Positions 1 to 64,000 of a stretch of 64,000 nucleotides of DNA are shown here, one piece after another. Each line of letters begins with the position of its first letter. Position 1 is the first letter of the stretch. This stretch comes from a virus. The notes beneath the pieces are model-generated. The model saw only the letters and a program-made list of their open reading frames with translations. It searched no databases and had not been told where the DNA came from. The stretch is from IMG/VR virus record IMGVR_UViG_3300007345_000027, positions 33,090-97,089 of that record; one strand, written 5' to 3'. The translations under genes and the position numbers were made by a program.

Positions 1-2
1 TA

Positions 3-683
3 GATAATTTTTATTCAGATCCAGATAGTGTTGTAAATTATGCCTTATCACAAAAATTTTCTTCTGAGGTAGGTTCTAATTGGCCAGGAAAAAGAACTTC
101 AATATTAGATAATAACTCTGATATTTTCACATCTTTTTCAGTTTTATTAAAAAATAAAACTAGTGTTGATGTATTCAATTATGATTTGGAAACTTCATTT
201 CATAAAACATATATTTTTTCTCCTTTTAAAAATTCATCATTAAATAGTGGATTTGTACATACCGATCTTTATAAAAACTATTTTATAGATGGTAAAAAAA
301 CTCTTTCTGGTGTTGTTTATTTAAATAAAAAATCCATTAAAAGTTCTGGAACTAGTTTTTATAAATTAAAAAATTATACAAATAACATTTCAGATCCATC
401 AACAAATAAAAAGTTTGCAGATCTTAGAAGAGAATATGACTACTATTTCAATGCATACAAAAATATGCTATACTCTTCTTATATTCCCAAACCAAATCCT
501 GCTATAGACATTATTAAAATAAAAGATAAAGTTGATGAATTATTTGAAAAAACACATGAAATTGATAATGTTTATAATAGATTAATCTTATATAATTCAA
601 ATTACTTTCATAGTGCTAGTAATTTATTCTCTAATAACTTTGATCCAAGATTAACACAAGTATTTTTTATGAGTGAAAAATGA
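3..683 (+). CDS. 2OG-Fe(II) oxygenase-like protein (DUF6445-like), 5' partial
   Basis: The frame of ORF 186..683 is open back to the window start (DNFYSDPDSVVNYA...WPGKRT). Motifs HTD, SGVVYLN, GTSFY, NRLILYNSNYFHS, RLTQVFF fit this cyanophage oxygenase-like family. Confidence 0.65.
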   Translation, partial: DNFYSDPDSVVNYALSQKFSSEVGSNWPGKRTSILDNNSDIFTSFSVLLKNKTSVDVFNYDLETSFHKTYIFSPFKNSSLNSGFVHTDLYKNYFIDGKKTLSGVVYLNKKSIKSSGTSFYKLKNYTNNISDPSTNKKFADLRREYDYYFNAYKNMLYSSYIPKPNPAIDIIKIKDKVDELFEKTHEIDNVYNRLILYNSNYFHSASNLFSNNFDPRLTQVFFMSEK

Positions 684-1363
684 TTTTTAACCATGTTGAT
701 ATTGATCTTCCATCTCTTGAAAGAGAAACAATTGATGGAGTAAGATTTTATAAAGTTCCTGATGAAGAAGAACTCCTCCGACTGGTCTCCATTACATCTG
801 TTACCAGTCACAGAAATAGAGAATTTTTTGCTAAGTGGAGAAAACGGGTAGGGGAAGAAAAAGCAGAACGCATCACAAAACGTGCCACAAGTCGTGGTAC
901 AGATATGCATACTCTTGTAGAGTATTTTCTAAAGAATGAAGAATTGCCAGAAGTACAACCTATTTCTGACTTTTTATTTAAAATCTCTAAGCAAACTCTT
1001 AAAAATATAAATAATATATACACCCTTGAAGGTTCGCTATATAGTAAACAATTAGGGATTGCGGGAACTGTTGATTGTATTGCAGAATACAACGGCGAAT
1101 TAGCAATAATCGACTTTAAGACATCTGCTAAACCGAAACCACGGGAGTGGATTGATCACTATTTTGTACAGTGCATGGCATATGGTTGTATGCTGTACGA
1201 ACTGACTGGTATTTCAGTCAAAAAACTTGTAATTATTATGGCTTGCGAAAATGGAGAATGCGTCGTCTATGAAGAACGAGACAAATCAAAGTACATCAAA
1301 CTTCTCACAGAATATATTGGAGAGTTTGTTAGAGATAAATTGGAATTCTATGGAACAAAATAA
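680..1363 (+). CDS. PD-(D/E)xK exonuclease (Cas4/MGME1-like, T4-like cyanophage core)
   Basis: SITSVT, RGTDMH, GTVDCIAEYNGELAIIDFKT, YFVQCMAY motifs; position upstream of gp33/gp59. Confidence 0.85.
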   Translation: MIFNHVDIDLPSLERETIDGVRFYKVPDEEELLRLVSITSVTSHRNREFFAKWRKRVGEEKAERITKRATSRGTDMHTLVEYFLKNEELPEVQPISDFLFKISKQTLKNINNIYTLEGSLYSKQLGIAGTVDCIAEYNGELAIIDFKTSAKPKPREWIDHYFVQCMAYGCMLYELTGISVKKLVIIMACENGECVVYEERDKSKYIKLLTEYIGEFVRDKLEFYGTK

Positions 1364-1610
1364 AGATCTAAAAAACGTGTTAGAAAACAAGTTTTTAACA
1401 CCATCAAAATTTGCAATAGAAATTGAAAAAATTGTTGCAAAAGAAAAGATGAATTATATTGATGCAATATGTTTCTATTGTGAGACTAACAATATTGAAG
1501 TTGATTCAATTACAAAACTTGTATCAAAACCTCTAAAAGAAAAGTTAAAGTGGGATGCTATTCGTCTCAACTTTATGAAAAAAACATCGAGAGCTAAACT
1601 GCCACTATGA
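1350..1610 (+). CDS. gp33: late promoter transcription co-activator gp33
   Basis: FAIEIEKIV...NYIDAIC...KLVSKPLKEKLKWDAIRLNF; ATG at 1350 is in frame with ORF 1251..1610 and avoids a long overlap with the exonuclease. Confidence 0.85.
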   Translation: MEQNKDLKNVLENKFLTPSKFAIEIEKIVAKEKMNYIDAICFYCETNNIEVDSITKLVSKPLKEKLKWDAIRLNFMKKTSRAKLPL

Positions 1611-2203
1611 TCGTGACTCCCTTTGAAACTTACCAACATTATTTGTCACTAAAAAATCACTTCACAAATCCAAAATACGACTTTTTCAAATACGGGGCAA
1701 AAACCCGTGCGAGTATTACTTCTTTCAATAAAAGAAAAGACAAGTATTGGTTTGAAAAAACCTCTCGTAAGTATTCTGATCAAGAAATTTTGGATTTTTT
1801 AGTATCTAATTTTGCTGCTGCCGATAACCCACAAAACCTATGGATTGGAGAAATTATCAATTCTGGCGAAAGAGTGTACGCCGATTGGATGAAACGTCGT
1901 CAGAGTTCAACTTACTTGTTCAAAGAACAAAGCAACGAATTACTATCGAACAACGAATTAGAGAATCTCTTCAATTGTTCCAAGGGTCACCCAATTTTAC
2001 TAAAAAAATTTCTTGGTGGAGAAATAAGTCTTGAAACATTCGTTATTTTTGAAAAAATTTTTGGTTTTTCAAAAAACTTTGATAAAAAATTAAAAGATCC
2101 TGTATGGGAAACCGTAAGTTTAAAATTAAAAAAATATAATCCCTTCATAAATATTGATGTATTCAAATACAAGAAAATTTTGAGAGACCTGGTAGATGAG
2201 TGA
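1607..2203 (+). CDS. gp59: helicase loader gp59
   Basis: YLSLKNHFT..KYDFFKY, FNKRKDKYWFEK, ISLETF motifs; gp33-gp59-gp32 synteny. Confidence 0.9.
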   Translation: MIVTPFETYQHYLSLKNHFTNPKYDFFKYGAKTRASITSFNKRKDKYWFEKTSRKYSDQEILDFLVSNFAAADNPQNLWIGEIINSGERVYADWMKRRQSSTYLFKEQSNELLSNNELENLFNCSKGHPILLKKFLGGEISLETFVIFEKIFGFSKNFDKKLKDPVWETVSLKLKKYNPFINIDVFKYKKILRDLVDE

Positions 2204-2528
2204 CTTTTTTGAATCTGAAATTATTCAAAAAGAACTTGAAGAGATAAATTATCTTCAAGAAAAAATTTATGGAAGTTTATTGTCTTTTAGTGCAATGTCC
2301 CGTGAAGAAAAGTTGGAACATGTCCAAATTCTCACAGACTTGCTAGAAAAGCAGCAAGTGATGTATACTAGGTTATCTCTTTCAGACGACCCTAAAGCGG
2401 TAGAAATGAAAGAGAATCTTCGTAAATCAGTTGCTCTGATGGGTTTTCCACCAGAAACTGATATGATTATGCTTTTTGATAGTATGAATGCAACCATCGA
2501 GGCACTTAAAAAATACATTGACGCCTAA
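2196..2528 (+). CDS. conserved cyanophage protein (DUF1825-like)
   Basis: FFESEIIQKEL...LLEKQQVMYTRLSLSDDPKA resembles the DUF1825 family found between gp59 and gp32. Confidence 0.65.
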   Translation: MSDFFESEIIQKELEEINYLQEKIYGSLLSFSAMSREEKLEHVQILTDLLEKQQVMYTRLSLSDDPKAVEMKENLRKSVALMGFPPETDMIMLFDSMNATIEALKKYIDA

Positions 2529-2546
2529 CCGATTTTTTGTTATACT
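2518..2546 (+). promoter_or_regulatory. sigma70-type promoter for gp32
   Basis: TTGACG (2518-2523), 17-nt spacer, TATACT (2541-2546) with a preceding TG. Confidence 0.7.
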
Positions 2547-2591
2547 ATCCAAGTAAATCCCCCCGAATCCAATTAATCCGAGGTAATCCAA

Positions 2592-3542
2592 ATGTCTTTC
2601 GCAGACCTTAAAAAGCAATCCAAACTGGGCTCTTTGACCGCTAAACTGGTTAAAGAAGTCGAAAAAATGAATAATTCCGCTAACCCAGGAGATGAGCGTC
2701 TCTGGAAACTGGAATGTGATAAGAGCGGCAACGGTTATGCCGTTATTCGTTTCCTGCCTGCTCCTAACGGCGAAGATCTGCCGTTTGTTAAACTGTACTC
2801 CCATGCCTTCCAAGGTCCTGGTGGTTGGTACATTGAGAACTCTCTGACTACGATGGGACAGAAAGATCCTGTGTCTGAGTATAATTCCATGCTTTGGAAC
2901 AATGGCACTGATGCTGGAAAAGAACTTGCACGTAAGCAGAAGCGTAAACTGACTTACATCGCCAACATTTATGTTGTAAAAGATCCTGCTAATCCTGAAA
3001 ACGAGGGAAAAGTTTTCTTGTATAAGTTTGGTAAGAAGATCTTTGATAAACTCACTACTGCAATGCAACCTGAGTTTGAAGATGAGGAAGCAATCGATCC
3101 GTTCGACTTCTGGCAAGGTGCTAACTTCAAGCTGAAGGCGAAGAACGTTGCTGGTTATCGTAACTATGACTCTTCGGAGTTTGCCCGCTCCAGCGCCCTC
3201 CTAGATGATGATGACGCTATGGAAGCAATCTGGAAGAAGCAGTATTCTCTTTCTGAACTTGTTGCTCCCGATCAGTTCAAAACCTATGATGAACTGAAAA
3301 AGCGTATGGATTATGTTCTTGGAAATAAGGGAACTCCTAAATTCCAAGATCAGGAGACCCTTGAGGAAGAGGAAGAGTTCCGCCGCCAAAATCGTGGTGA
3401 GAGCAATCCTATGCCACAATCAATGAAAGAAGAATTGAATTCATTGAGTGATGGGCGAGACTTTAACAGCTCCGATATCACCAGTTCTTCTACCGAAGAT
3501 GATGATACACTGAGTTACTTTGCTAAACTGGCAGAGGACTGA
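2592..3542 (+). CDS. gp32: single-stranded DNA-binding protein gp32
   Basis: GNGYAVIRFLPAP, WYIENSLTT, EGKVFLYKFGKKIFDK, GANFKLK, NYDSSEF motifs, acidic tail; SD GAGGT at 2580-2584. Confidence 0.97.
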   Translation: MSFADLKKQSKLGSLTAKLVKEVEKMNNSANPGDERLWKLECDKSGNGYAVIRFLPAPNGEDLPFVKLYSHAFQGPGGWYIENSLTTMGQKDPVSEYNSMLWNNGTDAGKELARKQKRKLTYIANIYVVKDPANPENEGKVFLYKFGKKIFDKLTTAMQPEFEDEEAIDPFDFWQGANFKLKAKNVAGYRNYDSSEFARSSALLDDDDAMEAIWKKQYSLSELVAPDQFKTYDELKKRMDYVLGNKGTPKFQDQETLEEEEEFRRQNRGESNPMPQSMKEELNSLSDGRDFNSSDITSSSTEDDDTLSYFAKLAED

Positions 3543-3631
3543 TGAAAAAAAGTTCAAGTGGTCATATGAGAGGGTCTGCCTGACCCTCCTGGTTGTGGCA
3601 ACTTATTATATGCTTATCTTTAAGTAACAGC

Positions 3632-3658
3632 GGGGGGATTTAAATCCCCCCCTTTTTT
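3632..3658 (+). terminator. intrinsic terminator between convergent gp32 and gp53
   Basis: Palindrome GGGGGGATTTAAATCCCCCC (3632-3651) followed by a T6 run. Confidence 0.8.
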
Positions 3659-4358
3659 ATGGAGAGGTAATTCTAATATTTTCTGCTTTAATCAAAGTAT
3701 CATTCACATATTGTGATGAGTCTTTGTATTTCATCAACTGTCTCAATTCATCTAAAAATTGCTCTAAATATCGAGATCTTAATACTGTAATTTCTCTTTT
3801 TTTATCATTTTTCATTACCTCATATTCAAAATTAGTTACAGGTATTGTGATATTTTCAACTCTCTTATATGAGTTGGTATCTGCATCATAATATTGAACA
3901 TATGATTGTGTTGGTAATGTATCTGTTACTGGTTTTGGTACTTTGTGATTTTGATCTACAATTTCACCAGCAGGGAGAATAATTCTACCTTTCGCATCTT
4001 TTACTTCAATAGTTTCATAATATTTGACATCATTTAAAGTGTCACCATATAAATCATATGCATATGCTTCAAGATTACTATTTGATAAAGGCCATTCATT
4101 CCTAACATTTAGTATATTGGCAGATATTAAAACAACCCAATCTAAAGTGGAATCTTTATACAATTCGTTTGCAACTTGATCGGGGCGTGTATCTTCTACT
4201 ATTGTATATTTTTCAAAAGCATTATAAATTTTTTCAAAATCACTACGAATTTTTACTCTTCTAAAGAGATTTTTAGCTCTAACAAACTCTAGTGTTGATG
4301 TTCTATCAACTAATGGTGATTGGTAATCTAGTTCTGGAAGTTCTCTGAAATAACCCAT
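3657..4358 (-). CDS. gp53: baseplate wedge subunit gp53
   Basis: YF..LP, RPDQVANELY...LDWVVLISANI...EWPL, VTNFEYE..KNDKKREI motifs. Confidence 0.9.
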   Translation of the reverse strand: MGYFRELPELDYQSPLVDRTSTLEFVRAKNLFRRVKIRSDFEKIYNAFEKYTIVEDTRPDQVANELYKDSTLDWVVLISANILNVRNEWPLSNSNLEAYAYDLYGDTLNDVKYYETIEVKDAKGRIILPAGEIVDQNHKVPKPVTDTLPTQSYVQYYDADTNSYKRVENITIPVTNFEYEVMKNDKKREITVLRSRYLEQFLDELRQLMKYKDSSQYVNDTLIKAENIRITSP

Positions 4359-4359
4359 A

Positions 4360-5256
4360 TCAGTATCCTACTCCTAAAAGACTATCAGTATAATCTTCTG
4401 CATAAACTGGTACAACTTCTTGAAAACTTAAATCAAGTTGCATAGAAACAGGAGTTCCGTCATGATATGTTGCATAAACATTTTCACCAGTATAATTAAC
4501 TGCCATATTTTTTAGAGCACATTCTTTGAATGATGGTAGAAATGGGTGTTTAGTATTCCCCTTTCTATATTGCAGATCAAAGTAACCAGGAGTCTTAATA
4601 AATGTACCAGGGTCCTTTTCTTTACTATTATTCTTAGCACTCATATGCACTTTAAGTGTTCTAATTATTTTTTTAATATTATCTCTGTCCTCTTCATTTC
4701 TCGGTGTTAACTTGAATGAAAAGTTAAACTCTCTTAAAGTAACACCGTTGAACAATAATCTATTATTTTGATTTACGATTTGACCATAACTACGTGCCAG
4801 AATTTGATCTAGGGTAACATTACCACCAAGAACATTTACTGCTTCTGCAGATAATTGAGTTTTTCCTAATGTTATTATCTTATCCAAATCCAAAGAACCA
4901 CGAATCGTTCCCAATTTCCCTTTAACTTCTTCTAATGATCCTTCGAGATTAAATAGGTCAATATCCATTAGTGCCCCTCCTGCAGCGACTCCTGCAGCAG
5001 TAAGATTATTCATCTTACTTTCACCCCAAGATACCGCATTGGAATCTTGCAAATTTGATGGCATTGGTAAGTATATGACTGAACCAATCTGTATGGATTC
5101 TTTTTTAGAATAATCAAGCAATCCAGTAACGGTAAAATTTGTGTTACCAATTCCAGATGCATCTGGATTTACATATTCCTTAAGTGTAATACTAAAATAA
5201 TCAGTTTCCTTCTCAATTGCCATATCAGAAGGATACCTTATTGATTGTTCTGCCAT
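4360..5256 (-). CDS. gp48: baseplate tail-tube cap gp48
   Basis: IYLPMP, LLFNGVTLREFNFSFKLTPRN, CALKNMAVNYT, DGTPVSMQLDLSFQE motifs. Confidence 0.88.
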   Translation of the reverse strand: MAEQSIRYPSDMAIEKETDYFSITLKEYVNPDASGIGNTNFTVTGLLDYSKKESIQIGSVIYLPMPSNLQDSNAVSWGESKMNNLTAAGVAAGGALMDIDLFNLEGSLEEVKGKLGTIRGSLDLDKIITLGKTQLSAEAVNVLGGNVTLDQILARSYGQIVNQNNRLLFNGVTLREFNFSFKLTPRNEEDRDNIKKIIRTLKVHMSAKNNSKEKDPGTFIKTPGYFDLQYRKGNTKHPFLPSFKECALKNMAVNYTGENVYATYHDGTPVSMQLDLSFQEVVPVYAEDYTDSLLGVGY

Positions 5257-5265
5257 TATCCTTTT

Positions 5266-5670
5266 TTAACTATTTAGACGAAAGTTTCCAAAAGGTATGG
5301 TTTGTAAATCTTTTATCTCAGATTGATAGACTTCATATATTTCCCCTACTATCTCATCCCAAGTATATTGTCTAACTTTTCCCCAATGAAAGTTTATACC
5401 TCTGAACCCCCATGAAAAAACATCTGAAACGGCAACAAATGGATTTTGATCATATTTTATGTTTGGTGTTTTAGGATTGTAAACAAAAATGTAGTATTTT
5501 CCAGAATCAGGAACTTTTCCACTTTCATTTAAAACATTCATTAATTCAATCATTAAATCATCTGGATGTTCAGTACCGACGATACTATCAGTTACTGATC
5601 TAAGACGATTTACATTAAAATCAGTATCAGTATTTTCTGCTGCTCTTTGCCTTAGTGTTTTTCTTGGCAT
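5266..5670 (-). CDS. gp2: DNA end protector gp2-like (short form)
   Basis: GKYYIFVYNPK...YDQNPFV...GFRGINFH resembles the gp2 core; adjacent to gp4. Confidence 0.6.
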   Translation of the reverse strand: MPRKTLRQRAAENTDTDFNVNRLRSVTDSIVGTEHPDDLMIELMNVLNESGKVPDSGKYYIFVYNPKTPNIKYDQNPFVAVSDVFSWGFRGINFHWGKVRQYTWDEIVGEIYEVYQSEIKDLQTIPFGNFRLNS

Positions 5671-5671
5671 T

Positions 5672-6106
5672 TTAGATACCTAGTTCGTCTTCTGTGATAA
5701 TTTTAAATTTCCATCGACGATCTTCACAAAATTCTTGAGCAACTTTCCATTTTGCTTGATTTTTTGCCCATTCAGTAACTTCATATATGTAACCTTTAGT
5801 TTTTGTTTTTTTAACTTTAGGTTCAATAGTTTGTTTTTTGGGTTTTATTTCAATCAAATACTTTTGAATCTGTCCATTATTTTCTACAACTTTAATATAA
5901 AAATCTGGAAAGTAACGATGAATTCTGTTATCTAACGGTGATCTATAAGGAAGTGCAAGTTCTTCACTACCCCATTCTAATATTCTTTCATTTTTATCAC
6001 AATAAACCATAAACTTTCTTTCCCATAATGATCTATAAACTATATTTGTAGGATCACCCTTGTATTTCTTGGGATAAGAAGGTTTGTATTTTCCTTTGTA
6101 TGCCAT
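5672..6106 (-). CDS. gp4: head completion nuclease gp4
   Basis: MAYKGKYKP..PKKYKGDPTNIVYRSLWE, HRYFPDF, IEIKP, NQAKW, FKIITE. Confidence 0.93.
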   Translation of the reverse strand: MAYKGKYKPSYPKKYKGDPTNIVYRSLWERKFMVYCDKNERILEWGSEELALPYRSPLDNRIHRYFPDFYIKVVENNGQIQKYLIEIKPKKQTIEPKVKKTKTKGYIYEVTEWAKNQAKWKVAQEFCEDRRWKFKIITEDELGI

Positions 6107-6143
6107 CTAAATAGTTCATAACATAGCGTATAAAAGTATTTAG
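6107..6143. promoter_or_regulatory. pair of opposed T4-type late promoters serving gp54-like (+) and gp4 (-)
   Basis: CTAAATA at 6107-6113 (+) and TATTTAG at 6137-6143 (CTAAATA on the minus strand) in the 39-bp intergenic gap. Confidence 0.6.
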
Positions 6144-6145
6144 AA

Positions 6146-6853
6146 ATGAAAGTTCCAGAGATTGGCACTGTAAATATGAGTATGTTGCCAACGTTTTTGA
6201 ATTTATCGAGAACAAATCTATACGAAGTTTTTATTGGAAATTCTTGGGCTTCACCATCAACTACAACATCATTTTTAAAGTTTCTTAGTGATGGTACTCA
6301 ATATGGATCTATCAATTTCAATGAAGATTTTGGTAGAGGTATAGGTCTTCTTTGTACTAATGCAACTTTACCAGCATCTTCATATGCAACTGCAGAAGTA
6401 AAAGATAATTTCATTGGTGTTGGGCAAGAATTTGCACATACTAGAATTAATACTGATATTGACTTCACATTTTATATTGATAGACAATATAAAGTATTAG
6501 GATTTTTTGAAGCATGGATGGATTTTATTTCTGGTGGCGCTGGTGGAGACATGCCACAACAAAACTCAGATCAATCAGCATCAGTTGGTTATTATAGAAG
6601 ATATAACTACCCAAAGTATTATAAAACTAACGGAATTTACATCAAAAAGTTTGAAGCAGACTATGCAAAAGGTGGTGCAACAAACATATCATATCAGTTA
6701 GTTAATGCTTTTCCTAAGTCTATGGCTTCAATACCAGTTGCATATGGTGGTTCTGAAATTATGAAAATAACAGTTACTCTAAACTATGATAGATACATTG
6801 TACGTAGGGAGTTTGCAACCGAATCAATTGATTTGAACGGCAATATTGCATAA
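6146..6853 (+). CDS. tail tube initiator / gp19-family protein (gp54-like)
   Basis: LLCTNATLP, IDFTFYID, FFEAWMDFI, NAFPKS..IPVAYG..IMKITVTLNY are tail-tube-fold motifs. Confidence 0.75.
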   Translation: MKVPEIGTVNMSMLPTFLNLSRTNLYEVFIGNSWASPSTTTSFLKFLSDGTQYGSINFNEDFGRGIGLLCTNATLPASSYATAEVKDNFIGVGQEFAHTRINTDIDFTFYIDRQYKVLGFFEAWMDFISGGAGGDMPQQNSDQSASVGYYRRYNYPKYYKTNGIYIKKFEADYAKGGATNISYQLVNAFPKSMASIPVAYGGSEIMKITVTLNYDRYIVRREFATESIDLNGNIA

Positions 6854-6858
6854 CACCC

Positions 6859-6866
6859 TATAAATA
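6859..6866 (+). promoter_or_regulatory. T4-type late promoter
   Basis: Exact TATAAATA upstream of gp26. Confidence 0.7.
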
Positions 6867-6892
6867 AAAACACATGAATTGTATAGAAAATT

Positions 6893-7615
6893 ATGCCTTT
6901 ACCTAAGATTAATACGCCATTGTATGAGATGGAAATTCCATCTTCTGGTAAAAAGATTAAGTATAGACCTTTTCTTGTTAGAGAAGAAAAGATTCTAATC
7001 ATGGCATTAGAATCTGAAGATATGAAACAAATTACCAATGCTATTGTACAAATCTTAGGAGATTGTATTAGCACAAGAGGTGTTAAGATAAAAGACTTAT
7101 CAACTTTTGATATTGAATATATTTTCCTCAATGTTAGAGCAAAATCTGTTGGTGAATCAGTTGAAGTAAGTGTTATCTGCCCAGATGATGAAGAAACTCA
7201 AGTTAAAACATCTATTGATATAGATAGCATTTCAGTTCAGAGAAATCCTGACCATGAACAGATTATTAGGTTGGATGATGAACTTTCAATGAAGATGAAG
7301 TATCCTTCCTTGGATCAGTTTGTTGAGAATAATTTTGAATATAATACGGATGATGATAATGTTGACAAATCATTAGACATGATTGTCTCATGTATCGATA
7401 TGGTATATAATAAAGAAGAGTCTTGGTCTGCAAAAGATTGTACTAAGAAAGAGTTGAAGGATTTTGTAGATCAAATGAACACCAGGCAGTTGAAAGAGGT
7501 TGAAAACTTCTTTATAACTATGCCTAAATTGATGCATATTGTTAATGTTACAAATCCGAAAACCAAAGTTGAATCTGAAGTCGTTCTTGAGGGCCTTGCA
7601 AGTTTTTTCACCTGA
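6893..7615 (+). CDS. gp26: baseplate hub assembly protein gp26
   Basis: MPLPKI, YRPFLVREEKIL, FDIEYIFLNVRAKSVGE, CPDD, MKYP, LEGLASFF. Confidence 0.9.
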   Translation: MPLPKINTPLYEMEIPSSGKKIKYRPFLVREEKILIMALESEDMKQITNAIVQILGDCISTRGVKIKDLSTFDIEYIFLNVRAKSVGESVEVSVICPDDEETQVKTSIDIDSISVQRNPDHEQIIRLDDELSMKMKYPSLDQFVENNFEYNTDDDNVDKSLDMIVSCIDMVYNKEESWSAKDCTKKELKDFVDQMNTRQLKEVENFFITMPKLMHIVNVTNPKTKVESEVVLEGLASFFT

Positions 7616-7645
7616 GTATGGCTCATACTAATCTTGAGTCATATT
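7589..7645 (+). promoter_or_regulatory. putative -1 programmed ribosomal frameshift signal
   Basis: SD-like GAGGG 7589-7593, in-frame slippery heptamer T TTT TTC 7603-7609, 5-nt spacer, 11-bp hairpin 7615-7625/7635-7645; the downstream ORF lies in the -1 frame with no intervening stop. Confidence 0.65.
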
Positions 7646-7794
7646 ACCGTGTTAATTTTGCCTTGATGCAGCATCATAAATATAGCTTGACGGAGTTGGA
7701 AAATATGATTCCCTTTGAAAGGGAAATCTATGTTTCGCTTTTACAACAGCATGTTGAAGAAGAAAATCTAAAAGCACAACAAAGTGGAAATTAA
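7618..7794 (+). CDS. gp51: gp51-like baseplate hub assembly catalyst (58 aa; probably the C-terminal extension of a gp26 frameshift product)
   Basis: Not in the ORF track; hand translation MAHTNLESYYRVNFALMQHHKYSLTELENMIPFEREIYVSLLQQHVEEENLKAQQSGN. Confidence 0.8.
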   Translation: MAHTNLESYYRVNFALMQHHKYSLTELENMIPFEREIYVSLLQQHVEEENLKAQQSGN

Positions 7795-10312
7795 CCAAAT
7801 CTATAGAGCACCATCTCTTCCCAAAATTAGTAGAAGAAATATAAATTCTTCTTTAAATCGTGGTGCTTTAGGATCTGGTATAAGTCTTAAAAAAAGTAGT
7901 TTTAGTTTTAAACAACTAACACCAAAAATTACACCTAGTAAATTAGTTTCTGAAAAGAGTGAAAATCAAGAATCACGTGGTATAGTTAAATATATTCAGT
8001 CTAATTTAAATATATTTAAAGTTTTAGAAGAATCTAATAAGTTACTTTCTCAAATTAGAGAGCAGTTAAGTTTAGATTATGATGAAAGGATAAAGGAAAG
8101 AAATGAAAATTTAAGACTATCGAAAAAAAGGATAGCAAAAAATAAAATTAATGAAAAAGAAAAGAGGATAGAAAGTCGGGGTAAATCTTTAATTGGTAGT
8201 GCATTAAATACTGTAATAGCACCTGCTAAAAGTATATTCCAAAGAATTTTAGATTTTCTTTCTATAATAATAACTGGTATAGTACTCAATACTGCCTTTA
8301 AATGGTTATCTGAGAAAGAAAACCAAGAAAAATTACAGCAGTTCTTTAATTTCTTAAAAGATTACTGGAAAGAATTACTAGTAGTTTTTGGTGCAGTAAA
8401 ATTACTTGGATTAGTTAAAAAATTATACAAAATTGGAAGAGGTCTTAGATCTCTCTTTGAAAATAGACTTAAAACACCTAGGGTTCAACCACCAAAATTC
8501 CCTTTAGAAGATCTTTGTGCAAAGCTTCCAAACTGTATCAAAGAACCATCTCCAGAACTGTCATCTGCGTTGGAAGCGCAAATGCAGGCAGCAATTAGTA
8601 AAACAGATTATAAACCTATTTTTACAGGTATTTTTAATGGACTTCTGGGTTTGGGAGCTATTGAAATATTAAGACAACTTATAGAGATTAGTAATCCATT
8701 AACTGCACTTGCCAAAGCTTCTGAATCTAGTGCTTCGGCTTCACCACTAAAACCTAAAGAGACGCCACCGATAGAAGAAGTAACAAAATCCGAACCTACA
8801 CCATTAGAAATAATAAGAAGAAAGGCAATACCAGTAGGAGTTCAAGAATATGTTAATCCTTTACTTAAAAAATATTACAATGATCGTACTATTTTTGGAC
8901 AAACAAAAACACAAAGTGTTCAAACTCCAATGGGTCAATTGATCGTTGAACCAACATCAAAAAATATATTCACTGGGGATGACACACCCAAATTCAGATT
9001 TATAAGCAAAGAAGAACAGGATTATAAAGCTCAACAAACTCAGTTGATGTTAGATAATCCGTGGATTAAAACCTTCTTCGGAGCTCAAACTGCATTAGAT
9101 TATGCAGGTATGATTATGGCTGGAAGACCTGGAAGGGGAGTGAGACCGAAATCTCCTTTTACAAGTCTTAGATCTGCCAACCTAAGCAAATTTAAAGTTG
9201 CTGTTAGAAATCGTTTAGGGCAATTAAAACTTAAACTACCAGATCGTCAGGCAGATAGAGTAGTCATAGCAGCTGAAAAAGAAGTACAATCTCCAGCATT
9301 TCATAGAGCTCTCTTACAACAAAGAGCAAAAGAAGGTAGATTGGTAGTAGATGAAAATGTTGTTCTTGATGAGGTATTAAAACGTCTCATACAGAGAGAA
9401 TTATCTGGAACATCTGGTGGAAATCTTTTTGTTGGAGCACCTAAAGAAGTCAGACAACAGTTAGAGAGAATATATGCAAATAGTCCATCTGAAAAAGTAA
9501 ATGTTCAACCAGAAACCCAATTTAGAAGTATGGGTGGAACAGTATTTGGTTCAGGATCTCAAACAGTTGATAGTGTTCCTGCAATGCTTGCTCCTGGAGA
9601 AGAAGTTATTCGTTCATCAGCAGCAAATCCTTTCCGCCCACTTTTAAAGGATATTAATGATAATGCTGGAAGATTGTGGAAACAATTTACTGAAGCAACT
9701 ATCAACCAAGAAAAAATTAATGCAGTAACTAGAAGATCAAACAGGGTATTTAAAGATTTAATTACTGAATTTACTGAATTGTTTGATGAAGAGAAGCGAG
9801 AAATTTCTAAGAAAAATAGAAAGGAAAGAGCAAAAACAAATCCACCAAGTGGTGATCCACCAAGTGGTGGTGGATCACCAGGATTAAAATCTAAAATTAC
9901 TAGACCGAAAAGATCTAGACCTAAAAAAATGTCTGGACCAAGTATTCCAGCACCAAAATTTGTAAGTCAAAATAAACAATCACCATCAAGATCTCATTTT
10001 TCATCAGTTAATAATAGTATAAGACAACCCGTAACTAATAATATTGCTAAACCAGTAACAAATGTAAAAAATATTGTACAATCTCCTACAAGTACAACTG
10101 TCGTTCCATTTGTTATTGAAAAAGAAACTGGTTCTCCATCTGTTAATGTTGTTAATCTTGCGCCCAAGGTTTTAGATCTTTCTAAAAAATCTACACCAAA
10201 ACCAAGGACTACACAATCAGATGCTACATCTCCAATTCCTTCTATATCACCATTTGATTCTAATAATGACTTTAATTATACAGTCCCAGAAACTTTAGGT
10301 ATCTTGGTGTAA
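7784..10312 (+). CDS. tape-measure-like tail protein
   Basis: Helical, amphipathic N-terminal half; GGTVFGSGSQTVDSVPAMLAPGEEVI motif common in tape measure proteins; follows gp26/gp51; GTG start. Confidence 0.6.
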   Translation: MEINQIYRAPSLPKISRRNINSSLNRGALGSGISLKKSSFSFKQLTPKITPSKLVSEKSENQESRGIVKYIQSNLNIFKVLEESNKLLSQIREQLSLDYDERIKERNENLRLSKKRIAKNKINEKEKRIESRGKSLIGSALNTVIAPAKSIFQRILDFLSIIITGIVLNTAFKWLSEKENQEKLQQFFNFLKDYWKELLVVFGAVKLLGLVKKLYKIGRGLRSLFENRLKTPRVQPPKFPLEDLCAKLPNCIKEPSPELSSALEAQMQAAISKTDYKPIFTGIFNGLLGLGAIEILRQLIEISNPLTALAKASESSASASPLKPKETPPIEEVTKSEPTPLEIIRRKAIPVGVQEYVNPLLKKYYNDRTIFGQTKTQSVQTPMGQLIVEPTSKNIFTGDDTPKFRFISKEEQDYKAQQTQLMLDNPWIKTFFGAQTALDYAGMIMAGRPGRGVRPKSPFTSLRSANLSKFKVAVRNRLGQLKLKLPDRQADRVVIAAEKEVQSPAFHRALLQQRAKEGRLVVDENVVLDEVLKRLIQRELSGTSGGNLFVGAPKEVRQQLERIYANSPSEKVNVQPETQFRSMGGTVFGSGSQTVDSVPAMLAPGEEVIRSSAANPFRPLLKDINDNAGRLWKQFTEATINQEKINAVTRRSNRVFKDLITEFTELFDEEKREISKKNRKERAKTNPPSGDPPSGGGSPGLKSKITRPKRSRPKKMSGPSIPAPKFVSQNKQSPSRSHFSSVNNSIRQPVTNNIAKPVTNVKNIVQSPTSTTVVPFVIEKETGSPSVNVVNLAPKVLDLSKKSTPKPRTTQSDATSPIPSISPFDSNNDFNYTVPETLGILV

Positions 10313-10313
10313 T

Positions 10314-13004
10314 ATGGAAAGTACAAAGAGCGTAAAAAAATTAAAATTTAATATTCTTAATATAAATTCTTTGATTTTTTCAAAAAGAAAAAAAATATCG
10401 AAAATAAAAAAGGATGAAAAAAGATTTAATTTTATTCTTTTAGGTAAATCAAAACGTAAGAAAAAGGAAAACAAAATAGAAGCGGGAGCACAAAAGTCTG
10501 CATTGACTAATATTGCTACAAGATTGGTAGCAAAACCAAAGAGTATGATTGATAAGTTCAAAGAAGTTTTTGGTGTTATTATACTTGGTGTTTTAGTAAA
10601 TAATTTACCAACCCTTTTAAGGGGGTTACAGACTGCATTTACTACAATAAAGAAATTTTTTGAAGATAATCCTTGGTTAGGTCCAGCTATTGCAACAATA
10701 TTTGATATTGTTGTAAAAGGAATGAAAGGAATACTTGATTTAACAAAAGTTTTATTACCAATAATCGGTGGATCATTCCAAGCAGGACTTGATACGATTA
10801 GAGAAGCTGGAAAACTTATTAATGAAACTGATAAGATGTTAAAAGGATTAGATTTTGATATCTTTAATTTAATTAAAAATCCTGATGAAGATGATAAGAT
10901 TAAACAAGAATTGGCAGAGATAGAAGGAAAGTATTATTCAAGCACGACTAAGAAAGTATATGGTAGTTATTCTGAAGCACTTAAAGATCCTGCAGTAAAA
11001 GCTGTTGCTATTAAACCAGTAAAGGTAAAAGCACAACAAAAAATAAAAGCATCGGCTCCTGGTTACGATTCAAACACTGGAACTGTCTTCCTAAAAGATA
11101 AGAGTAAAGTAATCATGGCTCCTTTTCAGGGGAAAATGGGAGTTATGTCTCCTGGAGATAAGACTGGTACTGCAACCACAGCACCAGAATCTTGGCAGGG
11201 AATTGGTGAAGAGAAAGTATGGGATGCAAACGTAGAAAGATATGAATCTCAGCGTGCATACAATGATATACAAAAACTTTCAACTGGAGGAACAGTTACT
11301 GGTCAGAAAATGACAGTTTCTGGTGGATTAACTGGGAAAGCTAAAAGGGCAATCACATCTGTAAATTATTTTTCAAAATTAAAAACAAATACTGAAGAAT
11401 CTAGTAATATATCGAAAGAATATGAAGAAAATAATTCATTATTTAAGACTTTCATGCAGTCTTACAAATCTTTATTGAAACTAAAATATCCTAGAGAGAA
11501 AAGACCAGTAGGACGTTTACCATCCGATTACAAAGCGACTGAGCAACAGGCGTTTAAAGAGGAGGAATTGTGGAATAGAAAGAGGACTATTATTAGTCAA
11601 GATGCAACCGATGAACCTGGATATGAGATTACAGGTCCCAATCCTAATATGATTGCATTATTTGATGGTAAAGTTATACCACGTGGAATTGCTAATGATC
11701 CAGCAGACCCTGGATGGGACAAAGATCCTAGTAAAAAACGTGGATACGGAAATCATGTAATTATACGAAGTGAAGATCCAAATAATCCAGGAACTTATTT
11801 TGATGCACTATATGCCCATTTTCCTACAGGAGAACTGAAAGTTAAAGATGGGGATACTATTACTGCGGGACAAGTTTTAGGTAGAAAAGCAACAAGACAA
11901 GAATATCTAGATAAACCAAGAGAAGTTGGTAGTGGGACTGGACCACACCAGAGCGTTGATTTTTTCAAGGAAGGTGGACCTTATACTACTAAAGCAGGTG
12001 CATATCCTGGTTGGGCACGATTAAGACCATTAATAACAACTCAATTATTAGGTGGAGGTGGTCCTGGTCCTAATCAATTGAAACAAGGTGATATTATTGC
12101 TACTAATGCAAAAACATCTTATTATGATCCATCTTTGGGTGGAATTAATGCAAGTGGATATAAAACACCAGATGGATTACCAGCAACTTCTTCTGGTGAA
12201 GGTTATCGACCAGAATTATTTACTGCTGCAGCATTCCCAGAATTTTTGGCAAAACTTCCAAAATCTATGACTTATAGAGCAGATCCCAGATATATGCCTG
12301 GTGGTAGAACTTTATCTAGGGGTCAGGCTTTCAATGTTATCGTGACAAATACTAGAACAAATAAAACTGCAGTTGTACGTGTAAATGATGCAGGTTCTGG
12401 AGTACCAGGACACTCTAAAAATCATATGTTAGATTTTAGTGTTGCCACAAAAGATTATCTTGGAACTGGTGATGGCAATTACACTATTAAAATGGGATCA
12501 CCAACGATGAAACCAGGTCCATATAAATTAGAACCACCAAAACCAAAAACCAATTTACAGATAAGTGAAAATATCAAAAAAATGATATTAAGTATTGGAA
12601 AGGGTAATAATATGATATTTGGACAAGAAAATATAAATGTTGAAATAGATAGTAGTGGTAAACTCATAATCAAAGATACTAGAGGTGCATTTGGAACTGG
12701 ATTATTTCCAACTGAATATGAAACCACCAATGAAAAAAATAAAAAACTTTTGTTAAAAATTGAAAAATTGTTGGAACAGAGAATAAAAAACAATCAACAG
12801 ATAAGACCACAGCAAGGAATATCACCAGCTACTCCTGGATATGGTGGTGGTGATTCTGCATCAATAACTATATTGAAAGAAACAACCGTAGCTGTGGTTT
12901 CTGGTCCAACTGAAATTGTTGAAGTTCCTGTACAACAAGTTGTTCCATTTGTTATCACACCAAAGTCAGGATCTGGATTACGTAATAGATCCCTAATCTC
13001 TTAA
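10314..13004 (+). CDS. tail-associated protein with M23-peptidase-like and RlpA-like double-psi beta-barrel domains
   Basis: GYGNHVII...LYAHF...V..GD.I.AGQVLG...GTGPH (M23-like); TSYY...ATSSGE...TAA...VIVTN...VVRVND...MLDFS (RlpA/DPBB); N-terminus resembles the preceding gene. Confidence 0.7.
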   Translation: MESTKSVKKLKFNILNINSLIFSKRKKISKIKKDEKRFNFILLGKSKRKKKENKIEAGAQKSALTNIATRLVAKPKSMIDKFKEVFGVIILGVLVNNLPTLLRGLQTAFTTIKKFFEDNPWLGPAIATIFDIVVKGMKGILDLTKVLLPIIGGSFQAGLDTIREAGKLINETDKMLKGLDFDIFNLIKNPDEDDKIKQELAEIEGKYYSSTTKKVYGSYSEALKDPAVKAVAIKPVKVKAQQKIKASAPGYDSNTGTVFLKDKSKVIMAPFQGKMGVMSPGDKTGTATTAPESWQGIGEEKVWDANVERYESQRAYNDIQKLSTGGTVTGQKMTVSGGLTGKAKRAITSVNYFSKLKTNTEESSNISKEYEENNSLFKTFMQSYKSLLKLKYPREKRPVGRLPSDYKATEQQAFKEEELWNRKRTIISQDATDEPGYEITGPNPNMIALFDGKVIPRGIANDPADPGWDKDPSKKRGYGNHVIIRSEDPNNPGTYFDALYAHFPTGELKVKDGDTITAGQVLGRKATRQEYLDKPREVGSGTGPHQSVDFFKEGGPYTTKAGAYPGWARLRPLITTQLLGGGGPGPNQLKQGDIIATNAKTSYYDPSLGGINASGYKTPDGLPATSSGEGYRPELFTAAAFPEFLAKLPKSMTYRADPRYMPGGRTLSRGQAFNVIVTNTRTNKTAVVRVNDAGSGVPGHSKNHMLDFSVATKDYLGTGDGNYTIKMGSPTMKPGPYKLEPPKPKTNLQISENIKKMILSIGKGNNMIFGQENINVEIDSSGKLIIKDTRGAFGTGLFPTEYETTNEKNKKLLLKIEKLLEQRIKNNQQIRPQQGISPATPGYGGGDSASITILKETTVAVVSGPTEIVEVPVQQVVPFVITPKSGSGLRNRSLIS

Positions 13005-13008
13005 AGAC

Positions 13009-14328
13009 ATGCCATATAGTAATTCATCCCACTACAAACAAATATTAATTGGAAGACCAAAAGATAATACGGTAGTTCCTATTGAAGCAAAAACATTGGG
13101 ATTTAAGTATTATGAAAGTATTTTTTCTCCAATACTTACAGCATCATTAACATATTATGATGTTGGAGATCTTGTAAGAGCAAGTTCTAATGTTGATGTT
13201 CAAACAAGACTTGGAACACTACGAGATAGTTTACCAATTATTGGTAAGGGACAAGAATCTGTACAATTTTTTATTGAGAATGAATCTGGATTTTTAGATT
13301 TTAGGACAACTCCATTTAGAGTTTCAAATCCAACTCCGATTTCTCAAGACAGTCAATCTGAAACTGTTACTTTAAGTTTACTTTCAGAGTCTTCAGTTAT
13401 AAACGGAACTCACAAAAGTTTTAAGAGTTATCATAATACTATTTCTAGTTCTATTGAAAAAATATTAACAGATGAGTTGGGATTTCCAACAGAAAAAGTT
13501 TTTATAGATCAAACAAGTAATAGTGATTCTTTTCGTATGAATGGTAACAGACCATTTGATATTATTACTTCCATGGCGAAAAAATCTGTCTCTAGTACGG
13601 GTGGACCTGGATATTTTTTCTGGGAGACTCAAGATGGCATGAACTACAAATCAATTGATAGTATCATTCAATCAGATCCTGTTGCAACTTACACGCACAC
13701 AGATGTAATGTTCAATACTGATGATAGAAAAAATGATTTTAAGATATTAAAAGAACCTGTTTATCATAATAATAGTAATGTTTTGAGTAATATGTACTCT
13801 GGTATTTCTATGATAAAGGAAGCATCTTTTGATATGAGTACTTTTGGATATGTTGAAAAACAAGTACCATTAGCATCTTATGGACATAGTACTCTTGGAA
13901 ATAATATAGATTTTCAAGCTTTATATGATGATGAAGATAAAACTAATGTTAATTTTTCAAGAACTGTGTTTTCACTTGCAGATTCTGGATTCACTAATCC
14001 TGGAATAAGTTCATCTATTGTGAATGATAAAAAATTCTACCTATCAAGATCAATACAGAGATATAATTTATTAATGTCACACGTGATTGATATAATAGTT
14101 CCATGTAATTTAGCATTACATGCTGGTGATGTTATAAATTGTATTTTTCAGAAAATTTCTTTTGATAGTAAACATAAAGGTACCAAAAGTGAATTAAATA
14201 GTGGTAAATATATTATAACTCATTTATGCCATGATTTTAGACCTAGATCTTCATATACTTCTTTAAGAATAGTTCGGGACACACCTGGAATATATACAAA
14301 TACGGAGACAACTTCTAATGTCATTTAA
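13009..14328 (+). CDS. baseplate hub protein (gp27-like)
   Basis: YYESIFSP, GYFFWETQDG.NYKSID, LHAGDVI, SGKYIITHLCH, SLRIVRD; lies directly before the gp5 OB-fold gene. Confidence 0.65.
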   Translation: MPYSNSSHYKQILIGRPKDNTVVPIEAKTLGFKYYESIFSPILTASLTYYDVGDLVRASSNVDVQTRLGTLRDSLPIIGKGQESVQFFIENESGFLDFRTTPFRVSNPTPISQDSQSETVTLSLLSESSVINGTHKSFKSYHNTISSSIEKILTDELGFPTEKVFIDQTSNSDSFRMNGNRPFDIITSMAKKSVSSTGGPGYFFWETQDGMNYKSIDSIIQSDPVATYTHTDVMFNTDDRKNDFKILKEPVYHNNSNVLSNMYSGISMIKEASFDMSTFGYVEKQVPLASYGHSTLGNNIDFQALYDDEDKTNVNFSRTVFSLADSGFTNPGISSSIVNDKKFYLSRSIQRYNLLMSHVIDIIVPCNLALHAGDVINCIFQKISFDSKHKGTKSELNSGKYIITHLCHDFRPRSSYTSLRIVRDTPGIYTNTETTSNVI

Positions 14329-14824
14329 TCCAGATTTTGTTGGAAAAGCACCATTAAAATGGTTCATAGGTCAAGTTCCCTTGGGACAAACAATTAATAT
14401 TGAAAATCCTAAAGGGTGGGGTGATCGTGTTAAAGTTAGGATATTGGGTTATCACCCATCATTAGGTTCTGAACTTTCTGATGATGGGTTGGAATGGGCA
14501 GTGATCATGAGATCAACTAGTCATGGATCTCTAAATAGAAAGAGTGTTGGAATAACTGGTGGTGAATGGGTTGTCGGAGTATTTTTAAATGATGATCCAG
14601 AAAAACTATTACCTTTGATAGTAGGAGTTTTGGGGAGAAGTGATCCATCATACGAAATAACTGAAAGTGATCAAACATCGAAAAAAAGTGCAGAATTTAA
14701 AAAGACTAAAAATTGGTATAAAAGTGTGCAACCAGCTCTGTATCATATGATTAGTGGAAAAAAACCTGGTGAAAAAAGAGAGCAAACACCATTTCGTACA
14801 AGTAACAGTTTTTTTAGAAAATAA
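14318..14824 (+). CDS. gp5: gp5 N-terminal OB-fold protein (baseplate hub/spike)
   Basis: WFIGQV...RVKVRILGYH...LEWA...GEWVVGVFL..D...PLIVGVL. Confidence 0.8.
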   Translation: MSFNPDFVGKAPLKWFIGQVPLGQTINIENPKGWGDRVKVRILGYHPSLGSELSDDGLEWAVIMRSTSHGSLNRKSVGITGGEWVVGVFLNDDPEKLLPLIVGVLGRSDPSYEITESDQTSKKSAEFKKTKNWYKSVQPALYHMISGKKPGEKREQTPFRTSNSFFRK

Positions 14825-17544
14825 TGGCAAAAAGTAGAACACCAACAGATTATCTTAATAATGATTTAACAGGTAATTCTGTAAAAATTCCTAATAATGA
14901 AAAAATCAATATAATACAAGAAAATGGGTACTTTGATCCGAGTAAATTACCTGTATGTAGAACTTTAGCTCTTGATTCATATAGAGAGTTATGTGAGCTT
15001 CCACATGTTAAAGCTGCTCCATGTGGAAAAAATAATGCAGCAAATATATATGTTTCACTAAAAAAGTTTTTTATTTTTCTTAGAGGGTTGAAGAAATATG
15101 GAGATAAGTATATTAATGGAACTATAAAGGCAGTATCTAATTTACAAAGCGAAATAAGAGCAACAATATCAGAAATAGTTGGAGTTCTTAAGGGCATTAC
15201 TCAAAGATCTAGAGAATGGGTTCTTAGAAAGATCAAGTCTGGTATTGATTATTTAATTTACTTAACAAATCCTCCACAAACCAAAGAAACGACCAAGTCA
15301 AAACTGGCAATTACACTTGATAAAGTATTTTGTAAATTTGATGATATTATTGATGGATTATTTAATTTAGTTGGAGATTTTTTATATTCATTTATAGGAA
15401 AAGTTATAAACGTTCCTTTTTGTTCTGTTGAAAATTATGTTAATGCAATATTAAATAAACTTCTTAATGATATCGATAGAGCAATGAAACCTTTTTTTGA
15501 TTCAATCAATAAGGAACTTGCTCCAGTATCAAGAGTTATGGGGTCTGTTTATCAGGCGATTAATTTTATATTGGGATTTGAAGGATTTTTATGTGAACAA
15601 CCAGAGTGTAATGAAGAATTAAAAGAATTTGCAGCTGGACCATTTGGTGGACCACAAAATACTAAAACTGATAATTGGTATAACTTTAGTTTTAGTGAAG
15701 GTATCTCTAAATCTGTTAATGGGTGGATGGATGACTTCTTTGGAGAAGGTGATCCAGAAAATCAGGGTGGATATGTTTCTCCAGGTGGTTGTTATAGTGG
15801 TTCTTTTGAATGTGGTGTTCAGGTTGAATTTTTTGGTGGAGGTGGAGCACAAGCTGTAGGTGGAGCTGTTGTTAATGCCATTGGAGAAATTGTTGGTGTT
15901 AATATGTTCTATCCAGGAAATGAATATGAATCAACTCCATTTATGTCCTTTGTAGATCCTGGTGGATGTGGTGTTGGTGGAAATGGATATCCAATTTTGG
16001 AAGGTGGTGAAGTAACTGATGTTGTAATTACAAATCCAGGAATTGGATATACTAATCAAATTAGACCTCAACCAGTAATTAGAAGTTTAGAATCTGTTCC
16101 AAGAGATGTTGAAGTTAATAATACAGTAACTATTAGATGGGAAACATCAAATGCGGATAAAGTAAGATTAAATGTTCAAGGTCTTGGAGATTTACCTGCT
16201 AATGGAAGTCGTACAATAAACATATCAGAAGATGATGTTAATTTTCCTGCTGGTTCCAATGAAACTGAAAAAATATATCAACTTACAGCGATAAAAACTT
16301 TTTCTGATCATCCACAGAATGAAACTAAAAATGATATCTCAGTTAGGGTATTTAAAAATGATGTTCCAGGAGATCCTGGAGATCCTATCAATACAGATCC
16401 ACCGTCAATAGACTCATTTGCGGCAGAACCAGAAGATTCTGTTGTAGGAAACACAGTTAAGTTTATTTGGAGTACTAGTAATGCAACTCAAGTTTCTTTA
16501 GGTAGTTATAATCAACAGTCTGATACATCTGAAACAATATACAGTGGATTAGTTCCTAATGGATCAGCATCTTTAGTTATTCCACTTGATACCGAATTTG
16601 CTGAAGGTGAAACAACCAAAGAATTGTATTATATTCTTACCGCATTAAATACAAAAGCTTTATCTATTGAAAATACTGCTGTTGAAGTAATTCAAATTAT
16701 CGTATCAAAATTAGAAGATCCTACAGTTCCCGAGGATCCTACAGATCCACCAGATCCCCCAGGTTCCGATGATCCTGAGGATGTAACTGGTGTACCAGGT
16801 ACCGATCCAGACCCAGATCCAGACCCCGATCCAGATCCAGACCCCGATCCAGACCCCGATCCAGATCCAGACCCCGATCCAGATGTTGAAGATCCTACTG
16901 GTGATCCAGACCCAGATCCAAATCCAGACCCAAATCCAGACCCAGATCCAGATAATGATCCAACTGGTGATCCAAATAATCCAATTCCATCTGGTGGTGG
17001 TGGAAGTAATGAAGTACCAACTGGTAGTACAACCAGTACTTCACCTACAGGTGGCGGTGGAACGGGTGAACCATCTGGTGGTGATGATGATGGTGAAACT
17101 GATTCCAATCAAGACGGAGATGGTAGAGATCAGAATATAATAAATCTACCAGGATTAATTGCATCGATTGATGATGATCCTGATGAAGATCAAGTTCCTG
17201 AAGATTCGTCACAAGTAGTTTCTGAAATCAGTAGAATTATAATTGTTAGCACTGGAACTGGATATGATGAAGAAGATACCGTTGAAGTAGATGGAGATCT
17301 TGAAGATCAACCAGAGTTTGAACTTGAAGTTTCTCCAGATGGTGAAATAGTTGATATTAGAATTGTATCATCACCAAGAGGATACACAGTTCTCCCAGAT
17401 ATTACAATAAATAGTAGAAATGGAGTAGGAGCTAAGTTTAGAACAGTGCTTAAATTCACACCCATTTCTGCTCTTGAACAGGAAGAATTGGATGCTATTG
17501 GTACAGATAAATTGTTAACCGTAATTGATTGTATTTCAAGATGA
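14824..17544 (+). CDS. baseplate hub-associated protein with two Ig-like inserts and an Asp-Pro linker
   Basis: Cys-studded helical N-terminus, FFGGGG..A.G.AVVN..GEIVGV beta repeats, C-terminal LLTVIDCI typical of cyanophage gp5-region proteins. Confidence 0.55.
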   Translation: MAKSRTPTDYLNNDLTGNSVKIPNNEKINIIQENGYFDPSKLPVCRTLALDSYRELCELPHVKAAPCGKNNAANIYVSLKKFFIFLRGLKKYGDKYINGTIKAVSNLQSEIRATISEIVGVLKGITQRSREWVLRKIKSGIDYLIYLTNPPQTKETTKSKLAITLDKVFCKFDDIIDGLFNLVGDFLYSFIGKVINVPFCSVENYVNAILNKLLNDIDRAMKPFFDSINKELAPVSRVMGSVYQAINFILGFEGFLCEQPECNEELKEFAAGPFGGPQNTKTDNWYNFSFSEGISKSVNGWMDDFFGEGDPENQGGYVSPGGCYSGSFECGVQVEFFGGGGAQAVGGAVVNAIGEIVGVNMFYPGNEYESTPFMSFVDPGGCGVGGNGYPILEGGEVTDVVITNPGIGYTNQIRPQPVIRSLESVPRDVEVNNTVTIRWETSNADKVRLNVQGLGDLPANGSRTINISEDDVNFPAGSNETEKIYQLTAIKTFSDHPQNETKNDISVRVFKNDVPGDPGDPINTDPPSIDSFAAEPEDSVVGNTVKFIWSTSNATQVSLGSYNQQSDTSETIYSGLVPNGSASLVIPLDTEFAEGETTKELYYILTALNTKALSIENTAVEVIQIIVSKLEDPTVPEDPTDPPDPPGSDDPEDVTGVPGTDPDPDPDPDPDPDPDPDPDPDPDPDPDVEDPTGDPDPDPNPDPNPDPDPDNDPTGDPNNPIPSGGGGSNEVPTGSTTSTSPTGGGGTGEPSGGDDDGETDSNQDGDGRDQNIINLPGLIASIDDDPDEDQVPEDSSQVVSEISRIIIVSTGTGYDEEDTVEVDGDLEDQPEFELEVSPDGEIVDIRIVSSPRGYTVLPDITINSRNGVGAKFRTVLKFTPISALEQEELDAIGTDKLLTVIDCISR
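16804..16953 (+). repeat. coding tandem repeat (GAY CCN)n encoding (Asp-Pro)13 plus a second DP/NP run
   Basis: Directly visible at 16804-16881 and 16903-16953. Confidence 0.95.
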
Positions 17545-18152
17545 CAACACCACCATCAAATCCAGCACCAGATTATACAATTGCAAATAATCCACATGCT
17601 TATGTTCATTGTGGTCCCATAGGACCAGGATCACAGGATGATGGTAGAGATTTTTGTATTATTACATCAACAAATAATCACTGTGTTTATCATAAAGATG
17701 GATCTAAAGTTGAACATATACAAGACGCATGGCACGAAGTTTCTGGTCATAGTATAGATGGAACAAAAAAAGAAGCTATTGCAAGATCTATCGTTGCCAA
17801 AAACGGTGATTTAATTATTAATGCTGAAAGAGGAAATATACATCTTAAAGCAAAAAATATTCATATCGAAACAACAGGTGAAAAAAATCAAGGAAATTTT
17901 TTAGTATCTTCAAATGGGCATGTAATCATAGCTTCAACAAAGGAAGTGCGTATTGCTGCATCTAGATTATGTCTAAATGGAACTAGTGGAGTAAATATAG
18001 TTACAGAAAACTTTGTAAATGTAATGGGATTATTAGAACAATTTCCTCCTCAATCAATGACAAAATCGATTACATCATTACTTCAAGGAAATTGGGAATC
18101 TTTGTTAAAGGGTCTATCCCAGTCATGTGGATCTACAGGAACAGTAAAATAA
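17541..18152 (+). CDS. gp5-region beta-strand-rich baseplate spike-associated protein
   Basis: ATG at 17541 overlaps the upstream stop; IVAKNGDLIINAERGNIHLKAKNIHIE beta-helix-like repeats. Confidence 0.55.
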   Translation: MTTPPSNPAPDYTIANNPHAYVHCGPIGPGSQDDGRDFCIITSTNNHCVYHKDGSKVEHIQDAWHEVSGHSIDGTKKEAIARSIVAKNGDLIINAERGNIHLKAKNIHIETTGEKNQGNFLVSSNGHVIIASTKEVRIAASRLCLNGTSGVNIVTENFVNVMGLLEQFPPQSMTKSITSLLQGNWESLLKGLSQSCGSTGTVK

Positions 18153-18163
18153 AATAATATATT

Positions 18164-19051
18164 ATGTCATCAGCAAATTTTTCGGATATTTCGACAAGTT
18201 ATTTAGAAGTTAAAGCACCAGTTGTTGGCGCTGCATTAAACATACCACAAGCATTCATCCCACCAGGAAGTGCAAACATATATCAATGTTTTGTCGGTTC
18301 TGGTATGAATAAAATTGTTAATGCAGCACTTAATGTGATGTCTAACACCACAAATCCAATAGCTGTTGAAGTTGTAGGACCATCTAATTTAACAGGTGTA
18401 GTTACTATTGTTGGCGCTACATCCGTAAATGGTGCTACTAGAATTGAGGGTCCTACCCTAGATGTAGTTTCAGTCACAACAACCGTTAAAAGTACAAAAA
18501 CTGCAATAGCTGGAACTAAGGGACTTACTTTAACTGGTAATAGTGTTCTTATGAATGGTAGTGGTAAAGTTGATATATCTGCACCTACTATCAATTTGAA
18601 TGGTGCTGTTCTTGTTGCTGGAGTTGGTAATCTTCCATTAGCTTTAAATAGTAAAAAAACCTTTGATATAAAGCACCCCAATAAACCAAATTATAGGTTA
18701 AGACATGCATGTGTTGAGGGTCCAGAAGCTGCAATATACGTTCGAGGAAAGTTGTTAAATAGTAATGTAATTACTCTCCCCGATTATTGGGATGGTTTAG
18801 TTGACAAAGAGTCTATCACAGTAAATCTTACTCAAATAGGGCATAGTCAAGATCTTTATGTTGAAAAAATTGAATGGGGTAAAAATATTATTGTAAAATC
18901 TGGAAATGGAACAACAATTAATTGTCATTATCAAGTTTGGGCTGATAGATTGGGTAAAATGATAATAGAGTACGAAGGTACCACACCAGATGATTACCCA
19001 GGTGATAATTCGGAATATTCAATCGCTGGTTGGACATACGACAAGAAATAA
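18164..19051 (+). CDS. spike-like beta-helix protein with a C-terminal chaperone-like domain
   Basis: Val/Thr/Gly-rich repeats followed by KTFDIKHP...LRHACVEGPEAAIYVRG...ITLPDYW, a domain common at the C-termini of phage spikes and fibres. Confidence 0.6.
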   Translation: MSSANFSDISTSYLEVKAPVVGAALNIPQAFIPPGSANIYQCFVGSGMNKIVNAALNVMSNTTNPIAVEVVGPSNLTGVVTIVGATSVNGATRIEGPTLDVVSVTTTVKSTKTAIAGTKGLTLTGNSVLMNGSGKVDISAPTINLNGAVLVAGVGNLPLALNSKKTFDIKHPNKPNYRLRHACVEGPEAAIYVRGKLLNSNVITLPDYWDGLVDKESITVNLTQIGHSQDLYVEKIEWGKNIIVKSGNGTTINCHYQVWADRLGKMIIEYEGTTPDDYPGDNSEYSIAGWTYDKK

Positions 19052-19054
19052 AAC

Positions 19055-22000
19055 ATGGCAAGAATTAATATCTACAGTACAAATCAACCGCCTGAGCAAC
19101 TATCTCTTTTAGAGATAGATGATCTTAAGGTTGGAACAGGTGTTACCGTATATGGTAATACTGGTATTGTTAGTGCAGTTAGTGTCTATGCTCAAAATTA
19201 TTATGGTGATGGATCTAACTTAGAGAACGTTGGTATAGAAGTTAGTGCAATTGATACATTAACTATAGACCCTGAAACTGGGAATGGTGTAATTAGTAAT
19301 CAGATTACAAATGTAAAAGCAATACGTTTTGATACTGATTCTGGATTTGCAGTATCTGATTTGGGTGATGGTGCTGTACAAATTGCCCTTAATAGTACGT
19401 TTAAATATTGGGAAGTTGATGGGCAAGATACATTAGAAGCCGAAGGTCTTGATACTGTAAAAATAGTAGCTGGTGTTGGTATTGCACTTACAACACAAAA
19501 CATTGATGGTGATAAAAGATTAACGATTACTGGAACCGTAGGTGCTCAAGGTCTCCAAGGTACTTTAAGTAATTTTCAAGGAACACAAGGATTACAGGGA
19601 TTACAAGGACATCAGGGATTACAGGGAAATCAAGGATTACAAGGTAATCAAGGAACACAGGGAAATCAAGGACTACAAGGTGTACTTGGTAATTTTCAAG
19701 GAACCCAAGGACTCCAAGGTGCTCAAGGTTTACAAGGTTCTCAGGGGTCACAAGGATTTCAAGGACTCCAAGGTGCTCAAGGACTCCAAGGTGCTCAGGG
19801 TGTACTTAGCAATTTCCAAGGACTTCAAGGTTCAAAAGGATCTCAAGGCGCACAAGGATTCCAAGGTGTTCAGGGTTTAATTGGTGAGCAAGGTAATAAA
19901 GGTGATAGTGGTGGAACAATATGGAGATTTAATACTTCTACAACACAGGGAGATCCTGGTAATGGATACTTTAGATTTGATAATAATACTCCAGCAGATA
20001 TAACAAAAATATACATTGATAATATTGATAGTGTAGGTAAGAATCAAACTGCATGGTTTGATGATTGGGAAATTTTAGGATCAAAACCAACTGTAGGATA
20101 TTTGCATTTACAATCTTCTTCCCCAGACGGAACTATTTCTTATATTTTTGAAGTTACTGATGTAAATGCTGGTACTCAGGGTGCTTTTAATACTTATTAT
20201 ACACTTACTGTCAATCTTTTAACAGATACTACTAGTACAATAGGTGCAAATACAAAGATTGCATTTTTCTTCGCTCCTATTGGAAGGCAAGGTGTTCAAG
20301 GTTTACAAGGTTTACAAGGATTCCAAGGTGTCCAGAGTGCTCAAGGTCTTCAAGGACTTCAAGGACTTCAGGGTCCTTTAAGTAATTTTCAAGGAACTCA
20401 AGGATTACAAGGTTTACAAGGTGTCCAGAGTGCTCAAGGTCTTCAAGGACTTCAAGGACTTCAAGGTGTAATTAGCAATTTTCAAGGAACTCAAGGATTA
20501 CAAGGTAATCAAGGAACACAGGGAAATCAAGGACTACAAGGTGTAGTTGGTAATTTCCAAGGAACTCAAGGTTTACAAGGTGTACAATCTAATCAAGGAA
20601 CTCAGGGACTCCAAGGAGTTCAAGGACTCCAAGGACTTCAAGGACTTCAGGGTCCTTTAAGTAATTTTCAAGGAACTCAGGGTGTTGTTGGATTTCCTAA
20701 TGGTGTACCTTATGAATTTGATAGTGAAACTCAGAGACCACTTGATCCAGGTGGAATTAGTAATATTTTATATCGAGTCGCAAATGGAACACTAAAATTT
20801 AATAATCTTTCAATTGCATCAGTTAATAGAATTTTTATTTCGGTACAAGATTATTATGGAGTATCAAGATCTAATTGGATTAACGGGTGGGATGATCCTT
20901 CATTCACAAACACTATAAAAGGATCTTTAACTATTTCATCAGCGGAAACTAACAATCCTGGAGCTGTTATATTTTATGTTACTCAAGTTGAAGATGTAAC
21001 AATAAATGGATTTTCTGGTAGTCATAGATTCTTAGAGGTTTATGTTACTTATCTTTCTGGTTCTTCTAGTTTTGATGATACAGAGAGATTATCTATCTCA
21101 TTTAACCCTACTGGTGTTCAAGGTCTTCAGGGTGTTCAAGGTCCTTTAAGTAATTTTCAAGGAACACAAGGATTACAGGGATTACAAGGACATCAGGGTG
21201 TTCAAGGATTACAAGGACTTCAAGGTAATCTAAGTAATTTCCAAGGAACACAGGGAAATCAGGGTGTTCAAGGATTACAAGGACTTCAAGGATTACAAGG
21301 ACTTCAAGGTTTACAGGGTTTCCAAGGCACTCAAGGATGTCAAGGATTTCAAGGACTTCAAGGTTTACAGGGAATGCAAGGACTTCAGGGTCCTTTAAGT
21401 AATTTTCAAGGTGTTCAAGGATCTCAAGGATTCCAAGGTCTCCAAGGATTACAAGGTTTACAAGGTGTCCAGAGTGCTCAAGGTCTTCAAGGTCTTCAGG
21501 GTCTTCAAGGTCTTCAGGGTCTTCAAGGTAATATAAGTAATTTCCAAGGTACACAAGGAATGCAAGGACTTCAGGGTCCTTTAAGTAATTTTCAAGGTGT
21601 TCAAGGATCTCAAGGATTCCAAGGTGTTCAAGGTCCTTTAAGTAATTTTCAAGGAACTCAAGGTCTCCAAGGTCTCCAAGGATTACAAGGTATACAAGGT
21701 AATCAAGGAACTCAAGGTGTCCAAGGTCTCCAAGGATTACAGGGATTACAAGGTAATCAAGGTACTCAAGGACTTCAAGGTTTACAGGGATTACAGGGAT
21801 TACAAGGACTTCAAGGATTACAAGGACTTCAAGGTTTACAGGGATTACAAGGTTTACAGGGATTACAAGGTGTAATTGGCAATTTTCAAGGTACTCAAGG
21901 ACTACAAGGAAATCAGGGTGTTCAAGGTCTTCAAGGTTTACAGGGAGTTCAATCTACACAAGGAACACAGGGTCTTCAGGGACCTCAGGGTGTTCAAGGT

Positions 22001-25000
22001 ACTCAAGGTACTCAGGGTGTTCAAGGTGTTCAAGGTGTTCAAGGATTACAAGGAAATCAGGGTACCCAAGGTCTCCAAGGTTTACAGGGTGTAAGATCGA
22101 ATTTCCAAGGAACTCAAGGCACTCAAGGTTTACAGGGACCCCAAGGTACTCAGGGTTTACAAGGAGTTCAAGGAACTCAAGGTTTACAGGGACATCAAGG
22201 AACGCAAGGTTTACAGGGAGTTCAGGGAACACAAGGACTCCAAGGTATTCAAGGACTCCAGGGAACGCAAGGTACTCAAGGTTTACAAGGAACACAGGGG
22301 ACACAGGGATTCCAGGGAGTTCAGGGCACTCAAGGATTACAAGGAGTTCAAGGAATCCAAGGTACTCAAGGACTTCAAGGATTGCAAGGTCCTAAGGGAA
22401 TAACACAATTTGAAGTTGATGATACCGATGAAGATGTAGTTCTTTATCCAGTGATGACCAACGTTACTGTTGGATCAACTGAAGTGATAGAGGTATCTAG
22501 TGAAAAATTAGTTTTCAATCCATCCTCTGGTAGTATTGGTATTGGAACGAGTGCAATTACAAATACACTGACTGTAGTTGGAACAGCAACAGCAACAAAT
22601 TATTTTGGTAATGGTGATACTCTAAGTGGAATTGTTACTCAAATTGTTCCAGGAATTGGTATTGATATTTTTGAAACTCAAGTTCCAGGAAAAGGTAAAG
22701 TAGAAGTTCAATCATATAAACCAGTTGGAAGAACGATATTTGTTTCTATAAATGGTGATGATAATAATACTGGTCTTGCAGAAAATCATCCAAAGCGAAC
22801 TATAAAAGGAGCTTCATCTGTTGCATTAACAAATGATACTATAAAAGTATTTCCAGGCACATATGTTGAGGATAATCCTGTTATTCTGAATAAAATTGTT
22901 TCGATTGAAGGAACAGAACTTAGAAATTGTATTATTACACCAAAAAATCCAAATCAAGATTTGATTTATGTTAATAATGGATGTCATATAACTGATATTA
23001 GCTTTATCGGTCCAGAAATGACTGATGGAGCTGCAGTGGTAGCATTACAACCTTTATTGGGGGTTGCTACGGATAGATTCTTTGATGCTGCAAGAATGAT
23101 TAGATTGAATTTAGATTATATTGCGAAAGAATCTGTAGGATTCTTAACTAGTGGATATAGTGGATTTGCTGGAAATCATAGAGAGCAAGATGCTGCAAGA
23201 TTAATTGATTTAAATATTGACTATATTGCTGCAGAAACAGTAGGATTTTTAACCACTGCATACGTTGGTTCCGCTGGTCAACCATTTGTTGTTACTAATT
23301 CTTCAGGTATTTCTACAGATCCATCTAATTGTGAAGATGATATTAAAGATATTTTGCGTTCTTTATCTTATGATTTGAAAGCTGGAAGTAATAAAAAATG
23401 TGTTGGTGCAGGATTATCTTATTATGATGATGGAGGAACACTTCTCCACATTATTGGAAACGATGAAAATGGAAATAGTATTCAAGATGCGACTATATCC
23501 GCTATACAATATGCTGTTGGTGTTACAACATACATTATAGATAACAAAGATTATAAATCTCAACCTGGTGTTACAACTTATAGTCAACTTGCACAAAATG
23601 TTTCTTACTCACCAATTTTAGTTGGTGGCGGTTGCACTGCAGTTAGAGAAAAAATAAGAGAACGTGTTGGTATTATTACTAATATTATTGATAATTTTAA
23701 TTATGCTACTGGTATTACAACAATTCATGGAGTAAGATTAGAAAGTGCTGATTGTGCCGATGATGTTGGTGATATATGGAGATCTGTAATATATGATATT
23801 ACTAGAGGTGGTAACTCTAAGTGTGTTGGTGCTGGTAAATCATATTATGATGATGATTGGAACTTAGCAGTTGGTACATTAGACAATGAAAAAGGTGAAA
23901 TTGAACAGACAATTGCAACTTTAGACTATTCATTTGATGTTGCTAGAGCAATTGTTAATAACTCTACTTGGGGAGGAACTGTAGTTGGATTTGGAACAAC
24001 TGTTGTATCTGCAGATTATGATTATAGTACTGGCATTACTACAATAACTGCTACAGATCATGGATTATTAAAAGATGATGCTGTCAAAATTGAGAATCTG
24101 ACATATTCATGTACATCTGGATCTTCTGGAGTTCCTGTTGGTGTTATAACAGCTTCTTACACTAACAGCACAGGAATTACAACAATTCAAACTTCTGGTT
24201 ATCTACCAATATCCTCTGGTGATCGAGTTAAAATTGAAGGATTAACTTTCGAGTGTGTTGATGGAACGGACGTTTATCCAGATGGAAATCAAGGATATGA
24301 ATTTACAGTTCAAGATGTTATTAGTTCTTCATCTAGTAGCACTACATTTATAGTAAATACTGGATCTACAACTTATGCAAATCCTCATACTTACGTGAGT
24401 GGTGGACAAGTATCCAAACTTTATACACCAGTATTTACTGTAGATGATGCAGATTATGATTATTTAACTGGAATAACTACGGTAACAGTTACTGGAACTG
24501 GTCCAACAGGTCCATATCTTTTCATTGAACCAGGAAAGAGAGTAAAACTTGGAGGATTAGTTTTTAGTTGTGATCAAGGTCAATCAGTTTATCCATCTGG
24601 AAATAATGGATATGATTTTGAAGTTATATCTACAACTGATGATCGATATGTTGATGCTGCAAATTTAATAAAAGCAAATAGAACTGAAATTATTGATAAA
24701 TCTTTAGCTTCGATTGCAATATCTCATCCAGATTTTTATTATCCTAATGATGTACAAACAACAAGATTTTCTAGATTTAAAGATGCTTATAGATTAATAC
24801 AGCAAAACAGAACGGAGATCATTAATAGTGCTTGGAATACAATGCAGGCTGGAGAAAATCCTGCAGATTCTTCAACAGAAACTAAGTGTAAACGTGACAT
24901 TGGTTATTTTGTAGACGCAGTTTCAACTGATGTATTTACTGGTGGAAATAGTTATTCAATATCATTTGTTAAACTCTATTTTAATAATGGAACACCAATT

Positions 25001-27769
25001 TCAAATGGATTGGTTGGTGAAGAAGCATCATCTATAGATGCTTTTAATGCCGCTAGAGATTTAATGAAGCAGGCAATTACTAATCAACTTACGGTAACAG
25101 ATTTAACTATTACTGCTGATCCAGTGACTGGAGATAATCAGTCATCAGATTCATGTGCTAATGTACAAAGTGCAATTGACACTTTAACTTCTTTAGTTGT
25201 TGTAATAATTGATGCAGGAAATCTTGATCTCTTAAAAACAACTTATGTTAATGCAGGTATTTTTGTTGCTGGAGAAAATAAGTGTCGTAGAGACATCGGA
25301 TTTATTGTAGATGCTCTCGAAAAGGATATTAGATATGGGACTAATAAATTTATTAGAGAATCTACCAGAGCATATTTTGATGCAAATGGTGCACCAATTA
25401 CAAATGGATTACTTGGAGAGGAGTCAGAATCTATAACGGCATTTAATAGTATTCGCGATTATGCTAAGAAAGCAATTACAAATCAATTAAATGTAAAAGA
25501 TTTAACGATTACAGCAGATCCTCTGACAGGTGATAATCAAGATCCTAGTTCTTGTGCAGATGTGCAAACGAATATTGATAATATTATTGCAATTATAACC
25601 ACAGTAATTAGTGACGGTAATTTATCAAATTACCCAGCGTTATACGTTTCTAATAAAGTTGAAGTAAATACAGGAACTACAACAAAAGCACACAATTATG
25701 TAAATGGTGGAACGTTAACTTCCAATTACACATCTGAAATTTATCCTGATGGAACTTTTGGTTATATTTTCCCAGTTAAAGATGTTCTTAGTGATGATGT
25801 ATTTGAAGTAGTAACTGGCAAAACAGTATTACCTCATACATATGAAAGTGGTGGAACAGTTAAAAAGGTTAGTAACTTCCAATCTGAGTTCACTCAAGTA
25901 AAAGATTTATCTATTCAATCTGATTATAAGTCTGGATTTAACAATACGATTAATTCTTGTACTGATGTTGCATCAGCAATGAGGTCATGTGTTGGGGTTG
26001 TCACCAATATAGTTGGTTTAGGATCAACAGCATTCTCAACAATTGGATTCAATACAACATATCCTGGAAATCGTGGAGAAGGATTTGATCATCTCTCAGG
26101 AATTTCTAGTGCTGTTTACGAAAAAGAATCTGGAAAAACAACTCTTAAAGCATTAGGATATACACCTAACGTTGGTGATTTGGTTGAAATTAGAGACCTG
26201 TTATTCTCATGTTCCTCTGGTGGATCTATTTCAACAACAAGATTCCCATCTGGATATTTTGGATATGAGTTCTATGTAACTAAGGTACATGGTGATAATT
26301 CTTTTGATGTATATACTGGTGTTAGTACTATTCCACACACATATGTTTCTGATGGGTATGTTGTTAATCGTTCAATGAACATTACACAAGCAGATTACAC
26401 ACATACTACAGGAATAGTTACAATTACTTCACCTGGAATTAAGTTAAGATCAGGTGATTTGGTTACTTTGAGAGATATGGAATTTGCATGTTCTAGTGGA
26501 GCGGCTACTACAACAATATATCCTTCTGGAAATAACGGTTATGCATTTAGAGTATTAAGTGCAGATAATGAAAATGATACTTTTACGGTAAATGTCGGAA
26601 CTTCTAGTGTAGATCATACTTATGTTGTTGGCGGAACTGTTACACCACCATATTCTAGAGGGGTTGGTAATATTGTTCAAGGACCTTATACTAGAAACTG
26701 TACAAACTTTATTCCAAATTCTATCGGAATGAAAGTTGATGGATTTGAGGCAGAACCTGGTGATTTACCAGATATTGGTGTTACAGGAACGATGAGTGTT
26801 GATTCATATACACAGTATAACCAAGGAGGAATTGGAGTTTCTATTACAAATGGAGCATATTCTCAGTTAGTTTCTATATTTACCATTTGTAACGATACAG
26901 CAATTTTCACCGCTTCAGGTGGGCAATGTGACTTAACAAACTCAAACTCCTCATTTGGTAGATTGGGATTGGTTGCTGATGGTGTCGGTGATGAAACATC
27001 TAAATCAATTTATAGATATACTGGCATTTCTTCTGGAATAGCAGAAGTTGAGCAAGATACTATAACAGTTAGTGGAGTTGGTAGTTATCGTCCTTATGAT
27101 GGACAAGCATTATATTTTGGAGAGTTGTATTATACAGTTCAAAAAATTGAAGTTACTGATGGTGGTTCTGGATACATAGCACCTCCAATAGTTACAATTT
27201 CAGATCCAGAAGGACCAAATGGAATTGTTTGTGAGGGATCACCAAATATTGATGCAAGTGGAAGAGTAATCTCAGTAGATATTATTAGTGCTGGTAGTCA
27301 ATATTTGACAAATCCAACTGTTACGTTTACTGGTGGTGGAGGAGTCGGTGCAGCTGCAACTACCATAATTTATCCATTATATTATTCTATTGAAAGTGCA
27401 ACAAAACCTGTTGCAGGAATCTCAACTATTGTTCTAAACCAGAATCTAAATAACACAGTGAGTGCTGGAACAACAGTCTATTTTAGTAGAGTAAGTTTAC
27501 AAATTACATCATCACACTCTTTTGAATGGGTTGGTGCTGGAAATAATATTTTCTCAGCAAAACCTGGATTGGGTGGAGTTGTTATAACTGAAAATGAAGT
27601 TGTAATGAACAATGGTGGTCAAGTTGTTTATACCAGTACGGATCAAGCTGGTAACTTTAAAATTGGTGATCAGTTTACAATTAATCAACTTACTGGAACA
27701 ATTAGTGGTAGAGCATTCAGTCAAAGTCTGTTAAATACAGTAACACCTTTAATTCTTGCAATAGGATAA
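19055..27769 (+). CDS. giant (2904 aa) collagen-containing tail fibre / virion structural protein
   Basis: Three G-X-Q collagen blocks, FVSINGDDNNTG...P.RTI beta-helix entry motif, KC.RDIG..VDA helical repeats, Y...TGITT...H.YVSGG beta repeats. Confidence 0.8.
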   Translation: MARINIYSTNQPPEQLSLLEIDDLKVGTGVTVYGNTGIVSAVSVYAQNYYGDGSNLENVGIEVSAIDTLTIDPETGNGVISNQITNVKAIRFDTDSGFAVSDLGDGAVQIALNSTFKYWEVDGQDTLEAEGLDTVKIVAGVGIALTTQNIDGDKRLTITGTVGAQGLQGTLSNFQGTQGLQGLQGHQGLQGNQGLQGNQGTQGNQGLQGVLGNFQGTQGLQGAQGLQGSQGSQGFQGLQGAQGLQGAQGVLSNFQGLQGSKGSQGAQGFQGVQGLIGEQGNKGDSGGTIWRFNTSTTQGDPGNGYFRFDNNTPADITKIYIDNIDSVGKNQTAWFDDWEILGSKPTVGYLHLQSSSPDGTISYIFEVTDVNAGTQGAFNTYYTLTVNLLTDTTSTIGANTKIAFFFAPIGRQGVQGLQGLQGFQGVQSAQGLQGLQGLQGPLSNFQGTQGLQGLQGVQSAQGLQGLQGLQGVISNFQGTQGLQGNQGTQGNQGLQGVVGNFQGTQGLQGVQSNQGTQGLQGVQGLQGLQGLQGPLSNFQGTQGVVGFPNGVPYEFDSETQRPLDPGGISNILYRVANGTLKFNNLSIASVNRIFISVQDYYGVSRSNWINGWDDPSFTNTIKGSLTISSAETNNPGAVIFYVTQVEDVTINGFSGSHRFLEVYVTYLSGSSSFDDTERLSISFNPTGVQGLQGVQGPLSNFQGTQGLQGLQGHQGVQGLQGLQGNLSNFQGTQGNQGVQGLQGLQGLQGLQGLQGFQGTQGCQGFQGLQGLQGMQGLQGPLSNFQGVQGSQGFQGLQGLQGLQGVQSAQGLQGLQGLQGLQGLQGNISNFQGTQGMQGLQGPLSNFQGVQGSQGFQGVQGPLSNFQGTQGLQGLQGLQGIQGNQGTQGVQGLQGLQGLQGNQGTQGLQGLQGLQGLQGLQGLQGLQGLQGLQGLQGLQGVIGNFQGTQGLQGNQGVQGLQGLQGVQSTQGTQGLQGPQGVQGTQGTQGVQGVQGVQGLQGNQGTQGLQGLQGVRSNFQGTQGTQGLQGPQGTQGLQGVQGTQGLQGHQGTQGLQGVQGTQGLQGIQGLQGTQGTQGLQGTQGTQGFQGVQGTQGLQGVQGIQGTQGLQGLQGPKGITQFEVDDTDEDVVLYPVMTNVTVGSTEVIEVSSEKLVFNPSSGSIGIGTSAITNTLTVVGTATATNYFGNGDTLSGIVTQIVPGIGIDIFETQVPGKGKVEVQSYKPVGRTIFVSINGDDNNTGLAENHPKRTIKGASSVALTNDTIKVFPGTYVEDNPVILNKIVSIEGTELRNCIITPKNPNQDLIYVNNGCHITDISFIGPEMTDGAAVVALQPLLGVATDRFFDAARMIRLNLDYIAKESVGFLTSGYSGFAGNHREQDAARLIDLNIDYIAAETVGFLTTAYVGSAGQPFVVTNSSGISTDPSNCEDDIKDILRSLSYDLKAGSNKKCVGAGLSYYDDGGTLLHIIGNDENGNSIQDATISAIQYAVGVTTYIIDNKDYKSQPGVTTYSQLAQNVSYSPILVGGGCTAVREKIRERVGIITNIIDNFNYATGITTIHGVRLESADCADDVGDIWRSVIYDITRGGNSKCVGAGKSYYDDDWNLAVGTLDNEKGEIEQTIATLDYSFDVARAIVNNSTWGGTVVGFGTTVVSADYDYSTGITTITATDHGLLKDDAVKIENLTYSCTSGSSGVPVGVITASYTNSTGITTIQTSGYLPISSGDRVKIEGLTFECVDGTDVYPDGNQGYEFTVQDVISSSSSSTTFIVNTGSTTYANPHTYVSGGQVSKLYTPVFTVDDADYDYLTGITTVTVTGTGPTGPYLFIEPGKRVKLGGLVFSCDQGQSVYPSGNNGYDFEVISTTDDRYVDAANLIKANRTEIIDKSLASIAISHPDFYYPNDVQTTRFSRFKDAYRLIQQNRTEIINSAWNTMQAGENPADSSTETKCKRDIGYFVDAVSTDVFTGGNSYSISFVKLYFNNGTPISNGLVGEEASSIDAFNAARDLMKQAITNQLTVTDLTITADPVTGDNQSSDSCANVQSAIDTLTSLVVVIIDAGNLDLLKTTYVNAGIFVAGENKCRRDIGFIVDALEKDIRYGTNKFIRESTRAYFDANGAPITNGLLGEESESITAFNSIRDYAKKAITNQLNVKDLTITADPLTGDNQDPSSCADVQTNIDNIIAIITTVISDGNLSNYPALYVSNKVEVNTGTTTKAHNYVNGGTLTSNYTSEIYPDGTFGYIFPVKDVLSDDVFEVVTGKTVLPHTYESGGTVKKVSNFQSEFTQVKDLSIQSDYKSGFNNTINSCTDVASAMRSCVGVVTNIVGLGSTAFSTIGFNTTYPGNRGEGFDHLSGISSAVYEKESGKTTLKALGYTPNVGDLVEIRDLLFSCSSGGSISTTRFPSGYFGYEFYVTKVHGDNSFDVYTGVSTIPHTYVSDGYVVNRSMNITQADYTHTTGIVTITSPGIKLRSGDLVTLRDMEFACSSGAATTTIYPSGNNGYAFRVLSADNENDTFTVNVGTSSVDHTYVVGGTVTPPYSRGVGNIVQGPYTRNCTNFIPNSIGMKVDGFEAEPGDLPDIGVTGTMSVDSYTQYNQGGIGVSITNGAYSQLVSIFTICNDTAIFTASGGQCDLTNSNSSFGRLGLVADGVGDETSKSIYRYTGISSGIAEVEQDTITVSGVGSYRPYDGQALYFGELYYTVQKIEVTDGGSGYIAPPIVTISDPEGPNGIVCEGSPNIDASGRVISVDIISAGSQYLTNPTVTFTGGGGVGAAATTIIYPLYYSIESATKPVAGISTIVLNQNLNNTVSAGTTVYFSRVSLQITSSHSFEWVGAGNNIFSAKPGLGGVVITENEVVMNNGGQVVYTSTDQAGNFKIGDQFTINQLTGTISGRAFSQSLLNTVTPLILAIG
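19541..22398 (+). repeat. collagen-like (Gly-X-Gln)n coding repeats in three blocks (about 19541-19906, 20282-20690, 21113-22398)
   Basis: 9-bp periodic CAAGGN pattern; translation QGLQGTQG with NFQG interruptions. Confidence 0.95.
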
Positions 27770-28129
27770 ATGGCAGTAGTAGCACTTAATAAATTCCGAA
27801 CAATACGAGTACCAGTAACTACTGATACTGTTGGTATATACACATGCCCAATTGGTGTTGCATCTATTGTAATATTATGTCAAGTCACCAATGTTTCTTC
27901 TGGAGCTGCATTGAGTGCATATACAGTTAGTGCATTTCATTCAAGACCAACGGAATCAACTATAAATTTTGCTTTTGCCAATGAATTTTTAGTAGCACCT
28001 AATGATGGTGCAAATTTAGTTTCTGATGGAAGATTGGCATTAGAAACATCAGATAGTATTCAAGTCACTGCAAATGAAAATGGTGTTCTTGAAATAATAC
28101 TTAGTGTACTTGAAACAGCAAAACAGTAA
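27770..28129 (+). CDS. small virion structural protein
   Basis: IYTCP.G.ASIVILCQVTN...GRLALETSDSI beta-sandwich pattern typical of small proteins following cyanophage fibre genes. Confidence 0.55.
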   Translation: MAVVALNKFRTIRVPVTTDTVGIYTCPIGVASIVILCQVTNVSSGAALSAYTVSAFHSRPTESTINFAFANEFLVAPNDGANLVSDGRLALETSDSIQVTANENGVLEIILSVLETAKQ

Positions 28130-28137
28130 TATAAAAT

Positions 28138-31100
28138 ATGGACCTTAATTCTAAAAGAGTTAAAAAACTTGCGAGAACGGGAATAACATCCGATAGATAT
28201 CAATTTCTGGGATTAAATCAAGCAGAACCAGATCTTGGAGATCCTTTAGTTGGAGTTTCTTCGATAGTCAATAAACCCATACCTGCTGGCGATCAGTATA
28301 TGGTTGCTGCTGTCGATGGTTATGCTGGGGAAAGATATTGGATAAGAGCAACTGAAACACAAGGTGCTGGAATACAAGGTACTCAGGGACTGCAAGGTGC
28401 TTTGAGCAATTTTCAAGGTACTCAAGGTACTCAAGGATTGCAAGGTAATCAAGGGACACAAGGTTTACAGGGAAGACAAGGATTACAGGGTCCTTTAGGA
28501 AATTTTCAAGGTGTTCAAGGATTACAAGGACTTCAAGGATTACAAGGACTTCAAGGTTTACAAGGACTTCAAGGATTACAGGGTGTTCAAGGATCCCAAG
28601 GATTCCAAGGCGTTCAAGGTTTACAAGGACTTCAAGGATTACAGGGTGTTCAAGGATTACAAGGTAATCAAGGAACACAAGGTTTACAAGGAATGCAAGG
28701 ACTTCAGGGTCCTTTAAGTAATTTTCAAGGAACACAGGGATCCCAAGGATTTCAAGGTGTTCAAGGTTTTCAAGGTATACAGGGATCTCAAGGTCTTCAA
28801 GGAATGCAGGGATTCCAGGGAACTCAAGGATTTCAAGGTTTGCAAGGTTTGCAAGGCGTTCAAGGATTACAAGGTTCGCAAGGATTCCAAGGATTACAAG
28901 GATTACAAGGAAGAAGTCACCAAGGTGTTCAAGGTTTACAAGGAACGGAAGGATTCCAAGGTGCTCAAGGTATTCAAGGTATTCAAGGGTTGCAAGGAAT
29001 CCAGGGTGTGCTTGGTAATTTTCAGGGCACTCAAGGGACACAAGGTTTACAGGGAATGCAAGGACTTCAGGGTCCTTTAAGTAATTTTCAAGGTGTTCAA
29101 GGATCTCAAGGATTCCAAGGTGTTCAAGGTTTACAAGGACTTCAGGGAATTCAAGGAGGATTATCCCCTCAAGGTTCTCAGGGTGTTCAAGGAACTCAAG
29201 GTCCTCAAGGAATACAAGGGTATAGTGGAATTCAGGGACCCCAAGGTACTCAGGGTTTACAAGGAGTTCAAGGTGTACAGGGTGTTCAAGGTAGAGGTAT
29301 AACTGGTTCAAAAGGTGATCAAGGTACTCAAGGTGTACAGGGTACTCAAGGATTACAAGGCAGGAGAGGTTCACAAGGAATGCAGGGTGTCGAGGGTGAG
29401 CAGGGCACTCAGGGAACACAGGGAAGGCAGGGTGTTCAAGGCAGAATAGGTTTAGGTGGTATCAAGGGTGACACTGGTTCACAAGGTGCACAAGGTGTTA
29501 AAGGATTAACATCTACAACACCTTATACATTGATGAATTTTGACATTCCAGGAGATTTGGTTGTTAATACTCAAACTGTTAGTAATAATTTAGTTGATGG
29601 TGTATCTTTTACCACTGTAGGTAATATAAGTGGCATGAGTAACACATCTAATGTTACATCTGGAGCATCAATTGCATTATTTTCAGGGACAACTGGAGAA
29701 AGATGGGTAAGAACAAGTAGAAAAGTTTATTTTGCCACCATATCTAAGATATTTTTCTATGTCAATCAAGGTGGAAGTGGATGGGGTGAACAACCAGATT
29801 CTGGTGAAGGTTTATCACTCCAATATTCGTTCAACGGCACTAACTGGACTAACATTTTTACAATTCAACCATCAGATATAACAAGAAATACGTGGGTTCT
29901 TCAAGAAGTAGATGTACCAACTGCAATACAAAATTATGAAGGTGCATATGTTAGATTCAAACAAGACAATAGTAGTGGAACTGCCTTTGATAACTGGGCT
30001 ATAAGTGCATTAGCAATACAAATCACTTCTCCAAATACTGGTGGTATAGGTGGTGGAGGTGGTGGATCGGGAACTCTTATACTCGATGCAACAAATACCT
30101 CTAATGTTATGAGAGGCACTGTATATCAAAGATCATTAACTGATGCATTTTCTGATTTTGGAAATGTTTCATCAACACCATTACCTTGGATACAATCCAA
30201 TGATTACGTTTTTCAATTTGGTACGTCTGGAGGTAGTATTGGTTCTACTGAAACGAGAACTATCACTACTAGAAATAAAATATTTTTAGCATCTTCAGAA
30301 TTGGTTGAATTCTGGTCTCTTCCTGGTGGAGTAGGAGGTTGGGGTGAACAACCAGATGATTTGGAAGAAGTAATACTGGAATATTCTTATAATGGCACTA
30401 CGGGTTGGAATGAGATTGGGGAGAGGGGTAGGTTTAATAGCTCTTCCCAAAATGGTCTTAGATGGATAAGAAATGTATTTAAAGTTCCCGATGGTGCTAA
30501 AAACTCTGGTGGAGTTTTCATAAGACTAAAGCAATCATCTAGTGGTGCTAACATCGACCACTACCTGGTGAGTTCAGTTTACATAAGATCTTATTCTTCC
30601 AATACTAATAGTTCCTTTGCCGCTTTAGATTTTTCAAATTATGCTAGTGCTTATTTTCATAACGCATGGCCAACTACTATTGCCCAATATAACACAATAG
30701 GTGCAGTGAATTTACCAACATCATCAACTGATGGTTTGATAAATCAATACACTCCAATATGTGTTTTTGATGAAGGTTCCCCTAATATTAGTGCAGATAG
30801 AAAAGTTATTACACCAAATAGAATATACTTAAAAAATTCCAATACATTTTCATTCCATGTATGTAGAAATTGGTATGAAGGTCCAGATAATGGTGAAGAA
30901 TTATTCCTTTATTATTCCCTTGATGGTGTAGGTTGGACTCAATTCCACAAAGTATTACGAGTTACAAGTGGAGCTGGAACTAATGAATCTGCTACTGCTT
31001 CAAATGCTTGGACAGAAGTACAAGCAGAAATTCCAGAAAATGCTAAAGTTGCTAGTGGTGTTTACATTAAAGTTGAACAAGTACAGTTCTCATCAAGTGG

Positions 31101-31611
31101 TGGAGATGAGTGGGCCATAACATCGATTTTAACTGATGTTGGTGGTAGTGGTGGATCTAGTAGTGGAGCAGGGGAACTTAATATTGAGAATTTACCTACT
31201 ACTAGTATTGATACTAATGACTATTCTATTGGTTTTACCAGTGTTACCTCTGGTATAACTACTATTCTTACAACTCATTCTACTAAATTATTTTACAAAC
31301 CATCTACAGGAAATTTATCCTCACAATCCTTTACATCATTATCAGATGTAAGAGCAAAAATTAATATTGAAAATATTAATGATCCTATAGGAATAACGCA
31401 ACAATTAAAAGGAGTTGCATTTAACTGGAAAGAAAGTAAAAAACCATCTCTTGGATTAATAGCACAAGATGTTGAAAAAGTTTTACCCCAAATTATTGAA
31501 ACTAATTCTGATGGGTCCAAAACAGTTAACTATGATGCTATTATACCGATTTTAATTGAATCTATAAAAAATCATGAGATTAGAATAGAAAAATTAGAAG
31601 AAAATAGTTAA
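28138..31611 (+). CDS. collagen-containing fibre protein with three reelin-like domains and a C-terminal peptidase S74 chaperone
   Basis: G-X-Q block 28363-29505; three LQYS.NG..W domains; SDVRAKINI...LKGVAFNWK...[12 protein letters not shown]...[15 protein letters not shown]. Confidence 0.8.
28363..29505 (+). repeat. collagen-like (Gly-X-Gln)n coding repeat
   Basis: Same repeat family as 19541-22398, including 78-81 bp of exact identity. Confidence 0.95.
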
Positions 31612-31612
31612 T

Positions 31613-34600
31613 ATGAATAATGATATCTTAAAAATACCTCACATTGAGGACGATGAAGATTTTTTAAATTATAAAAATACTTTAGAAAAAGAACCTGAAG
31701 GTGATGTTAAAAAAAGGTATTGTATTGGATGTTATACACCAGAAGATTGGCAATATATTCATGAAGAATTGATGAGAGATGGAAGTTTAGATGATAATAT
31801 TCCATCAGATTGTTGTGATTGTGTTGATCAAAAACTCCACAGTGAAACAAGAGCTATTTACTTATTAACTGATTCGGAAGCTATAGCACTAAAAGAACAT
31901 CCTAGAGTAAAATATGTCAATGTTGATACGCAGTTTTATAGAGGAACATATTTGGTAAATCCCAAAAATGTGGAATTTTCTTACAGATGGAATCACGGTG
32001 CAAAGCATTATAGAGGAGATACTACTTGGTTGTATGGTCAATTGTCATCTAGAACTAATATAGGTGAGGACACTGGAAGAACTGGATATCAATTGTACAG
32101 GATGTCTCAGAAAGAGGATCCTTGGATAAATGAATCTAAGGGTATTACATTTGCCACGGCATCAAATTTTGGTAATATATCAAATTATTCTACAAATTCA
32201 CATCAAAACAACCAAATAAACGAAAATAATGGAACTGGTAGAGACGTTGATCTCGTAGTTGGTGATAATCAATGTTGGTTTGGTCATGCAGAATTCCAAG
32301 ACTTTCGTACATTTCAATCGACACCAGTACCTCAAGGTTATTGGCCATATGGACCATATGATTGGGATGGTGGTAATGTCTTAAACAGTAATTTTTCTGC
32401 AAGTGCTAGTAATGGATCATGTCAATTATTAGACTTAGTTTTGGAAGCACCATATTATCTAGATCCAACTTATTTTGAAGCTGATCCTAATAATAGATTA
32501 GAGACTAGATGGGATGGAACTACTGTACCCGTAGAACAAGTCGCAAAATCGTGGTGGGGAAATGTTAACAGTAGAAGTAGTACTACAATTTTAGGGGGAG
32601 CAGTTATTTCAATTCCATCCTCATATACGAGAGCTAATTGTAATGGTACATTTCAAAATAGAAATGTACCCCAAATTCCTAGTAGTGCATCTCATGGCAC
32701 ATCTTGTGCATCACAAGCATATGGTAAATGGCATGGATGGGCATATAATGCAAATAAGTGGTATGTAGATGTGTATAGTACCTATGGTCTTGGATTTGAA
32801 AATTATTTTGATATGTTGAAATTATTTCATTTATATAAACCAAATAGAACATCTGATGATTCAAAAAATCCAACCGTTTCCAGCAATAGTTGGGGTTTTA
32901 GACTTCCATTATCAGCACTGCTTACTGGTTATTATTATTTTAGATCGGGAACTTTGGGTGGTGGAGGACAACAATATGATATTGATGATGGATCAGGAAG
33001 TGTAGATTGGGGAGCAAGTCCCAGATTTCTAACCCATTTCACAGAACCAAATACTCTTTTTCAATGTGAAATGGTAGATAATTCTGAATCTCAAGCAGGT
33101 GAAGAACTTATTGATTCTGGAGTAATCTTTGTACATGCTTCAGGGAATGAAAATCAAAAAATGGTGAAATCAGAACACCCAGATTATAATAATTACATCT
33201 ACCCAACTGCAAATCAAACATTGGCTCAATCTATTGCACAATATGGGGGGCGTAATTATACTCTTACTGTTAATAGAAAAGGGTTTCCTGGACAGATAGG
33301 AAAAGTGAACAATAATGATGGTAGTGTTACTTACAGAACAATTTGTATTGGAGCTTTAGATTCTAACTATGATAATGAAGGTAGAGAAAGAAAAGTATAC
33401 TATAGTAATATGGGAAATGCGGTAGACGCATATGCACCAGGTGAATTAACTATTGCAGCAACAGCACAGGATGGTGCTATTAGTGGTTATTCTTTTTTAT
33501 ATGAAAGGCATCCTGGTACAGCTTATTCTTATGATGGGAATAATCTTTCTGAAATTTCATATGATAATTCATTTACTGGTAGTAGTTCAGCATGTCCACT
33601 AGCAGCTGGTTTAATTGCAACTGTACTGGAACAAAATAGAGGATGGAATTATTCAAGTGTTCTTTTGTATATTTCAAATAATGTTGGAACACAATCATCT
33701 ATTCAGTTTTACAGTGGTTCTGAGTCTACACAATATGATGATCAAAATTTTACCGATCTTCATTCTATAGAGGGTGGTTCACCAACAATACTCTGGAACG
33801 CTCCACTTGCAGGTTCAGTACCTGATGCACAAAATTATTACTCGGATGAAGGAGAATTAACAGATCACTTTATTACTGAAAAATGGTTTATAGATCAATA
33901 TATTGGTGATAGATTAGTTACTACTGGTGATAATGCTTTGGGGCAATTAGGTAATGGATCATCTACAACTGATTTTGGATCATTTTATTATCATTATGAT
34001 GTTAATACTCAAGCAAAGGATAGTTGGAAAGATGTTAAATGTGGAGGATATCACACACTAGCAGTAACTAGAGAAGGAGTTTTGTATAGTTGGGGAGCAG
34101 ACAGTGATGGGCAGTTGGGTGATGGTAATGCTGGTGGTGCTATTACTGTACCAAACTCAACAGCTTTAGGTACTCAATTTACTCGTATAAAAATTATATC
34201 TGCTGGATTACAACATTCTGCATTGATATCTACACAAAAGATTTTATATACTTGGGGTGCTAATGGGGCTGGACAATTAGGTAATGGAAGTAATACTTCT
34301 ACATCCACACCAACACCTGTTAATTTTGATGTTGATTGGGTTCAAGTTTCTGGGAAAGGATTTCATACTATGGCAATTAAAGATAATGGCACTCTTTGGG
34401 CTACTGGGAACAATACTTATGGGCAACTTGGATTGGGTGATACTTCAGATAGAAACACCTTTACTCAAGTTGGAACTGATGAAGATTGGTTAACAGTATC
34501 AGCAGGAAGAAATCATACATTAGCACTTAAAAAGGATGGAACATTGTGGGCATGGGGTGGAAATTATCTTACTAATGGTAATGTTTCTGGTAGAGAAGGA

Positions 34601-35116
34601 ATATTGGGTATTGGTAACGATGTGCAACAATATTATGATACACCGCAGCAAGTGGGAACTAATAACCATTGGAAGTCAATTTCTGCTGGTGGATATCATA
34701 GTGCTGCAATTAAAGATGATGGATCTTTATATCTGTGGGGAAGAAATGATGATGGGCAATTAGGTTTAAATAATCAAAATTCTAGAAGTTCTCCAACATT
34801 AGTTTCTAATACATTCGTTTCTGGAAATTATGAACTTGATATTGGGCAATGGAAAGGTGTTTCTTGTGGTGAGACACATACTGCAGCAGTAAAATTTAAC
34901 GGATCTGCTTGGTCGTGGGGTGATAATTCAAATAGACAATTGGGGCAAAAATCGACAATAAATACCAATAGGATTGAGTTTCCACATTTAATGGAACCTA
35001 ATGCTGGTAATTCATTTAGACATAAAGCAAGTGTAAAAATGATTTCTGCTGGATTTAGACATACCGCCTTTGTTACCTCTGGGTCTGCACCAGAATATTA
35101 CGTTACTTACGGATAA
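31613..35116 (+). CDS. subtilase (peptidase S8) fused to an RCC1-like beta-propeller
   Basis: Triad-like motifs DLVVGD, HGTSCAS, FTGSSSACP and oxyanion ASGN; C-terminal WG.N..GQLG / SAG..H RCC1 repeats. Confidence 0.85.
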   Translation: MNNDILKIPHIEDDEDFLNYKNTLEKEPEGDVKKRYCIGCYTPEDWQYIHEELMRDGSLDDNIPSDCCDCVDQKLHSETRAIYLLTDSEAIALKEHPRVKYVNVDTQFYRGTYLVNPKNVEFSYRWNHGAKHYRGDTTWLYGQLSSRTNIGEDTGRTGYQLYRMSQKEDPWINESKGITFATASNFGNISNYSTNSHQNNQINENNGTGRDVDLVVGDNQCWFGHAEFQDFRTFQSTPVPQGYWPYGPYDWDGGNVLNSNFSASASNGSCQLLDLVLEAPYYLDPTYFEADPNNRLETRWDGTTVPVEQVAKSWWGNVNSRSSTTILGGAVISIPSSYTRANCNGTFQNRNVPQIPSSASHGTSCASQAYGKWHGWAYNANKWYVDVYSTYGLGFENYFDMLKLFHLYKPNRTSDDSKNPTVSSNSWGFRLPLSALLTGYYYFRSGTLGGGGQQYDIDDGSGSVDWGASPRFLTHFTEPNTLFQCEMVDNSESQAGEELIDSGVIFVHASGNENQKMVKSEHPDYNNYIYPTANQTLAQSIAQYGGRNYTLTVNRKGFPGQIGKVNNNDGSVTYRTICIGALDSNYDNEGRERKVYYSNMGNAVDAYAPGELTIAATAQDGAISGYSFLYERHPGTAYSYDGNNLSEISYDNSFTGSSSACPLAAGLIATVLEQNRGWNYSSVLLYISNNVGTQSSIQFYSGSESTQYDDQNFTDLHSIEGGSPTILWNAPLAGSVPDAQNYYSDEGELTDHFITEKWFIDQYIGDRLVTTGDNALGQLGNGSSTTDFGSFYYHYDVNTQAKDSWKDVKCGGYHTLAVTREGVLYSWGADSDGQLGDGNAGGAITVPNSTALGTQFTRIKIISAGLQHSALISTQKILYTWGANGAGQLGNGSNTSTSTPTPVNFDVDWVQVSGKGFHTMAIKDNGTLWATGNNTYGQLGLGDTSDRNTFTQVGTDEDWLTVSAGRNHTLALKKDGTLWAWGGNYLTNGNVSGREGILGIGNDVQQYYDTPQQVGTNNHWKSISAGGYHSAAIKDDGSLYLWGRNDDGQLGLNNQNSRSSPTLVSNTFVSGNYELDIGQWKGVSCGETHTAAVKFNGSAWSWGDNSNRQLGQKSTINTNRIEFPHLMEPNAGNSFRHKASVKMISAGFRHTAFVTSGSAPEYYVTYG

Positions 35117-35120
35117 AAAA

Positions 35121-35807
35121 ATGTATGCCTTAGTAAACGGATCCTTCATATTATTAGGACCTATTGGATTCAACTATCGTTTAATAAATTCAACTATAAA
35201 GGATGATCTAAATTTAGATTATAATGTAGGACCATTAGATTATATGAATGTTCCTATTAATTTTAATGATCAATTAAAAATTTTACCAGTCGTTAATAAT
35301 ATCCCACATCATAATAGAAAAACAGAATATCCAAATATGATTAGGTGGGAGATTGGAGAAGATCGATTAACATATTTTTATGAAATACTTCCAATACCTT
35401 TAGAAAAACTTAAGCAACGATATAAAGAAAAAATAACTAACGATAGATGGCATAAAGAAAATAATGGAAATATTACAGTAACAATTAATGATATTGAAAT
35501 AACAGTTTCAACTATGAGGGAAAATAGATCTCAATTAGCATCAAAGATTCGTGCTATGAGTACAGATGTTAGAAGAAGATTTAAGTTTCAAAATACATGG
35601 ATAGAATTAAATTCTACTGAAATGCAGACTATTATAGATGAAATAGATGATTATGTACAAGAGCAATTTGATTGGGAATATACAAAGCATAACGAAATAG
35701 ATGCTTGTGGTGATTGTGAGGCATTATTATCAATGCCAGAATTTGATGTATCATATACAAACACTGGTGATAGTGCTGCTGTCGAATCTTCTACTACAAC
35801 TAGTTAA
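35121..35807 (+). CDS. DUF4376-like tail fibre assembly/chaperone protein
   Basis: ATG at 35121; KEKI...RW.KE...IT...VST.RE.R...FKF...WIEL...YVQEQFDWE...EID pattern. Confidence 0.55.
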   Translation: MYALVNGSFILLGPIGFNYRLINSTIKDDLNLDYNVGPLDYMNVPINFNDQLKILPVVNNIPHHNRKTEYPNMIRWEIGEDRLTYFYEILPIPLEKLKQRYKEKITNDRWHKENNGNITVTINDIEITVSTMRENRSQLASKIRAMSTDVRRRFKFQNTWIELNSTEMQTIIDEIDDYVQEQFDWEYTKHNEIDACGDCEALLSMPEFDVSYTNTGDSAAVESSTTTS

Positions 35808-35810
35808 ATT

Positions 35811-37259
35811 ATGCCTATATCAACTTCAATTCCCACAAATTTTCACATAAGAGAGTCTGATTTAGGAAGTATTTTGGTTAGTAGAGATTATCTCACAACC
35901 ACATATCGAAGTTTGATTGATGATAGAACAAGATCAGATGCATACTGGTGGGGTGCAAATTTTTCAATTACTAGCCTAATACCAAAAAACAGTACTACTT
36001 ACGATTTAGTGAGACTTAATTATCTTCAAAATGAATCTGCTGGATGGAATGATCCACCAACTTATGGCAGTGCTTTTTATAGAAAAGAAATTGTAGATAT
36101 TAGAAATAATCCAACTTACCAGAATAATAGTAATTATGCTTTTCGGAATACATCTTTTTTAGCAAGTGATGGTACTTTATGGATGTCTGGACAGAATGGT
36201 TCTGGTGAACTTGGACAACCATATGCATCAAACACATACCGCCAGACTTTTGATGAAGGCGCACCTTACCAAGTTACAACCAGTACTGATTGGATACATT
36301 GTGCACCTGGTACAAACTTTGTAGCAGCAATTAAAAGAGATGGTAGTCTATGGGCATGGGGACGAAATGTATATGGTCTTGCTGGTACTGGTGCAGATAC
36401 CAACAACCCTGATATTACCGATTGGGGACGGACTTTTGTGCCTCCAACGGATATTACATCAATGGTCACTTCTGGATCTATACTCAATACAAAATGGAGA
36501 TATGTTTCTGTTGGATTTAATTTTGCCATGTATATAGATCAAGAAGGTTATTTGTACGGTTCAGGAAGAAATAATTATGGTCAACTTGGTAATTTTAGTA
36601 CTCAAGATTCTGGTGGATATATGAAAAGAGTTTATGGTAATCCAAATATATCAGCATTTGAAGATAAATGGAGATATGTTCAATGTGGTACAAATGAATG
36701 GATTGGAATAAAGGAAGATGGTAGATTATATGGATGTGGAAATATGTTCAATAGTACTTATCCAATAGAATTAAGACAAACATGGGGTGATTTTGGGAGA
36801 AGATACATTCATTGTGATATTTCTTCTTCACATTGGGCTGCCATAAGAAATGATGGAACTCTATGGACTGGTGGTTTCTGGAGAAATGATGATTATCAAG
36901 ATTCCATGTTTGGTCAACCTTTAGATTTTAATTTTATTTCTTCAGGTCTTATATTAAATAATCGAATAGGACCAGCACCTATAAATTCGGGATCTACTGC
37001 TGGAGGTATTTTACAGGTTTCAGGTGGACCTTATAGATTTGTTTCATGTGGAATATACTTTACTATACTTATAGGTGCAGATGGACGTTTGTATGGTTAT
37101 GGCAACAACCAAGATCGTCAACTTGAATATACTTCTTATAGTTGGAGATTTCAGCCAACTTTATTAAACTATAATGTAGAGACACAATATTCTAATTGGA
37201 AACAAGTAAGAGCACAAGATTATGGATGTATAGGAATAAAATCTACACAATATATTTAA
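35811..37259 (+). CDS. RCC1-like beta-propeller protein
   Basis: DGTLWMSGQNGSGELG, AIKRDGSLWAWGRN, GRNNYGQLG repeats. Confidence 0.85.
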   Translation: MPISTSIPTNFHIRESDLGSILVSRDYLTTTYRSLIDDRTRSDAYWWGANFSITSLIPKNSTTYDLVRLNYLQNESAGWNDPPTYGSAFYRKEIVDIRNNPTYQNNSNYAFRNTSFLASDGTLWMSGQNGSGELGQPYASNTYRQTFDEGAPYQVTTSTDWIHCAPGTNFVAAIKRDGSLWAWGRNVYGLAGTGADTNNPDITDWGRTFVPPTDITSMVTSGSILNTKWRYVSVGFNFAMYIDQEGYLYGSGRNNYGQLGNFSTQDSGGYMKRVYGNPNISAFEDKWRYVQCGTNEWIGIKEDGRLYGCGNMFNSTYPIELRQTWGDFGRRYIHCDISSSHWAAIRNDGTLWTGGFWRNDDYQDSMFGQPLDFNFISSGLILNNRIGPAPINSGSTAGGILQVSGGPYRFVSCGIYFTILIGADGRLYGYGNNQDRQLEYTSYSWRFQPTLLNYNVETQYSNWKQVRAQDYGCIGIKSTQYI

Positions 37260-37260
37260 A

Positions 37261-38628
37261 ATGGCAACTAATTATAATATAGGGTTTCCTTTTAATAACA
37301 AATATGGACAGATAAATCTTGTTACTGGATTTAGTACCACTAATCCATTTATGGTTACACGAATGGATGATGTATTTGTACCAAAAGAATTTTTTACTAC
37401 TGGTGTTATAGAATCTTGGGGAAAAAATGATAATGGTGAACTTGGTGATGCAAATTCTCCAAATTCAAAAACATCACCAGAACCAACTTTTTACAATTTT
37501 GGTGATTTTAGAAAAGTTGATAGTGGAGATGGTTTCGCTGCTGGTTTAACGATGAGTGGTGATTTATATGTTTGGGGTGATGGGAAAGCTGGTATTTTTG
37601 GTGATGGGCAGATCAATTCATATGATTATCCGCGTCTAGTTAGTGGTCATAAATGGTATGACTTTGCATGTGGACATGAACATATGGTTGGTCTTAAACA
37701 GGATGGATCTTTATATATGTGGGGAAAGACGAGTTCTGGTGCTACTCCGATTACATATCCAACTCTTTTGCAAAGCAGTTTCTGGAATAATCTCCCAGAT
37801 GAATATGTTGCTAGAAAAGTTTGGGCTGGGTGGTATAACATTTTCATCTTAGCCATAGGATCAACCCAATCTGATGAAGATAATGATGAGGAGATTGATA
37901 TTGATGGTAGAGTTTATAGTTTGCATATGAATTATGGTACTACTAACCATATTATTGGTAGAGATGGTGCTGGTAGTTTCAATTCAACGTTTTTTGACAT
38001 TGATGCATCTGGTTCTGGTTCCAACTATATCGCTCTAGATCGTCCCAGATATCCAAGAGATTTATCAACTGGACCTACTTCTACAGGAATTATTGCTGGG
38101 AATGGTACAATGTATTGGATGGGTGATAATAGATCGGACGACGGTCTTGGAGATGCTTTTACACCAGATCCTGTCAACAGTCCAGCAGATTTTTATCCAG
38201 CACTGAGAATAAGTACGGGTGGTTCTTCTAATACTGAGGATGATTGGAAACGTTGTTCTGCAGGACGTTATTTTCAGGGAGCAATAAAAGATAATGGAAC
38301 ATTATGGATGTGGGGACAAAATACATATGGTCAACTTGGTTTAGGAAATACTCTAAAATATAATAGACCTCAAAAAGTTGGTAACGAATCAAATTGGAGA
38401 TATATTTCTTGTGGTGAGCACAGTACTCTAGCAATAAAAACTGATGGTACTTTATGGGCGTGGGGAAGAAATGACGGAAATTATTTGGGTATAAGTGGAC
38501 AGAATCCACCAACATCTGTTGATACTCCACAACAAATAGGAACTAGAACTGATTGGGGTGCCATATCTACTCCACCAGTGGGTCAATCATATTATGCTTT
38601 ATCATATGATAAGATCATATATCATTAA
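37261..38628 (+). CDS. RCC1-like beta-propeller protein
   Basis: WGKNDNGELG, AIKDNGTLWMWGQNTYGQLG, AIKTDGTLWAWGRN repeats. Confidence 0.85.
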   Translation: MATNYNIGFPFNNKYGQINLVTGFSTTNPFMVTRMDDVFVPKEFFTTGVIESWGKNDNGELGDANSPNSKTSPEPTFYNFGDFRKVDSGDGFAAGLTMSGDLYVWGDGKAGIFGDGQINSYDYPRLVSGHKWYDFACGHEHMVGLKQDGSLYMWGKTSSGATPITYPTLLQSSFWNNLPDEYVARKVWAGWYNIFILAIGSTQSDEDNDEEIDIDGRVYSLHMNYGTTNHIIGRDGAGSFNSTFFDIDASGSGSNYIALDRPRYPRDLSTGPTSTGIIAGNGTMYWMGDNRSDDGLGDAFTPDPVNSPADFYPALRISTGGSSNTEDDWKRCSAGRYFQGAIKDNGTLWMWGQNTYGQLGLGNTLKYNRPQKVGNESNWRYISCGEHSTLAIKTDGTLWAWGRNDGNYLGISGQNPPTSVDTPQQIGTRTDWGAISTPPVGQSYYALSYDKIIYH

Positions 38629-38654
38629 TACATATTATATAAAGTAAAATAAAA

Positions 38655-40229
38655 ATGGCAGAAGAAGATTTTCACATTAGAAGAGTTATTTCTAATCTTT
38701 CAGAATCATTGAAAGAGGTAGAATCGCGTGGTGATGATCCAGAACCTAGTACACCAGCAAAAATAGAGTACTTAGTTACTCAAAATCCAGACGGTAGTTG
38801 GACAAGAGAGAAAAGAGTCTACGAGATTTTTGAAACTCCTTTACAGATAAAAAATAAGGAGTTAGAAAGAAGTAAAGAATTAACTAATAATTATAGAGAA
38901 ATTGCTAAAGCATACGATAAAATTATAAATGATTATAATACACAAATAAATCAGAAAAAGCAAGAAATACTGTCAATTTTTAATAATGCAGTTAGTGAAG
39001 GATGTACAATAGAAGATTATTCAACAGATTCTTCACCACTAATTATTGAAGGGGCTTCAGTTGGATTGGGATCTACAATTTATAATGACAAACTTACCAT
39101 TTCCAGATATTTAAATATAGAAAATTTTGGTATAGATAATTTATTTGAATCAACATCAGAAGAATTGGAAGAAAATTTATTTGGGTATGGGTATGAAACA
39201 GAATCTCAACAAAATAGTGGATCTTCAATTGGAAATTTTACAAATTTAACATCTCCATCTGTTGGAGATTGTGTTGGATATGCAAATTCTATAATCACAT
39301 TATCTTCGGAAATTCAATCTTTAAGATTACAAAGAGATACTCAAATATCAGCAGTAAATACTGTTAAAAATTCTTTGAATGAACAACAATTTGAGGAATG
39401 GACTACTAATACAATTAATGATACATCTCAAGAAATCAATGACTTAAAAACTACTATCAGTAATTTTAATAATATTACTGAAAATATTACTTTAGATAAT
39501 TTATTTTTCTATGTTGACGCATCTAGAAAATACTCAATAAATGTTTCTCTAGACACTAAAACTGGAATTAATAGCATAGTTGGGGTTGAAAATTTAGGAT
39601 CTGACGGAACTAATCTTATAATTTCAGATATCAATCCAACGTTTGATGACACAGAAGAAAGGGGAAGTTTATGGTTTAATCAATATAATTATAACACTAA
39701 ATTTTTAGAATCTAGGAAAAATTATGTTGGCAACGATTCTAAAATTGCTATAGGTGATACTTCTTTTAGCATGGAATCTTGGATATATCTAACTGCAGAT
39801 ACTGGATTAACTTCAGATATTAATGGTGGAGGTGCAAGTATTGTGGGCGTTGCCTCTACTGCTGGTTATGGAATGCAAATTTACAAATCTGGTGATGATG
39901 TAAAAGTTAATTTTGGATCTAGAGGAGATGATAGTTTAGATAGCTCAAAAATTAATTTAAATACTTGGTATCATATTGTTTCCGTCAAAGAACAAGGAAA
40001 AGGATCATCAATTTACATAAATGGAAGTTTAGATACTAGTGATAGAAATGCCACTTTAAATATAATTGATACAGATGAACCTTTACGTATTGGATTTTCT
40101 TCCTCTACATATATTCAAAATGTATTTCCAGGAAAAATATCTCTCGTCAGATTGTATTCAAAGGCACTTACCAAAAATGAAGTTGAGAAGAATTTCAACG
40201 CCAACAAAGAGAAGTATGGGTACACTTGA
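38655..40229 (+). CDS. virion protein with coiled-coil N-terminus and C-terminal LamG/ConA-like domain
   Basis: LFFYVDAS, FSMESWI, NTWYHIV, IYING, GKISLVRLYSKALT..EVEKNFNA.K.KYG. Confidence 0.75.
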   Translation: MAEEDFHIRRVISNLSESLKEVESRGDDPEPSTPAKIEYLVTQNPDGSWTREKRVYEIFETPLQIKNKELERSKELTNNYREIAKAYDKIINDYNTQINQKKQEILSIFNNAVSEGCTIEDYSTDSSPLIIEGASVGLGSTIYNDKLTISRYLNIENFGIDNLFESTSEELEENLFGYGYETESQQNSGSSIGNFTNLTSPSVGDCVGYANSIITLSSEIQSLRLQRDTQISAVNTVKNSLNEQQFEEWTTNTINDTSQEINDLKTTISNFNNITENITLDNLFFYVDASRKYSINVSLDTKTGINSIVGVENLGSDGTNLIISDINPTFDDTEERGSLWFNQYNYNTKFLESRKNYVGNDSKIAIGDTSFSMESWIYLTADTGLTSDINGGGASIVGVASTAGYGMQIYKSGDDVKVNFGSRGDDSLDSSKINLNTWYHIVSVKEQGKGSSIYINGSLDTSDRNATLNIIDTDEPLRIGFSSSTYIQNVFPGKISLVRLYSKALTKNEVEKNFNANKEKYGYT

Positions 40230-40242
40230 TCAACTGGCACAA

Positions 40243-40271
40243 TTGACACTCATATCAAGATGCTCTATAAT
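40243..40271 (+). promoter_or_regulatory. consensus sigma70 early promoter
   Basis: TTGACA (40243-40248), 17 nt, TATAAT (40266-40271). Confidence 0.85.
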
Positions 40272-40300
40272 ACGTGGGTAATCAAGGGAACCCCCCCATC

Positions 40301-40495
40301 ATGAACAACACTGCTGAGTACGTTGAAGGTATTGTGATTGACATTTGCTCTCGTTCATTCCTTCTTTTGAGTGATCAGGGGGATGAAAAATTTGTTGAAT
40401 GTGAAACTGTTGATCAGTTTATGAATGTTCTTGAAGTTGTTACTGCCAATCTTGATGAGGATCAAATTGAATATGCAGAGCTTGCAACTACCTGA
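40301..40495 (+). CDS. small acidic hypothetical protein
   Basis: ATG at 40301 downstream of the promoter; 64 aa, strongly acidic. Confidence 0.6.
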   Translation: MNNTAEYVEGIVIDICSRSFLLLSDQGDEKFVECETVDQFMNVLEVVTANLDEDQIEYAELATT

Positions 40496-40509
40496 TAAAT
40501 AATGCAACT

Positions 40510-40683
40510 ATGAAATTTTTTACAGTGCAAGAATGGGAAGAAAACTTTGATGAATTATTTGAAAGAGTTGAAAATGGAGAAACGATAGGTATAGTCAATC
40601 AAAAGGGTGATAAAGCTGTGATGATGCCTGCTAATGACGATTTATTGAAGATGTACATCGAAGACAACCACGAAGCACCTTGA
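40510..40683 (+). CDS. Phd/YefM antitoxin-like small protein (57 aa)
   Basis: Not in the ORF track; hand translation MKFFTVQEWEENFDELFERVENGETIGIVNQKGDKAVMMPANDDLLKMYIEDNHEAP matches the Phd N-terminal pattern. Confidence 0.65.
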   Translation: MKFFTVQEWEENFDELFERVENGETIGIVNQKGDKAVMMPANDDLLKMYIEDNHEAP

Positions 40684-40708
40684 CAAATCACGACTCTTAC
40701 CTTATAAT
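40680..40708 (+). promoter_or_regulatory. consensus sigma70 promoter driving the RNA cluster
   Basis: TTGACA (40680-40685), 17 nt, TATAAT (40703-40708). Confidence 0.88.
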
Positions 40709-40715
40709 TACTACA

Positions 40716-40888
40716 GCGAGGACTTGAGACGTTCCAACCAAAGGTGCCCAGCGGTTCGGATATACCGAAACCCTGTAGTTGGGAAATAACTCCCTTTGGA
40801 TATTCGGGGTGGTTCCCGTCTTATTCCGATGTGAAACTGTCAGTATACTGGGTGTAGCGCCCACATAGTATACGGATAAGTCCATCGT
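40716..40888 (+). ncRNA. unassigned structured non-coding RNA (~173 nt)
   Basis: Starts at the predicted +1 of the promoter; GC-rich against background; its ends pair (GCGAGGACUU with AAGUCC-A-UCGU); several nested helices; ends 3 nt before the first tRNA. Confidence 0.65.
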
Positions 40889-40891
40889 CAT

Positions 40892-40963
40892 GGGACTATC
40901 GCATATTGGTTAATGCCCACTGCTTATAACGGTGTGAACTGGGTTCAATTCCCAGTAGTCCTA
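40892..40963 (+). tRNA. tRNA-Ile (anticodon UAU)
   Basis: Cloverleaf: acceptor GGGACUA/UAGUCCU, D GCAU/AUGC, anticodon stem CACUG/CGGUG with loop CU-UAU-AA (40925-40927), T arm CUGGG-UUCAAUU-CCCAG, discriminator A; CCA not encoded. Confidence 0.85.
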
Positions 40964-40985
40964 TTTGCTATTCGCAAATAGCAAA
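40964..40985. repeat. perfect 9-bp inverted repeat spacer between the tRNAs
   Basis: TTTGCTATT-CGCA-AATAGCAAA. Confidence 0.85.
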
Positions 40986-40986
40986 C

Positions 40987-41059
40987 GCTCCTTTAGCAAT
41001 CTGGTGAATGCAGCGAACTCATAATTCGCCTAAGGTGTGTTCGATCCACACAAGGAGCA
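40987..41059 (+). tRNA. tRNA with CAU anticodon (Ile2/lysidine type favoured; elongator Met not excluded)
   Basis: Acceptor GCUCCUU/AAGGAGC, anticodon stem GCGAA/UUCGC with loop CU-CAU-AA (41020-41022), T arm GUGUG-UUCGAUC-CACAC, A73; has C4-G69 and C5-G68; lacks the initiator C1:A72 mismatch and GGG/CCC stem. Confidence 0.85.
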
Positions 41060-41087
41060 TCTAAATACTAAATAATGGGTTTATCCT

Positions 41088-41387
41088 ATGAGTTCTAGTA
41101 TTAAAATATCTTCCAAGTATTGTTGGTACAATAATGGTAGTATAATTGTAAAAGTATTTTTTGTAAATGGAATTCCATTTACATTCGATGAACTCCCAGA
41201 TGGTCACCTATATGATTTAGATCTGGTAGAAATTGCAAATTCAAATGAGTCTTACGAGATGGAAGACTTATATAAATCTTCATCATATTTGATAGAAGAA
41301 GAGGCACATCCAATGCTATTTCCAGTGGAATTGGACAATCCACAAGACTTACCAGATTTTGAATATATTGACTATGATGGTGTATGA
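41088..41387 (+). CDS. conserved acidic hypothetical cyanophage protein
   Basis: YCWY...IVKVFFVNGIPFTFDELP...YLIEEEAHP; preceded by CTAAATA late-promoter-like motifs. Confidence 0.65.
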   Translation: MSSSIKISSKYCWYNNGSIIVKVFFVNGIPFTFDELPDGHLYDLDLVEIANSNESYEMEDLYKSSSYLIEEEAHPMLFPVELDNPQDLPDFEYIDYDGV

Positions 41388-41447
41388 AATAGGGAATAAT
41401 TACTGAACTAAATAGATCATAGAAATAATTTTGATCCATATACTCCG

Positions 41448-44400
41448 ATGCCTCTTAATAAGTTAGAGAATTTTATCAAGAATTATGAGGGTAGAATTCT
41501 ATATGTAAATTCCAACGACTTAGATGCTACAGATAGCGTTACCAATCAAGGTAATTCTTTAGCAAAACCATTTAAGACTATTCAGAGAGCGTTGATAGAA
41601 TCCGCGAGATTCTCCTTTGTTCCTGGCGAAAATAATGATAAGAACGATAGAACAACTATTCTGGTTTTCCCAGGAGATCATATAATTGATAATAGGCCAG
41701 GATGGGGAATACTTGATGGTGGTGTTGCCTTAGCTAATGCAAAATCACCTTCTGGTGCTGTTGTTAGCCCTGCATCAAATATATTTGATTTAAGTCTTCA
41801 AACTAATTTTGATTTAACGCAAGAAGATAATGCATTATACAAATTCAATAGTGTTAATGGTGGTGTAGTAATACCACGTGGTACTTCTATTGTTGGTTTA
41901 GATTTAAGAAAAACAAAAATTAAACCAAAATATGTACCAAATCCAACCGATGATAGTGTACCAACAGCATCAATATTCAGAGTAACTGGTAATTGTTTCT
42001 TCTGGAACTTCAGTTTCTTTGATGCTGATTCTTCAGAAGAAGTTTATACTGATAATCAAGTATTTACTGAGGTTTCAGGAAATAAAGCACTCCCAACATT
42101 TTCTCACCATAAATTAACTTGTTTTGAATACTGTGATGGTGTAAACATTCCAACTGGTTATGAGCAGACTGACTTGGATATGTATTATGCCAAGTTATCA
42201 AATGCATTCAACCAAGCATCTGATAGAGAAATTCCCGAAAGTCAAAAATTCCCATTATTACCAGAAGGATTCTCTAAAATAAGAAGTGAATGGGAAATTG
42301 TGGGTGCTTTTGCAACCGATCCTGTTCAAATAACAGATATTTTCTCTGGAGACAGAGCAACAGCAAACTCCACAGTTACTGTTACAACAAACGTTCCTCA
42401 TGGATTTAGTGTCGATACTCCGATTACAATTCGAGGGGTCAATGTCTTTGATTATAACATTTCAACGGTAGTACAAACAGTACCATCACCAACTACTTTC
42501 ACATATCAAATACAGGCAGTAAGAAATGATTTATCTGCAGATCCTGGTGGTGATGCTTCAGTTATAATCGATACAGATACTGTAAAAGGTTCTTCTCCAT
42601 ATATTTTCAACTGTTCGTTGAGATCTGTTTGGGGAATGAATGGAATGCACGCTGACGGATCTAAGGCATCTGGATTCCGCTCAATGGTTGTTGCTCAGTT
42701 TACTGCAATATCTCTCCAAAAAGATGACAGAGCTTTTGTAAAATATGATCCATTCAGTAAAACTTACTTAGGTGTACCTAGAACTGGTGAAGATGGGTAC
42801 GAGAATTCAAAGGGTGCTGAATTGTCATCTGGATCAGCACAAACAGATCCGTCTAGGGTATATCACTTAGATGCAGATGCAATTTATAGGAGAGGTTGGG
42901 AAACTTCACATATAAGAATGTCTAACGATTCAATCATTCAGGTTGTGTCAGTTTTCGCAATTGGTTTCAATAAACATTTTGTTGCTGAGTCTGGTGGTGA
43001 TGCTTCAATCACAAACTCCAACTCAAACTTTGGTCAAATTGCATTAAGTGCTGAAGGATTTAAGAAAGAATCCTTTAGTAAAGATAATTATGGATATATC
43101 ACTTCGATTATTACACCAAAATCAATTAAACGTGTAGAACAATCAACTGACTGGTTAACAATTGATATTGATAAAACTACAAATATAGGTATTTCAAGTC
43201 ACTTATATCTGTTTGGATTTACAACCTTAGATAATCCACCACCATCACTTGTTTCTGGTGCTAAGGTTGGTGCGAGAGAAGATGAAAACCTTAATTTAAT
43301 TTTACCTGGTATTGCTCAAACTCTTACCAGTGGTAAAATTTTGATGACAGATAATGTTGTTACACCAACTCAATTATGGTCTGAAGGAACAACTAGTTCT
43401 GTTAAAGAATATCAAATATCTCAATATGCACAAGCACCCGATTACCAAACTATTGTAACTTCTAAAATACACAATATTCAAACTGGAGAAAAAATAGTAT
43501 TTGTTAGTGATACTGGTGAACTTCCAGATAATATTGAACAGGGTGTAGTATATTATGCTATTAGAGGTGCTGGTGTTCAATCTTCACAATTAAAAGTTGC
43601 AACATCCTTAACAAATGCAATAAATGGTGTTGCGATAAAAGTAAACGGTGGAGCAAATTTAAGAGTACTGAGTAGAGTTATTGATAAAGATAGTGGGGAT
43701 TTTGGTCATCCAATTCAATTTGATGAAAACAATTCAAATTGGTTTATTCATGTAGATGCAGCAAACACAATTTATACTAATGTTGTTGATGGTGGACAAG
43801 TAGCTTTTGATAATGAACCAAGAACAAATTCTACTTTTGTAAATAGAATTCCCGATCCAAGAAGTTTAGACGAGCGTCTTTATAAGGTTAGAATAGTAGT
43901 TCCAAAAGAAGCTCCGAATGCTAAATCTCCAGCAGAAGGATTTGTAATTCAAGAAACAAGCAAAACTGCTGCATTAGAAAATTCAGAATTTACATTATCA
44001 AATATTGGTCTGAATAACTTTGATTATAAGAGAAATTATCGATATATTGCAAATATAACTGAAGCAACTGATGTTGTAACTGTTACAACTGAAGTTCCTC
44101 ATTCACTAAAACTTGGTGATAGAGTCCTTATTAAAAAAGTAAAATCGACAGAAAATACTACTGGATTAGACAATAAAGGATACAATGGTGATTTTATTGT
44201 TACAGGAATAACTAATCACAAACAATTTACATATTCAACTACAGATATTAATGGTATAGAGCATAATGTTGGTGTATTTACACAACCAACTGTACGTGAT
44301 AATAATCTACCTTTCTATGAAAGAAATGATTTACAATCAAACCTCTATATTTATAGAGTTGAAACTATCACTCCATATAGCTTTAATGCTCAAGATGGTG

Positions 44401-47400
44401 TTTATCATGCTTATGTATTAAAAGCAGATAGAGCTATTCCAAACCATTTTACAGACTATAAGTATAGTCAAAATGTTGTGGACTTATATCCACAACAAGA
44501 TAGAGATAATATCGATGAAAATCCATCGGCAGCATTCTCGTATGCAAAGAATTCTCCACTTGGTGATGTTGTAACTAATGATCTTAAAAAGAGTATCACA
44601 AGAGAAGCATTAGACACTTTAATTAAAGATCTTGGTGGTGCTTTAACTATTGATAGTGTAGGAACATTTGATTCTGCTCAAGGAACTATTGAAATAACAT
44701 TTGATAGAGAACATGGATTTAATGGTATTAATGGATATACCACAATAACTGGCAATACAGGAAACTCTTTTGCTGAAGGTACATCATATAATGTACGTCT
44801 ATTAAATCAAAATGCACTTTGGAATGGTGCAACAGCAACTGTTACAGTTAATCAGGGACAAGGTAATATTTCATCCCTTGAAATTTCTGATCATGGATGT
44901 GGGTATACAAATAATCAAATTCTTTCCGTAGAAGGATTTAGCCCAGTAACAATAACTGTTACAGATTCATGCATTTCAAAATCCGAAAATGACATATTAG
45001 AAATTAGTGGTATAGGAACAGCCTCTGACAATTTATTAAGAATTGCAAGTGTTACTGATACAACAACTGTTGCTGTAGCTAGAACTTCTGGGGATCCAAT
45101 TATTGTCACTGGACAATATGCAACACAAGTTGGTCCATCTACAATTACTAAAGAAGTTCAATTTGATAGCAGCGTTGGTATAACAACATTTATATTTGAA
45201 CATGGACATATGATGTCCGTTGGAAATAAATTTAAAATTGTAAATGATGATATTGCAGATTCTTATAATGTTGGAGATTTCTTTGTAAAAGAAGTAGTTG
45301 GCGTTCATACATTCACAGCAACTACAACTAACTCTATTGGTACAGGAAATACCCATAGAATTATGAGATATGCATTTAATGCAAATGATGCATTATCAAA
45401 TGCTTCTAATGAAAATATAGGATCTAGAGGACACCACATCTATGATGGTGATTATGCAATCTTAAAGGAAGATGTTAGTGCTATTGATTCGTCTGGAACT
45501 GCAACTTTTGCAATTGAAACTGCCAATGCTGGTATTGGAACAGTAACTAGATTTGATTTGGGTAGTTATATCTTAATTAATAGTGAAATAATGAGAATAT
45601 CCAGTGATTCTCTTTCTGGATCTGGAAATGACAAAGTTACTGCAATTAGAGGATATTTTGGTACAACTAAAGATAATCACAAAGAAGGTGCTTTGATTAA
45701 AAAGATCAAAGTAATGCCTATTGAATTAAGAAGACCTTCTATTCTTAGAGCATCTGGACATACATTTGAATATCTTGGTTTTGGACCTGGTAACTATTCA
45801 ACAGGATTACCACAGATTCAAGTAAAAACACTCACAGATCGTGAAGATTACTTAGCACAATCCCAAGAAAGATCTGGTGGTTCTGCTCTTTATACTGGAA
45901 TGAACAGTGATGGTGACTTTTTCATCGGTAATACCAAACTTAATGCACAATCTGGTGAGGAAGAAAGTTTTGATATACCAGTTGCGACAGTAACAGGTCA
46001 AGATCCATCGAGATTGAGCGTTCTCTACGATGAAGCAATTATCAGAGAGCGTATTGTTGTTGAAGGTGGTAAATCTAAACAAATCTTATCACAGTTTGAT
46101 GGACCAGTCAACTTTAGTGAGAATGTAATTTATAATAGTGAACAAGTAAAGGTAAATGCTTTATTAGTTACTTCTGGATTAGTTAGATTTAATAATATAA
46201 CTGAATCGGAAAGCAATAGTACTGGTTCCGTTGTAATGAGAGGTGGTCTTGGAGTTCTTAAGAACTTAAATGTTGGTGGCAATTTAGTTGTTACTGGAAT
46301 TACAACGTTTGACGGTGATGTTACATTCAATAAGGGATTAATCCCAGAAAGTATTGAAAGTGCATATATTGGAACTGAAGGAAGGCCGTGGTCACAAGCA
46401 TGGATTGGTGGTATTGGTATTGCTACAGAAGGTGTACCAGGGGGAACTGAACCAGAAGATAGACTTATTAATGGATGGACTGGTGATCTTTTACTCACAT
46501 CATCTGCTGGTATTGTTTCCGTAACTGATGATTTAACTGTTGGAAACTACTTATTAGTAAAAGAAAATTCTGGATTTACTGGAGTTGCTACTTTCGGATC
46601 AGATTTATTACCAGCAATAGCAGCACCAAATACCGCTGATGGTAGAGAAGATGATGATGTTGGTGTAGGTATAGGAAGCACAGGAATTGCATTTAGAGAT
46701 GCACACATTGGCGCAGTTCAAGTAGGTTATAGTAGTGTTAATACTATTGATACTTCTGCAAGTGATTTGATTTTAGATTCTTCCACCGATGAAGTTTATG
46801 TTGATAGTAATTTAACTGTTAACAAAGTTCTTACCGTTATTGAAGGATCAACTTTCACTCAGGAAGCAATTTTTGACCAAAATATTCTACCAAGAAATGA
46901 TGATCCTGCACTAAATTCTTCAGTAGGTTCTAATCAAAAGAGATGGTCTGCTGCATATATTGATGCAGTAGAAATTGGAGTAGGAAAAACAAATCAAATC
47001 TATGGTGGTCATAATTCAGATCTCATCTTAGATTCGGATACAAATAAAGTACATGTTGAGTCCAGACTGTTTGTTGATAATGATTCCGAATTCTCTGGTA
47101 TTGTAACTGTTAAGAAGTCAATTCAACCAAATAGTTCGGCGGGTGAGGGTGCTTGTGGTATTGGATCAACTGATAGGAGATTTACTGAAGCATTTATTGA
47201 TGATATCCAAATTGGATGGAATGGAACAGCAGAAATAGATACTAGAACTGGTAATCTTACGTTAGATTCTGAAGGTGGAACTGTTGAAGTTGATGATCAT
47301 TTAGATGTTAATGAAACTCTTAATGTTGATGGACAATCCGAATTTACTGGTATAGTAACATTCAAAGCTGGTATTTTACCAGATGTTGAAGATGGTGCTT

Positions 47401-49760
47401 ATATTGGAAGTGCCGATAAGCCATTTGAAAAAGCATGGATAGGTGAAATTGGAATTGGAACAACGGCCGTTGGTGAAAGTAACATTACTGGAAATAGTAT
47501 TGTTTCTAGAGATGGTTTCCTGTACTTAGATTCTGAAGGTGGAAGAGTTGTAGTTGAAGATACATTAGATGTTTCTGAAAGATTGCTTCTTTCGGGAACA
47601 TCAGACATGACTGGTATTGTAACTATCAGAGCTGGTCTTGTTCCACATTCAAACAAGAGTTGTGGTCTTGCAACGGTTGGAAAAGCATTCAGTCATGCAC
47701 ATATTGGTGATTTAGAAATAGCTTTAGGTACAACAAATGGTGTTACTGAACAAACAATAACCACAAGAACTGGTTCTTTATACCTTTCAGCAAATGCAGC
47801 AACAGATGATGTTGTTTCTGAAAGAGATTTCACCGTACAGAAAAAATTAAAAGTAGATGAAACTTCTGTTCTCACAGGAATAGTTAGTGTTACTAATGGT
47901 ATTTGGCCAACTACAACACTTACAGGAACTCTTGGAACAGATGTTAAACCATTTAAATCTGCATTTATTGGTCAAATCTCTATTGGAGCAACTGATACTG
48001 GAATAGATGGTGGTGATGGTGCTAATGTAATTACAACAGAAGAAGCAAATACGAGATTATTCTTGGACTCTACTGCTGGAACAGTCCAAATAAGGGATAA
48101 TCTTGAAGTTGATGGAACATCAAAATTTGATCAACAAGTAGACTTTAGAGCTAATGCTATTGTTCATACACAAATTCTACCCGATGCAGATAAAGGTGCT
48201 TCACTTGGTGCAGCAGATAAAGCATTTAGTCAAGGACACTTTGGCAATATTAGTATTGCTGGTGGTGTAGATACTCAAAATGATGATGATAACTTAATCT
48301 ATGCTACAGATAATGAGTTAAAACTTGATGCTGCTAATGGAAAAGTTGATATTTTAAATGATCTTGAAGTTAGTAGAAATGCTGATTTTGTAAATGAATC
48401 TGGATTTACAACATTCAGAGGATCAGTTTATTTTAGAAATGCAATTCTCCCACTTGCTAATGAAGGTAGTGGACTTGGTAATGAAGATCTAGCTTTTAAT
48501 GATGCATACATTGATGAAATTATCATTGATGAAAATAAAATTAGATCGAGAGTGGATGGAGAAGGTATTGGTCAAAATTTAAGACTGGAACCATCTAGTG
48601 GTATTGTTGATATTCAATATGATGCTACACTTGGTAGAGATCTTAGTGTAACAGGAATTACTACATTAACTGGTGATGTTAACTTTGATGGTAACTTGAT
48701 ACCAGTAACTGATAGTTCAATAATAGGAACTGCAAATACTGCATTTGGAGCAGCATATATTGATGATATAGTATTGGATGGACATAAACTTTCCGTTGCT
48801 ACTGCTGATACAAATCTTGAACTTCAAGCAGGAAGTGGAACAGGTGTAATTGATTTCAAATCAGAAGTTGAACTTAGTAGTGCAAAACTGACAGGTAATA
48901 TAACATTAGAGAATTCTACTCTATATGTTAACAATGCCTCAGAACAAGCACAAATTACACTTTCTCCAACTGCTGTAGATATTAAGCAAGATGTAACTAT
49001 ATCAGATACTTTATCTGTAGAAAAAGTAACCATTACTGGATTGGATGGTACTAATGTTAGAACTGCTGCATTCTTACAAGTTGGAGCATCAAATGCTACA
49101 CTTGCAAGTAGCAGTAAAACAACTGGAGCTTTAGTAGTTTATGGTGGAGCAGGTATTAATGGAACAGTATATGCATCCAATATTAATGCTTCAACTTCAC
49201 AATCAACTCTTCATTCATTATCAGTTACCAATAGTGGTTCATACGATGGTAATTTGACTGTTAATGGCACATTAGTTGCAAATGGAGGTATTACTGGTAC
49301 TGTTCAATTTGCTAATAGAGCAACTAATGTTGCGGGTGGAGCAGCAGGAAGAATACTTTATCAATCAGGATCGAATGTAACAACTAATAGTGCCAGTTTA
49401 GTATTCTATACCAGTGGATCAACAAAAGAATTACGTGTTGGTGGTGATATTGTTGCATTCTATAGTTCAGATGAAAGATTCAAGGATAATATCAAGAAAA
49501 TTGATAATCCTTTAGAGAAAGTTCTTTCTATTGGTGGATACACATTTGATTGGAATGAAAAATCTGGTAAAAAAGATTATGGTTCAGAAACAGGTGTTAT
49601 TGCACAAGAAATTGAAAAACTTGGATTACCTGGAGTAGTTGAAACCAGAGAAGATGGTCATCTTGCAGTTCGTTATGACAAACTTGTTCCACTGTTAATT
49701 GAGTCAATTAAAGAACTCAACAATAAAGTTGAGGAATTACAAAATCGATTCGATAAATAA
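41448..49760 (+). CDS. giant (2770 aa) tail fibre / virion structural protein with C-terminal peptidase S74 chaperone
   Basis: MPLNKLENF..N.EGRILYV...PFKTIQRALIESAR N-terminus typical of cyanomyovirus fibre proteins; ~70-aa shaft repeats; SSDERFKDNI...GVIAQEIE...VRYDKLVPLLIESIKEL. Confidence 0.85.
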   Translation: MPLNKLENFIKNYEGRILYVNSNDLDATDSVTNQGNSLAKPFKTIQRALIESARFSFVPGENNDKNDRTTILVFPGDHIIDNRPGWGILDGGVALANAKSPSGAVVSPASNIFDLSLQTNFDLTQEDNALYKFNSVNGGVVIPRGTSIVGLDLRKTKIKPKYVPNPTDDSVPTASIFRVTGNCFFWNFSFFDADSSEEVYTDNQVFTEVSGNKALPTFSHHKLTCFEYCDGVNIPTGYEQTDLDMYYAKLSNAFNQASDREIPESQKFPLLPEGFSKIRSEWEIVGAFATDPVQITDIFSGDRATANSTVTVTTNVPHGFSVDTPITIRGVNVFDYNISTVVQTVPSPTTFTYQIQAVRNDLSADPGGDASVIIDTDTVKGSSPYIFNCSLRSVWGMNGMHADGSKASGFRSMVVAQFTAISLQKDDRAFVKYDPFSKTYLGVPRTGEDGYENSKGAELSSGSAQTDPSRVYHLDADAIYRRGWETSHIRMSNDSIIQVVSVFAIGFNKHFVAESGGDASITNSNSNFGQIALSAEGFKKESFSKDNYGYITSIITPKSIKRVEQSTDWLTIDIDKTTNIGISSHLYLFGFTTLDNPPPSLVSGAKVGAREDENLNLILPGIAQTLTSGKILMTDNVVTPTQLWSEGTTSSVKEYQISQYAQAPDYQTIVTSKIHNIQTGEKIVFVSDTGELPDNIEQGVVYYAIRGAGVQSSQLKVATSLTNAINGVAIKVNGGANLRVLSRVIDKDSGDFGHPIQFDENNSNWFIHVDAANTIYTNVVDGGQVAFDNEPRTNSTFVNRIPDPRSLDERLYKVRIVVPKEAPNAKSPAEGFVIQETSKTAALENSEFTLSNIGLNNFDYKRNYRYIANITEATDVVTVTTEVPHSLKLGDRVLIKKVKSTENTTGLDNKGYNGDFIVTGITNHKQFTYSTTDINGIEHNVGVFTQPTVRDNNLPFYERNDLQSNLYIYRVETITPYSFNAQDGVYHAYVLKADRAIPNHFTDYKYSQNVVDLYPQQDRDNIDENPSAAFSYAKNSPLGDVVTNDLKKSITREALDTLIKDLGGALTIDSVGTFDSAQGTIEITFDREHGFNGINGYTTITGNTGNSFAEGTSYNVRLLNQNALWNGATATVTVNQGQGNISSLEISDHGCGYTNNQILSVEGFSPVTITVTDSCISKSENDILEISGIGTASDNLLRIASVTDTTTVAVARTSGDPIIVTGQYATQVGPSTITKEVQFDSSVGITTFIFEHGHMMSVGNKFKIVNDDIADSYNVGDFFVKEVVGVHTFTATTTNSIGTGNTHRIMRYAFNANDALSNASNENIGSRGHHIYDGDYAILKEDVSAIDSSGTATFAIETANAGIGTVTRFDLGSYILINSEIMRISSDSLSGSGNDKVTAIRGYFGTTKDNHKEGALIKKIKVMPIELRRPSILRASGHTFEYLGFGPGNYSTGLPQIQVKTLTDREDYLAQSQERSGGSALYTGMNSDGDFFIGNTKLNAQSGEEESFDIPVATVTGQDPSRLSVLYDEAIIRERIVVEGGKSKQILSQFDGPVNFSENVIYNSEQVKVNALLVTSGLVRFNNITESESNSTGSVVMRGGLGVLKNLNVGGNLVVTGITTFDGDVTFNKGLIPESIESAYIGTEGRPWSQAWIGGIGIATEGVPGGTEPEDRLINGWTGDLLLTSSAGIVSVTDDLTVGNYLLVKENSGFTGVATFGSDLLPAIAAPNTADGREDDDVGVGIGSTGIAFRDAHIGAVQVGYSSVNTIDTSASDLILDSSTDEVYVDSNLTVNKVLTVIEGSTFTQEAIFDQNILPRNDDPALNSSVGSNQKRWSAAYIDAVEIGVGKTNQIYGGHNSDLILDSDTNKVHVESRLFVDNDSEFSGIVTVKKSIQPNSSAGEGACGIGSTDRRFTEAFIDDIQIGWNGTAEIDTRTGNLTLDSEGGTVEVDDHLDVNETLNVDGQSEFTGIVTFKAGILPDVEDGAYIGSADKPFEKAWIGEIGIGTTAVGESNITGNSIVSRDGFLYLDSEGGRVVVEDTLDVSERLLLSGTSDMTGIVTIRAGLVPHSNKSCGLATVGKAFSHAHIGDLEIALGTTNGVTEQTITTRTGSLYLSANAATDDVVSERDFTVQKKLKVDETSVLTGIVSVTNGIWPTTTLTGTLGTDVKPFKSAFIGQISIGATDTGIDGGDGANVITTEEANTRLFLDSTAGTVQIRDNLEVDGTSKFDQQVDFRANAIVHTQILPDADKGASLGAADKAFSQGHFGNISIAGGVDTQNDDDNLIYATDNELKLDAANGKVDILNDLEVSRNADFVNESGFTTFRGSVYFRNAILPLANEGSGLGNEDLAFNDAYIDEIIIDENKIRSRVDGEGIGQNLRLEPSSGIVDIQYDATLGRDLSVTGITTLTGDVNFDGNLIPVTDSSIIGTANTAFGAAYIDDIVLDGHKLSVATADTNLELQAGSGTGVIDFKSEVELSSAKLTGNITLENSTLYVNNASEQAQITLSPTAVDIKQDVTISDTLSVEKVTITGLDGTNVRTAAFLQVGASNATLASSSKTTGALVVYGGAGINGTVYASNINASTSQSTLHSLSVTNSGSYDGNLTVNGTLVANGGITGTVQFANRATNVAGGAAGRILYQSGSNVTTNSASLVFYTSGSTKELRVGGDIVAFYSSDERFKDNIKKIDNPLEKVLSIGGYTFDWNEKSGKKDYGSETGVIAQEIEKLGLPGVVETREDGHLAVRYDKLVPLLIESIKELNNKVEELQNRFDK

Positions 49761-49789
49761 CTAAAACGGATTAGCAGCTAAATCTAGAA

Positions 49790-52700
49790 ATGCCAAATTA
49801 TAATAAGTCATTTAACTTTAGAAATGGCGTCCAGGTTGATGAAGATAACTTTTTCGTTAATTCAACGGGAAATATTGGAATAGGGACCACTATTCCAAGA
49901 TCAACACTGGACTTGCGTGGTGATTTAACAGTAAGTGGTTTTACAACATCAGCAACCTCTTATAGCGGAATTGGATCATTTGGAACTTTATTTTTAGGTA
50001 GTGACATTCAACTGGATTCCGAATCTGGTATTATCACTGCTGCTAGTTTCTATGGAGATGGATCTACTTTAGATAACTTACCAGGATCTAAATGGATATC
50101 AGTAGATCCTCAAAATGCTAGTGATGCCATTTATTCAACAGCTGCGGGAGATGGTGTTGTTGGTGTGGCAACAACAAATCCATCACCAACTAAAAGATAT
50201 GCATTTCAGGTTGGTGAAGAACCAGAAGATGCTGATCCAAATATAATATTATCTGGTGGTGTTGGAATTACTTCCAATGGATATATTAATGCAACTGGTA
50301 TTATAACAGCAACTGAAGGATTTAGTGGACCAGGGGGACAAATTACTGGTATTAATGCTAGTAATGTTGCGTCTGGAACACTGAATACTGCAGTTTTACC
50401 AACTCAAATCAATATAGTCGGTGTAGCAACTATTAGTGATGTTGTTGTTGGTAATGGAGCAACAGTTGCTGGTGTATCTACATTTACAGATCAAGGATTA
50501 ACTGCAAAGAATGTAACCGCTGCCGCATTTACTGGAGGAACAATATATTCAGATTCGGTAGTAACAATTGATCAGACAACTGGATATATTAATTTTACAA
50601 ATGGTGGTGGTATTAGAGTTTCTGATCAAGTTGGTGCTGGTGGCAGCTTCTTAGTTGCAGATTCAACTGGTGGACTTGTTTGGGCTAGTGATTTAACTCT
50701 TGGTGGTATTGCAACAGTAGGATTTTTAACAGCTAGACAAATATTTTCAAGAGGAATTACTACTACGAGTACTCTTGATGTTACAACTAGTGCAGATATT
50801 GCAACTCTGAATGTAGGAAAGATAGTTTCTAACATACCAGCACAAACAAATGAAATTACTAGAATTACTTCTGGTATAATTACTACAACTGATTTTAATG
50901 CAACTACTTCCGATATTGGTGTAGGAGAAGGAACATCTCTTGATTTAGAAAGATTGGATGTTAGTGGCATTGGAACTGTTGCAAATTTACATGCAGGTAA
51001 TATTAGAATTAATGTAGAAACTGATAAAATAACTTCAGAATCAACATCTCTTCAAATTGGAGGAGAAGATGATACTGTAACTGTTGGTAATGATCTCGTA
51101 GTTAGTGGTACATCTAAATTTACAGGTATTGCAACATTTGGGGCAGGCATAGCAGCAAATACAAACAATACTGGTAGTATTGGTGCAGAAGGAAAGTCAT
51201 TTGGAGAAGCATTTATAGGATCTATTGGTATTGCCACAGATAATGATACCAAAATTGATACTTTAACTGGAGACTTAAATCTTGACGCAGATAGTGGAAA
51301 AGTAAATGTTAAGGTTTCTTTAGAGGTTGATAAGTCTCTTATTGTAGAGGAAACATCAAGATTTACTGGAATATCTTCTTATGAAGCAGATTTAATTCCT
51401 TTCAGTAATCAAGGTGCTTCTTTAGGATCTTCTACCAATAAGTTTGGTGCAGCACATATTGATAATATTACAATAGGTGAAACAGATGCTCAAGAGATAA
51501 AAACTTCTACTGGAGATTTAAAACTATCTACAGCAAATGCAGGTAAAGTATCAATTAGTACAAATACTACAATTGATTATCAATTAACCACCAAAAATTT
51601 AACTGTTAGTGCAGCTTCTAGTATTGGTGGTGATATTGTTCCAATTGAAGGAACAGATCCTGCACCAAATTTGGGTGCGAGTGGAAGAATTTTTGGTTCT
51701 GCATATATTGGTAATACTAAAATTGGTGCATCAGATCAGAACACAATAGATACGTCTTCTGGAGCTTTAAATTTAGATGCTAATAGTAATTTGGTTCATG
51801 TAAAATCTAACTTGGAAGTTGATAATCACTTACAAGTTGATCAGGGTGCTACTTTATCTGGAATTTCAACAATTGTTACTGGATTAAAGGCAGATAGTGA
51901 TAAAGGTGCATATATTGGCGCATCAGATAAAGCTTTTAGTGCAGCATATATTAATGAATTAACAATTGGTGTTTCTGGAAATACTGGTTTAGTTAGTACG
52001 AGAACTGGTGATTTAACATTAGATTCATTTAGTGGAACGACTGATATTAAAGGAGACGTAACTGTAGCTGGAGAACTTACCGTTAGTGGACTATCAACAT
52101 CAAGTGTTAACGGTGATCTTGAAGTAAATGGGGATGTTTTTCCAAAACTTAATACAGATGTTAGTATTGGAAAAACAACAAAGAGATATGCAGCAGCATA
52201 TATTGATGATATCCAAATTGGACACAGTGGTCAAGGAACAATTGATACAAGAACTGGCAATCTTACGTTAGATGCTCAGGGTGGTACCGTAGATTTAAAT
52301 GCCAATTTAGATGTACAGGATCGTCTTATTGTTGGTGGATCTGCTGATATATCAGGTATTACAACTTTTAGGTCAAAAATTCTTCCCAACACAGATGCTT
52401 CGAGTGATACAACACTTGGAGCATCAGATAAAGCGATTGGAAAGGCATATGTTGGTGATGTACAAATTGCAGATAATACTGCAAATGTTATTAATACGAG
52501 ATCTGGTAATTTAGTTTTAGATTCTACTGGTGGTACTGTTAATATACAAGATCAATTAGATGTAGATGAACATGCAACATTTGATAAAGGAATAACAGTT
52601 ACTGGAGTTTCTACATATACGGGTAATTTATTAGCATCCACAGATGAAGGTGCTAATATTGGTTCTCCAACAAAAAGATTTAATGAGGGATATTTCTCTA

Positions 52701-54883
52701 ATCTAACTCTTGGTGTTGATGGTGAACATATACTTGGATCTACAGTAGTTAATCTTGGAATAGGAACTGTTGGAAATATGGTTTCTGTTGGTGGAACATT
52801 AACAGTAACTGGAAAATTAACTGCAAATGTAGAAAGTAATTTAGGTGGTAAAACTGAATTTGGCACTGGTTTAGTTCCAACTTCTGATGTTGGAAGTTAT
52901 ATTGGAACTACTGGAAAGAGATTCTCCGAAGCTCACATTGGAAATATAAAAATTGCTCAAACAGATGACCAAACAATTTCAACTAAATCTGGTGAATTAA
53001 AACTCACATCAACAGGTGTTGCTGCAACAACTAGAGTTCTTAATAATTTAACTGTTGATAAAACTTTAACTGTTACTGAATTATCAAAATTTAGTGGAAT
53101 TGGATCATTTGTTGATGGATTAATACCAACAGCATCAAAGGGAGCTTACTTAGGATTAACTGGTTTTGAGTGGTCGGAAGCTCATGTGGATGATATTACA
53201 CTTGGTGTTGATTCACCAACAACAATTAATACTATACAATCAGATTTAGTTTTAGATGCAAATACTAATCTTGTTGTAGTAAATGCTAAACTTTCAGTTG
53301 GATCTGGATTAACAGTCAGTGGTGATATTGATGCTGGTCCACTTTATGTAGATGATACTAATAATCGAATTGGTGTTGGAACAACAGCACCAACAGTAGA
53401 TTTAGAAGTTTTTGCAGATGGAAATGATTCCACTTTACGAATCAATTCTTTAGACGATAGTTCATCTCCGATTTTGAGTTTAAAATCTGGATCTAAAGAA
53501 GCAGTATTGAAAATGAATGATGATGGTAATAGTGAATTACTGATATCAAATACAACTACTGGTCCAATCATAATAAATCTTGAGGATAATACAATTAATG
53601 GTATCAATACTGGTAATTTTGTATTGAGACATAAAACAGATGATTTGCTGACTGTAACATATGAGGGATCGGTTGGTATTGGAAGTGATATACCTAAAGA
53701 AACATTTGATGTTGTTGGTACATCAACTGTTTCTGGTAATTCTTTCGTTGGTGGTAATTTAGAAGTTGATGGTGATATTAGTTTTAATGGTACACTTAAC
53801 TATACTGTCCCAGATGGTGAAAACTTAAGTCTTGGTATTGTAACAACAGGCAGACTTAGAGTCGGTTCATCAGGTACGTTTACCGCAGAATCTGCAGCAT
53901 ATTTTGAAGATGATATTTTCTTACATGAAAATGCATCTATAAGGTCACGTGTAACTGGTGCTGCCGTTTCTATCAGTCAATTAAGAGTTTTAAATGACTC
54001 GGAATTCACTGGTGTATCTACATTTAGTGCTGAAATAAATGTATTTAATAACTCATCTATTATATTATACAATGATGCAACAGTTGCAGCTGCTACAACC
54101 TTTGTATCAATAGAACCAAATAGAATTGGTGTTGAAGAACTAGTTGCAACTGAAGTAGATTCTACATTAGTTACTGCTGATAGTATTCAGGTTGGAATCA
54201 CAACTATTTCCGAATATGTTGATTTAAATGGTGATCTTGAAGTAAGTGGTATTGTTACCACTACAGGTACTAGAGTTTCTTTGGGTGGAACAATATATGG
54301 ACCTGATGGTGAATTGTTTATTGGTGGTTCAAACACTGTTCAACCATTTGTTGGAATTGGAACCACTACAAAAATCAATGCAGTAAATTTATATAATGAT
54401 AAACTTTCACTCTTAGGAAATTTAATCGTTGGTGTAGGAACAACAGCTGTTGATGCTAATAGTGAAACATATAGTGCTCCTCTTGGATCTCCTGTAGATG
54501 TTTTAGGTGGTGGATTTAGTATTCTTGATAAAAATATCTATACTCAGAATTCAAATATTTTCCTTGATATTGGAACAAAAATAGAATTTAGAAACAACAC
54601 AAATCATAATGTGAGATCTATACTTGATAGGTATGGACATGTGATGCTTGGTATTGGAACAAATAATCCAGCTGGTGCTGTTGATTTTAGATTTGCTGGA
54701 CATGGTGTTAACGATAGTGCTGTTGGTGCTTATGCTAATGAAGTCAGATATATGTTACCACCACAAGTTGATGATGATACAGCAAGAGCAGGATTATCTA
54801 CTGTTGCTGGAGCGATGATATTTAATGTTGGTGCTGGTAAACATCAAGCATACGACGGATCTACATGGCATGATCTTTATTGA
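49790..54883 (+). CDS. large (1697 aa) tail fibre-like virion protein
   Basis: KSFNFRNGVQVD, GNIGIGTT.P, the same ~70-aa shaft repeats as the upstream gene, C-terminal GAMIFN...QAYDGSTWHDLY. Confidence 0.8.
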   Translation: MPNYNKSFNFRNGVQVDEDNFFVNSTGNIGIGTTIPRSTLDLRGDLTVSGFTTSATSYSGIGSFGTLFLGSDIQLDSESGIITAASFYGDGSTLDNLPGSKWISVDPQNASDAIYSTAAGDGVVGVATTNPSPTKRYAFQVGEEPEDADPNIILSGGVGITSNGYINATGIITATEGFSGPGGQITGINASNVASGTLNTAVLPTQINIVGVATISDVVVGNGATVAGVSTFTDQGLTAKNVTAAAFTGGTIYSDSVVTIDQTTGYINFTNGGGIRVSDQVGAGGSFLVADSTGGLVWASDLTLGGIATVGFLTARQIFSRGITTTSTLDVTTSADIATLNVGKIVSNIPAQTNEITRITSGIITTTDFNATTSDIGVGEGTSLDLERLDVSGIGTVANLHAGNIRINVETDKITSESTSLQIGGEDDTVTVGNDLVVSGTSKFTGIATFGAGIAANTNNTGSIGAEGKSFGEAFIGSIGIATDNDTKIDTLTGDLNLDADSGKVNVKVSLEVDKSLIVEETSRFTGISSYEADLIPFSNQGASLGSSTNKFGAAHIDNITIGETDAQEIKTSTGDLKLSTANAGKVSISTNTTIDYQLTTKNLTVSAASSIGGDIVPIEGTDPAPNLGASGRIFGSAYIGNTKIGASDQNTIDTSSGALNLDANSNLVHVKSNLEVDNHLQVDQGATLSGISTIVTGLKADSDKGAYIGASDKAFSAAYINELTIGVSGNTGLVSTRTGDLTLDSFSGTTDIKGDVTVAGELTVSGLSTSSVNGDLEVNGDVFPKLNTDVSIGKTTKRYAAAYIDDIQIGHSGQGTIDTRTGNLTLDAQGGTVDLNANLDVQDRLIVGGSADISGITTFRSKILPNTDASSDTTLGASDKAIGKAYVGDVQIADNTANVINTRSGNLVLDSTGGTVNIQDQLDVDEHATFDKGITVTGVSTYTGNLLASTDEGANIGSPTKRFNEGYFSNLTLGVDGEHILGSTVVNLGIGTVGNMVSVGGTLTVTGKLTANVESNLGGKTEFGTGLVPTSDVGSYIGTTGKRFSEAHIGNIKIAQTDDQTISTKSGELKLTSTGVAATTRVLNNLTVDKTLTVTELSKFSGIGSFVDGLIPTASKGAYLGLTGFEWSEAHVDDITLGVDSPTTINTIQSDLVLDANTNLVVVNAKLSVGSGLTVSGDIDAGPLYVDDTNNRIGVGTTAPTVDLEVFADGNDSTLRINSLDDSSSPILSLKSGSKEAVLKMNDDGNSELLISNTTTGPIIINLEDNTINGINTGNFVLRHKTDDLLTVTYEGSVGIGSDIPKETFDVVGTSTVSGNSFVGGNLEVDGDISFNGTLNYTVPDGENLSLGIVTTGRLRVGSSGTFTAESAAYFEDDIFLHENASIRSRVTGAAVSISQLRVLNDSEFTGVSTFSAEINVFNNSSIILYNDATVAAATTFVSIEPNRIGVEELVATEVDSTLVTADSIQVGITTISEYVDLNGDLEVSGIVTTTGTRVSLGGTIYGPDGELFIGGSNTVQPFVGIGTTTKINAVNLYNDKLSLLGNLIVGVGTTAVDANSETYSAPLGSPVDVLGGGFSILDKNIYTQNSNIFLDIGTKIEFRNNTNHNVRSILDRYGHVMLGIGTNNPAGAVDFRFAGHGVNDSAVGAYANEVRYMLPPQVDDDTARAGLSTVAGAMIFNVGAGKHQAYDGSTWHDLY

Positions 54884-54892
54884 TAAAGGGGC

Positions 54893-54921
54893 TTGACAAG
54901 GTGCTCTACCGTTGCTAGAGT
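54893..54921 (+). promoter_or_regulatory. sigma70-type promoter
   Basis: TTGACA (54893-54898), 17 nt, TAGAGT (54916-54921) with extended TG. Confidence 0.65.
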
Positions 54922-54968
54922 GCCTTTGTTAAGGTTAAAGAGAAAGCTTTAGCTTTAATTAAATTCTT

Positions 54969-55005
54969 AAAGGGAGACCGTTTGGTTTCCCTTTTCTGCT
55001 ATGAT
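54969..55005 (+). promoter_or_regulatory. stem-loop fused to an extended -10 element (terminator/early promoter cassette)
   Basis: AAAGGGAGACC-GTTT-GGTTTCCCTTT followed immediately by TCTGCTATGAT. Confidence 0.6.
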
Positions 55006-55036
55006 AACCCTATTCTGAGTTCCTAGAAGACTCCCA

Positions 55037-57196
55037 ATGGCAACGAACATTTATTTTATTGGTCAAAAAGATAAACCTAACTGGTTTGGTGTTGGTGAGA
55101 CTAAAGGTCCTCTGATGATTGAGGAGTATGGTATTCCTCGTCGTGGTTCTGATTACAACAAGTCAAGAGATGCTTGTGTTGTCTATACTGAAATATCTTT
55201 TTGGAAAAACGTTTCAACTCGTAATGATATTGATGTAAAGCATGACAAAATAATTCATGATTGGTTGGAAACTATTCCTGGTATTACCAAAGTAGGCACA
55301 GAATCATTTATAATTAACGCATATGGTTTGGGTATTGGTCTGACCCATGAAAAGATTGCTTATATGATTGAGCAGGAGTTTTTCCCCAAAACACCTAAGA
55401 CCAAGAAAGATCTGACTCTCAAAAAGCATCAGCAAGAGTTTGTCAATAAAATCCTCTCTACTTGGGAAGAGTGGAAAGAGTTTCTGCTGTTTGCTAAGTG
55501 CCGTGCTGGTAAATCCATTATGGTTTTGTCGGCAATTGCACGCAAAGGTGTCAAGGTAAGTCTGATTGTTTCTCGTTATACTTCTCCTATTCAATCTTGG
55601 CGAGAAGATAGTAGGAACTTTTCGGAGTATAACGATCTTGTATTCATCAACCTTGCAGATAAAAACTATCTGGAAGAGATTGAATATTGGTACAATACTG
55701 ACAAACAACTTGTCCTGTGGACCACGGTTCAGGGTAACAATCGCTGGAACAAGATTCCATGTGATGTAGATCTGATCGTCTATGATGAGGCACACCAAGG
55801 TTACAATTCAACTCAATTTAAGAAACTCCGTAAGAAGTTTGATTGTCAGGTTCTGTATGTAACTGGCACTGCTTTTGATATAGTTTGGGACTTTTCAGAG
55901 TCCAATTCTTTCAAGTACTCTTACTTTGAAGAGCAACTGGATAAGAAACTGGGTTTGAACAATGCCCCTTCTATGAGAGTTATTCTTGCAAAGTACGATA
56001 CTGATGCATACAAGAAACTGTATGGAGATGATCCAGATGCAATGAAGAACCTCTTCTGTATGAATGAAGATGGGTCTGATTTCGTGCAACCTTCTTTGGT
56101 TCAAGATTTTTATGCAACTTATTTTGCAGATCAGAAACATTTGAAACCGAATGATCGTCTTCTTAATGGTAAGTTCCACATCTATATGGCACTTCCTTCA
56201 GTAGCAGCATGTCATGCTTCGGTCAAGTATTTGGAGAAGACTAAGTTTGCCCCTCTGGTTGTAACTGGAGATACGAAAGAAGATTCTGACACAATTAGAA
56301 AGCACGTTGTAGAAAACGAATACACCATTATTCTGACTGTTTCTGCTAATGTTCTTGGTGTTACTATTCCTGAAATTGATACTGTTATCAATGCTAGCGA
56401 AGGTGAATCCATCAACTTTTGGACTCAATTTGCTTTCCGTGGTGGATCGTCTGATCGTGATTGGGATGTAATCGATTTCTGCCCTCAGCGATGCCTTAAA
56501 ACCCTTCGTGAGATTTTTATTGCTGCGTGTGAAAACAATCCAATGATTGCAGAGTACATTATGCTCGATTTCATTCCTATCATTGAGTGGTCGAATGGTT
56601 TTGAGACTATGACTCAAGATCAGGTCGCTTCTATTCTTGCTTCCGATGTCACTAACACCATCTCTCTGATTTCTAACATCGTGAACAGCATGAATATGGA
56701 CAAACTTGCAAATTGCCAATTCAATTTGTCTCTCCTTTCTAAGGAAAAGAACAATGGTAGTAAGCGAGAGGTGAATGACAATGGTGCTAACGGTAAAGGA
56801 AATATCCAACGTGACGGTGAATCTTCCGAAAAGCAAGATAACTCAATTATTCTTACTAAAAAGGAAACCATTCGTGCAATCTTGGGGAGAGTTCCTCTTG
56901 CAATCTATCACTGCATTAAGAGTGGTGTTGTTCCAAACAGCATTCACAGTCTGATCAACTCAGATCACTACATTTACAATACTCTTGATACAGAAAAAAT
57001 CATTGAGCAACTGATTTTCGAAGAAGTTATTGATGCAAAGTCATTCTCTTTTCGAATTAATCAAGTAGTCATTGATATTCAACACTCTATCAATATTGAT
57101 GAGTGTAAGACACTTGAGAAACTGTCCTGCTCTCGTCAGAATCAGCAGTCGATGCCTGTAGAATTGGTAGAATCTCTGTTGGATATCTCCCTGTGA
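55037..57196 (+). CDS. SF2 (ResIII-like) helicase with degenerate GIY-YIG/T5orf172-like N-terminus; restriction-subunit-like
   Basis: Q motif LKKHQQ, Walker A variant AKCRAGKS, DEAH, VTGT, GVTIPE, QFAFRG; N-terminal IYFIG...GVGET...DKIIH..L...GTESF. Confidence 0.75.
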   Translation: MATNIYFIGQKDKPNWFGVGETKGPLMIEEYGIPRRGSDYNKSRDACVVYTEISFWKNVSTRNDIDVKHDKIIHDWLETIPGITKVGTESFIINAYGLGIGLTHEKIAYMIEQEFFPKTPKTKKDLTLKKHQQEFVNKILSTWEEWKEFLLFAKCRAGKSIMVLSAIARKGVKVSLIVSRYTSPIQSWREDSRNFSEYNDLVFINLADKNYLEEIEYWYNTDKQLVLWTTVQGNNRWNKIPCDVDLIVYDEAHQGYNSTQFKKLRKKFDCQVLYVTGTAFDIVWDFSESNSFKYSYFEEQLDKKLGLNNAPSMRVILAKYDTDAYKKLYGDDPDAMKNLFCMNEDGSDFVQPSLVQDFYATYFADQKHLKPNDRLLNGKFHIYMALPSVAACHASVKYLEKTKFAPLVVTGDTKEDSDTIRKHVVENEYTIILTVSANVLGVTIPEIDTVINASEGESINFWTQFAFRGGSSDRDWDVIDFCPQRCLKTLREIFIAACENNPMIAEYIMLDFIPIIEWSNGFETMTQDQVASILASDVTNTISLISNIVNSMNMDKLANCQFNLSLLSKEKNNGSKREVNDNGANGKGNIQRDGESSEKQDNSIILTKKETIRAILGRVPLAIYHCIKSGVVPNSIHSLINSDHYIYNTLDTEKIIEQLIFEEVIDAKSFSFRINQVVIDIQHSINIDECKTLEKLSCSRQNQQSMPVELVESLLDISL

Positions 57197-58152
57197 ATCC
57201 TCTTCTTATTGTAGGTGATCCTTCTGGTTTACACTCCCTTACTGCTATGAAGAGGGGGTGGAAACCAGAAAATATTTGGGTTTGGGAGAATGATCCAACA
57301 CATTTTTACACAATTAAACAACAACATGCTAAAATAAATCTAGTAGAGGATTTTGGGGAGTTAAAGTATATGAATAAGAGATTTATTTCCATTGGCAATC
57401 CCCCATTTTCAGACCGATCAAAAACAAATAGTTCGAAATCTCCCGATCTAGACTCTTTGTTTGTATTGGAATGTATGGAAATAAGTTGTTATATTAAAAT
57501 GATCATTAGATCAAAGCATTTTACAAATCCAAAATCTAACTTTAGAAAAAAATTATTTTCTAGTGGGCATGTAAAATCAATTATTAGAGTTGATGATAGT
57601 GCATTTCCAATTCAAAATACAGAAACTTGTATCTTAGAATGGGATGAAACCTATACTGGACCCACAAAAATTAAATATAAAAACGGTGAAATTTTTGAAA
57701 AATATCTTGATAAAGATACTGTTATCAAACTAGATAATCCAGATTTTGTTGCAGAGGTTGAAAACAATCTTGCACACAGGTGGGTTAGGGGAAAATTGAA
57801 TAGAAATAAAATTGTTCCTGGAAATTCTCCTATGGTAGAGGTTTGTGGTACAGGAGAAACACCAGTAATTCAAAATATTGAACCTGGATTGGAAGAAACC
57901 GCTAGAAATGTTCATGGTGTAGTGATCAACGTTGCTGCTGACTGGGGATCTTTAGGTAAAGTTATGATAAAACCATATGAAGCATCTATCAGTAGCAGTG
58001 TAATGTGCCTCAAAACAGATTCTGAGGAAGAATCTATTCAACTCCGCGATTACTTACTTTCTGATAAAATATCAGAAATTGTGAAATTGAATATGCCATC
58101 GTTTCACCCGACCAAAGACCTTTTTAAGAAAATTAAAGACCCTTTTAAATGA
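57193..58152 (+). CDS. amino-methyltransferase catalytic/specificity-domain protein, cassette 1
   Basis: Motif IV IGNPPF, downstream LDSLFV...FRKKLF...AFP...TCILEW, long C-terminal TRD-like region; GTG start overlaps the helicase stop. Confidence 0.7.
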   Translation: MNPLLIVGDPSGLHSLTAMKRGWKPENIWVWENDPTHFYTIKQQHAKINLVEDFGELKYMNKRFISIGNPPFSDRSKTNSSKSPDLDSLFVLECMEISCYIKMIIRSKHFTNPKSNFRKKLFSSGHVKSIIRVDDSAFPIQNTETCILEWDETYTGPTKIKYKNGEIFEKYLDKDTVIKLDNPDFVAEVENNLAHRWVRGKLNRNKIVPGNSPMVEVCGTGETPVIQNIEPGLEETARNVHGVVINVAADWGSLGKVMIKPYEASISSSVMCLKTDSEEESIQLRDYLLSDKISEIVKLNMPSFHPTKDLFKKIKDPFK

Positions 58153-58901
58153 ATCTTCTCCTTATTGTTGGTGATCCTTCTGGTTTGCACTCTCTTTCTG
58201 CATTGAAAGATGGATGGAAACCTGAAAATATTTGGGTTTGGGAAGACAATCCTGCACACATCTATGCAATTCGACAACAACATGCTAAAATAAATGTAAC
58301 GGAAGATCTAGATCATCTTATTCAACAAAAAATGCGTTTTACATTAGCAATCGGCAACCCTCCATATGGAGTTGGTGCAAATCTAGCAATTAAGTTTCTG
58401 AATAAAACTTCAGAACTTACTGATGATATTCGATTTGTGTTGCCAACTTCTGTTCGTAAACCATCTTCTCTGAATAAGATATCTTTTAATCTACATTGTG
58501 TTGTGGATCAAGATCTCGATGCTTCTACTTTTCCTGGTGGTATTAGTGCAGTAAAACAACACTGGGTTGTAAAGGAAGAAAAGCGTGAAAAGATTTTCAT
58601 GCACAAATCACACCCAGATTTTGAATTTCTTTCATATGAAAAGCGATTCGATGCTGATGTTTTCATTGGTGAATATGGATGTGGACCTAGTGGGCGAGTA
58701 AAAACTGAAAATTTCACTCACTATGCGAAAGGGCATCATTTTATTAAGGTTCATAATCAGAAGGTGATTGAAAACTTTCTAGAATTTGCTCCTAGATTTA
58801 GAGAAGTTGCAAATCAATGTAATGGAAGATATCATTTTGGTAAGAATGATCTTATTTCAACGTACATAGAGTGTTTAGAGGAAAAGAATGAGCAAAAATA
58901 A
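58149..58901 (+). CDS. amino-methyltransferase catalytic/specificity-domain protein, cassette 2
   Basis: Motif IV AIGNPPYG..ANLAIKFLNK...IRFVLP; N-terminal ~52 aa paralogous to cassette 1. Confidence 0.75.
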   Translation: MNLLLIVGDPSGLHSLSALKDGWKPENIWVWEDNPAHIYAIRQQHAKINVTEDLDHLIQQKMRFTLAIGNPPYGVGANLAIKFLNKTSELTDDIRFVLPTSVRKPSSLNKISFNLHCVVDQDLDASTFPGGISAVKQHWVVKEEKREKIFMHKSHPDFEFLSYEKRFDADVFIGEYGCGPSGRVKTENFTHYAKGHHFIKVHNQKVIENFLEFAPRFREVANQCNGRYHFGKNDLISTYIECLEEKNEQK

Positions 58902-59364
58902 ACATAATCAAGATGTTGGATCTACAATCGAAAGATCTGATGAACGTATTGCAGAAACTCAAGAGGTATTCACTCCAGCAGAACTATGCGAATCTATGGT
59001 TTCTGAGATTGAAGAAGAGTTATTGAAAGATCCTTCCTCTACTTTTCTTGATAACTCTGCTGGTTGTGGTAATTTTATTGTTGCTCTAATCAATAAACTC
59101 TCAGAATATCACGATCGCCATTATGTAATTGATAATATGGTTTATGCTGTTGAGTTGATGGAAGACAATCATAAAGAAATGTGTGAGAGAGTTGGTGTTC
59201 CTATTGACCATCCACATTATGTGTGCCATGATGCTCTCACCTATGATTATGGGTTTGGTGAACCAGTTGCATTGGAAGATCAATTAGGAATAATTCCTCA
59301 AGCAAAGGGAGAAAAACCAAAACCTCCTAGTAAAGATCCTAGTGAGGCACGACTGCCTTTGTAA
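58888..59364 (+). CDS. methyltransferase SAM-binding half (motifs X, I, II only)
   Basis: ERIAETQEVFTPAELCESMV, FLDNSAGCGNF, YAVELMEDN, CHDALTYDY; no NPPY/DPPY motif. Confidence 0.75.
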   Translation: MSKNKHNQDVGSTIERSDERIAETQEVFTPAELCESMVSEIEEELLKDPSSTFLDNSAGCGNFIVALINKLSEYHDRHYVIDNMVYAVELMEDNHKEMCERVGVPIDHPHYVCHDALTYDYGFGEPVALEDQLGIIPQAKGEKPKPPSKDPSEARLPL

Positions 59365-59375
59365 AACCAGTTTAT

Positions 59376-59420
59376 AGACCGTTCACTGGGTTTCCTGGTG
59401 GGCGGTTTTCTGCTATAATA
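59376..59420 (+). promoter_or_regulatory. stem-loop fused to an extended -10 element
   Basis: AGACCGTTCACTGGG-TTT-CCTGGTGGGCGGTTT (15 bp including G-U pairs) then TCTGCTATAATA. Confidence 0.65.
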
Positions 59421-59445
59421 TATCCATACTGAACAGGACACACAC

Positions 59446-60630
59446 TTGACCATCACACTTCGACCACACCAGCATGAAGCAGTTAATGCGATGTGGCAGA
59501 ACAACAAAGGTCAGGTGATCATTCCTACGGGTGGTGGCAAGACTATTTGCATGATCGATGATGCCATTACTAATATGGAAGTCAGGCATCATGGGCAAAC
59601 TTTTGTTGTTGTTGCTCCTCGGATTCTTCTTGCAGAACAACTCTGTAAAGAGTTTCTTGAGATGGTTTCACCCGCCCACAATGCCCATGTGATGCACGTT
59701 CACAGTGGTGATGTTGAGTTTTTCCACACCACCAAACCCGAGAAGATTCATCTTTTTGCAAACACTGCACGAACTGCTGGTGAGAATGTAATCATCTTCA
59801 CTACATATCACTCCCTTCATAAAGTTCAGGAGGCAGACATTGAAGTCAATACGATTTACTTTGATGAAGCGCATAATTCTGTGCAGAGAAACTTTTTCCC
59901 TGCTACGGAACACTTTGCTTCTGAGTCTGATCGGTGTTATTTCTTCACTGCTACTCCTAAGCATTCTGTTACTGTTTTCAAACCAGGGATGAATGATGTT
60001 GAGATTTATGGGCAGGTTATTTGCAATGTTCCTGCACCTAAATTGGTTGAAGAGGGTTACATTCTTCCTCCGAAAGTTGTGGTTCAAGAACTTCCTCAGG
60101 GTGATCTGAAGCAATCTGATGACAAGAATCTGCTGGATACTATTGATGCAAATTCTCTGAACAAGATTTTGATTGCTGCACGTTCTACCAAGCAAATTGT
60201 TCGCCTTATCCAAGAGACTACCTTCTGCTCCGAACTTGCTGGGCGTGGTTATTCTTGGATGGTGATTACTTCCAAGACTGGTGCAATCATTGACGGTAAG
60301 AAAGTTACTCGTGAAGAGTTTTTCAAAACTTTGAACACTTGGGGAAAAGATTCTGAGAAAAAGTTTGTTGTGATTCACCACTCTATCCTTTCTGAGGGTA
60401 TGAACGTCAAGGGATTGGAAGCGGTGCTGTTCATGCGGAACATGGACTACATCGGAATCTCCCAATCAATCGGGCGTGTGATCCGCCTAGGAGGCGCTGA
60501 GAAGGCGTTTGGATTGGTTTGTGTGCCTGTGTTTGATAAGGTTGGTATCAGCACTGCTAGGAGCGTTCAGGCGGTTGTGGATACCGTGTTCCAGCAGGGA
60601 GAGCCAGCGATTTCCGTTGTGCGGCGCTGA
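59446..60630 (+). CDS. SF2 DEAH helicase (ResIII-like)
   Basis: LRPHQ, IPTGGGKT, VVVAPRILLAEQL, TTYHSL, FDEAHN, FTATP, ILSEGMN, QSIGRVIR; TTG start. Confidence 0.9.
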   Translation: MTITLRPHQHEAVNAMWQNNKGQVIIPTGGGKTICMIDDAITNMEVRHHGQTFVVVAPRILLAEQLCKEFLEMVSPAHNAHVMHVHSGDVEFFHTTKPEKIHLFANTARTAGENVIIFTTYHSLHKVQEADIEVNTIYFDEAHNSVQRNFFPATEHFASESDRCYFFTATPKHSVTVFKPGMNDVEIYGQVICNVPAPKLVEEGYILPPKVVVQELPQGDLKQSDDKNLLDTIDANSLNKILIAARSTKQIVRLIQETTFCSELAGRGYSWMVITSKTGAIIDGKKVTREEFFKTLNTWGKDSEKKFVVIHHSILSEGMNVKGLEAVLFMRNMDYIGISQSIGRVIRLGGAEKAFGLVCVPVFDKVGISTARSVQAVVDTVFQQGEPAISVVRR

Positions 60631-60641
60631 TACTGTCCACC

Positions 60642-60675
60642 AGGAGCAGAATCTCTGCTCCTCTCTGCTATAATA
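60642..60675 (+). promoter_or_regulatory. stem-loop fused to an extended -10 element
   Basis: AGGAGCAGA-ATC-TCTGCTCCT then CTCTGCTATAATA. Confidence 0.65.
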
Positions 60676-60697
60676 CTAAAGTAATCAAAAGTTAATC

Positions 60698-60838
60698 ATG
60701 AACTTCATTGTTGAGTTGTACGTTGCTGGACGTGTGTTTAAGGAAGAAGTGTATGCAGCAAATGCACAAGATGCTCGTCAAACTGCAATTGCTCGTAATC
60801 CTACGGCAAAAGTTATTGGAGTTAATGTTAAATTCTGA
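60698..60838 (+). CDS. small early hypothetical protein (46 aa)
   Basis: Not in the ORF track; MNFIVELYVAGRVFKEEVYAANAQDARQTAIARNPTAKVIGVNVKF, directly after the promoter. Confidence 0.7.
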   Translation: MNFIVELYVAGRVFKEEVYAANAQDARQTAIARNPTAKVIGVNVKF

Positions 60839-60843
60839 TTTTA

Positions 60844-61089
60844 ATGAGTAATAAATTTTTAAAGCCTTTTATTCCAAATCCCAAAATTCTTGATCCAAAA
60901 GTGGGAGATCCTCTTGGTTATGTAACAAATGATGGACTTTGGGCATCAATTCCTTATGGAAAAAAGTATATGGTTATACATAATGGAAACCAGGACCGTA
61001 TTTTTAACACTTATAAACAATCTGTCGACTATATCAAAAAATCCATTAAGATGTCTAAAAAGAAAGGTCCAATAGACAATTTTTTCTAA
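60844..61089 (+). CDS. hypothetical protein
   Basis: Tightly packed ORF; GYVTNDGLWA.IP...MVIHNG.Q pattern seen in cyanophage small proteins. Confidence 0.6.
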   Translation: MSNKFLKPFIPNPKILDPKVGDPLGYVTNDGLWASIPYGKKYMVIHNGNQDRIFNTYKQSVDYIKKSIKMSKKKGPIDNFF

Positions 61090-61090
61090 A

Positions 61091-61357
61091 ATGATAAATG
61101 TTTCACCCCCCTTTGCAATTTGGTTTGTTCTTTTTGCTCTTGTTGGATATTTTATTGTAACAGATCCATCTGTAGCTAAAGCATTCTATTATGTACTTGA
61201 ATTGCTACAAGCAAAATACAGAAAAACTATGTGGTGGTTGATTCATAATCCCAGCAATCCTATTGTTAAATGGATGATATATCGTAAAAATTTGAAACTT
61301 GCAAAAGAATTACGTGCAAAGATTGATAAGAAATTAGCGGAAAATGAAATTCGGTAA
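61091..61357 (+). CDS. hypothetical membrane protein
   Basis: N-terminal hydrophobic helix; WWLIHNPSNPIVKW. Confidence 0.6.
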   Translation: MINVSPPFAIWFVLFALVGYFIVTDPSVAKAFYYVLELLQAKYRKTMWWLIHNPSNPIVKWMIYRKNLKLAKELRAKIDKKLAENEIR

Positions 61358-61946
61358 AAAATTGATATTTGATAATAATTTTATCGTTTCTCAAGGTAAT
61401 ATTTTAACAAAAGATCAATGTAATGATATTATTGAATATTTTGAGAAAAAATATCCTTTACAGATAGATTCAAATTATGAATATTGTGATTTGAATCTGA
61501 TAGATGAATATTCAAAATATATTGTGTTTGGAAAATATCATTTGAGTGATATTAATATTGAACCAGAAATTAGATCTATAATTAATTCTTTAAATGTAAC
61601 AGAAAAAAAATATTTTGATACCTTTCCAGATATTTCTTCTTTATTTGAGGGATATGGTGGAGAACTAAGATTATTTTCATTTCGGTTTAAAAAATTTAAA
61701 CCTGGAAATTCCTTTAACGCATGGCATTCCGAGTATAATTTGAGTAGAAAGAATATTATTTTATCTTCTATCATTTATCTATCAGATAATATGTCTTCCA
61801 CTGAGTTCTATAGATATGGTAATATTAAATCTGATTGTGGAACTGTTGCAATGTTTCCATCATTTTTTACACATGTCCATAGAGGAAATTCTTGTAAACT
61901 GGAACGAACTAGATACATAATTAGTGCATATTATTATCTTGTATGA
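61344..61946 (+). CDS. 2OG-Fe(II) oxygenase (prolyl-hydroxylase-like)
   Basis: WHSE, IIYLSD, TEF, MFPSFFTHVHRG, RYII. Confidence 0.8.
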   Translation: MKFGKKLIFDNNFIVSQGNILTKDQCNDIIEYFEKKYPLQIDSNYEYCDLNLIDEYSKYIVFGKYHLSDINIEPEIRSIINSLNVTEKKYFDTFPDISSLFEGYGGELRLFSFRFKKFKPGNSFNAWHSEYNLSRKNIILSSIIYLSDNMSSTEFYRYGNIKSDCGTVAMFPSFFTHVHRGNSCKLERTRYIISAYYYLV

Positions 61947-62614
61947 AAGAAATAAAATTAGATCGTGATGTAAAAAAGGAAGAGAATTTTACTTTAGTTG
62001 ACGGTTCATTTTCTTTCGATCATATTTTTTCTATACCAATTCTTACAATAAAAGTTAAAGATTGGGATAAGAAGGGTAAATATTTAATGAAATATTACCT
62101 AAAACAATCTGAATCTAATAAGATGTATGAAAGGGGTGGTGAGTTATTAACTTCATACCGCCATAACTTTGATATGAAAGATCATGAACAATTAGATGCT
62201 TGGATGGAGGAGCAGGATAAATTCTGTCAAAATATAGAGAATATATTTGAAGAAGAGTTATCTTTAATATACGATAAGATGATAAAACCATATGACCATC
62301 TTTCATTGAGAAAATTGAGAATTGATTCATCTTGGTTTCAAAATCAAAATAATGGAACTTCACATAGTATTCATACGCATGGATCTAATGGATTAAGTGC
62401 AGTTTGTTATGTCAAATATGATGAAAAATATCATACTCCAACAGTGTTTATTTCTCCACATTTTAATAGTGTTAAAAATATAAACATGGAGTGGTCACCC
62501 GAAAGATGTACTGAAGGTACATTGGTTGTTTTTCCTTCTAATATTTTACATTACACACATCCAAATACTAGTGATATTAGTAGAGTTATTTTATCTTTTA
62601 ATTTAATGGGTTAG
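61943..62614 (+). CDS. 2OG-Fe(II) oxygenase (TIGR02466-like)
   Basis: HSIHTH, LSAVCYV, EGTLVVFPSNILH, RVILSFN. Confidence 0.8.
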   Translation: MKEIKLDRDVKKEENFTLVDGSFSFDHIFSIPILTIKVKDWDKKGKYLMKYYLKQSESNKMYERGGELLTSYRHNFDMKDHEQLDAWMEEQDKFCQNIENIFEEELSLIYDKMIKPYDHLSLRKLRIDSSWFQNQNNGTSHSIHTHGSNGLSAVCYVKYDEKYHTPTVFISPHFNSVKNINMEWSPERCTEGTLVVFPSNILHYTHPNTSDISRVILSFNLMG

Positions 62615-62638
62615 AATATGACTAGATAATTTAGAGTT

Positions 62639-63130
62639 ATGTTTTTTATGCCAAAGCAATGTTTAGATATTGAGTTAGGTAAAACAATTCTTGTTTTAAA
62701 TTCTAGTTATGAACCTATCAACATTACTAATTGGAAAAGAGCAGTAGTCCTTCTTTTAAAAGAAAAAGCACAAGTTTTATCTAAAAGAGTTATTAGACTT
62801 CTAAATTATGTTAAGATACCAATCGCAAAAATAGCATCAAATAGACCTAGTAAATCTCTTATATACAAAAGAGATAAAAATAAATGTCAGTATTGTGGAT
62901 CTACTAAAAATCTAACAATAGATCATGTTATCCCCAGATGTAAAGGTGGGAAAGACACATGGGATAACCTTGTTGTTGCTTGTTCTACTTGTAATGTTAA
63001 GAAAGGGCATAAAACACTAGAACAAGTTAATATGAGACTTGTTTCTAAACCAAAAGCATACTATAATTCCATTGAAATCACTTTAAAACACAATCAAGTT
63101 ACTGAATGGGGTGATTACGTTTTCACCTAG
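62639..63130 (+). CDS. HNH endonuclease (McrA-like, Zn-binding)
   Basis: LVLNSSYEP, RD..KCQYCG, LTIDHVIP, GG.DTWDNLV.ACSTCN..KG. Confidence 0.9.
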   Translation: MFFMPKQCLDIELGKTILVLNSSYEPINITNWKRAVVLLLKEKAQVLSKRVIRLLNYVKIPIAKIASNRPSKSLIYKRDKNKCQYCGSTKNLTIDHVIPRCKGGKDTWDNLVVACSTCNVKKGHKTLEQVNMRLVSKPKAYYNSIEITLKHNQVTEWGDYVFT

Positions 63131-63152
63131 ATAAGTAACTTAAATTAATACC

Positions 63153-63827
63153 ATGAAATTTTTTACTAAATTATTCTCTGTTGGGCTGGGTTTAGTCGCT
63201 TTATCTTCTCAGGTATTAGCGAATCCAAAACTTGAAAAGGGATACCGTACTATGGATTCTATGGGGTGCATGTTACTAAGAGAATGTACGGACAATGTCA
63301 AACGAATCACAAGTATTCAAGATATTAAAGATCGCTATCCCTATAGTGATTACAGTAGCGTTGATGATGAGTTTAATGACATCATCAACGCCTTTAATAA
63401 GATCGGAGTTGGGGTTTTTCTAGCGGATTCAAAGTATTTCCCAATTGGACATAGAGGTGTTTATCACACTGTTACCAATAATTTCTTCCTCAATGATTTT
63501 CATATGCATCGTCAGAGTACTCTTATGTCTGTGACTAGACATGAAGGATGGCACGCTGCTCAGGATTGTATGGCAGGGACTATTGATAATAGTTTGATTG
63601 CCATCATTAAACCCGAAGATGAAGTTCCCATGATCTGGCGTACAATGGCAGAGCGTACTTATCCTAAGTCTGCTGTACCCTGGGAAGCAGAGGCATCGTG
63701 GGCAGGTCGTACTGAAGGAATGACAGCAAAAGCACTAGAAGCATGTGCAACTGGTGCTATGTGGGAAGTATATGAACCAACTCCTCTGACGCGTGAGTAT
63801 CTTGAAAAGGAGGGTTATATTAAATGA
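63153..63827 (+). CDS. conserved protein with signal peptide-like N-terminus and HExxH metallopeptidase-like motif
   Basis: Hydrophobic N-terminus; RHEGWHAAQDCM and downstream WEAEA. Confidence 0.6.
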   Translation: MKFFTKLFSVGLGLVALSSQVLANPKLEKGYRTMDSMGCMLLRECTDNVKRITSIQDIKDRYPYSDYSSVDDEFNDIINAFNKIGVGVFLADSKYFPIGHRGVYHTVTNNFFLNDFHMHRQSTLMSVTRHEGWHAAQDCMAGTIDNSLIAIIKPEDEVPMIWRTMAERTYPKSAVPWEAEASWAGRTEGMTAKALEACATGAMWEVYEPTPLTREYLEKEGYIK

Positions 63828-63961
63828 ATCCATTGGAAATTAAAGAGAATGAAATAAGAGAGTATAGAATTTATGAACTTGAAAAAAGATTGAATAATCT
63901 TGAAGAAAAACATGATCAATTGATTAGATCGTTGAAAATTGAATTTTATAAAGGAAAATAA
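63824..63961 (+). CDS. small coiled-coil hypothetical protein (45 aa)
   Basis: ATG overlaps the upstream stop; MNPLEIKENEIREYRIYELEKRLNNLEEKHDQLIRSLKIEFYKGK; its stop overlaps the next ATG at 63961. Confidence 0.5.
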   Translation: MNPLEIKENEIREYRIYELEKRLNNLEEKHDQLIRSLKIEFYKGK

Positions 63962-64000
63962 TGCCAAGGTCTAAAGCAACAACAAAACCTAAAGCAACAA

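Follow-up and report, generated by a model that had tools for sequence, protein, structure and literature searches.

The gp26-like gene of an uncultured T4-like cyanophage is probably a recoded tail (baseplate-hub) assembly chaperone gene, which would give rise to a long form of its product by a ribosomal -1 slip into the frame of a small downstream ORF; sequence comparison and a structure model both point to this reading. According to the proposed mechanism, most ribosomes would read AGT TTT TTC ACC and stop at the TGA at position 7613, which would yield a short form of 240 aa. A minority, whose P and A sites would both hold tRNA-Phe on T TTT TTC, would slip back by one base, continue with CAC CTG AGT ATG GCT and translate through position 7794 to complete a long form of 300 aa. 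An SD-like GAGGG 9 nt upstream, a zero-frame stop close by and a hairpin that starts 5 nt downstream would probably aid the slip. In analogy to the G/GT pair of phage lambda, the tape measure protein encoded next would be chaperoned by both forms, neither of which would stay in the virion. The occurrence of the slip, its ribosomal nature and its efficiency, the roles of the presumed stimulators and the chaperone function are inferred. Re-pairing from UUC to UUU, as would be required in the A site, is not among the particularly favourable slips.

The locus and its putative frameshift signal

The source record is a 97-kb IMG/VR fragment, estimated to be 46% complete, of an uncultured T4-like cyanophage, and its nearest records are those of Marine virus AG-345-L05 and Prochlorococcus phage P-SSM2 (nucleotide identity ~70-72%). 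The window, i.e. the whole stretch of 64,000 nucleotides that was analysed, contains the following features at the locus.

6146..6853, + strand: tube-fold gene (gp54-like tube initiator); PF23849 Phage_TTP_2 (E 4e-19), phrog_45 'tail tube' (E 3.6e-31)
6859..6866, + strand: match to the T4-type late promoter consensus, TATAAATA, 26 nt 5' of the gp26 ATG
6893..7615, + strand: gp26-like ORF, putative short chaperone form (TAC-N), 240 aa; PF12322, phrog_150
7589..7593, + strand: SD-like GAGGG, separated from the heptamer by 9 nt; most close relatives have GGAGGG
7603..7609, + strand: candidate slippery heptamer T TTT TTC, in frame and in X XXY YYZ phase
7609..7794, + strand: predicted -1 frame C-terminal extension of 61 codons, including the 58-aa 'gp51' ORF (7618-7794); phrog_634, phrog_150
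7613..7615, + strand: zero-frame stop TGA, one codon past the heptamer
7615..7645, + strand: hairpin of 11 bp (two G-U) with a 9-nt loop, 7615-7625 pairing with 7635-7645, 5 nt past the heptamer
7784..10312, + strand: downstream gene, 842 aa, with a weak resemblance to tape measure genes; phrog_25241 (E 3e-6) and phrog_934 'tail length tape measure protein' (E 6e-3)

The order of the genes is thus tube-fold gene (PF23849), gp26, C-extension and tape-measure-like gene. The upstream tube-fold gene is of the gp54 initiator type and does not encode the major tube protein; PX29, Mosig and IG49 have a gene at the same position whose annotation reads gp54 or tail tube. The gp26-like ORF was assigned to PF12322 T4_baseplate with an E-value of 3.4e-69 and 233 bits (cut-off 24.5), which is the one PF12322 match in the whole source record, i.e. 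in a fragment of 97 kb with an estimated completeness of 46%. The following gene had been called tape-measure-like in a preliminary description of this DNA, and it is so only weakly: the phrog_25241 and phrog_934 matches are weak, and searches of the 842-aa product against Pfam and NCBIfam returned no match. In Cr30 the gene at the equivalent position is annotated as tape measure. No NCBIfam model was found for the five neighbouring proteins. The sequence TATAAATA, which we take to be a promoter on the basis of the established T4 late promoter consensus, is one of 3 matches to this consensus in the 64 kb, compared to 8.9 expected by chance.

The gp26-like ORF ends with AGT (7601-7603) TTT TTC ACC TGA (7613-7615), and the -1 frame runs via TTT TTT CAC CTG AGT ATG GCT into the 58-aa ORF at 7618-7794. 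By conceptual translation, products of 240 aa and 300 aa were obtained, the latter (TAC-NC) consisting of 6893-7609 joined to the extension with the junction ...GLASFFHLSMAHTNLESYYR; the predicted fusion junction peptide contains ...LEGLASFFHLSMAHTNLESYYR. The hairpin has an energy of -12.5 kcal/mol (z = -2.75 against dinucleotide shuffles) and encloses the ATG (7618-7620) of the 58-aa ORF. A usable SD for this ATG was not found, the sole GAG being located 1 nt from it. When the positions that had been reported for the ORF end, the heptamer, the GAGGG, the hairpin, the ATG and the -1 frame were re-derived, all proved to be correct, and the same holds for the products of 240 aa and ~300 aa and for the lack of a suitably spaced SD in front of the 58-aa ORF. 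A scan of 7400-7900 against Rfam returned no family.

The sequence TTTTTTC was counted 45 times in the window with 37 occurrences expected, i.e. the window is not enriched for it. Since, in DNA this rich in AT, the heptamer is not beyond chance in one sequence, the argument rests on its conservation among relatives.

Conservation of the heptamer and the nature of the proposed slip

Loci were collected with four protein queries against IMG/VR, and annotated phages were taken from GenBank. The loci carrying both parts (170 and then 79) make up a pooled set of 249 with complete junctions, which correspond to 196 unique junctions of 150 nt and reach down to about 34% protein identity. Clustering of the junction loci by gp26 identity resulted in 33 clusters at 60% and 14 clusters at 50%.

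Among the loci with both parts, the -1 phase and an in-frame T TTT TTY were present in 170/170 and then in 79/79, so that NNT TTT TTY together with the -1 phase is kept in 249/249 complete junctions. The heptamer and the -1 phase noted in the window are shared by all of these loci, and a random phase was not seen. The codon preceding the two Phe codons has T as its third base in 196/196 unique junctions while the encoded amino acid differs between junctions (S 126, D 40, A 18, N 11), and the first Phe codon is TTT in all 196. At these two constrained codons the third-position entropy is zero, as compared to 1.2-1.9 bits at the neighbouring codons, and other Phe-Phe sites in the same genes read TTC TTT in 71 of 123 cases. 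The last base of the heptamer is C in 91% of the junctions, which is opposite to the codon bias, and the T run is exactly 6 long in 91%. Seventeen junctions contain TTT TTT, each of them with the preceding T retained. The heptamer is also kept in distantly related phages, namely pelagiphage Mosig, Caulobacter phage Cr30, Aeromonas phage PX29, Stenotrophomonas phage Marzo and Rhizobium phage IG49, and a variant, T TTT TTA, is present in Pseudoalteromonas phage XG4. The sole exception found is Vibrio phage D531, in which the heptamer is lost and the downstream part has its own ATG overlapping the stop codon, which indicates that the two parts can work as separate proteins.

The bias of these genomes towards codons ending in T is strong (TTT 71-78%, AGT 87%, GAT 80%). 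Due to this bias and to the phylogenetic relatedness of the sequences, Fisher p-values overstate the significance; conservative estimates of P for the conservation of the heptamer are about 4e-4 for the 14 clusters at 50% and 8e-9 for the 33 clusters at 60%. As judged from these comparisons, the evidence is very strong that the conservation of the heptamer far exceeds the expectation from codon bias and conserved residues.

What is conserved is a homopolymer run, in which insertion of a single base would lead to the same protein as a -1 shift. It could be argued that RNA polymerase occasionally adds an extra U on the T6 run and that a subset of the mRNA encodes the fused form in one frame. Under transcriptional slippage, the preference for C at the last position of the heptamer could be put down to the -1 frame, where a conserved codon for Arg, Gln or His begins with this base, and the T that invariably precedes the Phe codons would merely hold the run at six. 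Moreover, the title of Vladimirov, Gautam and Davidson (Virology 2022;566:9-15; PMID 34826709) speaks of a mechanism distinct from frameshifting during translation, which in the PRFect paper (PMC10885494) is taken as separate genes. We nevertheless regard transcriptional slippage as quite improbable, because the run is held at exactly six against the codon bias and slippage by the polymerase would select longer runs. As documented in bacteria, transcriptional slippage as a rule requires a run of some 8-9 bases or longer. The retention of the T in front of TTT TTT in 17/17 junctions also speaks against it, as does the enrichment of SD-like elements 8-10 nt upstream and of hairpins 5-7 nt downstream, both of which are known as stimulators of ribosomal frameshifting only.

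The enrichment of these flanking elements was seen over the collected junctions as a whole. A match of at least 4 nt to the SD core was present in 94% of the 196 junctions as compared to 40% of the control windows, mostly 8-10 nt from the heptamer, and the Glu codon at the SD-like site is GAG rather than GAA in a ratio of 112:34, against a background of 1431:3207. Downstream of the heptamer, the mean folding energy is -9.8 kcal/mol versus -5.8 kcal/mol in synonymous shuffles, and in the clade of the window the hairpin reaches z = -3 to -4 against synonymous-codon shuffles. A zero-frame stop follows the heptamer after one codon in 166 of the 196 junctions, directly (0 codons) in 13, after two codons in 1 and after eight codons in 16. 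The SD-like element, the hairpins and the nearby stop favour ribosomal over transcriptional slippage, as far as sequence features can indicate this.

The preliminary description had named an SD and a hairpin as parts of the signal. Both are present in the window and enriched in its relatives, but they are features of clades and not universal: the register of the stem differs between clades, some clades are without the hairpin and some without the SD-like element. Covariation of the hairpin is weak. In 37 sequences of the window clade 86.7% of the cells are paired, with compensatory changes in 2 pairs and marginal results in shuffle controls; in view of this weak compensatory evidence, a conserved hairpin structure is not claimed as proven.

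The downstream domain and its relation to T4 gp51

An independent start of the small ORF was assessed from the start codons available to it. The residues right after Phe-Phe are conserved (R-I/V-A-L-S-H-x-x-L-E...), and in 95/196 unique junctions the -1 frame contains no ATG, GTG or TTG before the conserved His. Since the peptide is conserved in these junctions as well, the start of the domain can there be expressed only by a frameshift from the gp26 frame. An ATG before the conserved His is present in 100/196 junctions. In Mosig and IG49 the annotated start falls inside the conserved domain, and the ATG annotated for Mosig truncates it. In the window and in 80/80 of the closest loci an ATG is located 2 nt past the stop. 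The position of this ATG is occupied by Leu (CTN or TTA) in pelagiphage-like clades and by Met (ATG) in cyanophage clades (115 L vs 78 M). The possibility that relatives start the small ORF on its own, which had been considered earlier, is hence removed for the 95 junctions lacking a start codon, whereas the window does have an ATG. In the clade of the window this ATG may do no more than encode a residue, may belong to the hairpin or may provide an additional site for reinitiation.

Given that the window and its closest loci have an ATG 2 nt past the stop, one might assume that two separate proteins are made and no fusion, the 58-aa ORF being translated by termination-reinitiation at TGA-GT-ATG. 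Marine picocyanobacteria often initiate without an SD. The presence of an ATG before the conserved His in about half of the junctions (100/196), the arrangement in Vibrio phage D531 with its overlapping ATG and no heptamer, and the annotated GenBank/RefSeq records, all of which list two genes, would agree with such an organization. It is, however, incompatible with the 95 junctions in which no start codon is available for the conserved N-terminal part of the domain, and the ATG of Mosig would deliver a truncated domain. In addition, it leaves the conservation of the heptamer unexplained, the ATG of the window is buried in a hairpin, and the example of T4 gp51 shows the functional architecture to be the fused one. 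Production of two separate proteins only is therefore very improbable.

A further variant, confined to the cyanophage clade, combines both routes: a short form, a frameshifted long form and a free 58-aa C-domain generated by reinitiation at the ATG. The occurrence of Met in cyanophage clades at a position where others have Leu would fit, with an ATG located 2 nt past the stop the hairpin would already be opened by the ribosome that terminates there, and D531 shows that a free C-domain can work. On the other hand, Met for Leu is a conservative replacement, and the position of the ATG within the hairpin stem could alone account for its conservation. We consider three products in this clade a tentative possibility, on which we lean towards doubt. 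It is unlikely, if conceivable, that the cyanophage clade has a richer system than the published gp26/gp51 chaperone pair, namely one where a dnaX-like tripartite ribosomal signal, an adjacent stop and a clade-specific ATG together lead to three products, with the D531 type, in which the heptamer is lost and the C-domain stands alone, as the end point of this trend.

The fused product expected from the preferred -1 slip was compared with the T4 proteins. On the phrog_150 profile (282 positions), the match extends over 13-280 for T4 gp51, over 14-235 for T4 gp26, over 5-233 for the window gp26 and over 239-280 for the small ORF. The small ORF was additionally assigned to phrog_634 'baseplate hub assembly catalyst' with an E-value of 9e-28. 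T4 gp51 and T4 gp26 share a common N domain (E 2e-6; about 20% identity), and the extension in the window aligns with residues 211-246 at the C-terminus of T4 gp51 (E 6e-6). When the conceptual fusion of 300 aa was aligned to T4 gp51 with MAFFT, the two were collinear across the junction, as had been predicted. The statement that T4 gp51 is made up of a gp26-like domain followed by a C-terminus resembling the small ORF is likewise borne out, namely by its coverage of 13-280 in phrog_150. The C-terminus of T4 gp26, ...RGLKEFFELL, keeps the motif G-L-x-x-F-F. These alignments support the window gp26 as the putative counterpart of T4 gp26 and the conceptual long form as that of T4 gp51.

When the 4,685 homologues were reduced to the 150 best cluster representatives, 148 of these ended at the junction. 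Six proteins fused in frame (P0001, P0006, P0017, P0029, P0056 and P0064) were considered as natural fusions and rejected, all of them being singletons. P0001 is garbled upstream of the junction, and L177, a relative of P0029 with 95% identity, has GCT TTT TTC and the -1 arrangement. The in-frame fused database proteins are probably indel errors or rare variants.

Structural information was obtained from an AlphaFold model of the fused relative P0029 and not of the window protein. The model (pLDDT 89.7, pTM 0.76) consists of an alpha/beta N domain, a linker of low confidence (disordered) at the junction (236-243) and a helical C domain. When residues 1-90 were compared with 48,161 chains by VIA-align, three solved tail assembly chaperones occupied ranks 1 to 3, all with Z below 8: 2ob9 (HK97 chaperone; Z 7.6, rmsd 4.1, 84 aligned), 3fgx (rbstp2171; Z 7.4) and 3klu (YqbN; Z 7.1). 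Foldseek against the PDB returned nothing at an E-value of 0.001 or better, with 2ob9 appearing only at 1.9, and a sequence-profile search of the PDB returned nothing below 0.37. A tail assembly chaperone-like fold of the N-terminal ~90 residues is supported by the model. The order of the genes and the best structural matches of the N domain fit the analogy to lambda G/GT that the preliminary description had drawn.

Known systems and implications for annotation

The arrangement in the window resembles lambda G/GT in that two products with a common N-terminus would arise when ribosomes slip by -1 on a heptamer located towards the 3' end of the first ORF, and in that both are encoded between a tube-fold gene and a gene which is the tape measure gene in lambda and weakly tape-measure-like in the window. 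Reportedly, the lambda pair and the -1 frameshift conserved among tail assembly chaperone genes were described by Levin, Hendrix and Casjens in 1993 and by Xu, Hendrix and Duda in 2004. With 240 aa, the short form in the window is far larger, and its 90 chaperone-like residues are followed by an additional alpha/beta region; the heptamer is T TTT TTC in place of G GGA AAG, there is no detectable sequence similarity, and the function in hub and tail assembly is a putative one. The E/E+E' pair of phage P2, reportedly described by Christie et al. (2002, J Bacteriol 184:6522), is likewise a tail chaperone pair of a myovirus with a -1 slip on a T run just upstream of the tape measure gene; the slippery site of P2 is T TTT TTG. 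It differs from the window in the protein family and in the last base of the heptamer. With tau/gamma of Escherichia coli dnaX the window has in common an SD-like element about 10 nt upstream, the heptamer, a hairpin 5-6 nt downstream and a nearby stop in the zero or the shifted frame. In dnaX, however, the heptamer is A AAA AAG and the shifted frame ends at once, resulting in a shorter product, whereas the shift in the window would extend the protein.

T4 gp26 (208 aa) and gp51 (249 aa) are termed 'hub assembly chaperones', and gp51 is required for assembly and absent from the virion (Leiman et al. 2010, PMC3004832). The short form of the window is homologous to T4 gp26, and the conceptual long form to T4 gp51. 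In contrast to the window, gp26 and gp51 of T4 are separate, divergently transcribed paralogues without recoding.

Vladimirov et al. are reported to have recognised gp26/gp51 of T4-like phages as tail assembly chaperones. Of the papers citing theirs, the Adele paper (PMC12846349) credits it with poly-T slippery sequences, located where the short-form genes of T4-like phages end, and the PRFect paper states that some T4-like phages, T4 included, have a short gene and a long fused gene without frameshifting. The TAC-N/TAC-NC pair of Vladimirov et al. shares with the window the family (PF12322, phrog_150/634), the logic of a short and a long form and the poly-T site. To the extent that their system is known second-hand, nothing essential differs, and the window represents a further, uncultured member. 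The preliminary description was unaware of any such report for T4-like cyanophages; this part does not stand, given that the chaperone pair and the poly-T sites of T4-like phages were published in 2022, according to the citing papers.

With the central idea already published for T4-like phages, the window exposes an annotation gap and does not constitute a discovery. All of the 405 matched GenBank/RefSeq records of cyanophages and related phages list a 'baseplate hub' gene followed by a separate protein of 58-120 aa, which is labelled 'baseplate hub assembly catalyst' or hypothetical. To the published idea the present survey adds numbers, namely the missing start codons in half of the junctions and the SD-like element at 8-10 nt, as well as the clade-specific hairpins, the T TTT TTA variant and the heptamer-less variant. 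Recognition of one recoded chaperone gene would correct thousands of records and would explain the truncated look of 'gp51' outside the T4 group.

Sequence variants at the gp26/gp51 junction

In 13 of the 196 unique junctions of relatives, among them L111, L113, L115, L119, L124 and L127, the slippery heptamer is followed immediately by the zero-frame stop codon, the junction reading T TTT TTT TAA or TAG, and the last heptamer base is T in all 13. Due to this position of the stop, slippage would occur with a stop codon beside the A-site codon. Another variant, T TTT TTA, was found in the unannotated Pseudoalteromonas phage vB_Psh_XG4 (L175:2140-2330, PP712099.1), where the same junction reads CGT TTT TTA and Leu replaces Phe as the A-site codon.

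The only relative found to lack the heptamer among those surveyed was Vibrio phage D531 (L173:1738-1990, OZ195936.1), the junction of which reads TCA CTT TTC AAG TAA TGG. The -1 phase of the ORF for the gp51-like C-domain is retained in this phage and the ORF starts with an ATG overlapping the stop codon.

In the sub-clade with the sequence ATG TCA CAT (L052, L053, L055, L056 and L070) the hairpin proximal to the heptamer is broken, and another, perfect hairpin of 9 bp (AGUCUUGAA...UUCAAGACU) is located about 20 nt 3′ of the heptamer.

Annotation of the C-domain and in-frame fusions

The C-domain ORF of D531 was left out of the annotation of OZ195936.1, and a 35-aa hypothetical protein is given elsewhere in the record. 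For Mosig (L082:2262-2396) and IG49 (L174:1884-2024), where the C-domain is named ‘hub assembly catalyst’ or hypothetical, the annotated ORF begins with a Met codon inside the conserved domain and thus 14-20 conserved residues are cut off, which can be read from the gp26 frame only.

In-frame fusions of about 300 aa are rare in the protein database (P0029, P0056, P0006, P0017 and P0064) and every one of them is a singleton. Locus L177, which is 95% identical to P0029, has the ordinary frameshift layout. The five proteins represent either assembly indels in the T-run or rare natural fusions.

Further genes and a putative late promoter motif in the window

Two further genes were characterized by domain searches:

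5672-6106, minus strand: 144-aa protein, PHROG ‘head closure’ (phrog_218, E = 1.6e-59)
10314-13004, after the tape-measure-like gene: 896-aa protein, sub-threshold match to Peptidase_M23

The 144-aa protein is also matched by PF08722, the TnsA-like endonuclease N-terminal domain (E = 3e-24). For the 896-aa protein, neither a PHROG match nor any other match was found beyond that to Peptidase_M23 (E = 2.5e-4; 21.6 bits, below the cut-off of 28.7); this protein is possibly a cell-wall hydrolase associated with the tail.

The sequence TATAAATA, which matches the T4-type late promoter consensus, is depleted across the window, with only 3 copies in 64 kb observed versus 8.9 expected from shuffles, which is in agreement with a role as late-promoter signal that is avoided at other sites.

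Follow-up and report, generated by a model that had tools for sequence, protein, structure and literature searches.

A structured RNA family in the tRNA arrays of marine Synechococcus phages

Structured RNAs in and near phage tRNA clusters

It has been clear for many years that the tRNA clusters of phages can conceal RNAs of other kinds. The tRNA cluster of bacteriophage T4 contains two of these, RNAC (species 1, 139 nt) and RNAD (species 2, 119 nt); RNAD lies 1 nt past tRNA-Arg and RNAC a further 6 nt past RNAD. No role has been assigned to either in decades (PMC3014915, PMC9697503), a gap of about 50 years. The RNA described here was noticed in a 64,000-nt stretch of viral DNA (positions 33,090 to 97,089 of the IMG/VR record IMGVR_UViG_3300007345_000027; hereafter, the window) and resembles the T4 pair in being a gene of a phage tRNA cluster, on the same strand and of similar size. 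RNAC and RNAD stand at the end of their cluster, whereas the cyanophage RNA normally has a tRNA next downstream and, unlike them, comes with two exchangeable 5′ modules and with pseudoknots. Homology with RNAC and RNAD was considered and rejected, as covariance model R1 found no match at E ≤ 1 in the tRNA region of T4 (69000-75000); the resemblance is therefore one of kind.

GOLLD and ROOL are phage and prophage RNAs that often lie close to tRNA islands, and GOLLD has a conserved 3′ part and a variable 5′ part (PMC12286853). They, too, are still unexplained. The layout of GOLLD parallels the conserved 3′ rod and exchangeable 5′ half of the cyanophage RNA, but both GOLLD and ROOL are three to five times its size and assemble into RNA-only nanocages. 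The GOLLD and ROOL models of Rfam matched neither the element in the window nor eight homologous loci.

In T4-like cyanophages and marine metagenomes, two structured RNAs, manA (RF01745) and wcaG (RF01761), have been reported (Weinberg et al. 2010, PMC2864571). These were described as 5′-UTR elements of protein genes, unlike the tRNA-flanked RNA of the arrays. They can share genome regions with it, as wcaG does in phage S-N03, though their covariance models do not match it. The wcaG RNA of S-N03 (2462-2559 of our locus L005) scored 70 bits, over the gathering threshold, and is found about 800 nt 3′ of the element. In the same locus, a further segment immediately behind the element (about 1700-1860) has a strong predicted fold and no annotation. 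The genome of S-CREM1 carries three antitoxin genes, and its wcaG, manA and abiF RNAs are clustered within about 1 kb (PMC9964418). Fremin et al. (2023; PMC10690425) surveyed IMG/VR intergenic regions, the source of the present RNA too, and listed 8,495 unnamed candidates of 29-151 nt (mean 67 nt). The text of that paper mentions no cyanophage tRNA-array RNA; a part of the RNA, such as its rod, could be among the unnamed candidates. No description of the RNA itself was found in the literature searched.

The locus, its relatives and their place in tRNA arrays

The window belongs to a 97-kb IMG/VR viral record with an estimated completeness of 46%, the AT-rich DNA of a T4-like cyanophage. The features of the locus are collected in Table 1. 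The promoter agrees with the sigma-70 consensus at all 12 positions, which places the transcription start at about 40715/40716, and its -35 hexamer overlaps the stop codon of the upstream Phd-like gene. Model R1 matched the window at 40715-40892 with 176.5 bits (E 1e-46), and the copy is the only one both in the window and in the whole 97-kb record. The G+C content of the RNA is about 0.49; in 180-nt bins it stands at 0.45 against 0.23-0.39 for the other bins of the region, a rise that resembles that of tRNAs.

Table 1. Features of the RNA locus in the window, with helices as in the consensus fold
Feature	Position	Strand	Details
Orphan Phd-like antitoxin gene	40510-40683	+	57 aa; phrog_375, E 1e-12
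Sigma-70-type promoter	40680-40708	+	-35 TTGACA 40680-40685; 17-nt spacer; -10 TATAAT 40703-40708
ncRNA (model R1)	40715-40891	+	about 175 nt; predicted start to last nt before tRNA-Ile
P1 hairpin	40720-40734	+	40720-40723/40731-40734; 96% paired, 3 compensatory pairs (A1)
P2/P3	40738-40799	+	P2 40738-40744/40793-40799 around P3 40747-40752/40778-40783
P3 extension hairpin	40753-40772	+	variable; carried by P3
J3/2	40784-40792	+	conserved 3′ internal loop between P3 and P2
P4	40802-40821	+	40805-40809/40814-40818; loop UGGU; flanking covarying pair A40802-U40821
Pseudoknot 1, 3′ strand	40824-40826	+	UUC (CUC in most copies); directly 5′ of rod
3′ rod	40827-40887	+	P6 40827-40831/40883-40887; P5a 40843-40848/40868-40873; P5b 40849-40854/40858-40863
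P6b	40836-40841/40875-40881	+	invariant bulged helix in rod; ACUGUC with GAU-A-AGU
3′ tail	40888-40891	+	UCAU, single-stranded; ends at predicted RNase P cut; 2-5 nt in 135 members
tRNA-Ile(UAU)	40892-40963 (Rfam, 57.2 bits); 40891-40964 (ARAGORN)	+	CCA not encoded
tRNA-Met(CAU)	40987-41059	+	ARAGORN; second tRNA of small array

Upstream, the neighbouring genes encode an RCC1-repeat protein, a lectin-fold structural protein, a DUF7294 protein and then the Phd-like antitoxin; downstream they encode a phrog_4134 protein and a 2770-aa tail fibre. Against PF02604 the Phd-like gene scored E 9e-6 and 25.8 bits, which is under the curated cut-off of Pfam, and there is no toxin gene beside it. A second perfect 12/12 sigma-70 promoter on the same strand (40243-40271), 437 nt from that of the RNA, lies directly 5′ of the DUF7294 gene (40274-40495). 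The tail-fibre gene (41448-49760) begins about 390 nt past the tRNAs and ends in a Peptidase_S74 (intramolecular chaperone) domain; a tail-fibre gene lies downstream of the RNA in S-T4 and S-SKS1 too. The pair of tRNA-Ile(UAU) and tRNA-Met(CAU) with its 23-nt spacer recurs in S-TIM5, S-SM2 and S-PM2 at 71-81% identity.

The preliminary description of this segment, made by a model from the letters alone, saw no likeness to tRNA, tmRNA, RNase P, SRP, manA, wcaG or PhotoRC RNAs and proposed an Rfam scan. That judgement held: at 40716-40888, Rfam 15 gave no family, including YrlA, 6S and small ribozymes, either at the gathering threshold or at E ≤ 10, and ARAGORN placed no tRNA or tmRNA inside the element, only the two tRNAs downstream. 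When eight homologous loci were scanned at E ≤ 0.5, nothing overlapped the element; apart from tRNAs and chance matches to them, the scan gave one wcaG, located elsewhere. We conclude that this is a real structured RNA family, so far undescribed and absent from the catalogue of Rfam 15.

Homologues number at least 155 copies in marine cyanophage DNA and fall into three lineages, Kyanoviridae, Aurunvirus and Llyrvirus; the 155 loci were gathered by pattern scans of IMG/VR together with phage records, followed by a profile search. When phage genomes were searched with blastn, the element alone aligned, at 70-87% identity, and the flanking DNA did not. Carriers found in this way are S-PRM1, S-T4, S-CAM9, S-N03 and relatives, S-SM2, Syn1 and S-RIM44 among the Kyanoviridae, and S-TIM5, S-TIM54, S-TIM61 and S-TIM66 in Aurunvirus; in the Llyrvirus siphovirus S-SKS1 only the 3′ part aligned. 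Every cultured carrier recovered is a Synechococcus phage. Family members are 136-205 nt long, and exactly one copy was present in each of the 92 loci searched with R1.

Most of the phage records fetched leave the RNA unannotated. In three of them it is covered by "hypothetical protein" calls, namely SSM2_176, Syn1_196 and S-TIM5 gp179, the last on the opposite strand. These calls (1398-1604 of the S-SM2 locus L006, 1368-1550 of the Syn1 locus L007 and, on the minus strand, 1462-1746 of the S-TIM5 locus L004) overlap both a tRNA and the RNA and are probably false, the deposited genomes mis-annotating the RNA as hypothetical protein genes. The possibility of a small coding ORF was rejected: in agreement with the preliminary description, which saw no credible sense ORF, no reading frame is kept across the 65 representatives aligned. 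Their lengths are spread about evenly over 0, 1 and 2 modulo 3; 30 have no stop-free frame across the element, and among the 35 that do, the frame differs.

With R1, no copy turned up in either of two samples of 151 genomes each, one drawn from the whole of the Cyanobacteria and one from a single family with genomes of 1.3-2.2 Mb, presumably picocyanobacteria; in both searches the top first-filter candidates were scored. Judged on these 302 sampled genomes, the RNA looks phage-specific. A loose pattern scan of genome contigs gave chance matches in unrelated bacteria among the matches listed, none of which was confirmed by nhmmer.

The position of the RNA within tRNA arrays is regular. Of the 112 full-length copies, 92 follow a tRNA whose end is 1-3 nt away from the first helix, and in 135 of all 155 copies a tRNA begins 2-5 nt past the last helix; most of the other copies without a close downstream tRNA are at contig ends. 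The identity of these tRNAs varies by copy, the upstream one being Asn, Met, Arg, Gly, Thr, Ile or Leu and the downstream one Leu, Thr, Val, Asn, Pro, Gly, Ile, Lys or Ala. No upstream tRNA is present in 20 full-length copies. Two of these are cut by a contig end, and all the other 18 have a promoter of the form TTGACA-17-TATAAT, which matches the consensus at 10 or more of 12 positions in 17. From the end of the -10 hexamer to the RNA there is one fixed distance in all 18, the same as in the window (7 nt). The window carries the 5′ variant GAGGAC in place of AGGAAC. Among the 18 promoter-driven copies 12 have it; among the 92 preceded by a tRNA, none does. With a promoter or a tRNA at fixed spacing on the 5′ side and a tRNA on the 3′ side, it follows that promoter and upstream tRNA set the same 5′ end and that the downstream tRNA sets the 3′ end. 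The view of the preliminary description that this is a discrete non-coding RNA with its own consensus promoter, abutting a tRNA and hence predicted to be released by RNase P, is thus borne out by the promoter, by the 155 homologous copies and by the downstream tRNA.

A minority of copies have a protein gene within about 15-30 nt of the 3′ end of the RNA, petE in S-TIM5 and S-TIM54, a Phd-like gene in locus L055 and another gene in L192; in these copies the RNA may serve as a leader. In three further loci (L128, L139 and L217), an extra conserved hairpin of about 50 nt (ACAGGUUGGUUCACCUGU) lies between the 3′ end of the RNA and tRNA-Thr and may be another small array-embedded RNA.

RNase P cuts at position +1 of a tRNA, and RNase Z cuts after the discriminator of tRNAs that have no encoded CCA. 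From the gene arrangement and these established steps of tRNA maturation, we infer that the RNA is excised free with a leader of 1-5 nt and a tail of 2-5 nt. In the window, the host RNA polymerase would start at the consensus promoter and the transcript would continue into tRNA-Ile and tRNA-Met; a cut by RNase P at the 5′ end of tRNA-Ile would then free the RNA, leaving it a tail of 4 nt. Most relatives would instead owe their 5′ end to 3′ processing of the tRNA that ends 1-3 nt upstream.

The same arrangement could be read as that of a cis-acting processing element, a spacer or leader that aids the folding of the adjacent tRNA or tunes cleavage by RNase P or RNase Z and has no life after excision. 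The RNA is indeed always fused to tRNAs at 1-5 nt, and its 3′ rod stops just short of the RNase P site. Yet the arrays hold one copy each despite many tRNA-tRNA junctions with 2-5 nt spacers, the flanking tRNAs differ between copies, and 18 copies are first in the transcript, directly behind a promoter. About 50 invariant positions (alignment A1) together with pseudoknots also far exceed the needs of a spacer, and we regard such a role as improbable.

Consensus fold and exchangeable 5′ halves

The fold of the single sequence is modestly better than that of shuffled sequences (z = -2.1); the strong evidence for the RNA is comparative. Alignment A1 comprises 65 representatives of the type found in the window (type A) with less than 97% identity to each other. 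Its paired columns are 5-9/17-22 (P1), 25-31/82-88 (P2), 34-39/67-72 (P3), 94-98/105-109 (P4), 118-123/239-244 (P6), 127-132/232-238 (P6b), 134-139/225-230 (P5a) and 141-143/158-160 (P5b). Standard pairs make up 94.7% of the cells in these columns; sliding the 3′ partners by 1-3 columns lowers the share to 31-44%. Double-sided changes were found in 23 pairs, and the observed values were reached by none of 500 shuffles; this control ignores phylogenetic relatedness and is supportive rather than a formal test of covariation.

The covariation speaks for four hairpin domains, namely P1, P2/P3, P4 with its purine-pyrimidine flanking pair, and a long 3′ rod composed of P6, P6b and P5. The P1 loop, UUGAGAC (40724-40730), is identical at six of its seven positions in all 65 representatives, and the last position is C in 60. 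P2 is 95% paired with four compensatory pairs, while in P3 the pair of columns 36 and 70 is AU in 32 sequences, CG in 16 and UA in 9. P4 is 99% paired, with double changes in all six pairs, and its flanking pair R91-Y112 (AU 42, GC 22) was found by a mutual-information scan. In the rod, P6 is 98% paired with four compensatory pairs, and in P5a the pair of columns 135 and 229 is UA 36 times and AU 27 times. Length variation is restricted to the tips of P3, P4 and P5. A possible terminator was flagged by a simple scan at 40805-40827, where P4 is followed by UCUUAUUCC; relatives do not keep the U-rich tail (GUCCUACUCC), so this is probably no terminator.

The check on homologues and covariation that the preliminary description had proposed thus had a mixed outcome, in that copies and covarying helices were found but several of the helices it drew are unsupported. 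CCAAAGG/CCUUUGG corresponds to P2, GGUUCGG/CCGAAACC to the variable P3 extension, GUAUAC/GUAUAC to P5a and UGGG/CCCA to P5b, all supported on A1. The closing helix 40716-40725/40878-40888 did not stand: among the 65 sequences, three of its pairs are present just 9, 13 and 6 times, and its nucleotides belong to the covarying P1 and P6. Judged by eye, only the window and a few close relatives (L136, L143 and L179) have the whole helix in A1. It competes with P1 and P6 and explains why the minimum-energy fold of the window (-57.6 kcal/mol) beats the consensus-constrained one (-50.4 kcal/mol) by about 7. GAGACG/CGUCUU is contradicted at A13-Y112, which fails in 22 of 65, Y112 covarying with R91 instead; AGUUG/UAACU is only 48.6% paired; and UCCG/CGGA has its fourth pair in 21 of 65, at a position that covaries with P6 instead. 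A pairing of UUCCAAC with GUUGGGA, offered as a switch or pseudoknot, was likewise lost, its C22-column 70 pair forming in 16 of 65. As these pairings are not conserved, the RNA is better described as a row of hairpins tied by pseudoknots than as a multibranch structure with a terminal helix.

Two tertiary contacts were proposed. The alignments suggest that G40726-A40727-G40728 of the P1 loop pair with 40824-40826 to form pseudoknot 1, a pairing that is possible in all 65 rows of type A and all 28 of type B, the second type of the family; type B allows a fourth pair, which is CG in 19, UG in 5 and UA in 4. In the model, pseudoknot 1 would be stacked directly on P6. The second contact, pseudoknot 2 (40789-40791 with 40811-40813), would probably join the GG in the loop of P4 to the CC of the internal loop between P2 and P3; the pair of columns 78 and 104 is GC in 30 and AU in 13, with 79% paired overall, and fails in the Syn1-like subgroup as aligned. 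P6b, pseudoknot 1 of type A and the kissing loops of type B (see below) are invariant, and are hence compatible with the fold model rather than proof of it. We also weighed, and set aside, a reading of the P1-loop GAG as a codon-like specifier of tRNA-Glu, since no more than 3-5 nt would support it.

The profile search recovered 43 copies through their 3′ rod alone. For 29 of these, which include S-SKS1, the 5′ half could be delimited via the upstream tRNA, and 28 were placed in alignment A2. This type B has, in place of P2-P4, two shorter hairpins with mutually complementary loops, UAACCA and UGGUUA (A2 columns 34-39 and 58-63; for example, about 1452-1481 of locus L008). Both loops are invariant, so that kissing within one molecule and kissing between molecules are indistinguishable. 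Common to types A and B are the 5′ hairpin with its UGAG loop, the (A/G)CUCC right before the rod, and the rod itself.

A compact pseudoknotted fold in which nucleotides of junctions and loops are invariant and peripheral helices vary might also be expected of a self-cleaving or otherwise catalytic RNA of a new class, and phage genomes are rich in small ribozymes. Nevertheless, no hammerhead, twister, twister-sister, pistol, hatchet or HDV-like match was obtained at E ≤ 10, the ends are already supplied by the promoter, RNase Z and RNase P, and the exchange of a whole 5′ half in type B is unusual for a catalytic core. On this evidence catalysis is quite unlikely.

Possible function and significance

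Two further explanations concern the genes around the RNA, and both have very little probability. As a ligand-sensing or cis-regulatory, riboswitch-like leader, as proposed for the cyanophage manA and wcaG motifs, the RNA would have the appropriate aptamer-like complexity and conservation; in the S-TIM5 lineage the petE start follows it by about 15 nt, and in L055 it precedes the Phd-like gene, with the wcaG RNA of S-N03 also at hand, but few copies precede an ORF, the downstream neighbour in 135 of 155 being a tRNA, there is no conserved terminator or platform for sequestering a ribosome-binding site, and the manA and wcaG models do not match. As a captured host antitoxin RNA of a type III-like system, serving as a decoy against a host abortive-infection toxin, it would fit its frequent neighbour, the orphan Phd-like antitoxin gene, and the toxin-less abiF antitoxin RNAs in cyanophage RNA clusters (PMC9964418); against this, no homologue was present in the 302 cyanobacterial genomes sampled, each locus has one copy rather than a ToxI-like repeat array, and Rfam gave no abiF or ToxI match.

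Taken as a whole, the observations are best explained by an undescribed family of structured non-coding RNAs that resides in the tRNA arrays of marine Synechococcus phages, an explanation to which we assign a probability of about 0.75; its members may act in trans. The trans-acting reading is suggested, if weakly, by the occurrence of the RNA once per array, its independence of the flanking tRNAs, its roughly 50 invariant positions and its combination of a rod with exchangeable 5′ modules, features which point to a binder. During infection, the stable RNA would bind, divert or scaffold a host or phage factor. Of the 155 loci, 53 have a Phd-like homologue no more than 1.5 kb from the RNA and in the same orientation, S-SKS1, S-SM2 and Syn1 among them; this orphan antitoxin neighbour and the RNA clusters of cyanophages make a host-takeover or counter-defence RNA the best guess. 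The proposal that the RNA binds, diverts or scaffolds such a factor in one of these roles is tentative, at somewhat below even odds; that the 302 sampled genomes gave no host homologue for it to mimic counts against it.

A more specific and rather doubtful version is that the family constitutes a new functional class, either a phage RNA released by RNase P that neutralises or hijacks a Synechococcus factor of tRNA biology, or an RNA that self-assembles in the manner of GOLLD and ROOL. If this were true, a tRNA-targeting immune nuclease or a tRNA-processing or tRNA-modifying enzyme would be the candidate factor; the conserved rod would then serve as recognition module, with the exchangeable 5′ half as effector or adaptor.

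The family offers a compact, abundant and testable case among the RNAs of phage tRNA clusters, with a fold supported by covariation, defined ends and two natural module variants, and its carriers include the cultured Synechococcus phages S-TIM5, Syn1, S-SM2, S-SKS1, S-CAM9, S-PRM1, S-T4 and S-N03. It would be a new family for RNA databases, and solving its function could show why phages pack their tRNA operons with structured RNAs.

Follow-up and report, generated by a model that had tools for sequence, protein, structure and literature searches.

A putative split, Type ISP-like methyltransferase module with a candidate trans-acting SAM-binding subunit in a freshwater cyanophage

Gene organisation of the locus

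The window (the whole 64,000-nucleotide stretch of DNA that was analysed, taken from IMG/VR record IMGVR_UViG_3300007345_000027) derives from a freshwater T4-like cyanophage whose contig is 46% complete. Four overlapping genes lie on its + strand at positions 55037-59364, and both the ORF listing and the sequence agree with an earlier, sequence-only reading on where these genes and all the motif strings it quoted are placed. All four ORFs were assigned to conserved phage families (PHROGs), and a 3737-nt contig from an independent freshwater metagenome run, spanning 55677-59413 with 14 differences, has the same arrangement; the four-gene motif arrangement is no chance pattern. The region's best sigma-70-like promoter match (54893..54921, +; TTGACA-17-TAGAGT with TG) is located 116 nt 5' of the first gene, although it is a consensus match only and such sites were not enriched (22 in total vs 17.4 expected). 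Downstream, ORF5 (59446..60630, +; 394 aa) encodes a DEAD/ResIII helicase (Pfam ResIII 7.6e-19, DEAD 9e-16). In most IMG/VR loci a homolog of it follows the ORF4 homolog at 0 to 3 kb, making ORF5 a conserved downstream neighbour whose membership of the module is uncertain.

ORF1 (55037..57196, +; 719 aa; phrog_22930, 3.9e-215) combines a T5orf172/GIY-YIG-like N-terminus, an SF2 helicase-like ATPase (Pfam ResIII 5.8e-8, residues 126-279; Helicase_C, residues 386-454) and a motif X-like helix at its C-terminal end. The nuclease-like nature of the N-terminal domain (55037..55366, +; residues ~1-110; T5orf172/MUG113-like, GIY-YIG clan), suggested earlier from the sequence, was supported only indirectly: one of 11 ORF1 homologs matched T5orf172 (7.7e-7) and MUG113 (7.5e-5), and the ESM Atlas look-alikes were T5orf172/MUG113 clusters (score 0.91), but the window copy itself had no Pfam match. 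G20, T22, D39, D70, H74 and E89 of this domain do not vary and Y6 hardly does; a phenylalanine stands at the position of the second GIY-YIG tyrosine. The motif X-like segment (57143..57184, +; residues 703-716), at the extreme end of the gene, keeps the pattern Q.Q..hP..Lh..hh in 11 homologs; in two fusion proteins described below (phage MC09 and contig L074) it precedes strand 1 of the methyltransferase head by 15-22 residues, i.e., it is located where motif X should be, as the sequence-only reading had proposed.

These features bear on an explanation that we regard as possible, if somewhat improbable, namely that the module is devoted purely to protective (anti-restriction) methylation, with ORF1 as a processivity motor and neither a nuclease nor a restriction arm. 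The lack of a Pfam match and the substituted tyrosine fit such a role, as do the fact that PADLOC found no defence-system match for ORF1 or ORF2 and the commonness of orphan methylases among phages. For T5orf172 proteins, a role in recombination instead of restriction has also been proposed (PMC7824862). By contrast, the candidate catalytic residues Y6, H74 and E89 are conserved, bacterial relatives match the PADLOC Type IIG model PDLC03626 at 4e-52, and in a parallel cyanophage architecture an unassigned ~190-aa protein with a PD-(D/E)xK-like pattern (recognised by eye only) is encoded between the methylase and the ORF4-like gene.

ORF2 (57193..58152, +; 319 aa; GTG start within GTGA) and ORF3 (58149..58901, +; 250 aa; ATGA overlap) both open with LLIVGDPSG...IWVWE, carry NPPF (ORF2, residues 69-72) or NPPY (ORF3, residues 70-73), and continue into a catalytic half (P-SSM2_036-type in ORF3) and a recognition region. 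They are 66% identical over their first 74 residues; past this point no similarity between them was detected, which bears out the suggestion of unrelated C-terminal regions. The shared head (61-63 aa, strands 1-3) is encoded by a diverged direct repeat found by DNA alignment (copy 1 57193..57390, copy 2 58149-58346; +); metagenome contig joints fall at these copies, which is weak evidence. Pfam Eco57I was matched at 2.5e-5 by ORF2 (24.9 bits, under the cut-off of 25.3) and at 3.1e-3 by ORF3, which also matched phrog_5172 (1.4e-68) and PADLOC MTase_II (5e-10), and the similarity of the ORF2/ORF3 profile to M.TaqI starts at motif IV.

The suggestion that no single ORF looks like a canonical complete methyltransferase is overstated, as neither ORF2 nor ORF3 is clearly incomplete. 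In the AlphaFold2 model of ORF3 (pLDDT 92.6, pTM 0.82; pLDDT 94-98 across the head) all seven strands of a class I methyltransferase fold are present. Since the head supplies strands 1-3 of a Rossmann domain that is modelled as complete, calling its motif I/II region degenerate says too much. KsgA and METTL5 align with the model from residue 1 (Z 13.5, rmsd 2.5 Å, 136-140 residues), and its residues 1-250 align with CamA residues 55-576 (Z 12.2-12.5, ~243 residues, rmsd 4.2 Å).

Given this complete predicted fold, together with the D-P-x-G loop and strand 2 glutamate kept in the head, ORF2 and ORF3 may bind SAM unaided by ORF4. Both would then be self-sufficient gamma-class methyltransferases, the ORF1 tail would serve as motif X for whichever docks on the helicase, and ORF4 would be either the leftover partner of a head-less ORF3 ancestor or a SAM-binding protein with an accessory or regulatory function. 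We consider this unlikely. In its favour, D9, P10, G12 and E32 are invariant across 13 head-bearing homologs and dN/dS of 0.18-0.40 indicates purifying selection on the ORF3 head; moreover, the ORF3 homolog of the closest relative (L019; 94% identical) has no head, so that ORF4 could be a legacy of the head-less state. However, the C-part of ORF3 is under stronger selection (0.04-0.11) than the head, whose glycine loop falls 2-3 residues short of the canonical length. In the heads of ORF4-family partners motif I is shortened or has no glycines, and both the glycines and the strand 2 acid are gone from the heads of related architectures. A point against complementation by ORF4 is that comparison of head and ORF4-type profiles (hhalign) found no relation between them.

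ORF4 and its partners

ORF4 (58888..59364, +; 158 aa; 14-nt overlap with ORF3; phrog_4376, 1.2e-69) carries EVFTP (residues 26-30; motif X), FLDNSAGCGNF (53-63; I), AVEL (87-90; II) and HDAL (114-117; III-like) ahead of a Pro/Lys-rich tail. Motif IV was absent from it on motif inspection, and its C-terminal end falls where strand 4 would begin. The family keeps a canonical motif I, in which G59 and G61 are invariant. There are 624 representative relatives (E<=1e-3), and the small gene has 260 relatives in IMG/VR and 272 in prokaryotes. The ORF4 profile also matches motifs X and I of CamA and, weakly (E 0.017), the motif X/I region of PADLOC REase_MTase_IIG.

We surveyed gene adjacency in the best 80 of the 260 IMG/VR relatives, 73 of which had sufficient upstream DNA. 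In 72 of these 73 loci a methylase-module gene lies directly 5' of the ORF4 homolog, in 68 of the 72 with an overlap or a spacing of <=10 nt, and 24 upstream partners start at NPPY and lack the head. The earlier description of ORF4 as a stand-alone SAM-binding half is supported, and its homologs are almost always encoded beside NPPY proteins. In two loci (L087, L062) an ORF2 homolog directly follows the helicase and is followed by the SAM-half gene. Pairs of a methylase-module gene and a SAM-half gene are also found in enterobacterial T4-like phages (PKO111 gp114/gp115) and among bacteria (Chlorobiales L115, Peribacteria L110, Lactobacillaceae L130 and Akkermansia L122, the last with a MUG113/T5orf172-helicase gene). 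Two observations speak against self-sufficient ORF2 and ORF3: the complete genome G001 has an intact SAM-half beside one head-bearing NPPY gene, with no further, head-less partner, and SAM-half genes are retained even beside full helicase-methylase fusions (MC09, L074 and bacterial L130).

Fused homologs show what the separate genes may correspond to. The MC09 protein (1074 aa) consists of an ORF1 homolog (first 723 residues, 43% identity) followed by the ORF2 head and NPPY, and L074 encodes a 1015-aa ORF1-methyltransferase fusion and then a SAM-half gene; since the ORF1 homolog is fused to a methyltransferase in both, ORF1 and ORF2 may be regarded as a split Type ISP-like enzyme. With a 1463-aa bacterial homolog and the 1337-aa helicase fusion P0104 (ResIII, an ORF4-like X-I-II-III segment and NPPY in a single chain), they support the earlier view of a broken-up nuclease-like/helicase/methyltransferase/recognition polypeptide. 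In two further chains (P0036, P0044) in normal order, the ORF4-like segment passes directly into the strand before NPPF/NPPY, and the junction is the exact point where ORF4 stops and P-SSM2_036 starts. Other single chains are permuted: in Aeromonas phage Aeh1 p090, NPPY (8-11) precedes motifs X and I (about 286-340), P0055 matches Eco57I profile positions 75-156 at residues 2-64 and N6_Mtase profile positions 20-118 at residues 271-373 (with a model of moderate confidence only, pLDDT 62.6, and weak matches to beta-class enzymes, E about 0.01-0.03), and P0079 and P0113 have the same order.

A point overlooked by the sequence-only reading is that the C-part of ORF3 and ORF4 appear to form a separate, widespread two-gene permuted methyltransferase. 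ORF3, with its retained copy of strands 1-3, resembles an intermediate stage in a permutation by duplication.

The existence of fused homologs, together with gene boundaries that cut inside the single fold of canonical enzymes, could also be read as a sign that the four ORFs are debris of a once-fused gene, broken by frameshifts and truncation and encoding no functional enzyme; contigs from RNA libraries miss most of ORF4, which is not evidence of its absence. This explanation is close to refuted. Comparisons with several relatives gave dN/dS of 0.07-0.49 over all genes (ORF1 0.14-0.17, ORF2 0.13-0.49, ORF3 0.07-0.15, ORF4 0.11-0.22), indicating purifying selection and not pseudogene decay. 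Furthermore, identical split points recur across genera with varying overlap lengths, the small gene has hundreds of phage and prokaryotic relatives, and the arrangement is present in the independent sample.

A proposed split modification enzyme

Taken as a whole, we favour with moderate confidence the reading of the locus as a phage Type ISP-like modification (possibly restriction-modification) machine made of separate, translationally coupled subunits, with ORF4 acting in trans as cofactor subunit. ORF1 would provide the nuclease-type domain, the SF2 translocase and the terminal motif X helix. ORF2 and ORF3 would be two alternative catalytic/DNA-recognition subunits with a recombining head in common, which in fused relatives follows on from the helicase. 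Most likely, ORF4 is a trans-acting SAM-binding subunit, i.e., the half with motifs X and I-III of a gamma-class N6-adenine methyltransferase, which would dock by strand 4 (NPPY) of the catalytic subunit and complete the Rossmann sheet. Because hundreds of phages and some bacteria encode the small gene beside a methylase catalytic gene, the two together are probably a genuine two-subunit enzyme, although common ancestry by itself could account for both the adjacency and the grouping of SAM-halves by partner type. In the source phage, such a pair of the P-SSM2 036/037 type, widespread in T4-like phages, may have been grafted behind the helicase-linked head.

That ORF4 physically complements a catalytic subunit, and serves ORF2 as well as ORF3, is what we infer from these comparisons. 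The source contig has one ORF4 and two NPPx genes, which makes one SAM half serving two specificity modules plausible; in the complete relatives checked the ratio of catalytic gene to SAM-half is 1:1. As the contig is incomplete, a second ORF4-like gene elsewhere in the phage is possible. The likely role of the machine would be to methylate phage DNA at two sequence motifs, presumably at adenine, and its motor/nuclease-like subunit, if it has nuclease activity, might target unmethylated host or rival DNA. No evidence was found for the suggested role as a restriction-modification decoy.

Comparison with known systems

The proposed machine has the order of Type ISP-like enzymes, in which a nuclease, an SF2 helicase-like ATPase, a gamma-class adenine methyltransferase and a recognition domain follow one another in a single chain (PMC4666363, PMC2790903), as they do in the fused cyanophage and bacterial homologs. 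The predicted window version is phage-encoded and divided into three or four polypeptides, has a T5orf172/GIY-YIG-like domain in place of Mrr, and adds a stand-alone SAM-binding protein and two alternative methylase/recognition subunits. The bacterial helicase-Eco57I fusions of the PADLOC model REase_MTase_IIG (PDLC03626), matched by L130 (4e-52) and piecewise by L122 and L116, also adjoin ORF4-like genes; the small protein lies outside this model, which neither ORF1 nor ORF2 matches.

With gamma-class N6-adenine methyltransferases (M.TaqI, CamA; Eco57I PF07669, N6_Mtase PF02384) the window proteins share the NPPY/NPPF catalytic motif. Unlike in M.TaqI and CamA, the helicase protein carries motif X, a small protein encoded 3' of the catalytic gene carries the canonical motifs I-III, and the glycine loop of the in-chain head is shortened. 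The order of the ORF3 C-part and ORF4 (IV-VIII, recognition region, X, I-III) is that of circularly permuted amino-methyltransferases, such as the beta-class M1.HpyAVI and M.BceJIV and the M.EcoKI-like enzymes of jumbo phages; permuted methylases of large phages have been described (PMC7824862). Here, however, the enzyme would consist of two genes, belong to the Eco57I/N6_Mtase lineage and not to Pfam PF01555, and retain a copy of strands 1-3 in its catalytic gene.

Finally, one methyltransferase fold built from two polypeptides, as proposed here, has precedents in M.AquI alpha/beta, a natural two-chain enzyme, and in fragments of M.SssI and M.MpeI; experiments have shown that methyltransferase fragments complement each other when detached and even when they overlap (PMC5944983). 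Those of M.SssI and M.MpeI are artificial C5-cytosine fragments, and M.AquI is a C5-cytosine enzyme whose break separates motif VIII from the recognition domain. The window pair, in contrast, would be an amino-methyltransferase in which the break falls between motifs III and IV and the two genes stand in reverse order.

Layout of the locus and the helicase gene

The source record (97 kb, 46% complete, of which the window is a part) has T4-like cyanomyoviruses as its relatives, i.e., S-CAM7, P-SSM2/5, ACG-2014f and MW02 phages, and the public runs holding the stretch mostly carry freshwater metagenome labels. The four overlapping genes described in the sequence-only reading, together with every string it quoted, were found in the window. 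All lie on the plus strand: ORF1 (55037–57196; 719 aa), a helicase gene with a nuclease-like N-terminal domain; the methylase genes ORF2 (57193–58152; 319 aa, GTG start) and ORF3 (58149–58901; 250 aa); and ORF4 (58888–59364; 158 aa), which has motifs X and I–III and lacks motif IV, a type of small protein henceforth referred to as a SAM-half. The genes overlap head to tail, with stop codons separating the four ORFs. The region's best promoter-like site (54893–54921) lies just upstream of ORF1, and between this site and the ORF1 start we noted a GC-containing hairpin (54968–54996; arms AAGGGAGACC / GGTTTCCCTT, GTTT loop), which could be the terminator of the upstream gene for a 1697-aa fibre protein or a leader structure. 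An independent freshwater sample contained a 3737-nt contig over 55677–59413 with 14 differences. Metatranscriptome contigs covered parts of ORF1–ORF3 and hardly any of ORF4, a pattern that says nothing on expression or its absence.

ORF5, coding for a 394-aa DEAD/ResIII helicase (59446–60630), begins 81 nt after ORF4. Helicases of this type occur 3' of the SAM-half gene in most of the surveyed cyanophage loci L019–L098, at a distance of 0–3 kb, and ORF5 matched the PADLOC Type IIG model PDLC03597 (4.7e-13) and PbeA; they may be members of the module or mere markers of a conserved insertion hot spot.

Comparing the window genes with several relatives by the Nei-Gojobori method, we obtained dN/dS values of 0.14–0.17 for ORF1, 0.13–0.49 for ORF2 (with dS saturated for distant pairs), 0.07–0.15 for ORF3, 0.11–0.22 for ORF4 and 0.14–0.20 for ORF5. 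With all genes at 0.07–0.49, pseudogene decay, which the sequence-only reading had raised as a possible objection, is rejected.

ORF1 belongs to phrog_22930, shows GKS and DEAH motifs and matches Pfam ResIII (5.8e-8, 33.2 bits against a cut-off of 22.5), with a weak Helicase_C match. Neither ORF1 nor ORF2 had a PADLOC match, and NCBIfam yielded nothing useful. The N-terminal domain had been described as GIY-YIG-like. The window's own copy (roughly 110 residues) has no Pfam match to PF10544, PF13455 or PF01541 at E ≤ 5, whereas among 11 ORF1 homologs one matches T5orf172 (7.7e-7) and MUG113 (7.5e-5) and two match GIY-YIG weakly (0.037). Look-alikes of residues 1–110 in the ESM Atlas are T5orf172/MUG113 clusters (score 0.91, 157/256 features in common), and Y6, G20, T22, D70, H74 and E89 show little or no variation among homologs. 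By this transitive evidence the ORF1 N-terminus is probably a GIY-YIG-clan domain with putative nuclease activity; no match to an Mrr-family PD-(D/E)xK nuclease was found in it.

Comparison with fused relatives indicates that ORF1 and ORF2 together make up a helicase-methylase in split form. Synechococcus phage MC09 has an 'Eco57I' protein of 1074 aa whose first 723 residues align with ORF1 (43% identity), and further along the same chain comes a segment 47% identical to ORF2 residues 1–74, NPPY included; a similar 1015-aa fusion is found in IMG/VR locus L074. The last 15–20 residues of ORF1 follow a pattern (Q.Q..hP..Lh..hh) conserved in 11 homologs, and in both fusions this segment sits 15–22 residues ahead of strand 1 of the methylase. 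Because this is the position of motif X in gamma-class enzymes, the earlier suggestion that the helicase ends in a motif X-like segment gains support. In the two fusions the order of motif X, N-terminal methylase segment, NPPF and C-terminal region is unbroken. We rejected the idea that a programmed frameshift connects ORF1 with ORF2 and read the junction as translational coupling, since its GTGA lacks a slippery heptamer and the split recurs in relatives with differing overlap lengths (8 nt in S-CAM7, 4 nt in ACG-2014f).

Heads and predicted fold of ORF2 and ORF3

ORF2 and ORF3 are 66% identical over their first 74 residues, with no BLAST similarity beyond, and the 61–63-aa N-terminal segments that they share (strands 1–3; hereafter heads) form a diverged direct repeat at the DNA level. 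The catalytic motif, invariant in homologs, is NPPF at residues 69–72 of ORF2 and NPPY at residues 70–73 of ORF3. Both proteins stay below the Pfam Eco57I cut-off of 25.3 bits (24.9 for ORF2, 18.1 for ORF3), and four relatives with fused or complete chains (MC09, P0055, P0036 and P0104) exceed the Eco57I/N6_Mtase cut-off. A profile search of PDB sequences with ORF2 and ORF3 gave matches only from motif IV onward, and an SBP_bac_6 match of ORF2 was dismissed as noise.

An AlphaFold2 model of ORF3, built on a 26-sequence alignment (mean pLDDT 92.6, pTM 0.82), places in the head a strand (4–7), a helix (13–20), a strand (28–31), a helix (35–44) and a strand (49–51), followed by strand 66–69 and NPPY. 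Residues 1–143 superpose on PH1948, KsgA and METTL5, which are complete class I methyltransferases (Z 13.0–13.5, rmsd 2.5–2.7 Å over 136–140 residues), and residues 1–250 superpose on CamA 55–576 with its recognition domain included (Z 12.2–12.5). ORF3 is thus predicted to fold as a complete seven-strand class I Rossmann domain and, in the model, no structural part other than motif X is missing. Thirteen head-bearing homologs all have D9, P10, G12, W31 and E32. Given the model, the structural matches and these residues, the head is a real strands 1–3 half, with a glutamate for ribose binding and a glycine loop that is shortened (G-D-P-S-G), the canonical F-x-D-x-x-x-G-x-G-N-F being present only on ORF4; to call it degenerate was an overstatement. 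Aligning head and SAM-half profiles with hhalign gave no signal (probability 0.7%), so paralogy between the two is inferred from position only.

Within ORF3 the head is less constrained than the C-terminal part (dN/dS 0.18–0.40 and 0.04–0.11, respectively), and it is not fixed in its cassette. In L019, the locus of the closest relative (ORF4 89% identical), ORF1 and an ORF2-type gene are followed by a head-less ORF3 homolog (94%), ORF4 and ORF5; in L022, a head-bearing ORF3-type gene comes directly after ORF1. From these layouts we conclude that heads are gained, lost and exchanged between cassettes. A contig from an RNA library joins the 3' end of ORF2 (to 58160) back to its own head (57205–57359, identical), and a second contig joins 57294 to 58257, skipping the ORF2 body. 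Both joints, from metagenome/RNA libraries, have low depth and short sides; lying at the two head repeats, they hint at population variants arising from recombination between the repeats.

The SAM-half family and its partners

ORF4 falls in phrog_4376 (1.2e-69), its profile aligns with motifs X and I of CamA, and its N6_Mtase score is 11.2 bits against a cut-off of 20.4; an Acb1 match (E 0.013) was treated as noise. An exhaustive search yielded 624 representative relatives at E ≤ 1e-3, most of the best being 110–200 aa. The last ~25 residues of ORF4 (~135–158; window 59290–59364) form a Pro/Lys-rich tail absent from most homologs (133 aa); in a minority from IMG/VR (e.g., L025–L031 and L060) the match to ORF4 extends through residue 158, so these apparently carry a comparable tail.

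A word-indexed search for longer, fused ORF4 relatives found none; they came from tblastn of phage records and from the exhaustive representative search. ORF4 ends exactly where the normal-order chains P0036 and P0044 run on into the strand before NPPF/NPPY, and P-SSM2_036 begins exactly at that end point (M-K-F-T-L-A-I-G-N-P-P-Y), shows high similarity to ORF3 starting at residue 62 and precedes P-SSM2_037, an ORF4 homolog. Other relatives are permuted single chains: Aeromonas phage Aeh1 p090 (415 aa) has NPPY at residues 8–11 and motifs X and I at ~286–340, while P0055 matches Eco57I profile positions 75–156 with residues 2–64 and N6_Mtase positions 20–118 with residues 271–373, an order shared by P0079 and P0113. 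In P0104 (1337 aa), ResIII, an ORF4-like X-I-II-III segment and NPPY follow one another in one chain. The permuted order (motif IV first, X and I–III last) is that of ORF3 followed by ORF4, with ORF3 also keeping an in-chain head. The P0055 model has moderate confidence (pLDDT 62.6), and its weak beta-class matches were not used as proof because its recognition region is low-confidence.

We then considered gene neighbourhoods, analysing the best 80 loci among 260 ORF4 relatives in IMG/VR, 73 of which had at least 650 nt upstream. A methylase-module gene lies directly upstream of the ORF4 homolog in 72 of these 73 loci; 68 of the 72 overlap the homolog or end within 10 nt of it. The partner is head-less (186–202 aa, NPPY at residue 9–17) in 24 loci, S-SKS1-like, with an extra N-domain and a glycine-free head, in 25, and a protein with head plus NPPY in 13. 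Five loci have helicase, methylase and then a ~190-aa gene, three a methylase-like protein in which motif IV was not found, and one each a helicase-methylase fusion and a protein of >900 aa. The pairing extends beyond cyanophages: gp114 of the Klebsiella T4-like phage PKO111 matches the Pfam GIY-YIG family LEM-3 (2.7e-15) and has a head free of glycines, then NPPF and a recognition region; the next gene encodes the 153-aa SAM-half gp115.

A parallel cyanophage architecture was seen at L013:1936-2499 (Bellamy gp87), at L012:2985-3587 (ACG-2014f gp052) and in L075, L078, L080, L086 and L098, where a ~190-aa protein without Pfam match lies between the methylase and SAM-half genes and a ~470-aa helicase upstream; a D...(Q/E)xK-like pattern recognised by eye in the ~190-aa protein hints that it may be a PD-(D/E)xK nuclease. 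The helicase-linked methylase at L005:4699-5712 (ACG-2014f isolate Syn7803C16) has its C-terminal recognition region duplicated (two tandem THPDFEF...TTY modules), so the target may be bipartite or doubled.

In the SAM-half tree, sequences cluster by partner type, and ORF4 belongs to a seven-member clade (support 98) in which every partner is ORF3-type; we do not count this as co-evolution, because related sequences carry the same labels and shared descent may explain it. S-CAM7 (L001, L014) has two SAM-half genes, gp057 after the helicase-linked methylase gp056 and gp077 after the head-less gp076, and in the tree gp057 lies with the copy from MC09, which likewise has a helicase-linked partner.

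Prokaryotic genomes held 272 relatives of ORF4. SAM-halves follow a 281-aa NPPY-first gene in Chlorobiales (143 aa), a 1461-aa protein in Peribacteria (146 aa) and a 1463-aa ResIII+Eco57I protein (PADLOC REase_MTase_IIG, 4e-52) in Lactobacillaceae (a 238-aa protein). An Akkermansia locus carries a SAM-half, an Eco57I methylase and a MUG113/T5orf172-ResIII helicase; in this methylase motif I reads D-P-C-C-K-S-G and the strand 2 acid is lost. The large bacterial methylases at L122:6641-8176, L116:4479-5987 and L130:1598-5989 have a motif I lysine in place of the first glycine (C-K-S-G, C-K-D-G and A-K-T-G) and no strand 2 acid, and each adjoins a canonical SAM-half gene. This lysine might fill an empty cofactor pocket.

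A proposed cofactor subunit in trans and known systems

For head-less partners, the SAM-half would supply strands 1–3 and the cofactor site in trans, as these proteins would otherwise have no SAM pocket; we draw this from the fused permuted and normal-order relatives ('Rosetta stone' evidence). The evidence on the head-bearing ORF2 and ORF3 is divided: the modelled domain is complete, yet SAM-half genes persist nearby. ORF2 and ORF3 might use their own heads, with ORF4 an accessory, as the apparent completeness of the ORF3 model would allow. We consider this main rival explanation unlikely, however, given that SAM-half genes are kept beside head-bearing partners, even in a complete 236-kb genome (G001) with no other partner, and also next to full helicase-methylase fusions. 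In C5 methylases, detached fragments assemble into active enzyme even with long overlaps, and M.AquI occurs in nature as two chains (PMC5944983); a subunit with a redundant head can thus still accept a half in trans. That the SAM-half family in general forms a two-subunit enzyme is probable in our judgement, and we lean towards a role of ORF4 as the module's cofactor subunit; that it serves both ORF2 and ORF3 is a tentative proposal, somewhat more doubtful than not. The module could carry out protective methylation of phage DNA or, with ORF1 as its motor, act as a genuine restriction-like weapon.

Taken jointly, these observations allow a wider reading, possible but rather improbable, in which the family is a living series of circular-permutation steps, all forms coexisting under selection, and the phage carries a cassette-switching restriction-modification-like machine. 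The series would run from a normal-order chain, through a chain whose first half is redundant or decaying and also exists as a second, separate copy, to a head-less catalytic gene with a separate SAM half and finally a re-fused permuted chain. In this phage, one trans-acting SAM-binding subunit would be common to two swappable catalytic/recognition subunits, which would dock on the helicase/nuclease-like motor via the recombining 63-residue head; the outcome would be a combinatorial, cassette-switching machine carried by a virus.

If ORF4 does complete the catalytic subunits in trans, the module would, as far as we found, be the first naturally occurring amino-methyltransferase with a break between motifs III and IV; full-text literature searches returned no description of this split N6-adenine methyltransferase, which is weak negative evidence. 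It would offer a ready natural system for studies of fold complementation and circular permutation, and a cheap way for phages to diversify methylation specificity with one cofactor module and several recognition modules. Because SAM-halves are labelled 'hypothetical' and head-less partners resemble truncated methylases, phage methylation capacity is undercounted.

Among known systems, the module probably belongs to the lineage of Eco57I/N6_Mtase gamma-class adenine methylases, with motifs distributed among three proteins, and where the gamma class has canonical motif I and the strand 2 acid in the motif IV chain, here the loop is shortened and E32 is present. The ORF3–ORF4 order equals a beta-like permutation, and permuted M.EcoKI-like methylases have been noted in large phages (PMC7824862). 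Like M.AquI, the enzyme would consist of two chains, an assembly suggested here by adjacency (72/73 loci) and fused relatives. The likeness to Type ISP/IIG enzymes holds in part: the module follows the Type ISP domain order (PMC4666363), with an SF2 helicase-like ATPase and a gamma-class methyltransferase and recognition domain downstream of the motor. Type ISP enzymes are, however, single polypeptides with an N-terminal Mrr-family nuclease, whereas the window module comprises four ORFs (helicase-methylase fusions being found only in relatives) and ORF1 has a T5orf172/MUG113-like domain, and for these reasons the module should not be filed as Type ISP. The T5orf172-helicase link shared with Akkermansia, Bacteroidales and Lactobacillaceae loci suggests a widespread, undescribed multi-subunit relative of Type ISP/IIG systems.
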